A stretch of DNA of 36,566 bases from Gemmatimonadota bacterium. Lineage in GTDB: Bacteria; Gemmatimonadota; Gemmatimonadetes; Palauibacterales; Palauibacteraceae. This document shows positions 1 to 36,566 of the stretch, one piece after another (within the stretch, counting starts at the first letter, position 1; each line of letters starts with the position of its first letter). Both the position numbers and the translations under genes were made by a program. The stretch lies in contig JBDGUY010000001.1 in the NCBI GenBank assembly GCA_039585935.1, positions 1 to 36,566 on the forward strand. Direction: 5' to 3'. The notes beneath the pieces were generated by a model. It was not told the DNA's origin. It saw only the letters and a list, made by a program, of their open reading frames with translations, and ran no database searches.

Positions 1-300
1 CCGGGTAACGCCCGGGCGCCGAGAGGCGACGGAAAGTGTCACAGAGATCAGACCGCCGATGGCGGCTTCGGCCGCACAGGCAAGGGTGAAAAGGTGGGGT
101 AAGAGCCCACCGCGCTCGCCGGCGACGGCAGCGGCACGACAAACCCCATCGGGAGCAAGGCCAAACAGGAGCGAGCGGTAGCCCGCCGCGTTCGAGCTCC
201 GGGTAGGCTGCATGAGGCGTCGGGTAACCGGCGTCCCAGATAGATGACCCCGCGGGCTTAACGGCCCGTCACAGGACCCGGCTTAACTCCCTCCGCATCT
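1..300 (+). ncRNA. rnpB: RNase P RNA (bacterial type A), 5' portion cut off by the window edge
   Basis: Collinear match to conserved type-A RNase P blocks: GGGUAACGCCCGGG (3-16), GGGUGAAAAGGUGGGGUAAGAGCCCACCG (84-112), GGGAGCAAGGCCAAACAGG (151-169), GGGUAGGCUGCAUGAGG (201-217), CAGAUAGAUGA (237-247) and the P4 3' strand ACAGGACCCGGCUUA (271-285). The 3' end (~300) is estimated because the P1 partner lies outside the window. Confidence 0.9.
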
Positions 301-348
301 CCATATATATCCAGATCCTTGCGAGGATCGCTCGAGGGTGCGACGAGG

Positions 349-3081
349 TCAGCGGTCGCTGCCGCCTTCCATGGCTGTCGCGTCTGCGGGATCAGCGAGC
401 GCCCGGAACCTTACGGCCTTCGTCTGAACCGGGATCTGGACACGACCGGTCTGGCCCCCGATCAATCGGACCGGCGTCGGGTCCGGAAGCCGTGCCCTCG
501 ATGGCAGACTCTGCAGCATGATCTCGACCGAGTACTGCCCCGGGCGAAGTGAATTGAGCCGCACGGTTCCATCCCGACCGGTTTTCAAGGCCCAGGCGGA
601 TCCCGGTTCGTTCACCAGCGACACTGAGACATCAGACAGCGCGTTCTCTCCCGGATCGCGTATGCCGTCTCCGTCCTCGTCGAGAAAGACTTCGATCTCC
701 AGCGCCGTCGCAGGGACGATGGGAACGCCTATGTGCGGGGCGGTCGGAACCACCGGCGACTCTGGAGGAAGCAGTCCCGATTCGAGAGAGGTGGGGTCGA
801 TAGTAACAGAGGCCCGACCACCCGCGGTGACGAAGCGGAACCGACCGAGCCCGTCCGTCACAGCCTCTTCTACGCCCGACCGCACCAGGACTCCGGCAGC
901 GAGCGGCTCGGTTCCGGTGCGGACTCCATTTCCATCTCTGTCAATGAACACCACGCCACTCAGGGGCGCCGGCTTCTCGATCGGCATCGCGAGATCGAGC
1001 TGCTGGCGGATCCCGATGGAGGCCTTCCAACCGCGAACCGAACCTGGCCCGAATTCCTGCACAGTCTCGGCACCCAGCATCAGAACCGTGCCCCGAAGAG
1101 CTACGACCTCTGCACCGATCTGGAGCAGCGGGTTGCGGTAGGTGAACGACCGACCGAGCGGCAACGCGCCGTTCACGAATATCGAAGCTCGACGGAGAAG
1201 CCTCTGGCTCGCTCCGAACTCGAGTAGTGTCTCGGCCCCGAACATGGGCTCGTACGCATGCCGGAGTCCGCCGCGGATCCAGCCGGCACCACGGTACCAA
1301 TGTGCCCCGACGCGCGCGTACCGGACCGGACTGATCAACCCCTCGCGGCTTACAACGCCCAGTTCCAGAGACCCGTCCAGAAATACATCGCCCATCGGAA
1401 GAGCGAGGTTGGCGACCGCCGTGCTATAGGTCCGGGAATCGAGATTCTTCCAACTGCGAACTCTGCCAAGGAGATCTACGCTCGCTCGACCGCTGAACAG
1501 TCGGCCACCAAATTCCGCGCCCTTGCGCTCCGGCTCGATTTCACTGCCGAGCAGTGGATCTCGCTCGAAGTAGACGCCTCCCAGAACGCCTACCGTCCGG
1601 GAGACTCCCAGTACGCCATTGGCTCTCAACTGGCGACCCGGGAGGCGGCTCTCTTTCCCGATACCGGGGATGGTGCGAGCGCGCAGGTCCAGGGCACTCG
1701 GCCCTTTGCGATATGAGTAGAGAGCCTGGATGGCGGGACCGGTCGCTTCCTCGCCGGATTCAAAGTCCTGAACCCGCATCCAGCCGGCCTCGACAGATGC
1801 CAGGTGAGCCGATCCCCCTGTCCAATCGACGGTAGCCAGCGCGCTCATCACGCGGCTGCCGACATCGGGATCGAACAATCCCCTGCGTTCCACGTCGTCG
1901 ATTCGAAGACCGACGGTCGACCAGGAGAGAGAGCGGTCCAGGCGACCAGAGACGACGTGGCCGTCCGCCTTGGTACCACCAGTCGTCGGCGCCGCTACGA
2001 GGGCATTGACCATCCAGGGGCCCTTGCTCGCCCGCAGATTGCCACCGATTCCCTGCTGAACGTTGCCCGACAGGGCCGATGTGTGGAGCGACAATTCCCC
2101 GAGCGCTGCCTCGAATCCCGGACGCCGGAGAGCCAGGAAATACCTGGGACCGTATGGAGCGCCGCGAAACGCGAAGCTCATCCCCTCTTGCGGCGTGCTG
2201 CGGAAGCCGTATTCGATCTCGGTCTCGGCTGCCACTGCGCCCCGACCCCAGACGGCGATTACTGGATTCGCGACACTGCTCGCATCCGCTCTCTGCCGGA
2301 TCGTGGTTCCCACGAAGACCGATGTGGGAACTCGAACCACGCCTGAGAACAGGCCACCCGGCTCCTGGATGACGGATGAGACATCGGCCGGTATCGCCGT
2401 CTCTCCTTCGACCGTGAGGCGAGCGGTTGCTGCCGTACCGATCGCTGCGTCCGGGAACACCTCCAGTCGCAGGATGCCTTCAGCTGACTGCCCCTGGTCG
2501 AGAACGAATACCGGCGGAGGCTCGTCAGCCGCCAGGTTGGAGTGTGGTACCGCGAGGATGACTGCCGTATCGGTCGCGTTCCCCACGTTCGTGACCCTGA
2601 AATGAACCTTCAGCGTGCGGCCACGGGACGCCCTGCTCGTGGAATCCACCGAGAGCTGGAACTCCTGCAGCCGGCGCACTTCGACTCGAGCATCGACGGT
2701 ATCCTGTCTGCCGGCCGGTCCTTCGAGTACGACACGAGCGATCGTCTGGTCTCCGGCAGTCAGGTCGGAGCGCAGGGCCACGGTTACCGGGATCAGCCGC
2801 TCCTCGCCGGCAGACCAGGAGTACACCCCCGCCGCCGGTCCCATGAGCCGTCCGGCATCGACCTCGAGGATCGTATAGCCAACGGTCAGGCTGTCAGCAG
2901 ATCCGGTGTTCGATAGAGATGCCGGTATCTCGATACCCACGGTGACGATCTCGCCGGCACCTCGTGTGGAAGATTCCTGTGCCCGGGCGATTCCGGAGTG
3001 CATTCCCGACAGAGCCACCAATGCGAAGAATCGGCTCGCCGTGCGGCAAGTCCGATTTCGGCTCCACGCGAGGATATTCAT
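349..3081 (-). CDS. 910-aa secreted/outer-membrane protein with an N-terminal Ig-like (CARDB-like) region, a central beta-barrel-like region and two C-terminal SdrD-B/Cna-B-like repeats; candidate usher-like pore or fibre-associated adhesin
   Basis: Track ORF 349..3252 trimmed to ATG 3081, which forms an ATGA overlap with the upstream stop (3078-3080). The trimmed N-terminus MNILAWSRNRTCRTASRFFALVALSGMHSGIARA-QE looks like a signal peptide. The centre is rich in alternating-hydrophobic strands (AEFGGRLFSG, ASVDLLGRVRSW, VFLDGSLELGVV, ARVGAHWYRG, LLQIGAEVVAL, WKASIGIRQQL). The C-terminus (nt ~352-966) has two repeats with D-x-D-G-x-G motifs (VFIDRDGNGV..GRFRF; VFLDEDGDGIRD..RDGTVRLNSLRPGQYSV). 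That it is coding is confident; the function is inference. Confidence 0.6.
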   Translation of the reverse strand: MNILAWSRNRTCRTASRFFALVALSGMHSGIARAQESSTRGAGEIVTVGIEIPASLSNTGSADSLTVGYTILEVDAGRLMGPAAGVYSWSAGEERLIPVTVALRSDLTAGDQTIARVVLEGPAGRQDTVDARVEVRRLQEFQLSVDSTSRASRGRTLKVHFRVTNVGNATDTAVILAVPHSNLAADEPPPVFVLDQGQSAEGILRLEVFPDAAIGTAATARLTVEGETAIPADVSSVIQEPGGLFSGVVRVPTSVFVGTTIRQRADASSVANPVIAVWGRGAVAAETEIEYGFRSTPQEGMSFAFRGAPYGPRYFLALRRPGFEAALGELSLHTSALSGNVQQGIGGNLRASKGPWMVNALVAAPTTGGTKADGHVVSGRLDRSLSWSTVGLRIDDVERRGLFDPDVGSRVMSALATVDWTGGSAHLASVEAGWMRVQDFESGEEATGPAIQALYSYRKGPSALDLRARTIPGIGKESRLPGRQLRANGVLGVSRTVGVLGGVYFERDPLLGSEIEPERKGAEFGGRLFSGRASVDLLGRVRSWKNLDSRTYSTAVANLALPMGDVFLDGSLELGVVSREGLISPVRYARVGAHWYRGAGWIRGGLRHAYEPMFGAETLLEFGASQRLLRRASIFVNGALPLGRSFTYRNPLLQIGAEVVALRGTVLMLGAETVQEFGPGSVRGWKASIGIRQQLDLAMPIEKPAPLSGVVFIDRDGNGVRTGTEPLAAGVLVRSGVEEAVTDGLGRFRFVTAGGRASVTIDPTSLESGLLPPESPVVPTAPHIGVPIVPATALEIEVFLDEDGDGIRDPGENALSDVSVSLVNEPGSAWALKTGRDGTVRLNSLRPGQYSVEIMLQSLPSRARLPDPTPVRLIGGQTGRVQIPVQTKAVRFRALADPADATAMEGGSDR

Positions 3082-3539
3082 GTTCCCTTGGCCGTGAAGC
3101 GCAGGACGGCATCGTAGCTTCCTGGTGCGTCCCTGTCGGCAAACAGGAGAGCCCGAAAGCGAAGCAGCACGTCCGATCGACCTGCTCCCTGCAGCACCAC
3201 CTGGTTGGCCAGGTCGACCGGCATCCAGCCCCCGGCTCCTTCGACCTGCCACTCGAGGTCGGAGACCGGCTTTCCGTAGCCGCCCATGTCGAGATCATCG
3301 GACGCGAGACACAGTGTCCAGGATTTCTTCTTACCCCTCGGATTGACTCGCACCGTGACGGTTCCGGACATCACCCACCCGACGAAAAAGTCCATTCCGG
3401 TGGGATTGGGAAAGACTACCGGATCAGGAGCGACGTCGACCTTGGACCGATCTGAACCGGAAGCGCACGCCGCCTGGGCGGATACGTCGCCTGCGAGCAT
3501 CAGAAGCAGACAGAGACCGAGTCCCAGCGAGCGGATCAT
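3078..3539 (-). CDS. 153-aa secreted pilin-like beta-rich protein (minor subunit candidate)
   Basis: Signal peptide MIRSLGLGLCLLLMLAGDVSAQA. There are two Cys residues (AACASGS, WTLCLASDD). The C-terminal motif PGSYDAVLRFTAKGT is paralogous to the C-terminus of the 171-aa protein. GAGG lies 7 nt upstream of ATG 3539, and the stop overlaps the next start (ATGA). Confidence 0.6.
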   Translation of the reverse strand: MIRSLGLGLCLLLMLAGDVSAQAACASGSDRSKVDVAPDPVVFPNPTGMDFFVGWVMSGTVTVRVNPRGKKKSWTLCLASDDLDMGGYGKPVSDLEWQVEGAGGWMPVDLANQVVLQGAGRSDVLLRFRALLFADRDAPGSYDAVLRFTAKGT

Positions 3540-3555
3540 TCACTGACCTCGCGCC

Positions 3556-4398
3556 TCAGGGAACGCGGAAGGGAATCTGCGTTCCGGCCAGGTACTCTCC
3601 ACCGAAGTCGAGCATCGGGACGGCGAGGTATTGTCCCGGGGCGAGCTCATCCGGAAGTCGAACCGCCAGCTGGCGCTTCGAACCGGGAAGCACTGTGAAT
3701 GCTCGTACATCACTCGAAGCCACCACCGTTCCACGGAAGTCCCGGACCTCGACGGTCCCGGCGGGCCAGGCGGGCGCCCCTCCCGTGTTCGCGTATTCGA
3801 GTTCTACTGAGCGGGATCCGTCCTCTTCGACGATCGAACCGGCATGGAACTCACCACCAGGCGAAGTCGATTCGCCGATTCCGAACACCTTCACGCCGAT
3901 ACGCTGGTTGATTACCACTCCGGACTCGGAGGTGGCTGGACTCTCGACGAAGATCATGAACCAGCAGGACTCATCCCCGGGGCCACCAGGAATCTCGAAC
4001 CGTACCTGCTGAGACTGACCGGCCTCTACCGACAGGGCATCGGGTGTGATCCGGACATCGTCCCCGCAGCTGCTCGCTTGCGAGCCACTGGGGAAATAGG
4101 TGTGATCGCCCTCCGGCGACTGGTCGAAGTCGACCGACTGCAGCCGGAATTCCAATGACCCGTCACTCTCATTCCGGATCGAGACAAGCCCGACCGAGGT
4201 GCCGCCGTCGACCTCCCGGGGAAGCGTCAGGATCACCGGACTGACCGAGAACTGCGCCTGGCCACTGGCCGGTGCGAAGAAGGCGGCGCAAGCAAACAGG
4301 CCGAACGCGATACGCGTCCGGCCTGCCAGGCTCTTCGAGCTCGCAGCTCGACTCACTGATCGCGCCACTCTACCCCTCATTCTCTTCACCGCGTTCAC
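3556..4398 (-). CDS. 280-aa periplasmic two-Ig-domain protein, PapD-like fimbrial chaperone candidate
   Basis: Signal-like N-terminus (..IAFGLFACAAFFAPASGQA-QF). The mature part begins FSVSPVILTL..SVGLVSIRNESDGSLEFRL. It is followed by ITPDALSVEAGQSQQVRF, ESCWFMIFVE and RIGVKVFG, which resemble by eye the conserved strands of PapD_N-type chaperones. A second beta-rich domain follows (GEFHAG..IPFRVP). The start is either GTG 4398 or ATG 4380. Confidence 0.55.
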   Translation of the reverse strand: MNAVKRMRGRVARSVSRAASSKSLAGRTRIAFGLFACAAFFAPASGQAQFSVSPVILTLPREVDGGTSVGLVSIRNESDGSLEFRLQSVDFDQSPEGDHTYFPSGSQASSCGDDVRITPDALSVEAGQSQQVRFEIPGGPGDESCWFMIFVESPATSESGVVINQRIGVKVFGIGESTSPGGEFHAGSIVEEDGSRSVELEYANTGGAPAWPAGTVEVRDFRGTVVASSDVRAFTVLPGSKRQLAVRLPDELAPGQYLAVPMLDFGGEYLAGTQIPFRVP

Positions 4399-4424
4399 CG
4401 GCCAGCGTGTCGAGAACGGCGCGG

Positions 4425-4940
4425 TCAGTTCGGAACGACCGTGTACGTGAAGCCGAGATCGTACGTGCCGGGCACGTCGAGGGCCTCGTTGAGAAGGATC
4501 TGGTAATTCACCGTGGCGCTCCCCGCACCTGCCGGTTCTGCGGTCACGATGTCAGCGGCGGTCGTCGAAATCGGAACGAACGCCGCTCCATCGACCGAGT
4601 ACTCGAAGTCGGATGCCGGCTTGCTGTAGGTGGATCCGGTCGGTGTGAAGGCAGTCGCGTTGGCCTTGATCTCCACGTCGTGCGCCACGTTACCGAAGTA
4701 CGTCAGGGTGCTGGTCTCGTTGGCGTCGACCACGCCGAGATCGAATTCGGTAGCGGTCGGAGTCGGAAACGTGATGTCGTTGACGTCGATGCTGATGAAT
4801 AGAATCGATCCGATCGTGAGCTGAGCAGACGCCGGAACGGACGCTGACGTTGTTCCGATGCCCGTGGCCTGGGCGTTGGCCGTCCGAGCGGTAGCGCCGA
4901 ACATTGCAACGGCGGCCGCAAGCAATAGCAGCTTCTTCAT
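4425..4940 (-). CDS. 171-aa secreted pilin-like beta-rich protein (major subunit candidate; SCPU/DUF4402-like by eye)
   Basis: Classic signal peptide MKKLLLLAAAVAMFGATARTANA-QA. The mature protein is T/S/A-rich with no Cys. An N-terminal alternating strand (ASAQLTIGSILFISIDV) is present, and the C-terminus reads PGTYDLGFTYTVVPN. It is the first gene of the operon, with a purine-rich GGGGGA upstream of the ATG. Confidence 0.6.
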   Translation of the reverse strand: MKKLLLLAAAVAMFGATARTANAQATGIGTTSASVPASAQLTIGSILFISIDVNDITFPTPTATEFDLGVVDANETSTLTYFGNVAHDVEIKANATAFTPTGSTYSKPASDFEYSVDGAAFVPISTTAADIVTAEPAGAGSATVNYQILLNEALDVPGTYDLGFTYTVVPN

Positions 4941-5382
4941 GTCTGGTATTCCCCCGTATCAGAGTTCGCCCGGTATCCGGGTCATCCCCGGCGGACGGTC
5001 CGCGTCGGCCGTCGTGGGGCCGTGTTCACTGGCGTTGGGGCAAGCGGTGTTCCCATCGCGGTCTGAAGCCGTTCCGGGCGATCTCCGACGAATGCAGTGG
5101 AGGTGCAGTAAGTAGCTGTGTAAAAACGTGTTACGGGGGATGGTGCGAGGTACCGACGAAGGGCGCCCTGATCGCCCGGTGTCGCCCGGACAAGTCGGGT
5201 TCAAGCGGCGACTTCCACAACCATGTGGTGTCTTGCAAGAACATTTTGCAGTACAGGCCCGCAACAGCAGGCCACGGATCAGAACCGCGTGTTGCGGTTG
5301 AGGGATGCCGAATTTGCAGGTATGTTCGGGCTCCCGAATCTTCTTGTCGTGACGTACCGACTCCCCGTTTCCTGGAACGCGT

Positions 5383-6717
5383 GTGACGAGCCACGGATCA
5401 GCCGCCGGCACCCGATTCCCGTTCGAGCAACGAACGCTCGACAACGGGTTGCAGGTAATTGTGCACCCGGACGCCTCGGTGCCGCTCGTCGCCACGCACC
5501 TCATGTATCACGTGGGAAGCAGGAACGAGCCGCCCGGCAGTCGCGGCTTCGCGCACCTGTTCGAGCACCTGCTGTTCCAGGGATCGGAGAACGTTCCTGA
5601 AGGCGAGCACTTCAGCCGGATTCAGTCGGCCGGCGGGACGCTGAACGGCACCACCTGGTTCGATCGAACCAACTATTACGAGACGCTGCCGTCGGGTGAT
5701 CTCGATCTCGCCCTGTGGCTCGAATCGGATCGGATGGGCTTCTTCCTGCCGGCGATCACGCAGGCCAAGCTGGACAACCAGCGCGACGTTGTGAAGAACG
5801 AGCGCCGCCAGTCTTACGAGAACCGTCCCTACGGGCTCGCGGTGGAAACGATGCTCGAACGGGCCTACCCGGAGGGGCACCCCTACCGGCACCCGACGAT
5901 CGGATACATGGCCGATCTCGACGGAGCGTCACTCGACGACGTGAGGCAGTGGTTCGAAAGCTGGTACGGACCGAATAACGCGGTGCTCGTGATCTCGGGA
6001 GCGGTGGAGCCGGATGATGCGTTTCGTCGGGCGGAACGCTGGTTCGGGGAAATCCCGGCGCGACCGACGCCGGACCGGGGCGAAGTGCCGATCGTGCTGA
6101 ACGGCAAACCGGGAGAGGTCGTTGTCCCGGACCGGGTCAGTGTGCCGCGCGTGTACATGATGTTTCATGCGCCCCCGTTCCCGGATCCCGGTTTCGAGCC
6201 GGCGGATGTCCTGTGCTCTCTGCTCGCGGAGGGACGGAGTTCCCGCCTGTATCGGGCCCTGGTGTACGAGCAGCGCGTCGCGGCTGATGTGAGCGCGTTC
6301 GTCTGGCCGTCGGAGTGCGTGGGAATGTTGTGGGTCGTCGCGACGGGACGGCCTGGTGTCGACGCCGAACAACTCGAGTCCGCGGTCACGGAGGTACTCG
6401 ATCAGCTTCGATCGTCGGGCCCCACCGAGATCGAGCTCCAGGGAGCCCGGAACAGGGCCCGGAGACAGCTCGTTCGCCAGCTGGACTCCGTGACGCGCCG
6501 CGCCGATCTGCTCGCGCACGCAGCTGTGCTGCGGGGTGATGCCGGCTACATCAACCAGGTGTTCGAGCGCTACGAGCAGATGCCCCCCGACGAAGTGGCG
6601 CTGTCCGCCCGTACCTTGCTCGATCCGGCCCGACGCTCCGTCGTGCACGTCGTTCCCGATGGCTCGCGCGGCGGAGCCGAAGACGTCGCTGTGGCTGCCG
6701 CCGGAGAGGAGAGTTGA
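5383..6717 (+). CDS. M16 (pitrilysin-family) zinc metallopeptidase, catalytic subunit
   Basis: Inverted zinc motif HxxEH in GFAHLFEHLLFQGS, with typical M16 N- and C-domains; 444 aa. Confidence 0.9.
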   Translation: MTSHGSAAGTRFPFEQRTLDNGLQVIVHPDASVPLVATHLMYHVGSRNEPPGSRGFAHLFEHLLFQGSENVPEGEHFSRIQSAGGTLNGTTWFDRTNYYETLPSGDLDLALWLESDRMGFFLPAITQAKLDNQRDVVKNERRQSYENRPYGLAVETMLERAYPEGHPYRHPTIGYMADLDGASLDDVRQWFESWYGPNNAVLVISGAVEPDDAFRRAERWFGEIPARPTPDRGEVPIVLNGKPGEVVVPDRVSVPRVYMMFHAPPFPDPGFEPADVLCSLLAEGRSSRLYRALVYEQRVAADVSAFVWPSECVGMLWVVATGRPGVDAEQLESAVTEVLDQLRSSGPTEIELQGARNRARRQLVRQLDSVTRRADLLAHAAVLRGDAGYINQVFERYEQMPPDEVALSARTLLDPARRSVVHVVPDGSRGGAEDVAVAAAGEES

Positions 6718-6718
6718 C

Positions 6719-8074
6719 GTGAGTGCCGTAGATCGCACCCGTCCGCCACCGTCTCAGCCGACTCCGCCGCCGGCGACACCGGAGTTTCACGAAACGGTCC
6801 TGTCCGGCGGATTTCGGGTCCGGGTCGCCACTGTCCCGAAGCTCCCTGAGGTCGCGATCCGGCTCATGGTGGATGGCGGCGCGGCGGTGGAATCCGCGGA
6901 AGATGCGGGCGTCGCGGCGCTCACCACCAAGGTGCTGCCGGCGGGAGCGGCCGGCCGCACGGCCATGCAGATGGCCGAATGGCTGGATCAGCTGGGGGCT
7001 TCGATTGGCAGCGGTGTCGGGCATGACTCGGCCCGGTTCTCCCTGCACACCCTGTCGGATACATGCGAGGAGGCGCTCGATTATCTGGCTTCGATCGTAC
7101 TCGCGCCGTCGTTCCTGCCCGAAGAAGTCGCCAGAGTCCGGGCGGAGCGACTGGACGAAGTCCGAAGAAGCGGTGACGAGCCGAGTGAGTTGGCCTCTGA
7201 GGCCCTGTCGGAGGCCGTGTTCGGTGATCATCCATACGGCAGACCGGTTCGGGGCCGGGTGGAGACGCTGGAGACGCTGGACAGCGCTCGTCTCCGCAGG
7301 TTCTGGGAGAGCAGCTACGAAGCGGGCTCGTCCTTCCTGGTCGCGGCAGGAGATGTGGATCCCGAGGCGTTCGTGGCCCTGGTCGAGCGGAGCTTCGGCG
7401 CATGGGCCTCCGGTGACGGGAGGAGCGCCGCGGTCAGACAGCCGGGGCCGGTAAATTCGGCGGGGAGCGTAAGGCTCGTCGACCGACCCGGAAGCCAGCA
7501 ATCCGAAATCCGGATCGGCGCGGTCGGCCTGGCCCGGGGAGACGAAGACGAGATTCCCGTTCTCGTCATGAACGCGATCCTGGGCGGACTGTTCAGTTCC
7601 CGGATCAACCTGAATCTCCGCGAAGACAAGGGGTGGACGTACGGTGCTCGCTCCGGATTCTCCATGCGACGAGCACCGGGGCCGTTCGTGGCGAGTGCTG
7701 CCGTCGACACGGCCGTCACCGCGCGGGCATTCGAGGAGATGCTGTCCGAGATTCGCAGCATGACCGAGCGGCCGCCCTCGGAGGAGGAGCTGGCACTCGC
7801 GCGCAACGCCCTGATTCTGTCCCTGCCTAGGCAATTCGAGACGACCAGTCAGGTCGCCTCGAAGGAGGCGGAACGAGTCGCGTACGACCTTCCGCCTGAC
7901 TGGTGGACGCGGTTTCCGGCCCGGGTCGAGAAGGTGGGTCGAGACGATGTCGTACGGATGGCGGAGCGGTACCTGGATCCTGCAGGGCTGGTAATGGTCG
8001 CCGTCGGTGAGGCAGACGCGCTGCGCGCTGATCTGGCGGCATTCGGAACTGTCGAAGAGCGTCCGGCACCTTGA
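6719..8074 (+). CDS. M16-family peptidase-like protein lacking the HxxEH motif (non-catalytic partner)
   Basis: Track ORF 6536..8074 trimmed to in-frame GTG 6719, 1 nt after the upstream TGA and preceded by GGAGAGGAGAG. The M16 fold pattern is present, but the zinc-motif position reads GVAALTTKVLPAGA. Confidence 0.85.
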   Translation: MSAVDRTRPPPSQPTPPPATPEFHETVLSGGFRVRVATVPKLPEVAIRLMVDGGAAVESAEDAGVAALTTKVLPAGAAGRTAMQMAEWLDQLGASIGSGVGHDSARFSLHTLSDTCEEALDYLASIVLAPSFLPEEVARVRAERLDEVRRSGDEPSELASEALSEAVFGDHPYGRPVRGRVETLETLDSARLRRFWESSYEAGSSFLVAAGDVDPEAFVALVERSFGAWASGDGRSAAVRQPGPVNSAGSVRLVDRPGSQQSEIRIGAVGLARGDEDEIPVLVMNAILGGLFSSRINLNLREDKGWTYGARSGFSMRRAPGPFVASAAVDTAVTARAFEEMLSEIRSMTERPPSEEELALARNALILSLPRQFETTSQVASKEAERVAYDLPPDWWTRFPARVEKVGRDDVVRMAERYLDPAGLVMVAVGEADALRADLAAFGTVEERPAP

Positions 8075-8123
8075 TCTTCGGGGGTTTTTCGGTTACCTTT
8101 TCCTCACGAACTCAGTCACACAA

Positions 8124-8729
8124 TTGAACGCGGAAAACCGGCCCTTGCCAGACGCTTCGGGAACGATTGAAACTCGTCCCGTGTTTCGGGGCCGCGTCCT
8201 CGACCTGAATGTCGAGCACGTGCGCTACCCGGATGGCACTGAAGGTCGGCTCGAGATCGTGCGGCACAGGGGTGCGGCGGCGGCTCTTCCCCTCTACCGG
8301 CCGGGGGAGTGGTCAGGCGGACCGGAAGCGGCGGTAATCCTGATCCGACAGCACCGGCACGCAACGGGCGGATATCTGTGGGAGCTTCCGGCGGGCAAGC
8401 TGGATGATGGCGAATCGCCTGAGTCCTGCGCCGCCAGAGAGCTCGAGGAGGAGACCGGAGTCCGGGCCGACGAGCTTCGCCGGCTCACGACGATCTGGAC
8501 GACTCCGGGGTTTACGGATGAGCGGATTCACGTGTTTCTGGCGACCGGACTGACACCGGGTCAGGCGGCGCTCGAGGATCACGAGTTCATCGAACGGCAC
8601 GAGATGCCGTTGCAGGAAGCCGTCGATCTGGTCCGAAACGGCGAGATCGACGATGCGAAGACCATGATTGCGCTGTTGTTGGCGGATAGACAACTCGAGC
8701 CGGGAGCTGCAGGCAACGCTCCGACCTGA
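8124..8729 (+). CDS. NUDIX hydrolase (ADP-ribose pyrophosphatase-like)
   Basis: NUDIX box GGYLWELPAGKLDDGESPESCAARELEEETG. The start is uncertain. TTG 8124 is the only canonical start after the upstream stop, and GTG 8007 would overlap the M16 gene by 68 nt. Confidence 0.8.
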   Translation: MNAENRPLPDASGTIETRPVFRGRVLDLNVEHVRYPDGTEGRLEIVRHRGAAAALPLYRPGEWSGGPEAAVILIRQHRHATGGYLWELPAGKLDDGESPESCAARELEEETGVRADELRRLTTIWTTPGFTDERIHVFLATGLTPGQAALEDHEFIERHEMPLQEAVDLVRNGEIDDAKTMIALLLADRQLEPGAAGNAPT

Positions 8730-8819
8730 CCAGGTGTCTCAAAGTCAGGGAATAGGATCGAGCTCCGTAATGTGTCACGCGCCCGGACGAGGGGGCACGT
8801 GATTATGAGATACGATGTA

Positions 8820-8840
8820 GATCATCGGGATCCGACGATC
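8820..8840. repeat. Near-perfect inverted repeat GATCATCGG-GAT-CCGACGATC upstream of the ECF sigma gene
   Basis: Read directly: 9-bp arms with one mismatch and a 3-nt spacer, ~50 nt upstream of ATG 8892, next to a locally AT-richer patch (gtgattatgagatacgatgtagatc). Confidence 0.4.
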
Positions 8841-8891
8841 AGGCATCGGTAGCTGCCGGGCCACCCGAGGCCCGGTGAACAAGGAGCGACA

Positions 8892-9533
8892 ATGACTGGA
8901 GTCCGGCTGGAAACGGCTACCAGGCAGTCTGGTGCGACAGATGAGCGTACCGATCTAAAGACACTGGACGACGCTGCCCTCGTCGCCGAGTATCTCGGCG
9001 GCCGGAGACGCGCGTTTCACGAGCTCGCGGATCGATATCATCTTCGGTTGCTGAACTTCATTTACCGGACGATCGGTGACAGGGACCGTGCCGAGGACCT
9101 GGTACAGGAGACGTTCGTTCGAGTATACAGGCATCTTCACCGGTTCGACCCGACGAAGAAGTTCTCCACCTGGATCTACACGATCGCCAGCAACCTCGCG
9201 AAGAACGAGTTGAGGAACCGGTCGCGGAATCCGATGGTCCTGTTCCAGGCGATCAAGAAGAACTGGGAAGCCGACCACCGACCGCTTCAGTGGGAGGACA
9301 ACTCGTATTCGCCCGATGACCTGTACCGAAAGCGACATCTTCGCGAGCAGGTCGAGAAGGCGGTTGCCGAGCTTCCCGAACATCACCGCGTCGTATTCGT
9401 GCTGCGCGAGATGGAAGGGAAGACGTACGAGGAAATCTCAGAGATCACGGGAGTCACTCTCGGGACCGTGAAGTCTCGCCTGAACCGGGCCCGGAACAAG
9501 TTCGCTCAGATCATTGGTCCGATGCTCGACTGA
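8892..9533 (+). CDS. ECF-type sigma-70 family RNA polymerase sigma factor
   Basis: Region 2 (DRAEDLVQETFVRVYRHLHRFD..FSTWIYTIASNLAKNELR) and region 4 HTH (LPEHHRVVFVLREMEGKTYEEISEITGVTLGTVKSRLNRAR). AAGGAG lies 5 nt upstream of the ATG. Confidence 0.9.
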   Translation: MTGVRLETATRQSGATDERTDLKTLDDAALVAEYLGGRRRAFHELADRYHLRLLNFIYRTIGDRDRAEDLVQETFVRVYRHLHRFDPTKKFSTWIYTIASNLAKNELRNRSRNPMVLFQAIKKNWEADHRPLQWEDNSYSPDDLYRKRHLREQVEKAVAELPEHHRVVFVLREMEGKTYEEISEITGVTLGTVKSRLNRARNKFAQIIGPMLD

Positions 9534-9564
9534 GGTAAACCTGACAGACGATTCGAGTAAGAGT

Positions 9565-9590
9565 CGAAGGCGGCCTCCGGGCCGCCTTCG
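9565..9590 (+). terminator. 11-bp perfect GC-rich hairpin after the sigma gene (terminator-like, poor U-tract)
   Basis: CGAAGGCGGCC-tccg-GGCCGCCTTCG, 32 nt after the sigma stop, followed by TTCATCC. Confidence 0.5.
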
Positions 9591-9644
9591 TTCATCCGGG
9601 AACCCCCATTCCTCAGCCGCGTATCACCGCCTCGTTGGGAGACT

Positions 9645-9672
9645 GAACACGTCCTGAAACCGGGACGTGTTC
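9645..9672 (+). repeat. 10-bp perfect inverted repeat/hairpin just upstream of the anti-sigma gene
   Basis: GAACACGTCC-tgaaaccg-GGACGTGTTC. The loop contains TGAAAC and a CGTT follows 15 nt later, a weak ECF-promoter-like arrangement. Confidence 0.4.
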
Positions 9673-9697
9673 CAGCGTTCACCGGAACCGTCGGCTC

Positions 9698-10285
9698 ATG
9701 CCGCGATCGAACGGAACGATGCACTGCGACTGCAATCGCTTCTTACAGGAATATTCGGACTACCGTGACGGCGCCCTGAGCGTCGAACAGGAAGCCGAGT
9801 TTCGTGAACACGTAGCGAAATGCCCCTGCTGCGCCCGCTACGATCGGGTGTTGCGAGTGGGCAGCGACTTGCTCGCCCATCTCCCGGCAGAGCAGCCTAC
9901 TGACGATTTCATGCCCCGCCTGCAGCACCGTCTCTACAACGTCGATGAAGGCTTGATCGATATGCCGGCGCACCGGTTCGCGGGTGGCGCCGCGCTGGTC
10001 GGCGTAGCGGCAGTCGGTCTTCTGGCCCTTTTCTGGCTGCCGTTTGCGGCGACCGTGCCGGTCGAGATGCAGCTCGATCCTGTCGCGGCGTTCGTGCCGC
10101 CGGCGATCGAGGCGGATGTCCCGGCCCTGTTTCGGAAGGGGCCGTTCGTCGACGCCTCATTCCGTAATAGAGGCGAAATCCTCGAGGCGGGAGCCGCGAT
10201 CTGGAAGCCGAGATCGCACGTCCACCCGACCGTGATCCTGGAATCCGAAGTCGGGGTCCAGGCGTCGGCGTCGCTCGGCCACTGA
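9698..10285 (+). CDS. Anti-sigma factor, zf-HC2 type, single-pass membrane protein
   Basis: HVAKCPCC (H-x3-C-x2-C) in the N-terminal domain, one TM helix (AALVGVAAVGLLALFWLPF), and a position downstream of the ECF sigma gene. The start is ATG 9698 or ATG 9719. Confidence 0.75.
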   Translation: MPRSNGTMHCDCNRFLQEYSDYRDGALSVEQEAEFREHVAKCPCCARYDRVLRVGSDLLAHLPAEQPTDDFMPRLQHRLYNVDEGLIDMPAHRFAGGAALVGVAAVGLLALFWLPFAATVPVEMQLDPVAAFVPPAIEADVPALFRKGPFVDASFRNRGEILEAGAAIWKPRSHVHPTVILESEVGVQASASLGH

Positions 10286-10304
10286 CTCGGCCGGTAGATC
10301 CGGC

Positions 10305-11321
10305 GTGAGCCTCGCCGCTGAGCAGCGGTTCGAACGCATCGTCGCCGGGGAATCCCTCAGCGGCGCTTTCTTCTTTCATGGAGATGCCGGGAAGCTCCGT
10401 GACGAAGCCGCCCGGCGGTTGGCGGACGCGGCCCTCGAGCCGGCGACCCGCGATTTCAACTTCGATGCCTATCGGGGGGCGGATGTGTCTCCCGAGTCTC
10501 TGGCAGCTGCCCTGGCGATGGCTCCGATGATGGCTCCACGCCGCGTAGTGGTCCTGTACGAGGCGGAGCGTCTCACTCCCAAGGGCTGCAAGGTCGTGGA
10601 GGACGTTCTGGAGAACCTCCCGGACGACTTGACCCTCATCATCACCGCGACGATTCCGGATCGCTCGAAGAAGGCGTTCTACAAGCGCCTCAAGGAGGGA
10701 GCCCTGAGTCTCGAGTGGTCTGCCCCCCGGGAGACGGAGGTGCCTGGCTGGCTGATCGAGCGCGCCGAACGTCGCTACGGAGTGAAGCTTGCCGCGGCTG
10801 CCGCGGCCGCCCTCGGGTCCGCCGTCGGAACGGACCCGGGTCTGCTGGACGCCGAACTGGCGAAGCTGGCGGGTGCCGCGTCCGAGGGCGCAGTGGAGCT
10901 GGAGCAGGTCCGGGAACTGGTACCGAACGTCCGGGATGTGAATCGCTGGGCCTGGTTCGACGTCGTCGGAAGCCGAGACTACATGCAGGCTCTCAGCCAG
11001 TTGCCCCGGCTGCTCGCCGCACCGAGCGAGAGCGCCGTCGGCCTGCTGAACGGCCTGGTCGAGCAGCACCTGTTTCTCGGCATTGCGGCGGAGGGTGGAG
11101 CCGGCCGGGTTACCGAGGTCCTTGGGCAGGTCGGCAAGCCGTACCTGAAGTGGAAGGCGAGGGGTTGGGCAGGACAGGCCCGGAAGTGGACCCCCGGGGA
11201 GGTCGATCGGGCCCTCGAGCTGCTGCTGGAGGCGGACCGACAGGCGAAGACCGGGCACGCTGACCTGGCCGTGCTCGAGGGCCTGCTGCTGCAGCTCGAG
11301 ACTCTCAAGCGGGGAATCTGA
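10305..11321 (+). CDS. holA: DNA polymerase III delta subunit
   Basis: 338 aa. The length and pattern fit (FFFHGDAGKLRDEAARRL.., ..LIITATIPDRSKKAFYKRL.., LDAELAKLA), but the motifs are weak by eye. Confidence 0.6.
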   Translation: MSLAAEQRFERIVAGESLSGAFFFHGDAGKLRDEAARRLADAALEPATRDFNFDAYRGADVSPESLAAALAMAPMMAPRRVVVLYEAERLTPKGCKVVEDVLENLPDDLTLIITATIPDRSKKAFYKRLKEGALSLEWSAPRETEVPGWLIERAERRYGVKLAAAAAAALGSAVGTDPGLLDAELAKLAGAASEGAVELEQVRELVPNVRDVNRWAWFDVVGSRDYMQALSQLPRLLAAPSESAVGLLNGLVEQHLFLGIAAEGGAGRVTEVLGQVGKPYLKWKARGWAGQARKWTPGEVDRALELLLEADRQAKTGHADLAVLEGLLLQLETLKRGI

Positions 11322-11323
11322 CG

Positions 11324-12127
11324 ATGCGTCCGGAAGTCCCGATTCTACTCGCTGTCGTGCTCGCCTTCTTTGCTCCGACCACGGGCCGATCTCAGACCGA
11401 CGAGAGTCTCGATGCCGCGGAACTGGCTGCTGATGCGGGCGACGTCGATCGGGCGCGGGCCTTCCTGCGCAGCTGGCTCGATTCGGAAGCGGCGGCCAGG
11501 CCGGATGCGGACGTGGGTCGGGCGCTGTTTCTGCGCGCCCGACTGGCGGAAAGCGTCGACTCAGCCGAAGTGGATTACCTGGAGGCGGCCCTTCGTGCTG
11601 ACGAACACTATGCTGCGCTCGCCCGCCTCCGGCTCGCGCAGCTGCGGCTGACCGGCGGTCAGCCGGCCCTCGCCGTGGGGGATCTCGAACTGCTCAGAGC
11701 CGATTTTCCGGGCAGTCCGCTGGTCCCGGAATCGTGGCTATGGAGCGGATTCGCGCTCGAAGTTCTCGGCGATCCGGCGGCAGCGTGCGCGGCATGGACC
11801 AGGGTGGCTGACGGACCACCGTCGGACCCGGTCGTGGCGCAGGCGAGGGACGGGCTCTCGGCCTGTACTGCCGGGCGCACGGTCGAGGCCGTCACCCCCG
11901 GCTACACGGTTCAGCTCGGAGCATTCAGCAGGCGCGAAGCTGCGGAAGATGTGCGGTCTCGCGCCTCTGCGACCGGAGCCGATGTCCGCGTGCATGAGCC
12001 GGATGCGTCAACGCCCCTCTACCGGGTGCGCGTGGGGCATTTCACGCGCAAGGACGATGCCGCGAGACTGGCTGTGCAGCTGCGCTCCGGCGGACTCGAG
12101 GCGATCGTCGTGTCGGAGGATCCGTGA
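11324..12127 (+). CDS. SPOR-domain protein with an N-terminal signal/anchor and a helical-repeat region
   Basis: C-terminal SPOR pattern YTVQLGAFSRREAAEDVRSR..LYRVRVGHFTRKDDAARLAVQLRSGGLEAIVV, and an N-terminal hydrophobic segment ILLAVVLAFFAP. Confidence 0.8.
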   Translation: MRPEVPILLAVVLAFFAPTTGRSQTDESLDAAELAADAGDVDRARAFLRSWLDSEAAARPDADVGRALFLRARLAESVDSAEVDYLEAALRADEHYAALARLRLAQLRLTGGQPALAVGDLELLRADFPGSPLVPESWLWSGFALEVLGDPAAACAAWTRVADGPPSDPVVAQARDGLSACTAGRTVEAVTPGYTVQLGAFSRREAAEDVRSRASATGADVRVHEPDASTPLYRVRVGHFTRKDDAARLAVQLRSGGLEAIVVSEDP

Positions 12128-14697
12128 CCCGCACCGCGGCGCACACGCCGCTGATCCAGCAGTATCTCGACATCAAGTCGCGGCACACTGATGCGATCCT
12201 GTTCTTCAGGGTCGGAGACTTCTACGAGATGTTTTTCGAGGATGCGGAGGAAGGGAGCAGACTCCTTGGCATTACGCTTACCTCGCGCAACAACGGCGCA
12301 TCGGACGTTCCTCTGGCCGGCGTGCCCGTCAAGGCGCTTGCCGAATACCTCCCGAGACTGGTGCGCCTCGGTCGAAAGGTCGCGATCTGCGAGCAGGTCG
12401 AGGACGCCTCTAAGGCGGAAGGACTCGTGCGACGGGAAGTCGTAGAGGTCGTTACGCCGGGAGCCGTGATCGACGATTCTCTTCTCGATCTGGGACGCAA
12501 CACCTTCGTCGCCGCGATCGCCGGTGACGATCCGATCGGCCTGGCCACGGCGGATCTCTCCACAGGCGAAGTCGAAGTCTGGGAGTGCGATGCGAGCGGC
12601 CTCGCGGACGAGCTGTTCCGGATCGAGCCGGCTGAGCTGTTGGTGAAGTCTTCATCGTCCGACGTGCCCGAGGGGCCATGGCTGGTTACGCACCGTGAGC
12701 CATGGAGATTCGAAGCGGAGGTCGGCGGGGAGGCCCTGCGCAGGGTGTACCGTACGGCAGGAATCGATGGCTTCGGGTTCGAGCTCCCGGGCGATCGACA
12801 CCTCGTAGCGGCTGCCGGGGCCGTTGCCGCGTACCTGGAGGAAATCCGTCCCGGCGGCCTGCGTCACCTCCGCCCGCCGCGCATCCAGCGACGAGGCAGA
12901 TTCCTGCACCTCGATGAAATGACGCGGCGGAATCTCGAGATCGTAGAACCCCTGCGGACGGGCGAGGGCGGAACGTTGATCGAAGTCCTGGACCGGACGC
13001 AGACGCCGATGGGGCGGCGGATGCTCAGACGGCGGATACTCCGACCGCTCGTGGACCGGGAAGAAATCGACGCGAGGCTCGACGCGGTGGCGGAACTCGT
13101 GGAGGAACGAGATCGCAGGCGTGACCTTCGAACTGCCCTCGGCACGGTGCGGGACCTCGAGCGGCTGGCGACCAGGGTCGCATTGGGACGGGTGGCCCCG
13201 CGGGAGGTCCTGAGCCTCGGTCGGCCCCTCGAGCCGCTTCCGGCTGTCGGTGAAACGATCGCGCCGTCGGTTGCCCGGAGGCTGCGGACGATCGCGGTGG
13301 ACTTCGACCCCCTGTCCGACGTTCGGCAGGAGATCGAATCCGCGATCGATCCCGACGCGCCTGTCGCCCTGTCGGCCGGCGGGGTGGTCCGGACCGGGTA
13401 CGATCACGGCCTCGACGAGCTTCGATCCACGCGGGACGGTGCTGTCGACTGGATTGCCCGGCTTCAAGCCGACGAGCGAAAAAGTACCGGCATCGACAGC
13501 TTGAAAGTCGGCTACAACAAGGTGTTCGGCTATTACATCGAAGTCACTCGATCGAATCTCTCCCGGGTACCCGACCGATACGACCGCAAGCAGACCCTGG
13601 CGAACGCCGAACGGTTCATCACTCCGGAACTCAAGGAGTGGGAAGCGAAAGTGTTCGATGCGGAGACGCGCATCGCCGAAGTCGAGGCCGAGCTGTTCCG
13701 CGAGTTGCGGGAGCGTCTCGCGGAGCACGTGTCGCGCATTCAGGACGCGGCGGAGCGGCTGGCGGAGCTGGACGTGCACGCGTCGCTGGCGGAGAGCGCC
13801 GAGCGGGACCGGTACGTGCGCCCCGAAGTTACCGACCAGTTCGGCCTCGAGATCGAGGCCGGCCGACACCCGGTGGTGGAGCAGCGGATCGCCCGAGAGG
13901 ACTTCATCCCCAACGATATTGCGTTGGATATCGACGAATTCGTGATGGTGCTCACCGGGCCGAACATGGCGGGGAAGTCGACCGTGCTGCGTCAGGTCGG
14001 CCTGATCGCTCTGATGGCCCAGGTCGGTTCGTTCGTGCCGGCCGATCGGGCGAGAATCGGTCTCTGCGATCGGGTGTTCACCCGGGTAGGCGCATCGGAC
14101 AGTCTCGCGCGCGGACAGAGCACTTTCATGGTCGAGATGACGGAGACGGCCACGATCCTCAACGGCGCCACGGACCGAAGTCTCATTCTGCTCGACGAGA
14201 TTGGACGGGGGACTTCGACCTACGACGGTGTAGCGATCGCATGGGCAGTGACGGAGTACATACATGAACGGGTGGGCGCGCGAACCGTCTTCGCGACTCA
14301 TTACCACGAGCTCGTAGAGCTGGCGGACTCGCTGCCCGGGGTTGGGGCGTGGAACGTCGCCGTTCGGGAGACCGGCGATGATATCGTGTTCCTGCGCCGG
14401 CTCGAGCCCGGAGGATGTGATCGGTCCTATGGCGTGCACGTGGCCCGGCTGGCCGGCGTGCCGCGTCCCGTGATCGACCGCGCGTTCGAAGTGCTGCACG
14501 AGCTTGAGGAAGGACCGGATGGTGGAACGCGGCTGGCACACCTGGTGGACCGCGCCCGGGACCAGCTGTCGCTGTTCGGAACTCGCGACCCTGCATTGGT
14601 CGACAGAATTGCGGCAGTGGATATCGACCGGCTCACTCCGGTGGATGCTCTCGTGCTGATCAATGAGTTGAAGCGGATGATAGAGGAAGAACAGTGA
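12124..14697 (+). CDS. mutS: DNA mismatch repair protein MutS
   Basis: N-terminal TPLIQQYLDIK..FFRVGDFYEMF, Walker A GPNMAGKST, and DEIGRGTSTYDG. 857 aa, with a GTGA overlap with the upstream stop. Confidence 0.97.
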   Translation: MTRTAAHTPLIQQYLDIKSRHTDAILFFRVGDFYEMFFEDAEEGSRLLGITLTSRNNGASDVPLAGVPVKALAEYLPRLVRLGRKVAICEQVEDASKAEGLVRREVVEVVTPGAVIDDSLLDLGRNTFVAAIAGDDPIGLATADLSTGEVEVWECDASGLADELFRIEPAELLVKSSSSDVPEGPWLVTHREPWRFEAEVGGEALRRVYRTAGIDGFGFELPGDRHLVAAAGAVAAYLEEIRPGGLRHLRPPRIQRRGRFLHLDEMTRRNLEIVEPLRTGEGGTLIEVLDRTQTPMGRRMLRRRILRPLVDREEIDARLDAVAELVEERDRRRDLRTALGTVRDLERLATRVALGRVAPREVLSLGRPLEPLPAVGETIAPSVARRLRTIAVDFDPLSDVRQEIESAIDPDAPVALSAGGVVRTGYDHGLDELRSTRDGAVDWIARLQADERKSTGIDSLKVGYNKVFGYYIEVTRSNLSRVPDRYDRKQTLANAERFITPELKEWEAKVFDAETRIAEVEAELFRELRERLAEHVSRIQDAAERLAELDVHASLAESAERDRYVRPEVTDQFGLEIEAGRHPVVEQRIAREDFIPNDIALDIDEFVMVLTGPNMAGKSTVLRQVGLIALMAQVGSFVPADRARIGLCDRVFTRVGASDSLARGQSTFMVEMTETATILNGATDRSLILLDEIGRGTSTYDGVAIAWAVTEYIHERVGARTVFATHYHELVELADSLPGVGAWNVAVRETGDDIVFLRRLEPGGCDRSYGVHVARLAGVPRPVIDRAFEVLHELEEGPDGGTRLAHLVDRARDQLSLFGTRDPALVDRIAAVDIDRLTPVDALVLINELKRMIEEEQ

Positions 14698-15116
14698 ACG
14701 GGTTCACCTCGGGCAGAGCGCTCGTCGCCACGACGTGCGTCGTCCTCGTCGGGTGCGCGGACACCGTGAATCCAAACCGGAGCGGGCTTCGGCTCGGACT
14801 GGAGGACGGGCCGTTACGTCCACCTGCGGCGGTCAAGGGAGACGTCTTCGAGTTCCCGCGCAGTGCCTGGGAGGACGGAATCAGCGGGACCACGGTACTG
14901 AAGATCATGATCGATGCGGACGGAACCGTCGATTCGGCCATCGTCCTCGAGTCGAGCGGTAACGATCGTCTCGACTCGGCGGCCGTAGCGAACTCGTCCA
15001 AGTTGCTGTATCGCCCGGCCGAGCAAGGTGGCGAACCGGTCCCGATCTGGGGCCGTCTGCCTGTCATCTATCCACCACCCGGAGAGGCAGACGCAGATGA
15101 CCGAACTCTTCCCTGA
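14694..15116 (+). CDS. Small lipoprotein carrying a TonB C-terminal-like domain
   Basis: Lipobox LVGC in MNGFTSGRALVATTCVVLVGCAD. TonB_C pattern FPRSAWEDGISGTTVLKIMIDADGTVDSAIVLESSGNDRLDSAAV..GEPV. GTGA overlap with the mutS stop. Confidence 0.75.
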   Translation: MNGFTSGRALVATTCVVLVGCADTVNPNRSGLRLGLEDGPLRPPAAVKGDVFEFPRSAWEDGISGTTVLKIMIDADGTVDSAIVLESSGNDRLDSAAVANSSKLLYRPAEQGGEPVPIWGRLPVIYPPPGEADADDRTLP

Positions 15117-16134
15117 CCATCCGGGTGGCGGCCCGGTAGACAGTGTACTCGAAACGATCGGCTGGACACCGCTCATCCGACTGAATAGAGTTTCGGAGAA
15201 CATTCGCACGCCCGTGTTCATCAAGGCCGAGTCCTTCAATCCGGGCGGCTCGGTGAAAGACCGGATCGGCCTCGCGATGATCGATACGGCCGAGCGCGAT
15301 GGTCTTCTCGGTCCTGGCGGAACCATCGTCGAGGGAACGTCAGGGAATACCGGTATCGGTCTGGCATTGGTAGCCGCCGTACGTGGCTACCGGTGCATTT
15401 TTTCCATTCCCGACAAAATGAGCGACGAGAAGATCAGGCTCCTGCGGGCATTCGGGGCCGAGGTCGTGGTTACGCCATCTGACGTCTCGCCCGATCACCC
15501 GGATTACTATGTCAACGTGGCGAAGCGGATCGCGCAGGAAACGCCCGGTGCGTTCATGGCGAACCAGCACTACAACCAGGAGAACCCCGAGGCGCATTAC
15601 CGGACAACCGGTCCGGAGATCTGGAAGCAGACGGGGGGAGGGGTCACACACTTCGTCACGTCCCCCGGGACGGGAGGCACGATCAGCGGGACCGCCCGGT
15701 TTCTGAAGGAGAAGAACGACAGGATCAGGATCGTGGCTGGAGACCCGGTCGGCTCGATCTATGCCGAGTACTCCCGCACCGGATCGAAGGGTGACGAAGC
15801 GGCGTATCTCGTGGAGGGTATCGGAAACGACAAGATCTCTTCGACTCTCCATTTCGAGTGGATCGATGAGTTTCGCACCGTGACCGATGTAGAAGCATTC
15901 TCGATGGCGAGACGGCTGGCCCGCGAAGAGGGGCTACTGTCTGGCGCCTCGACCGGACTGATCGTCAAGGTTGCGCTCGACGTGGCGCGGGAGTTGGATG
16001 ATCCTGATTCGTGTGTCGTGACCCTGCTGTGTGACACCGGGGAGCGATATCTGTCGAAGGTGTTCGACGAAGACTGGCTGCGCGAGAACGGGTTGTCGGC
16101 CGTACTCGAGGCCGAAGCCGAGGCGAGAGGTTGA
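15097..16134 (+). CDS. PLP-dependent cysteine synthase / cystathionine beta-synthase-family enzyme (no CBS-pair domain)
   Basis: Track ORF trimmed to ATG 15097 (GGAGAGG 9 nt upstream). PLP-lysine motif NPGGSVKDR and GTSGNTG are present; IFSIPDKMSDEKIRLLRAFGAEV is CBS-like. Confidence 0.88.
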   Translation: MTELFPDHPGGGPVDSVLETIGWTPLIRLNRVSENIRTPVFIKAESFNPGGSVKDRIGLAMIDTAERDGLLGPGGTIVEGTSGNTGIGLALVAAVRGYRCIFSIPDKMSDEKIRLLRAFGAEVVVTPSDVSPDHPDYYVNVAKRIAQETPGAFMANQHYNQENPEAHYRTTGPEIWKQTGGGVTHFVTSPGTGGTISGTARFLKEKNDRIRIVAGDPVGSIYAEYSRTGSKGDEAAYLVEGIGNDKISSTLHFEWIDEFRTVTDVEAFSMARRLAREEGLLSGASTGLIVKVALDVARELDDPDSCVVTLLCDTGERYLSKVFDEDWLRENGLSAVLEAEAEARG

Positions 16135-16139
16135 GAGCG

Positions 16140-17165
16140 ATGCGAGTAGCCGTGCTGCTCGGTGGAACCAGCGAGGAGCGGAAGGTGTCGCTCGCGTCCG
16201 GCCGGGCCGTTCTCGAGGCGCTGCGCAGTCGCGGGCATTCCGCCGTGGCGGTCGACCCGGCGTTCGGCGCGATCCCGGGTGACGAGGAGGACCACTATCT
16301 CGGGGGCGCGGTCGGCCCGGCTCCCCCCGAGATCGAGGATCTGCGGGCCATGGGACTGGTAGCCCTGGGGAACGCGCTGGCGGAACTGCCTGCCGTTCGT
16401 GACGCGGATGTCGCCTTCATCGCGCTCCATGGAGGCGATGGTGAAAACGGCCGCGTGCAGGCGCTGCTCGACGTAGGAGGTGTTCCGTACACGGGCAGCG
16501 GGTTTATCGGTTCGTCGATCGCGTTCGACAAGCGGTTGTCCAAGGAATTGCTCGCACAGGCGGGGGTCCCGACACCGGACTGGGCGCCCCGCGGCCAGGC
16601 GCCAGGCTCCATCCTCGGAAGCCTGGGACTACCGCTCGTCGTCAAACCTTCGTGCGGCGGATCCACGGTCGGGCTGACGATCGTGCGCGAGGCGGAAGAG
16701 CTGGGGGCCGCGATCGGGCTCGCGGGTCGCTACGACACGGATGTGTTGTGCGAGGCGTTCATCCCGGGCAAGGAGCTCACGGTGGCAGTGCTGGACGGCC
16801 AGCCGCTACCCGCCGTCGAGATCTTCCCCGGGAACGAGATCTACGATTACGAGTCGAAATACACGCCGGGGAAGTCGCGCTATGAAACACCGGCGGCACT
16901 CCACGAAGACGAGTCTGACCGGTTGGCGGAACTCGCGGTTCGCGCTTATCACGCGCTGCGCCAGGAATCGTTCAGCCGCATAGACTTCCGACGAGACGAG
17001 AGCGGCACGTTCTGGTGCCTGGAGGCGAATTCCGTTCCCGGTCTCACGACAACGAGCCTGGTTCCGAAGGCTGCCGCTGCCGCGGGTATCGATTTCCCGG
17101 AGCTGTGTGAGCGGATCGCCGCCGCCGCTGTCGCGGTCAGCCCGAATCCTCGCGCGAGGAGCTGA
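16140..17165 (+). CDS. ddl: D-alanine--D-alanine ligase
   Basis: MRVAVLLGGTSEERKVSLASG.. N-terminus and ATP-grasp pattern. ATG 16140 is preferred over TTG 16131 because GAGAGG lies 9 nt upstream. Confidence 0.92.
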   Translation: MRVAVLLGGTSEERKVSLASGRAVLEALRSRGHSAVAVDPAFGAIPGDEEDHYLGGAVGPAPPEIEDLRAMGLVALGNALAELPAVRDADVAFIALHGGDGENGRVQALLDVGGVPYTGSGFIGSSIAFDKRLSKELLAQAGVPTPDWAPRGQAPGSILGSLGLPLVVKPSCGGSTVGLTIVREAEELGAAIGLAGRYDTDVLCEAFIPGKELTVAVLDGQPLPAVEIFPGNEIYDYESKYTPGKSRYETPAALHEDESDRLAELAVRAYHALRQESFSRIDFRRDESGTFWCLEANSVPGLTTTSLVPKAAAAAGIDFPELCERIAAAAVAVSPNPRARS

Positions 17166-17170
17166 ACGGC

Positions 17171-18121
17171 ATGGGCCTTTGGGACCGGTCTTACACAGGA
17201 GGGCCGCAGCGGACCGCGGGAGGCGGATTCGGATTCGGCGCGGGCGGAGGCCCGACCGGGGCGGGTCGCCGTGACCCGTTCGCGTCGCTCACTCCGTGGG
17301 TTAAGAGACTCCTGGCAATCAACTTCGGGATCTGGGCGTTGCTGGCCATCGGCCTCATCCCGTGGGGCGCCGCCAGCGATCTCCTGGCGTTCCGAGCTGA
17401 CCGGATACTCACACGGCCATGGACGATCGTCACATATATGTTCGTTCACGCCGGGTTCGGGCACGTGTTCTTCAACATGCTCGCACTGTTCTTCTTCGGA
17501 CCACCTCTGGAGCGGACGTGGGGAGGCCGGGAGTTCATTACCTACTACCTGGTATGCGGTGTCGGTGGGGCGATCGCGGCGCTGCTGCTCGTGAACATCG
17601 TCGGAGTCGCGCCAATGGTGGGAGCCTCGGCCGCCATTTTCGGAATTCTACTGGCGTTCGCGATATCCTGGCCCGACGCCCCGATCTATCTCTGGTTCCT
17701 GCTGCCGATCAAGGCGAAGTACTTCGTAGGATTCCTCGCCCTGCTCACCCTGTATTCGACGATTACCGCGAGTCGCTCGACGGGTGGAACGGCGCACTGG
17801 GCACACCTTGGTGGTCTGGTCGCGGGCTGGCTGTGGCTCCGATACGGAAACCGAATCGAGCAAGCAACGGATCGGGCGGTGGTGAAGGTGAAGAAGTCGC
17901 GACGAGGCCTGAAGACGGTCAAGCGCGAATCGACCGATGCCGGACAGAAGCGGACTGCGAAGCGTAAACCGCGGACTCCACGCACCGGTGATACGCTGGA
18001 CGAGGTGAACCGGATTCTGGACAAGATCGGCGAAAAGGGAATGGAATCTCTCACGCCGGCCGAACTGAAGTTCCTGAATGAAATGAGTCAGCGGAGGACG
18101 GACCCGGACCGAAGGCACTGA
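17171..18121 (+). CDS. Rhomboid-family intramembrane serine protease with a basic/helical C-terminal tail
   Basis: Catalytic GASAAIFG (GxSxxxxG) and a downstream HLGG, with multiple TM helices. The C-terminal tail reads ..KRKPRTPRTGDTLDEVNRILDKIGEKGMESLTPAELKFLNEMS. Confidence 0.88.
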   Translation: MGLWDRSYTGGPQRTAGGGFGFGAGGGPTGAGRRDPFASLTPWVKRLLAINFGIWALLAIGLIPWGAASDLLAFRADRILTRPWTIVTYMFVHAGFGHVFFNMLALFFFGPPLERTWGGREFITYYLVCGVGGAIAALLLVNIVGVAPMVGASAAIFGILLAFAISWPDAPIYLWFLLPIKAKYFVGFLALLTLYSTITASRSTGGTAHWAHLGGLVAGWLWLRYGNRIEQATDRAVVKVKKSRRGLKTVKRESTDAGQKRTAKRKPRTPRTGDTLDEVNRILDKIGEKGMESLTPAELKFLNEMSQRRTDPDRRH

Positions 18122-18217
18122 GACCCGCCGACCGACCTTTCGGGTCGCCAACGACGCGGATAGAATGGCAGGTCTGTCCCTCTTCGAATCACTTCCCAGC
18201 CTGGAGGAAAAGGCGCG

Positions 18218-20314
18218 ATGGCTGTCGAATACCGTTCCTCTAACATCAGAAACGTCGTTCTTCTCGGTCACGGTGGAAGTGGCAAGACGACTTTGACCGA
18301 TGCGCTGTGCTATATCGCCGGCTCCACCTCGCGACGGGGTCAGGTCGAGAACGGGACGTCGCACACGGACTTCACGCACGAAGAGATCGACCACGGGATC
18401 TCCATCAATCTTACAGTCGCCCGAGCCGAGTGGCTGGACACGAAGCTCAACCTGATCGACACCCCGGGATACCTCGATTTCTTCGGTGAAGTCGAGGCGG
18501 GAGTCAGGGTTGCCGATGGAGCTCTCGTGGTCGTCGGCGCCACGTCGGGAGTCGAGGTAGGGACGGAGCGCTGCTGGCGCGCCGCCGAGCGCCGCGGCAT
18601 TCCGCGCATGGTATTCATCAGCATGATGGACCGGGAGAACGCGAGCTTCGACAAGGCGTTTCAGCAGGTCCGCGAAACGTTCGGCAAGGGAGCCATTCCG
18701 GTCGAGGTGCCGATCGGCAGCGGCGAGAACTTCAGCGGAATCGTCAACTTGTTTTCCGGCCACGCTCATCACTACCGGCCTGGTTCTGACAAGGGCGAGT
18801 ACGATCACGTCGAGATTCCCGACGAGGTGGCGGCTACGGTCGACAGCTACCGCGAGCAGCTGATCGAATCGATCGCCGCAACGGATGACGCCCTGCTCGA
18901 GGCGTATCTCGAGGGCGAAGAGCTGGATCGTGAGCGGGTACTCGCGGGGATGAAACTCGGAATGATGCGGGGTGAGCTGTTCCCCGTGTTTTGCGGTTCT
19001 GGCGCCAGCGGGAAGGGGGCTCGCGCCGTTCTCAAGAAACTCGTAGAGCTGATGCCCGACCCGACGGAAATTGGAGTCGTCGAGGCCGAGGATTCGCGCG
19101 GCAATGCCGTGGAGCTGGAACCCGCCGACGCATCCCCGATGACGGCTCTCGTGTTCAAGACCACGCAGGAACCCAGGGTCGGGGAATTGAGCTTCTTCCG
19201 CGTGTTCACAGGCGTGGCCGAGAGTGGTGCGACGGTGGACAACCCATCGCGTGGCGGCAGTGAGCGCATCTCGCATGTCGGGATTCCTGACGCCGCCACG
19301 CGTGGAGAGGTCGAGAGACTGCATGCCGGAGACATCGGCGTGGTTGCCAAGCTCAAGAACACGCACACCGGCGACACCCTGAGCACGGGAGGAAAGGGTC
19401 TGACTCTGCCGGGAATCTCCTGGCCGAAAGCGGACATTTCGATCGCTCTGCGTCCGGCTTCGCGTGGAGAGGAAGACAAGCTGTCCAACGGTCTGAGCAA
19501 GCTGCACGAGGAGGATCCTACCTTCTCCGCGAGCTTCGAGCCGGAACTCGGTCAGACGATCGCTCGAGGGCTTGGCGAGCTGCACCTGAACATCGCGATG
19601 GAGCGATTGTCGCGGAAGTACGGGGTGAAGGTCGAGACCGAACCCCCGCGGATTCCGTACCGGGAGACGATCACGAAATCGGCTGAGGGACAGGGGCGAT
19701 ACAAGAAGCAGACGGGCGGCAGGGGTCAGTTCGGAGACTGCTGGCTGCGGATCCGCCCCCGGAGTCGCGGCGAGGGCTACGAGTTCACCAACAAGATCGT
19801 CGGTGGCTCGATCCCCGGGAAGTTCATTCCGGCCGTGGACAAGGGAGTGAAGGAAGCTTCGGCGCGCGGCGTGATCGCCGGATATCCAGTCGTCGACTTC
19901 GAGGTGGAATGCTACGACGGATCGTACCACTCGGTCGACAGCTCCGAGAACGCGTTCAAGGTCGCCGGCTCGATGGCGTTCCGGAAGGTTGCGCAGCAGG
20001 CGCGGCCGATCCTTCTGGAGCCGATCATGACCGTCACGGTCAGAGTGCCGGAAGACTATATGGGCGAGGTGATCGGTGACCTGAACCAGCGCCGCGGTCG
20101 GATCCTGGGCATGGATGCGGACGGGCACTGGCAGGAAGTGAAGGCGCAGGTGCCACTGGCGGAACTGTACAAGTATTCGACTTCGCTGCGGTCGCTGACC
20201 CAGGGGAAGGGCTTGCACTCGCGCGAACTTCACGGATATGAGCCCGTGCCGAACGACGTCACGGCGAAGATCGTGGCGGATTCCGAAGCCCGGAAAGAGG
20301 CAGAAGGACACTGA
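18218..20314 (+). CDS. Elongation factor G paralog (EF-G2/FusA2-like)
   Basis: 698 aa with EF-G five-domain length. G1 is GHGGSGKTT and G3 is DTPGYLDF, but the G4 position reads SMMD (18620-18631) rather than NKxD. It is not in an rpsL-rpsG-fusA-tuf context. GGAGG lies upstream of the ATG. Confidence 0.9.
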   Translation: MAVEYRSSNIRNVVLLGHGGSGKTTLTDALCYIAGSTSRRGQVENGTSHTDFTHEEIDHGISINLTVARAEWLDTKLNLIDTPGYLDFFGEVEAGVRVADGALVVVGATSGVEVGTERCWRAAERRGIPRMVFISMMDRENASFDKAFQQVRETFGKGAIPVEVPIGSGENFSGIVNLFSGHAHHYRPGSDKGEYDHVEIPDEVAATVDSYREQLIESIAATDDALLEAYLEGEELDRERVLAGMKLGMMRGELFPVFCGSGASGKGARAVLKKLVELMPDPTEIGVVEAEDSRGNAVELEPADASPMTALVFKTTQEPRVGELSFFRVFTGVAESGATVDNPSRGGSERISHVGIPDAATRGEVERLHAGDIGVVAKLKNTHTGDTLSTGGKGLTLPGISWPKADISIALRPASRGEEDKLSNGLSKLHEEDPTFSASFEPELGQTIARGLGELHLNIAMERLSRKYGVKVETEPPRIPYRETITKSAEGQGRYKKQTGGRGQFGDCWLRIRPRSRGEGYEFTNKIVGGSIPGKFIPAVDKGVKEASARGVIAGYPVVDFEVECYDGSYHSVDSSENAFKVAGSMAFRKVAQQARPILLEPIMTVTVRVPEDYMGEVIGDLNQRRGRILGMDADGHWQEVKAQVPLAELYKYSTSLRSLTQGKGLHSRELHGYEPVPNDVTAKIVADSEARKEAEGH

Positions 20315-20395
20315 TCCGCCGCCGGTATCCGATCGGGGATTTCTTCGGCGGTTCGCGAAGGAGAGTCGGACGTACGACTGACGGGAGAGACGAGC

Positions 20396-21148
20396 TTGGC
20401 CGGACATAGTAAATGGGCGCAGATCAAGCGCTCGAAGGCAGTGACAGACGCTGCCCGGGGCCGGACTTTCGGCAAGATGGGCCGAGAAATAGCGGTCGCG
20501 GCGCGTCTCGGCGGCGGCGACCCGAATTTCAATTCCCGGCTGCGCACGGCGATCGCCACGGCGAAGTCCGTGAACATGCCGGCGGCGAACATCGACCGGG
20601 CGATCCAGCGTGGGACCGGCGAGTTGCCCGGAATGAGTTTCGAGGAGACGACCTACGAAGGGTACGGACCCGGTGGCGTGGCTCTTCTCATGGAGTGCGT
20701 CACCGACAATACGAACCGTACGGTCGCGGAATTGCGGCACCGGATCGAGAAGTCCGGCGGAAACCTGGGGCAGACGGGCTCCGTGGCCTGGATGTTCGAG
20801 CGCAAGGGTCAGATTTACGTGGACGCCGGAAGATATCCGGAAGATGCCGTATTCGAGTCGGCGATCGCGGCGGGTGCCGAGGACCTGGCCACCGAGGACG
20901 ATACGCACGTGCTTACGACCGCGGTCAGTGAATTCCACGTCGTGCAGGACGCGCTTCGCGCCGGTGGAATCGAGGTGTCTGAGGCGGAACTCGCCTGGTT
21001 GCCCACCAACACGATCCGGGTGGAGGGGAGAGAAGCCGAAAAGCTCATCCGTCTGATCGAGGATATCGAAGAGCACGACGACGTAATGAAGCTGTGGGCG
21101 AATTTCGAGGTCGACGAAGAGGCGTTCGCTGCCCTGGGAGCCGAATGA
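20396..21148 (+). CDS. yebC: YebC/PmpR-family transcriptional/translation-associated regulator
   Basis: The family-typical N-terminus MAGHSKWAQIKR is obtained only with the TTG 20396 start; 250 aa. Confidence 0.93.
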   Translation: MAGHSKWAQIKRSKAVTDAARGRTFGKMGREIAVAARLGGGDPNFNSRLRTAIATAKSVNMPAANIDRAIQRGTGELPGMSFEETTYEGYGPGGVALLMECVTDNTNRTVAELRHRIEKSGGNLGQTGSVAWMFERKGQIYVDAGRYPEDAVFESAIAAGAEDLATEDDTHVLTTAVSEFHVVQDALRAGGIEVSEAELAWLPTNTIRVEGREAEKLIRLIEDIEEHDDVMKLWANFEVDEEAFAALGAE

Positions 21149-21180
21149 GAGTGCTTTCCAGCTCGCGAACCCGGGTGGGC

Positions 21181-21215
21181 AAAGGGACGGGGAATCCCCC
21201 CGTCCCTTTGGTTTT
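21181..21215 (+). terminator. Rho-independent terminator-like hairpin between yebC and ruvC
   Basis: AAAGGGACGGGG-aatcc-CCCCGTCCCTTT (12-bp perfect stem, 21181-21209) followed by GGTTTTCC. It ends 3 nt before the ruvC GTG. Confidence 0.7.
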
Positions 21216-21218
21216 CCA

Positions 21219-21725
21219 GTGAGGGTCCTCGGAATCGATCCCGGATCGGCCGCGACCGGATTCGGAGTGGTCGAAGGGACGGCCAACCGCCTGCGACTCG
21301 TCGAGTGCGGAGTGATCCGTCCGACGCGGGGAGCGCAGCTCGCCGACCGGCTTCTGGAGATTCACGATGGTGTCGCCGCCGTGATCGACAGATCCGCACC
21401 AGACTGCCTCTCGGTGGAAGGGGTCTTCTACGGTGAGAACGTGCGTACGGCGGTGATCCTGGCGCACGCTCGTGGAGTGGCCCTTCTGGCAGGGGCCGGG
21501 CGCGGCCTGGTGGTCGCAGAGTATCCGCCGGCGGAGATCAAGAAGGCGGTGGTCGGGACCGGCCGGGCGACCAAGGAGCAAGTAGGCTGGATGGTCCAGA
21601 AGCTACTGGGACTGTCGGAGCCTCCGCACCCGAGCGACGCCGCCGACGGGTGCGCCGCAGCGATCTGCCATATCCTGATCGGGACCGGACCGCTGGCGAA
21701 ACGTACGGAAAGGGCATTGTCGTGA
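21219..21725 (+). CDS. ruvC: Holliday junction resolvase RuvC
   Basis: N-terminus (GTG)RVLGIDPGSAATGFGVVE, typical of RuvC; 168 aa. Confidence 0.93.
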   Translation: MRVLGIDPGSAATGFGVVEGTANRLRLVECGVIRPTRGAQLADRLLEIHDGVAAVIDRSAPDCLSVEGVFYGENVRTAVILAHARGVALLAGAGRGLVVAEYPPAEIKKAVVGTGRATKEQVGWMVQKLLGLSEPPHPSDAADGCAAAICHILIGTGPLAKRTERALS

Positions 21726-22318
21726 TCGGACGTGTGCGAGGGGAACTGCTGGAGGTGGAGTCCGATCGCCTCACCCTGATGACGGCCGGGGGCGTAGGGT
21801 ACGTGATTTTGGTGCCGGCGAGCGTATTCGAGAATCTGCCGTTGCCGGGCCAGCCGGTGGATCTGCACACCGCCATGGTCGTTCGGGACGATGCCCTGCT
21901 GCTGTTCGGGTTCTCGTCCGCCCGAGATCGAGAGCTGTTTCTCCGGCTGCGGGCTGCATCCGGCGTCGGTCCGAAGCTCGCTCTATCGATACTGAGCGCA
22001 CTGCCGACGCGGCGCATCGTAGGCGCAATTCGGGGGCGTGAGCCGGCCGTGCTGCAGACCGTGACCGGAGTCGGCAAGAAGACAGCGGAGCGGCTGGTGC
22101 TCGAGCTCGGCGACAAGCTGGATGATCTCGGCTCCGCCGAAGACGGCAGCGACTCCGGGTCGGCTATGACCGGCACCGGCGCCGCGCTGGAAGCGCTGCG
22201 TGCACTCGGGTATTCGGCCGTGGAGGCAGAGGCCGCCGTGGCGGTCGCACGTCGGGAATCCGCCGACGGTTTTCCGGGTACCGAGGATCTCGTGCGTGCC
22301 GCTCTGCGCCACCTGTAG
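21722..22318 (+). CDS. ruvA: Holliday junction branch migration protein RuvA
   Basis: Track ORF trimmed to GTG 21722 (GTGA overlap with the ruvC stop). N-terminus VIGRVRGELLEV..GGVGYVILVP, with HhH motifs ASGVGPKLALSIL and VTGVGKKTAERLVLEL. Confidence 0.92.
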   Translation: MIGRVRGELLEVESDRLTLMTAGGVGYVILVPASVFENLPLPGQPVDLHTAMVVRDDALLLFGFSSARDRELFLRLRAASGVGPKLALSILSALPTRRIVGAIRGREPAVLQTVTGVGKKTAERLVLELGDKLDDLGSAEDGSDSGSAMTGTGAALEALRALGYSAVEAEAAVAVARRESADGFPGTEDLVRAALRHL

Positions 22319-22348
22319 CGCACGCCGGCCGGGACGAGCGGAGGGAAT

Positions 22349-23381
22349 ATGACGGATCGGATAGAAGTGACGACGCCCGAGACACTGTCCGGCGAGGAGA
22401 CGCTGGAGCAGTCGTTGCGTCCGTCGCGCCTGTCCGAGTTCGTCGGCCAGGACAAGCTTAAGGAAGCCCTCGACATCTACATTCGAGCGGCACTGGGTCG
22501 CGAAGAGGCGCTGGACCACACGCTGTTCTTCGGCCCGCCCGGCCTCGGGAAGACGACGCTGGCCATGCTGATGGCTCACGAACTCGGGGTGAAGATCAAG
22601 ATCACGTCGGGTCCGGTGCTCGAGAAGCCGGGCGACCTGGCGGCACTCCTGACGAATCTCGAGCCCCGGGACATCCTGTTCATCGACGAGATCCACAGGC
22701 TGCGACCGGTAATCGAGGAGTACCTGTATCCGGCGATGGAGGACTATCGGATCGAGATCCGACTGAGTGACGGCGCGCGTGCCCAGACCATGTCGATGCG
22801 CATCGAAAAATTCACGCTGGTTGGGGCGACGACCAGGTTCGGTCTTCTCACGGCGCCGATGCGAGCGAGATTCGGGGTCGTAGAGCGACTCGGGTACTAT
22901 CCAGCCGACGAACTGCACCAGATCGTAGAACGGTCGGCAGACATTCTCGGTGTACCGGTGCGCGAGGACGGTGCCGCTGAGATCGCTCGCCGGTCACGCG
23001 GCACGCCCAGGATCGCGAACCGCCTTCTACGGCGGGTGCGGGACTTCGCGGAAGTCAGAGGCGATGGCACGATCGATGACGCTACCGCGCGTTCGGCTCT
23101 CGAGATGCTCAACGTGGACGAATACGGACTCGACGAGATGGACAGTCGCATCCTGAAGGCGATCATCGAGAATTTCGAAGGCGGACCCGTCGGGCTGAAT
23201 TCACTCGCCGTCGCGGTTGGCGAGGACGCCTCGACGCTGGAAGAAGTCTATGAACCCTATCTGATCCAGACCGGTTATCTGCAGCGCACGGCACGCGGAC
23301 GCACGGCGACCCGTAGGGCGTTCCAGAGATTCGGTTACGCGCTGCCAGGCGAAAGCGGGTCACAATCCACCCTGTTCAGCG

Positions 23382-23392
<11 letters not shown>
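22349..23392 (+). CDS. ruvB: Holliday junction DNA helicase RuvB
   Basis: [14 protein letters not shown], Walker [12 protein letters not shown], Walker B FIDEIHRL, and [15 protein letters not shown]. Confidence 0.97.
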
Positions 23393-25660
<2,268 letters not shown>

Positions 25661-25684
25661 TTCACGATCGACGATGGAGGTATC

Positions 25685-26011
25685 GTGCTGCCAGTACACG
25701 TGTTGATGCTGCAGGCCAGCGGAACCCCGCAGGGGCAGAGCCCCTTCGGCATGCTGTTCATGTTCGGGGCGATCTTCGCGATCTTCTACTTCCTGCTGAT
25801 CAGGCCGCAGCGAAACCAGCAGAAGGCGCATGACGAGATGGTTGCCGCGCTTTCGAAGGGTGATGATGTGGCTACGATCGGCGGAATCGTCGGGAAGATC
25901 GTTCACCTGACGGACGACCGGGTCACGATTCGCACCGCGGGCGACACCCGACTCGAGATCGAGCGCTCGAAGATCGGTCACAAGGTCTCGGCTGACAGCA
26001 CCGGAAGCTGA
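25685..26011 (+). CDS. yajC: Preprotein translocase subunit YajC
   Basis: One TM helix then FLLIRPQRNQQKAHDEMVAALSKGDDVATIGGIVGKIV. GGAGG lies upstream of the GTG start. Confidence 0.9.
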   Translation: MLPVHVLMLQASGTPQGQSPFGMLFMFGAIFAIFYFLLIRPQRNQQKAHDEMVAALSKGDDVATIGGIVGKIVHLTDDRVTIRTAGDTRLEIERSKIGHKVSADSTGS

Positions 26012-26013
26012 CG

Positions 26014-26535
26014 ATGGCGGTGCGGGACATCCGAATCCTCGGCGACTCGGCCCTCCGGGTTCGCTGCAGTGAGGTCGAGAAGATCGATGACGAGGTGCGT
26101 GAACTCGTGGACGATCTGATGGATACGATGTACGCGGCGGACGGAATCGGTCTCGCTGCGCCACAGGTGGGAATCCCGCTTCGAGTGTTCGTCTATGACG
26201 TGCGCGAGCCGGAGATCGAGCCGGGCGTCTTGATCAACCCGCGATTCGTGGAGGCCGGAGGCACAATCCGGGATACCGAGGGCTGTCTGAGCATCCCGGG
26301 GTTGAACGAGACAGTGGAGCGCTACTCGGAAGTGGTAGTTGAAGGCCTCGATCGAGAAGGCCGCGCTGTTCGAATCGAAGCGACGGACCTGCTCAGCCGC
26401 TGCCTGCAGCACGAGAACGACCACCTGGACGGCATTCTGTTCATCGACCATCTGAGCCCGTTGAAGCGAAAACTGCTGCTGAACAAATGGTCGAAAATGG
26501 ATGAATCGGAGAAACGACCTGCCGGGGCTTTCTGA
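26014..26535 (+). CDS. def: Peptide deformylase
   Basis: Motifs GIGLAAPQVG, EGCLSIPG and QHENDHLDG. Confidence 0.97.
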   Translation: MAVRDIRILGDSALRVRCSEVEKIDDEVRELVDDLMDTMYAADGIGLAAPQVGIPLRVFVYDVREPEIEPGVLINPRFVEAGGTIRDTEGCLSIPGLNETVERYSEVVVEGLDREGRAVRIEATDLLSRCLQHENDHLDGILFIDHLSPLKRKLLLNKWSKMDESEKRPAGAF

Positions 26536-26610
26536 TCGCCCGAAAGTCCCGGTCCGCGTACGACGCGGCACTTCTCCGCTTCGCCTCGTCCGAGATTCCT
26601 GGAGGGACTC

Positions 26611-27543
26611 ATGCGGATCCTCTTCTGGGGGACCCCTGAATTCGCGGTACCATCGCTTCGCGCGCTGCAAGAGGAAGGTCATGCGGTTCTCGCGGTAGTT
26701 ACACAACCGGATCGGCCCGCCGGTCGCGGCCAGTCCCTTCGTCCCAGCCCCGTGAAGCAGGAAGCGGTACGGGAAGGAATACCCGTGCTTCAGCCGGAGC
26801 GGCCGCGGGGCGACGAATTCATTTCCGAGATCCGGAACATGAAGCCCGACCTGTCGGTCGTAGCGGCCTACGGACACATCCTCACGGACGAAGTCCTGGC
26901 CGTACCGCGTCTCGGATCGATTAACGTCCACGCCTCTCTGTTGCCCGAGCTTCGGGGAGCCGCTCCAGTCAACTGGGCGATCATTCGTGGCCATACGCAC
27001 AGCGGCGTGACGATCATGCGCATGGTCCGCGAACTCGATGCCGGCCCGATCCTGTACCGGGTAGCAACAGAACTCCCCGTCGACATCAGGGCCGGCGAGC
27101 TGTACGAGATGCTCAGCGAGATGGGTGCTATCGGACTCATCGAGGCGCTGGCGCAGATGGAGGCGGACGCGATTCAGGAGGCCGAACAAGCTCATGATCG
27201 AGCTACCTACGCTCCGAAGCTGGGCCGCGCGGACGCGAGGATCGACTGGTCGCTGGACTCGGTCAGCCTGGATCGGTGGATTCGGGGTTGTGACCCCTGG
27301 CCGGCGGCCTGGTCGGAGCTGAACGGCGTACCGGTGCAGTGCTTTGCGCCACGTATCGAGGGATCCATGTCCGGGAAGCCTCCGGGAACCGTTCTGGAAG
27401 CGGATGCGAGGCTGGGAATCCGCATCGCGACCGGCGACGGCACGGTATGGATCGACGAAGTGAAGCCAGCGGGTCGAGCCCGGATGTCATCAGGAGCCTG
27501 GGTAGCCGGGCGGGGAATTCAGGAGGGCGACCAATTCCAGTAG
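26611..27543 (+). CDS. fmt: Methionyl-tRNA formyltransferase
   Basis: MRILFWGTPEFAVPSL, VVTQPDRPAGRG, and HASLLPELRGAAPVNWAI. Confidence 0.96.
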   Translation: MRILFWGTPEFAVPSLRALQEEGHAVLAVVTQPDRPAGRGQSLRPSPVKQEAVREGIPVLQPERPRGDEFISEIRNMKPDLSVVAAYGHILTDEVLAVPRLGSINVHASLLPELRGAAPVNWAIIRGHTHSGVTIMRMVRELDAGPILYRVATELPVDIRAGELYEMLSEMGAIGLIEALAQMEADAIQEAEQAHDRATYAPKLGRADARIDWSLDSVSLDRWIRGCDPWPAAWSELNGVPVQCFAPRIEGSMSGKPPGTVLEADARLGIRIATGDGTVWIDEVKPAGRARMSSGAWVAGRGIQEGDQFQ

Positions 27544-27563
27544 ACGTCCCCCGAGTTCACGTA

Positions 27564-28205
27564 GTGTGTCCCGACGCCGAACTCGAGCGAGCTGACGCGC
27601 TCGGGCGGATCACCTCACTGCTCGAAGCTGGAGGAAGATCGGTCGCCGCGCACCTGCGTCCGCGCCGTGTGCCAGTTGTCCGCTGTCTGGAATTGGCCCA
27701 GGAACTCGTGTCGCGAGCCGCGGCGACGGGCGGTTGGGTGGTCGTAAACGGTCGGACCGACATTGCCCGCGTCACCGGGGCACACGCGGTCCAGCTGGGC
27801 CGCGGTTCGCTCCCGATCGAGGCGGCGCGGCGGGCGCTCGACCCGGATTGTGCAGTCGGTGTCTCGGTCCACGGGATGGAAGAGAGTCGGAAGGCTTCAG
27901 AGCTCGGAGCAGACTTTCTCCTGCTGGGTACGATCTTCTCGACTCCCAGTCACCCGGGAATGGCCACCGGGGGAGTAGAGTTGATAACCGCCTGCGCCGA
28001 CGCGGGACCTCCCGTGATCGCCATCGGCGGGATCGACGTGGGTTCGATCGCTCCGGTCGTCTCGGCTGGCGCGCACGGGGTGGCGGTGATCAGGGCCGTG
28101 TGGGACCGTGAGGATCCGGCGGCAGCGGTGCAGCGAATGATCCGCGCCGTGGAGGGGAACGCGGGATTGGGCGACGGACCCGCCGAGGGCGAAGCGAGGG
28201 CTTGA
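27564..28205 (+). CDS. thiE: Thiamine-phosphate synthase (start codon uncertain)
   Basis: ThiE pattern VVVNGRTDIA..GAHAVQLG..VGVSVH..GADFLLLGTIFSTPSHPG..VIAIGGI. The frame is open from 27339. GTG 27564 is the first canonical start after the fmt stop; the alternatives are ATT 27534 and ATG 27447. Confidence 0.8.
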   Translation: MCPDAELERADALGRITSLLEAGGRSVAAHLRPRRVPVVRCLELAQELVSRAAATGGWVVVNGRTDIARVTGAHAVQLGRGSLPIEAARRALDPDCAVGVSVHGMEESRKASELGADFLLLGTIFSTPSHPGMATGGVELITACADAGPPVIAIGGIDVGSIAPVVSAGAHGVAVIRAVWDREDPAAAVQRMIRAVEGNAGLGDGPAEGEARA

Positions 28206-28405
28206 TGCAGGTCGAGATCAACGGGAAGAGCCGTGTATTCGTGGCCGGCGGGTCGATTCTCGCGCTTCTCATGGAGCTCGAAATCGACCCACGCCTGGTG
28301 GTGGTGGAACGGAACCGGGAAATCGTGCGGCGCGACGACCTGGACCGGGTCGAGGTCGAGGACGGGGATCGATTCGAGATCGTTCAATTCGTAGGCGGCG
28401 GCTGA
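28205..28405 (+). CDS. thiS: Sulfur carrier protein ThiS
   Basis: 66 aa ending in GG (..IVQFVGGG). The start is ATG 28205 (TGATG junction with the thiE stop) or TTG 28202. Confidence 0.88.
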   Translation: MQVEINGKSRVFVAGGSILALLMELEIDPRLVVVERNREIVRRDDLDRVEVEDGDRFEIVQFVGGG

Positions 28406-28457
28406 GTCAGCTCGTTGATGGCCGGCACTGAAACCGAGCACAACCAAGAGGAGATCG

Positions 28458-29261
28458 ATGAAGGACGAACGGATAGATTCGCTCGAGGGACTCGATCCGC
28501 TGGTGATCGCGGATCGCAGCTTCTCTTCGCGCTTGATCGTCGGGACCGGCAAGTACCGGAGCCACACAGAAACCGTCGAGGCGATCCGGGCCTCGGGAGC
28601 CGAGATGGTCACGGTGGCCGTTCGGCGAGTGGACCTGGACGCGTCGAACCAGGAGAGCCTGCTTCATCACCTGGATCCCGATGAGTTCTTCCTGCTACCC
28701 AACACTGCCGGCTGCTTCACCGCCGAAGACGCGATTCGCTACGCACGGCTGGGGCGGGAGACGGGATTGTCCAGCTGGGTGAAGCTGGAGGTGATCGGGG
28801 ACCAGGAGACGCTCCTGCCCGATACCGAAGCGCTGCTCGAGGCCACTCGCATCCTCACGGCCGAAGGCTTCACGGTGCTTCCGTACACCAATGATGACCT
28901 GATCACGGCGCTTCGCCTGGAAGACGCCGGTGCCGCTGCGGTGATGCCGCTCGCATCTCCGATCGGCAGCGGGCTCGGACTGTTGAACCCGCTCAATATC
29001 AGGCTCCTCAAGTCCCGCCTGTCGGTGCCGGTCATCGTGGATGCCGGGGTCGGCACTGCGTCCGATGCCTGCCTCACCATGGAGCAGGGAGTGGACGGGA
29101 TTCTGATGAACACGGCCCTGGCAGCAGCCCAGCGACCGGTGCTGATGGCCTCGGCCATGCGCCTCGCCGTCAAGGCGGGCAGGTCTGCCTACATGGCCGG
29201 TCGCATGCCGACCCGGGAGTGGGCGGTTCCTTCCAGCCCCTCCACCGGAATGCTCGACTGA
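28458..29261 (+). CDS. thiG: Thiazole synthase ThiG
   Basis: SRLIVGTGKY, VKLEVIGD, and PIGSGLG..VIVDAGVGTASDA. GAGGAG lies upstream of the ATG. Confidence 0.95.
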   Translation: MKDERIDSLEGLDPLVIADRSFSSRLIVGTGKYRSHTETVEAIRASGAEMVTVAVRRVDLDASNQESLLHHLDPDEFFLLPNTAGCFTAEDAIRYARLGRETGLSSWVKLEVIGDQETLLPDTEALLEATRILTAEGFTVLPYTNDDLITALRLEDAGAAAVMPLASPIGSGLGLLNPLNIRLLKSRLSVPVIVDAGVGTASDACLTMEQGVDGILMNTALAAAQRPVLMASAMRLAVKAGRSAYMAGRMPTREWAVPSSPSTGMLD

Positions 29262-29268
29262 GGCGCGA

Positions 29269-30615
29269 TTGAGTCTTGCCGGGCGTCCGCCGGAGGGCAG
29301 GGGCGCCGAGACCAGGCTGGCCGCATATCGGATTCTCGCTGATGTCAGGGCCGGAGCCTACGCGGATCGTGCCTCGCAGCAGAGACTTGCGGGCCTGGAG
29401 GACCGAGATCGGGCGCTGGCGCTGGAACTGGCGTTTGGCGTGATCAGGCTGCGGGCTCGACTGGATGCAGAACTCGCTCGGCTGGTAGACCGGCCCCTGC
29501 CGGCGCTGGATGCCGCGCTGCTGGACTGGCTGCGTCTCGGCCTGTACCAGATTCGACAGACCAGGATTCCGGAGCATGCGTCGGTTCATGCTACGGTGGA
29601 TGGAGCTCGTACCGAGGTCGGGCGGGGTGCCGCCGGACTCGTCAACGCCGTGCTTCGCAGGGCGGTGCGGGATGGCTTGACCGAGGAGGTCTATCCAGCA
29701 CGGGCCCGGCAACCGGTGGAGTGGCTTGCCACCTGGGGTTCGCATCCGGAGTGGCTCGTGAAGCGCTGGCTGGGTCGCTGGCCGCTTGCCGATGTAGAAC
29801 GGCTCGTGGAGAATGATAATCGGCCGCCCTCCGTCACATTGCGGCTACTCGGAACCGATGACCCGGATCGGCGGATGACGGACGCCGAAGCGGGAATCGA
29901 ACTCGAGCGACTCGAGGGTCGGCCCCGGATGGTCCGCCTGGTGTCGGGCGAGCCGGCCCGGGCGCTGGACCATTGGCGGGCGGTCGCGCAGGATCCTGCC
30001 GCTTCGGCGGTGGTAGACTTCGTGGGGCCGGACATAGAAGGGCCGGTGCTGGACGCATGTGCCGCCCCCGGAGGCAAGGCCGCAGCACTGGCGGACCTGG
30101 CGCCCGAAGCGAGGCCCTTCGTGGCGGCCGATGTGAGCCCGGAGAGGATCCGAAAGGCCGTCTCGACGCTGGAACGCACGGGTTCAGGGGTGCAGGCGCT
30201 GGTCATGGATGCACGATGGCCGGCAATCAGGTCGGCCCGGACGGTGCTGCTCGATTCGCCGTGCTCGGGCACGGGGGTGCTTCGCCGGAGACCGGATGCC
30301 CGCTGGCGGTTGTCTGAGCGGCGTCTCGAGTCGCTGCTGAGTCTGCAGGTCGAGCTGCTCGATGCGTGTGCGGATCTGGTTGAGCCGGGCGGATTGCTCG
30401 TGTACTCGACCTGTTCGCTGGAGGCCGAGGAAAACGAGGGGCAGGTGGAGGCGTTCCTGTCCCGGAGGCCGGAGTTCGGCCGGGAACCTCCCGGATCACT
30501 CACCGGACTCGCAGCCGACTGCGTAACAGACAGGGGAGATCTGGAAATTCTACCGTTTCAATCGGGTACAGACGGTGCTTTCGCGAGCCGACTGAGGAAA
30601 GGCGGCAATGCATGA
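29269..30615 (+). CDS. rsmB: 16S rRNA (cytosine-C5)-methyltransferase RsmB/Sun
   Basis: NusB-like N-terminal domain, SAM motif DACAAPGGK, and catalytic-Cys motifs DSPCSGTG and VYSTCSL. Starts at TTG 29269. Confidence 0.9.
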   Translation: MSLAGRPPEGRGAETRLAAYRILADVRAGAYADRASQQRLAGLEDRDRALALELAFGVIRLRARLDAELARLVDRPLPALDAALLDWLRLGLYQIRQTRIPEHASVHATVDGARTEVGRGAAGLVNAVLRRAVRDGLTEEVYPARARQPVEWLATWGSHPEWLVKRWLGRWPLADVERLVENDNRPPSVTLRLLGTDDPDRRMTDAEAGIELERLEGRPRMVRLVSGEPARALDHWRAVAQDPAASAVVDFVGPDIEGPVLDACAAPGGKAAALADLAPEARPFVAADVSPERIRKAVSTLERTGSGVQALVMDARWPAIRSARTVLLDSPCSGTGVLRRRPDARWRLSERRLESLLSLQVELLDACADLVEPGGLLVYSTCSLEAEENEGQVEAFLSRRPEFGREPPGSLTGLAADCVTDRGDLEILPFQSGTDGAFASRLRKGGNA

Positions 30616-31553
30616 CGTACAGGCGGCGGCGGGGCATGGGTGGAGGAAAAGCCGCGAAGGGATGGACCTCTGGCGACCAGGATGGCAACGGTCTCTCACC
30701 GGGAGACTCGCGCCCCGCAGCGGATCGTGCGGCGCGTGATTCGAGCGGCGGCGGCCGGTCTTCCGGCGGCTGGAAACCCTGGGCAATAGCCGCCGTGATC
30801 GTGGGCGGCCTGTTTCTCACCGGATACCTGACGGCGGACCTGTGGCTCACGCCGGGCGAAAGACCCTCGGAAGCCGGTCGTCTCGTGACGGTCCCCGAAC
30901 TTGTCGGGCTGTCAGATCAGGATGCGCGCAGCCGACTCGAGGAGGTCGGGCTCGAACATGGAGTCCGATCGGCCGTGTCACATCCGGATGCGCCCAAAGG
31001 CGCAGTGCTGGCGCAGAGTCCGATTCCGGGACAGCAAGTCCGCCCGGGCGCTCCGGTCGAAGTCACCCTGAGCCTCGGACCGGAGATGCACTCGATCCCC
31101 GATGTCTCGGGTCTCTCTGCACGCCAGGCGTCGATCGTGCTCGATCGACTCGGTTTCCGAGTGACGACCCGCGAGGCGAATCACTCTGTCGAAGCCGGTC
31201 GAGCGTTCGGCACCGAGCCCGGGCCTGGCACGGAACTCAACGTACCGGCGGATGTCACGCTGATGGTCAGCAAGGGCTCGCCACTGACGACAGTTCCGGA
31301 CCTGTCCGGTCGGCACATCGATGATGCGCTCGACCTCCTGGCACAATCCGGCCTGAGCCTGGGAGCGATCAGCTACGATCCCTTGTCGTTCGATGCCCCC
31401 GGGAGAATCGTCGGCCAGTACCCGCCCGGAGGCTACGGGCTTCGTGAAGGCGATCCAGTTGAAGTCCGGGTCGCCGGCAGGCCGGAAGAAGTGAACCGGA
31501 GTCGGCCGGATCCGCCGGCACTTCCGGATTCCGAACAGACTGAGGAGCTCTGA
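30612..31553 (+). CDS. Membrane-anchored protein with three PASTA domains and no kinase or PBP domain
   Basis: R/G-rich cytoplasmic N-terminus, a TM helix (WAIAAVIVGGLFLTGYL), then three PASTA-like repeats (VTVPELVGLSDQDARSRLEEVGL; HSIPDVSGLSARQASIVLDRLGF; TTVPDLSGRHIDDALDLLAQSGL). ATGA overlap with the rsmB stop. Confidence 0.8.
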   Translation: MTYRRRRGMGGGKAAKGWTSGDQDGNGLSPGDSRPAADRAARDSSGGGRSSGGWKPWAIAAVIVGGLFLTGYLTADLWLTPGERPSEAGRLVTVPELVGLSDQDARSRLEEVGLEHGVRSAVSHPDAPKGAVLAQSPIPGQQVRPGAPVEVTLSLGPEMHSIPDVSGLSARQASIVLDRLGFRVTTREANHSVEAGRAFGTEPGPGTELNVPADVTLMVSKGSPLTTVPDLSGRHIDDALDLLAQSGLSLGAISYDPLSFDAPGRIVGQYPPGGYGLREGDPVEVRVAGRPEEVNRSRPDPPALPDSEQTEEL

Positions 31554-31559
31554 GCCGCC

Positions 31560-32489
31560 GTGGACCTGCGTGTCGCGATCTTTTCGAATTGGGGCTACAA
31601 GCTCGCCGCTCTCGTCATCGTGTCTCTCCTGTGGCTCAGCCTCAGCGCCGACGAACGCCAGTCTCAGCCGGTTCGAACGCTGGTGGCGGTGGAAGTGCTG
31701 GATTCCGCCTGGGTACTGGTTGCTGCCCCCGAGGAAGTGAGCACGACGTTCCAGGGACGAAACCGTGACCTGCTCGGACTGCTGGTTAATGAGCCGCAGA
31801 TTTCCGTCGTTATCGATTCGGTGACGGAGTCGACGATGCGGGTCGAGCTCGACGAGGCCCGGGTCCGATACGATCGGGAACTCGATGTCCGCCCGACGTC
31901 GATCGTTCCACGGACCCTGACGCTGCAGTTCGAGCAGCGCGCCGAGCGACGGGTTCCGGTGGTAGCCGAGATCGATGCTGTCCCCGCGACGGGATTCACG
32001 GTCTTGCGACCGATTCTCGTTTCCCCCGACACGGTGACGGTGCGCGGCCCCGCCTCCGAGGTCGAGCGGATCACGCGCGTAGCGACGCGTCGCATCGGCC
32101 TCGAGGACATCTCTAATACCGTGATGCGCGATCTGCCGATCGAACTGCCGACTGGAGTGCGAAGCGTCAGCGTCGAGCCGGCGTCCGCCCTGGTAACGGT
32201 CGAGGTGGATTCGCTGGTCATCCTGCGCAAGCGCCTGCCGGTTCGCATCACGGGAGCGGGGAGCCAGGGCGTCAGCGTCACTCCGGACAGCGTCGAGGCA
32301 GTAATCCGGGGGGCTGCAACCGCCGTTCGAATGCAGCTCGAAGCGCTCGACCACGTGGTGGCCGAGCTGTTCCGGGCGCCGGACGGCCTGACCCGGGTGC
32401 CGGTAAGCACGTCGTTCCCCGATTCCGGATTCGTTTCCGTCCGGCTGTCGCCGCCGGAAGTTACCGTGCAGCCTGGTTCAGGTCCGTGA
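31560..32489 (+). CDS. YbbR-like (CdaR-like) domain protein
   Basis: N-terminal FSNWGYKLAALVIVSLLWL anchor typical of YbbR proteins, followed by repeated beta-rich YbbR-type segments. Confidence 0.75.
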   Translation: MDLRVAIFSNWGYKLAALVIVSLLWLSLSADERQSQPVRTLVAVEVLDSAWVLVAAPEEVSTTFQGRNRDLLGLLVNEPQISVVIDSVTESTMRVELDEARVRYDRELDVRPTSIVPRTLTLQFEQRAERRVPVVAEIDAVPATGFTVLRPILVSPDTVTVRGPASEVERITRVATRRIGLEDISNTVMRDLPIELPTGVRSVSVEPASALVTVEVDSLVILRKRLPVRITGAGSQGVSVTPDSVEAVIRGAATAVRMQLEALDHVVAELFRAPDGLTRVPVSTSFPDSGFVSVRLSPPEVTVQPGSGP

Positions 32490-33601
32490 GTCCGGCCTGG
32501 TCCGGAGGGGCCGTGCTCGGAATCGAAACATCCTGTGACGAGACGTCGGCAGCCGTGATCCGGGACGGAAGGGTTCTTGGACATGTCATCCTCTCCCAGG
32601 ATGCGCACGAGCGATTCGGCGGAGTCGTCCCCGAAATTGCTGCCCGAGCCCACCTGCGCCAGATCGACACGGTCGTGAACGCGACTCTCGAGGAAGCCGG
32701 CGTCGAACGTGGGGAGCTTGGTGGCGTAGGGGTGACGGCGGGCCCGGGCCTCGTCGGCGCGCTACTCGTCGGGCTGAACTGGGCCAAGGGCTTCGCCTGG
32801 GCTCTGGGAAAGCCGCTCGTGGGCGTCCAGCACATGGAAGCACATCTGTTCGCCAACTCGCTGGAGTCGCCGGACGCCCGGCCGCCGTTCGTGGCGTTGC
32901 TGGTATCTGGCGGACACACATTGTTGCTGCACACGCCGGCGTGGGGTTCGTACACGTTACTCGGGCAGACTCGGGATGACGCGGTCGGCGAGGCGTTCGA
33001 CAAGGTGGCCCGTCGACTGGGACTGGGATATCCGGGTGGACCCGAGATCGAGCGGGTGGCCCGCGGCGCGGAGCCGGGGCGGTTCAAACTTCCCAGACCC
33101 ATGCTCTCGGCGCATCACACTCCCGCCGATCCGGCCTACTTCGATTTTTCGTTCAGCGGCCTGAAGACAGCTACGGCTCTCGCCGCGGCGGAGCTGGAAT
33201 CGAGCGGCGAAGGGGAACTCGCGCGGGCAGTTCCCGATCTGGCGGCCGAGTTCCAGCAGGCGGTCGTAGACACCCTGGTCGCCAAGGTTCTGCGAGCGGT
33301 GGAATGGACGAATTGCAGTCGGGTTCTGCTCGGGGGCGGCGTAGCCCGAAACGGACCGCTGCGTGAACGGCTGAGCGAAGCGCTGGGCGAATCCGGCCGA
33401 CTCTACGCGCCGTCCCCGCGCCTTGCGACGGACAACGCCGCGATGGTGGCATGTCTCGCTGAGCACAGGCTCCGCGCGGGTGAGGCTGCCGGTCTGGATC
33501 TCAATGCCGATCCCTCACTTCCATTTCCGGGTCTCACGCCACTCGACTTGCTCGAAGGTCGCGGTGTGGAACTCCGAGGAGCGTCATGTATCCCGAGTTG
33601 A
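32486..33601 (+). CDS. tsaD: tRNA N6-adenosine threonylcarbamoyltransferase TsaD
   Basis: LGIETSCDETSAAV, GVQHMEAHL, and VSGGHT. GTGA overlap with the upstream stop. Confidence 0.95.
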   Translation: MSPAWSGGAVLGIETSCDETSAAVIRDGRVLGHVILSQDAHERFGGVVPEIAARAHLRQIDTVVNATLEEAGVERGELGGVGVTAGPGLVGALLVGLNWAKGFAWALGKPLVGVQHMEAHLFANSLESPDARPPFVALLVSGGHTLLLHTPAWGSYTLLGQTRDDAVGEAFDKVARRLGLGYPGGPEIERVARGAEPGRFKLPRPMLSAHHTPADPAYFDFSFSGLKTATALAAAELESSGEGELARAVPDLAAEFQQAVVDTLVAKVLRAVEWTNCSRVLLGGGVARNGPLRERLSEALGESGRLYAPSPRLATDNAAMVACLAEHRLRAGEAAGLDLNADPSLPFPGLTPLDLLEGRGVELRGASCIPS

Positions 33602-34431
33602 TCACTCTCGATCTACCGGTGCTGGGCACGATCACGATCACCTCGTTCGGGGTGATGATGGCCCTGTCGTTCCTCACCGGTTTCTGGATCGTCCGCCTCG
33701 AGCTGCTCAGGAAGGGAATGGACGAGGAACTCGCCGGCGACGTCCTGATGGGGGCGATTGTCGGCGGGATCGTCGGTGCGAAGGTGTACTACGTTCTGCT
33801 CAACTGGCCTCAGACAGTCCAGGATCCCTTCGGAATGCTGTTCTCACGAGCCGGCCTCGTGTGGTACGGCGGGTTCATCGGGGGTGCGATCGGTGTTTCG
33901 TGGGCGATTCATCGCCGGAAAGCGCCGATCCCGGTTCTTGCGGATGTCTGCGCACCCGCTCTCGCCCTGGCGTACGCCGTGGGACGACTGGGCTGTTTCC
34001 TGGTGGGCGACGACTACGGTCGGCCGACGGACAGCTGGGTCGGAATCGCGTTTCCGAATGGCAGTCCGCCCAGCACAGCCGGGAACCTCCGGCGGATGTT
34101 CGGCGTGTCGATTCCCGAGTCTGTTCCAGACACGGCCGTTCTCGCAGTTCACCCGACCCAGCTGTACGAAATCGGTATGTCGCTGCTGATCTTCGCGATC
34201 TTGTGGCGGCTGCGCCGGAAGCCGTGGAAAGCGGGTCGCCTGTTCTCGTTGTGGCTCGCACTCGCCGGCGTCGAGCGGCTGATCGTCGAGTTCTTCCGGG
34301 CAAAGGACGATCGGTTCTTTGGTTTCCTGACCCTCGCCCAGTTGATCAGTATCGGTCTGATCGTGTTCGGCGCATGGCTGTTCGTACGGCTGGGCCCCGC
34401 GGAATCAGGGGACTCGCCCTCGAGGGCGTAA
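33586..34431 (+). CDS. lgt: Prolipoprotein diacylglyceryl transferase
   Basis: Polytopic membrane protein with GRLGCFLVGDDYGRPT and HPTQLYE motifs. It overlaps the tsaD end by 16 nt. Confidence 0.93.
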   Translation: MYPELITLDLPVLGTITITSFGVMMALSFLTGFWIVRLELLRKGMDEELAGDVLMGAIVGGIVGAKVYYVLLNWPQTVQDPFGMLFSRAGLVWYGGFIGGAIGVSWAIHRRKAPIPVLADVCAPALALAYAVGRLGCFLVGDDYGRPTDSWVGIAFPNGSPPSTAGNLRRMFGVSIPESVPDTAVLAVHPTQLYEIGMSLLIFAILWRLRRKPWKAGRLFSLWLALAGVERLIVEFFRAKDDRFFGFLTLAQLISIGLIVFGAWLFVRLGPAESGDSPSRA

Positions 34432-34441
34432 CACCGCCTCC

Positions 34442-36566
34442 GTGCGCGTACCGGCCCTCGCACCCGTCCTGCTGCTGCTTGTTTCGAGCGCCATTCTCTC
34501 CGTGCCGGGCAATGCGCGAGCCCAGGGGATCGCCGACCGGGAGATCGTCGAACTGCAGTTCGAGGGCAACGTGGCGTTTCCCGAGAAGGATCTCCGCAAG
34601 GCGATCCTGACCGACCAGACGCAGTGCAAGAGCTTTCTGTTCAACTTCCCGCTCATGATCTGTCCGTTCACGGATTGGGGGTTTGCCCACTCCCGCGAAT
34701 ACTTGGACGAAGGGGAACTACCGCTCGACGTGATCCGGCTCCAGTTGTACTACCGACAGCGCGGGTTTCGTGAAGCCACGGTAGACACTGTGGTGACGCG
34801 GGATAATGGTACGGCGCGAATCCTGTTTCGGATTCACGAGAATGAGCCGACCCTGATTTCCAGCATCGGGGTGAATGTCGCTGGCGATGCGATCGACTCC
34901 GCGACAGTGCTGTCGCATCTGCCGACCAGGGTGGGGGACCGGCTGGATCTCATCGCTTTGCAGTTGGGCGAAGCCACGGTCAGCGATGAATTGCGGCGCG
35001 CCGGATATGTAGATGCCGCAGTCCTGCGAGACTACTTCATTCCGAGGGACTCGCGACAGGCTGACGTTCTGTTGCGCGTGGATCCCGGGCCGCGGGTGCG
35101 GATCGGAGAGGTGCGGATCGCGGGAGCGGAGGCCGTCGGCGATGACGTGGTTCTGTCGTTGCTCGAATTCGAGAGCGGCGACTGGTTCCAGGAAACCCGG
35201 ATCATCGAGAGTCAGCGACGGCTGTTCAATCTCGAGGCCTTCCGCTACGCGAACATCGCGTCCGAGCGGGCGAACGACACCGTGATCGACCTCCTCGTGC
35301 AGGTCGCCGCGGCCGAGCCCCGGGCCGTGCGGGCAGGATTTGGCGTGCAGACGAACGAGTGCGTCCAGCTCGAAGGGCAGTTCGTGAATCGGAATTTCCT
35401 CGGTGGAGGAAGGACTTTCCGCGTCACCGGCCGGCTCTCGAACCTGCTCACCAAGCAGTTGAATGGGAACTTCCCGTGCAACGGCACGAGTTCCGATGAG
35501 GTGTACCAGGAATTGAACTGGCTCCTGGACCTGTCCTTCGTTCAGCCCGTGTTTTCGGGGAGTCGGAATTCACTGCAACTTCGTCTGTTTACCGAGCGGG
35601 AGACGGTTCCCGACCTGTTCGTACGAACGGGAGTCGGTGGGGAAGTCGCCTTCAACTGGCTGGTTATGCCCCGCATGTCGATGCGGCCGTCGTACCGCCC
35701 GGAACTGACTGCATTCGGTGAACAGTCCGCCGACATCTATTTCTGCGTCAACTACGGGCTCTGCACGCCTGAAGACATTGCGCTGTTGTCTGAGAGCAAG
35801 TGGTTGTCGCCCGTCCGACTCCTGTGGGCGTGGAATCAGACTGACAATCCACTGGCCACGACGAGGGGGTACTACGTCGCGGCGGAGGGGGAAGCGGCGG
35901 CATCGTTCACCTTTTCCGATTATCAGTACATCCGCGGCAGCGTAGAATCTGCCGGATTTCACCCGGTGTTCGGAAGCGCTGTCCTGGGAGCGCGAGTTCG
36001 ATTCGGCGGCGTGCGGGGAATGTCCGGTACCGTGTTCGGGGGAGAGGACGAGGAGGTTGAGATCATTCACCCGACCAAGCGGTTCTTCGCGGGCGGTCCG
36101 GTGAGCGTTCGTGGCTTCGGACTCAATCTGCTCGGGCCCACGGTACTCGTGATGTCGGACCTGGAAGACTGCGGTTCGGGCTTTCTGACGCCCGAAGAGC
36201 TGCAGGAATGCGCGAACGCTCTCCCTCCGACGGCGTTCGACGAGCGCCCTGTCGGCGGAAACGTTCTGCTCGAGGGCTCGCTCGAAATGCGGTTTCCGCT
36301 GAGCGCCAGATTCACGGTCGTCGGATTTGTCGACGCTGGACAGGTGTGGAGAAGTTTCGACGAACGGGCCTCGCTGATCGCGACCCCCGGTGTCGGAGTG
36401 CGATACAACAGCCCCATCGGACCCCTGCGCATGGACCTGGGCTTCAACCCATCGTCCGAGGTTCTGAAGCCTGTCGTTGCCGTTCGCTCGGCGACAGGGG
36501 TGATCGTCGAGCTCGAGGATCCGGTTCCGTACGATCCGTATGGCTGGGACGATCCCTCGCTGTTCA
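34442..36566 (+). CDS. Omp85/BamA-family outer-membrane protein with ~3 POTRA domains (TamA-like architecture), 3' end outside the window
   Basis: Not in the ORF track because it has no stop. My own translation from GTG 34442 gives the signal peptide VRVPALAPVLLLLVSSAILSVPGNARA-QG and three POTRA-like units (IVELQFEGNVAF.., LISSIGVNVAGD.., VRIGEVRIAGAE..). The barrel starts near RAGFGVQTNE..NFLGGGRTFRV. Also present are KRFFAGGPVSVRGF (36077-) and GVGVRYNSPIGPLRMDLGF. The frame is open to 36566. Confidence 0.85.
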   Translation, partial: MRVPALAPVLLLLVSSAILSVPGNARAQGIADREIVELQFEGNVAFPEKDLRKAILTDQTQCKSFLFNFPLMICPFTDWGFAHSREYLDEGELPLDVIRLQLYYRQRGFREATVDTVVTRDNGTARILFRIHENEPTLISSIGVNVAGDAIDSATVLSHLPTRVGDRLDLIALQLGEATVSDELRRAGYVDAAVLRDYFIPRDSRQADVLLRVDPGPRVRIGEVRIAGAEAVGDDVVLSLLEFESGDWFQETRIIESQRRLFNLEAFRYANIASERANDTVIDLLVQVAAAEPRAVRAGFGVQTNECVQLEGQFVNRNFLGGGRTFRVTGRLSNLLTKQLNGNFPCNGTSSDEVYQELNWLLDLSFVQPVFSGSRNSLQLRLFTERETVPDLFVRTGVGGEVAFNWLVMPRMSMRPSYRPELTAFGEQSADIYFCVNYGLCTPEDIALLSESKWLSPVRLLWAWNQTDNPLATTRGYYVAAEGEAAASFTFSDYQYIRGSVESAGFHPVFGSAVLGARVRFGGVRGMSGTVFGGEDEEVEIIHPTKRFFAGGPVSVRGFGLNLLGPTVLVMSDLEDCGSGFLTPEELQECANALPPTAFDERPVGGNVLLEGSLEMRFPLSARFTVVGFVDAGQVWRSFDERASLIATPGVGVRYNSPIGPLRMDLGFNPSSEVLKPVVAVRSATGVIVELEDPVPYDPYGWDDPSLF

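Follow-up and report, generated by a model that had tools for sequence, protein, structure and literature searches.

A conserved four-gene cassette in Gemmatimonadota with a predicted likeness to chaperone–usher systems

Introduction

Chaperone–usher (CU) machinery is used by Gram-negative bacteria for surface fibres, and the question raised by the present locus is whether four small-operon genes of a Gemmatimonadota genome, contained in the 36,566-nucleotide stretch analysed here (the window), encode such machinery when sequence databases give no recognition of the cassette and predicted structures show a chaperone–usher likeness. The original prediction had read them as the subunit, chaperone, subunit and pore of an archaic (sigma) fibre of the Csu/spore-coat-U type, in a genome correctly assigned to a Gemmatimonadota-type lineage. 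The features concerned are as follows.

1–301, plus strand: rnpB
349–3081, minus strand: U, a 910-aa predicted outer-membrane pore, ATG start (ORF and AF2 model)
3078–3539, minus strand: S2, a 153-aa secreted small subunit, ATG start, paralogue of S1 by sequence (ORF call)
3556–4398, minus strand: C, a 280-aa (likelier 274-aa) two-domain PapD-like chaperone, GTG start (ORF and AF2 model)
4425–4940, minus strand: S1, a 171-aa secreted small subunit, ATG start, first gene of the operon (ORF call)
4941–5382: divergent intergenic region of 442 nt between S1 (minus strand) and an M16 peptidase gene (plus strand)

Gene organisation and conservation

Four co-directional minus-strand ORFs run from 4940 to 349, and the tight coupling described for them was found again: gaps of 26 nt (S1–C) and 16 nt (C–S2) are followed by an ATGA at 3078–3081, within which the start codon of U overlaps the stop codon of S2; the U frame is open upstream of its ATG as far as a GTG at 3252. 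The 280-aa ORF holds, but its GTG start at 4398 has no Shine–Dalgarno-like sequence, and an in-frame ATG at 4380 (Met7), which is preceded by GAAGAGA, is the likelier start; a start there gives a protein of 274 aa and an S1–C gap of 44 nt. The ATG of S1 has GGGGGAA 9 nt upstream. All four translations open, as expected, with a signal-peptide-like segment comprising a basic n-region, a hydrophobic h-region and an A-x-A↓Q site, read as ANA↓Q (S1), GQA↓Q (C), VSA↓Q (S2) and ARA↓Q (U). The divergent region 4941–5382 is presumed to hold the promoter and regulatory sequences of the operon; a search of it for the sigma-70 consensus gave no match, and the promoter is therefore placed by position only. 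The housekeeping surroundings were likewise confirmed, with rnpB on one side and, on the other, ten sampled downstream genes, each with a housekeeping role (two M16 peptidases, MutS, EF-G, a PALP enzyme, Ddl, RuvB, QueA, Tgt and RsmB).

Co-occurrence in relatives, suggested earlier as a check, revealed a conserved cassette: the S–C–S–U order is kept in approximately 25 independent Gemmatimonadota metagenome-assembled genome (MAG) loci with varying flanks, the S1, C, S2 and U families being the only ones conserved. S1 lies upstream of C in every complete locus and S2 always between C and U. Recurrence of these families in an unchanged order argues for more than chance association. TonB, ExbBD and Lpt genes are not conserved as neighbours of the cassette across loci. 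Expanded forms are seen at more distant loci, Bipolaricaulota among them, and distant cassettes carry three S paralogues, which count towards a CU reading since CU operons typically encode several paralogous pilins.

The chaperone-like protein C

The AF2 model of C (pLDDT 85.7) has two beta-sandwich domains, at 50–174 and 183–279, and ends in a beta-strand with no C-terminal transmembrane helix. Its top Foldseek matches in the PDB are WxLIP, CfaA, CsuC, Caf1M, DraB, SafB, FimC and EcpB (E 6e-11 to 1e-7; 240–259 aligned columns; TM 0.44–0.60 on target), so that chaperones from the alternative, archaic and classical CU classes are matched across both domains (E 1e-10 to 1e-8), in line with the PapD-type, two-Ig-domain protein predicted from the strands. 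The single best match is WxLIP (9i1y/9i25; E 6e-11, 18% identity); CfaA and CsuC follow, and all top matches other than WxLIP are pilus chaperones.

Sequence comparison gave less. C matches PapD_N in Pfam below threshold (E 0.059), as do 9 of 27 members of its family weakly (best E 0.02), with further weak family matches to Ig domains of PapD-like type, among them ASH and Cep192. Comparison of C with PapD and FimC by hhalign was not significant (probability 0.64%); in that statistically non-significant pairing PapD ESLFYFNLREIPP falls opposite C ESCWFMIFVESP, setting GVKVFG of C, with K170 conserved in at least 90% of the family, against KIKLFY of PapD, with K112. The second anchor residue of classical PapD, Arg8 in strand A1, falls at about P54/I56 of C in a manual alignment and has no evident equivalent there, P54 being at least 90% conserved. 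In domain 2 of C, Y257 (on predicted strand F), R219 and R242 are invariant, and recall, in residue types and predicted strand, the carboxylate anchor that CsuC forms from two domains (Arg89/Tyr196/Arg174; PMC4654587). In contrast to the non-classical systems, strand F of domain 1 lacks an Arg, W146 and E152 being invariant there.

The predicted pore U

A barrel-like centre between Ig-like domains had been proposed for the 910-aa protein, and the AF2 model (pLDDT 86.8, pTM 0.67) bears this out: DSSP assigns N-terminal beta-sandwiches at 45–135 and 140–239, 26 long strands across 248–702, and C-terminal beta-sandwiches at approximately 708–790 and 792–887. All 12 of the best Foldseek matches in the PDB are FimD or PapC ushers (E 3e-13 to 4e-9), in alignments of 750–860 columns with low TM-scores of 0.25–0.40; beyond the ushers come TonB-dependent receptors and LptD (E 1e-8 and weaker), the best usher E-value being approximately 1e5 times better than that of the best TonB-dependent receptor. 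A barrel-only FimD match (3ohn, TM 0.46) is no better than the TonB-dependent receptor matches, so the usher preference derives from the flanking domains. Pfam recognises SdrD_B (798–855), CarboxypepD_reg (807–883) and Ig_VWA7 (142–229) in U and gives no Usher match, comparison of the U profile with PDB sequences found no usher, and the model barrel contains no usher-type plug insertion (∼85 aa). In some U relatives the chain ends in a peptidoglycan-binding LysM domain, which would put this terminus in the periplasm, as in ushers. U is thus predicted from its model to be an outer-membrane pore of usher-like architecture.

The small proteins S1 and S2

S1 and S2 are paralogues as judged by their sequences (phmmer cross-matches of ∼1e-7; hhalign probability 99.8%, E 5e-28), and the PG[ST]YD motif reported for both was recovered, as DVPGTYDLGFTYTVVPN in one and DAPGSYDAVLRFTAKGT in the other. 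Common to them are GKP-x-SDL-x-W and a C-terminal D-x-PG-x-Y followed by a beta-strand; in S1 this motif, D-x-PGTY-x-L-x-FTYTVvpN, is kept across 23 family members. Relative to S2, S1 has an additional strand-like segment at its N-terminus (consensus t-s-i-t-I), and it contains no cysteine. In S2, a Cys at mature position 1–4 and Cys77 (W-x-L-C) occur together in 23 of 27 homologues, are both absent from 4 and never occur singly (0/27), a perfect covariation that implies, at the sequence level, a disulfide tying the N-terminus to the core.

S1 has no match in Pfam, NCBIfam or PDB sequences, and S2 none in Pfam or NCBIfam; family models and profile comparisons detected no likeness of either to any pilin family, the Fimbrial model did not recognise them as subunits, and no WxL domain was found in them. 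The specific assignment to the Csu/spore-coat-U type fails at the sequence level, with SCPU and DUF4402 models matching none of 50 family members and hhalign comparison with CsuA/B and CupE1 non-significant (probability 0.09%). More broadly, the suggested profile searches yielded no member: curated thresholds for Usher, PapD_N/C, Fimbrial, SCPU and DUF4402 were reached by none of the proteins. The remark that clean family signatures are lacking therefore holds, the small proteins having none, C a sub-threshold PapD_N match only, and U only Ig-like, SdrD_B and CarboxypepD_reg domains.

Relationship to known systems

The earlier parts list is supported by predicted structure and synteny, as small secreted paralogues, a periplasmic chaperone of two Ig domains and a large barrel with Ig-like flanks; in the chaperone–usher reading as a whole, the chaperone and pore folds and the cassette stood, while membership of the Usher, PapD and SCPU families and the plug insertion did not. 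The cassette looks like a very divergent, sequence-orphan form of the Gram-negative machinery, and the four genes probably constitute a self-contained chaperone–usher-type system building a surface fibre or coat.

Among non-classical (archaic sigma and alternative alpha) CU pili, represented by Csu (CsuA/B–CsuC–CsuD), CupE, CFA/I (CfaA) and ECP (EcpB), the same compact operon of small secreted paralogues, two-domain periplasmic chaperone and large outer-membrane pore is seen, and CfaA and CsuC are the best structural matches of C after WxLIP. Archaic pilins have a conserved Cys pair, as does S2, and archaic systems occur outside Proteobacteria in Cyanobacteria and Deinococcus–Thermus (PMC4654587). 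Unlike these systems, the subunits have no detectable SCPU domain, C and U lack PapD and Usher Pfam membership, and the window holds no two-domain tip adhesin. U further differs from ushers at its N-terminus, where two Ig-like domains (NPCBM_assoc/Ig_VWA7-like) take the place of the single NTD; its C-terminal domains are of SdrD_B/CarboxypepD_reg type and carry DxDGDG motifs, and ∼26 strands are predicted rather than 24. To the classical systems (PapD/PapC; FimC/FimD; Caf1M/Caf1A) the cassette is linked by the FimD and PapC matches of U and by those of C to FimC, Caf1M, DraB and SafB over both domains, in contrast to a sequence identity of 10–18%, the missing plug domain, other accessory domains and no Fimbrial-model match.

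The closest fold match of C leads instead to the WxL gene clusters of Firmicutes, whose WxLIP (DUF916 plus DUF3324) is held by a C-terminal transmembrane anchor in a monoderm envelope with Gram-positive peptidoglycan, where it binds WxL domains; to our knowledge, these clusters include no outer-membrane barrel partner. WxLIP is a near-perpendicular Ig-like domain pair encoded beside small secreted partner proteins, a setting much like that of C, and its role is to bind WxL surface proteins and keep them stable, not to build pili (PMC10599100). A surface or export complex of the outer membrane with no donor-strand fibre, in which U would export or anchor monomeric S1 and S2 and C would act as a WxLIP-like Ig scaffold, would suit this match, the absence of detectable pilin-family similarity in S1/S2 and the lack of a plug and of usher sequence signatures in U. 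It is nonetheless an unlikely reading: WxLIP is helix-anchored and Gram-positive while the last element of C is a beta-strand, the searches revealed no WxL domain, every other top match of C is a pilus chaperone, and a CU fibre is the better fit for multiple small paralogues with a conserved C-terminal strand motif beside a U whose domain order is usher-like.

Decidedly less probable is that U is a barrel for nutrient uptake or other transport, resembling a TonB-dependent transporter or LptD, with S1/S2 as its partners for substrate binding or in an accessory role and with C as an unrelated periplasmic protein of Ig fold. The barrel does match Cir, BtuB, PirA and PfeA (E 1e-8 to 1e-6; TM 0.40–0.47 on target) and LptD (E 7e-7), but every transporter trails the ushers by roughly five orders of magnitude in E-value, two Ig-like sandwiches stand where an N-terminal plug or TonB-box domain would be, U occurs in strict linkage with a PapD-like protein and paralogous small secreted proteins, and conserved TonB, ExbBD or Lpt neighbours are lacking. 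Convergence or over-reading of generic beta-sandwich and beta-barrel models, behind an unrelated envelope function, would account for the negative or sub-threshold outcome of every sequence-level CU-family test and for the modest global TM-scores; we hold it the least probable explanation of all, as chance would hardly lead two independent proteins, C to chaperones and U to ushers, to the matching partners of one known system, both encoded in a conserved operon alongside small paralogues that are secreted.

Proposed assembly

In the favoured chaperone–usher reading, all four proteins would be exported by Sec and cleaved at the A-x-A↓Q sites read from their sequences, and C would capture the small beta-rich S1 and S2 in the periplasm, its G1 strand (RIGVKVFGIG) pairing with their conserved C-terminal strand (PG-x-Y-x-alternating) by donor-strand complementation. 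C would then hand them over to U, the predicted outer-membrane pore of ∼26 strands, whose four beta-sandwich domains may face the periplasm as docking sites, like the NTD, CTD1 and CTD2 of ushers. As the product of the first gene, and with its extra N-terminal strand-like segment, S1 is proposed as the major, polymerising fibre subunit, which would donate that strand to the next subunit by donor-strand exchange. S2, its N-terminus pinned by the putative disulfide, would accept a strand without donating one, and is therefore proposed as a cap, tip or initiator subunit, the cap or initiator lying at the distal end. In Bipolaricaulota, the C and U pair recurs beside two further proteins, one of 196 aa and one of 332 aa, the latter having in its C-terminal part a domain in common with the former, an arrangement that resembles, by analogy, a pilin and a two-domain tip adhesin.

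Organisation of the cassette

The four consecutive minus-strand genes at 4940–349, for which the original prediction had proposed a chaperone–usher (CU) fibre operon with the parts list of the Csu or spore-coat-U (SCPU) type (subunit, chaperone, subunit, pore), are borne out at the level of observation, and on the strength of predicted structures the cassette probably works like a CU system, yet it fails every sequence-based test of membership and one structural test, that for an usher plug. The genes and their immediate neighbours are as follows.

Features of the cassette and its flanks
4940–4425, minus strand: S1, small secreted protein of 171 aa
4398–3556, minus strand: C, chaperone-like protein of 280 aa from a GTG start
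3539–3078, minus strand: S2, small secreted protein of 153 aa
3081–349, minus strand: U, pore protein of 910 aa, counted from ATG
1–301, plus strand: rnpB (bacterial class A RNase P RNA), truncated by the window's 5′ end
5383–8074: pair of M16 (insulinase-type) peptidase genes in tandem, transcribed away from the cassette and separated from it by a 442-nt intergenic region

Spacers of 26 nt and 16 nt separate the first three genes, and S2 and U overlap in an ATGA at 3078–3081. Purine runs resembling Shine–Dalgarno sequences lie upstream of S1, S2 and U; no such sequence precedes the GTG of C at 4398, while an in-frame ATG at 4380 (Met7) has GAAGAGA upstream; this ATG, from which the protein would have 274 aa and the gap to S1 would be 44 nt, is the likelier start. 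The signal peptides expected on all four proteins are of typical Sec type, each N-terminus ending in A-x-A↓Q, as do those of all U homologues; export by Sec and location in a single conserved gene cluster hold for every component. C lacks a twin-arginine motif, and Tat export was rejected for it on that ground.

The housekeeping character of the surroundings holds for 10 of 10 sampled downstream genes (two M16 peptidases, MutS, EF-G, a PALP enzyme, Ddl, RuvB, QueA, Tgt and RsmB), and rnpB is convergent with U at a distance of 47 nt from its stop codon. Relatives of the second M16 gene occur in only about 8 of the 28 loci recovered by genome scan, and its link to the cassette is therefore weak. 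A promoter and terminator scan of the intergenic region upstream of S1 returned nothing exceeding the shuffle background, and GC content is even along the window, giving no sign of recent horizontal transfer. Very long ORFs run antisense to housekeeping genes, for example at 17648–21286 on the minus strand (1212 aa, opposite EF-G); these are not genes but an artefact common at a GC content of 64%.

A predicted two-domain chaperone fold without family membership

Relatives of C are rare, only 29 being found among 5.8 billion proteins, and all are named ‘hypothetical protein’, as are the other proteins of the cassette in the databases. An AF2 model of C (ma130d0bf44f9), built from the alignment of these 29 relatives, has a pLDDT of 85.7 and comprises two beta-sandwich domains, D1 (50–174) and D2 (183–279), consistent with the two-Ig-domain boomerang of PapD-like chaperones. 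Beneath a top-ranked Foldseek match in the PDB to Enterococcus WxLIP, essentially the only matches over both domains are pilus chaperones (CfaA, CsuC, Caf1M, DraB, SafB, FimC, YadV, EcpB and CupB2), with E values of 2e-10 to 1e-7 and TM scores of ∼0.5–0.6 normalised on the target; the closest of these in structure to the modelled C are the non-classical chaperones CfaA and CsuC.

The PapD-type assignment stands for the predicted fold of both domains and falls for sequence membership in PapD_N and PapD_C. PapD_N matches C below threshold (E 0.059; score 13.8 bits, cutoff 23) and gives weak matches in 9 of 27 C-family members (best E 0.02), PapD_C matches none of the 27, and further weak matches in the family are to ASH, Cep192 and similar Ig domains of PapD-like type. 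Alignment of the C family to PapD and FimC by hhalign (PapD sequence identical to PDB 1pdk) reached a probability of 0.64%, plausible but not significant. The same non-significant alignment pairs ES-CWFMIFVESP with ES-LFYFNLREIPP and GVKVFG with KIKLFY, and places the nearly invariant K170 of C opposite PapD K112.

In archaic CU chaperones a two-domain carboxylate anchor is formed by Arg in strand F of D1, Tyr in strand F of D2 and an additional D2 Arg; in archaic and alternative chaperones the anchoring pair is Tyr196/Arg174 (PMC4654587). Invariant residues in D2 of C are Y257, in predicted strand F, together with R219 and R242, which may resemble the Tyr196/Arg174 anchor; Arg is absent from the predicted strand F of D1.

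A predicted pore with usher-like domain order and no plug in the model

Recovery of U relatives depended on the search used: word-index searches gave close relatives only, and a profile search, dominated by SdrD_B-repeat proteins, gave no new full-length relatives among the matches listed, and an exhaustive representative search was used instead. At 50% identity, at least ∼58 clusters of full-length relatives stand among its best 150 matches, intermixed with giant proteins of SdrD_B repeats that align to the C-terminal domains only. These C-terminal domains draw thousands of matches to repeat proteins of 2,000–7,800 aa, swamping homology searches.

The barrel-like centre flanked by Ig-like domains, proposed for the 910-aa protein by eye, is reproduced in an AF2 model from a 59-sequence alignment (pLDDT 86.8, pTM 0.67), which runs from a signal-peptide helix through beta-sandwiches at 45–135 and 140–239 and 26 long strands at 248–702 to beta-sandwiches at ∼708–790 and 792–887. 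The best 12 Foldseek matches in the PDB are ushers without exception, either FimD or PapC (750–860 aligned columns, E 3e-13 to 4e-9), with low global TM scores of 0.25–0.40. At the level of modelled architecture, and with TM no higher than 0.40, U appears to share the usher plan, in which a large barrel (24-stranded in ushers) is preceded by an N-terminal domain in the periplasm and followed by a pair of beta-sandwiches. When the barrel alone is compared, the match to FimD (3ohn; TM 0.46) is no better than that to other large barrels, and it is therefore the order of domains, not a barrel signature, that makes U usher-like.

In FimD and PapC the plug domain interrupts the barrel between strands beta6 and beta7; DSSP assignment of the U model found no inter-strand insertion longer than ∼19 residues over 248–702. 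No match to Pfam Usher was obtained for U or 10 diverse relatives, and the U family profile retrieved no usher from PDB sequences; Pfam identifies Ig-type domains only (Ig_VWA7 142–229, SdrD_B 798–855 and CarboxypepD_reg 807–883). A hydrophobic-alternation heuristic for the barrel strands was uninformative. In two U relatives (P0118, P0148) a peptidoglycan-binding LysM domain is added at the C-terminus, which argues that the C-terminal domains of U face the periplasm, as in ushers, and, if the number of barrel strands is even, that the N-terminal domains do so too; the LysM domain may also attach the pore of these relatives to the cell wall. SdrD_B-type DxDGDG motifs (FIDRDGNGV, FLDEDGDGIRD) are present in both C-terminal domains of U (residues ∼700–890; window 349–1000), suggesting Ca2+ binding.

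Paralogous putative subunits unlike known pilins in sequence

S1 and S2 are paralogous (hhalign probability 99.8%, E 5e-28) and share the C-terminal motif noted initially, D-x-P-G-x-Y followed by an alternating strand, in addition to F-P-x-P-T-x-x-D-F and K-P-x-S-D-L-x-W. Neither has a match in Pfam, NCBIfam or PDB sequences. Their assignment to the Csu, sigma or SCPU type does not hold in sequence: Fimbrial, SCPU and DUF4402 are absent from 50 members (23 S1 and 27 S2), SCPU even at E values up to 10, and hhalign of S1 and S2 to CsuA/B and CupE1 gives a probability of 0.09% (CsuA/B reference checked against 7zl4, CupE1 reference taken from the 8cio alignment).

Within the S2 family alignment (27 sequences), a Cys at mature position 1–4 and Cys77 (W-x-L-C) co-vary, both being present in 23 members, neither in 4 and a single one in none; the pairing implies a putative disulfide pinning the N-terminus to the core, with no free N-terminal extension left. 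In archaic (sigma) pilins an invariant Cys pair lies in the pilin domain; the S2 pair, whose first Cys is at the mature N-terminus, may be compared with it. A lipoprotein reading of S2 was rejected, as A-Q-x-x-C is no lipobox and its Cys co-varies with Cys77. S1 is free of Cys in this clade and has an extra strand-like N-terminal segment compared with S2. In known pilins the C-terminal strand, to which the invariant G-x-Y and alternating strand may be compared, pairs with the G1 strand of the chaperone. CU subunits are characterised by an Ig fold that lacks its G strand and by an N-terminal donor strand, used in complementation and exchange; the C-terminal strand motif of S1 and S2, the additional S1 segment and the pinned S2 N-terminus bear on such a fold only indirectly. 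From this strand motif, the S2 Cys covariation and the Cys-free S1 with its additional segment, S1 is assigned, with low to moderate confidence, as the strand-donating, polymerising subunit and S2 as a non-donating cap or initiator.

A proposed assembly line and its alternatives

The absence of clean family signatures was correctly noted at the outset: S1 and S2 have none, C has a sub-threshold PapD_N match and U has Ig-type domains only, with no CU family above threshold for any of the four proteins in Pfam, NCBIfam or PDB sequences. The failed sequence tests and the missing plug place the cassette in neither the sigma/Csu/SCPU family nor Pfam Usher or PapD; what survives of the initial interpretation is the predicted folds of C and U and the cassette itself. 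We regard a CU-type assembly line making a fibre or coat as the likeliest function, with moderate confidence. Following export by Sec, C would capture S1 and S2 via strand complementation and pass both on to the Ig domains of U in the periplasm; S1 would then polymerise, leave through the U barrel and form the fibre or coat.

The principal alternative, which we consider unlikely, is a surface or export complex that forms no polymer and whose scaffold resembles WxLIP. It draws on the top Foldseek match of C, Enterococcus WxLIP (DUF916/DUF3324; 9i1y, 9i25; E 6e-11), which ranks above all pilus chaperones; WxLIP of WxL clusters, however, has a C-terminal transmembrane helix and WxL-domain partners, whereas the last element of C is a beta-strand (FRVP) and a hydrophobic helix is absent, and Pfam WxL, DUF916 and DUF3324 have no match in C, S1 or S2, which argues against membership in a WxL cluster. 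The modelled similarity may mean that WxL clusters and CU chaperones are linked in evolution. A transporter barrel with accessory proteins is less probable still: TonB-dependent receptors, the best at E 1e-8, and LptD, at E 7e-7, do appear among the structural matches of U, and both readings were rejected. FimD and PapC outrank these barrels by some five orders of magnitude in E value, U starts with two Ig-like sandwiches in place of a plug or TonB-box domain, it is always linked to C and to the small secreted paralogues, and TonB, ExbBD and Lpt genes are not conserved beside the cassette. Slightly less probable again is that generic folds have been over-read, a view to which the negative sequence tests and the modest global TM scores lend themselves; against it, two independent proteins, encoded beside small secreted paralogues in a conserved operon, point to the matching partners of one known system. 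Nothing relevant to CU systems or to pili turned up for Gemmatimonadota in a literature search.

Distribution and wider significance

A scan of 185,579 species genomes with one short conserved peptide pattern, a query biased to close relatives, identified 28 loci, all in Gemmatimonadota MAGs (Gemmatimonadales, Longimicrobiales and Candidatus Benthicola). Conservation of the cassette in relatives is clear: the order S1-C-S2-U is kept in every locus long enough to judge (∼25 loci), and distant loci also retain the S-C-S-U arrangement, S denoting any S1/S2-type paralogue. Clustering of all ORFs, which covers protein-coding genes, found only the cassette families to be common to all loci, the top flanking family occurring in 9, and rnpB is not among the shared ORF families; with varying flanks and constant cassette families, the cassette is autonomous. 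Expanded distant cassettes (L034 4102–10252 and L036 562–6444; GC content ∼0.70) follow S-C-S-U with a lipoprotein-like gene of 135–146 aa and a third S paralogue. A more distant C (32% identity) lies beside a 941-aa U relative, with neighbouring genes annotated as Candidatus Acetothermia/Bipolaricaulota.

It is a tentative suggestion, at somewhat less than even confidence, that the cassette represents a sequence-orphan, unrecognised branch of the CU superfamily, or a convergent analogue, in Gemmatimonadota and Bipolaricaulota, with a plug-less usher of ∼26 strands, tandem N-terminal Ig domains, Ca-binding SdrD_B-type C-terminal domains and subunits whose sequences have no relationship to Fimbrial or SCPU pilins. 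CU pili are the best-understood bacterial adhesive fibres, and Gemmatimonadota are a common, poorly studied phylum of soil and sediment. Knowledge of these pili comes almost entirely from Proteobacteria, with a few archaic systems in Cyanobacteria and Deinococcus-Thermus (PMC4654587); the cassette would carry the CU principle into Gemmatimonadota and Bipolaricaulota. Were such an orphan branch real, the building of fibres on the donor-strand principle would have an older origin and a wider range than a view centred on Proteobacteria allows, with a structural tie to the WxLIP scaffold of Gram-positive bacteria; the likeness of C to WxLIP hints at a common origin of Ig-pair surface-protein scaffolds in monoderm and diderm bacteria. 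A plug-less pore with different periplasmic domains would offer a natural experiment on usher gating and chaperone–subunit recruitment. None of the four components is recognised by current HMM libraries, and genome surveys for secretion or adhesion systems therefore miss the cassette, which even without a fibre is a conserved, unannotated four-protein envelope module, extending over the at least ∼58 clusters counted for U.

The Bipolaricaulota-type contigs vary this composition. In one (L001 191–8621; also L002 and L003), a C and U pair is preceded by genes for secreted proteins of 196, 488 and 332 aa and by two PKD-domain lipoprotein-like genes, all upstream of the pair. An usher-like outer-membrane barrel is notable here because the envelope type of Bipolaricaulota is poorly known. 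A domain of the 196-aa protein is found again in the C-terminal part of the 332-aa one (E 3e-5), and by analogy the two proteins resemble a pilin and a two-domain adhesin.
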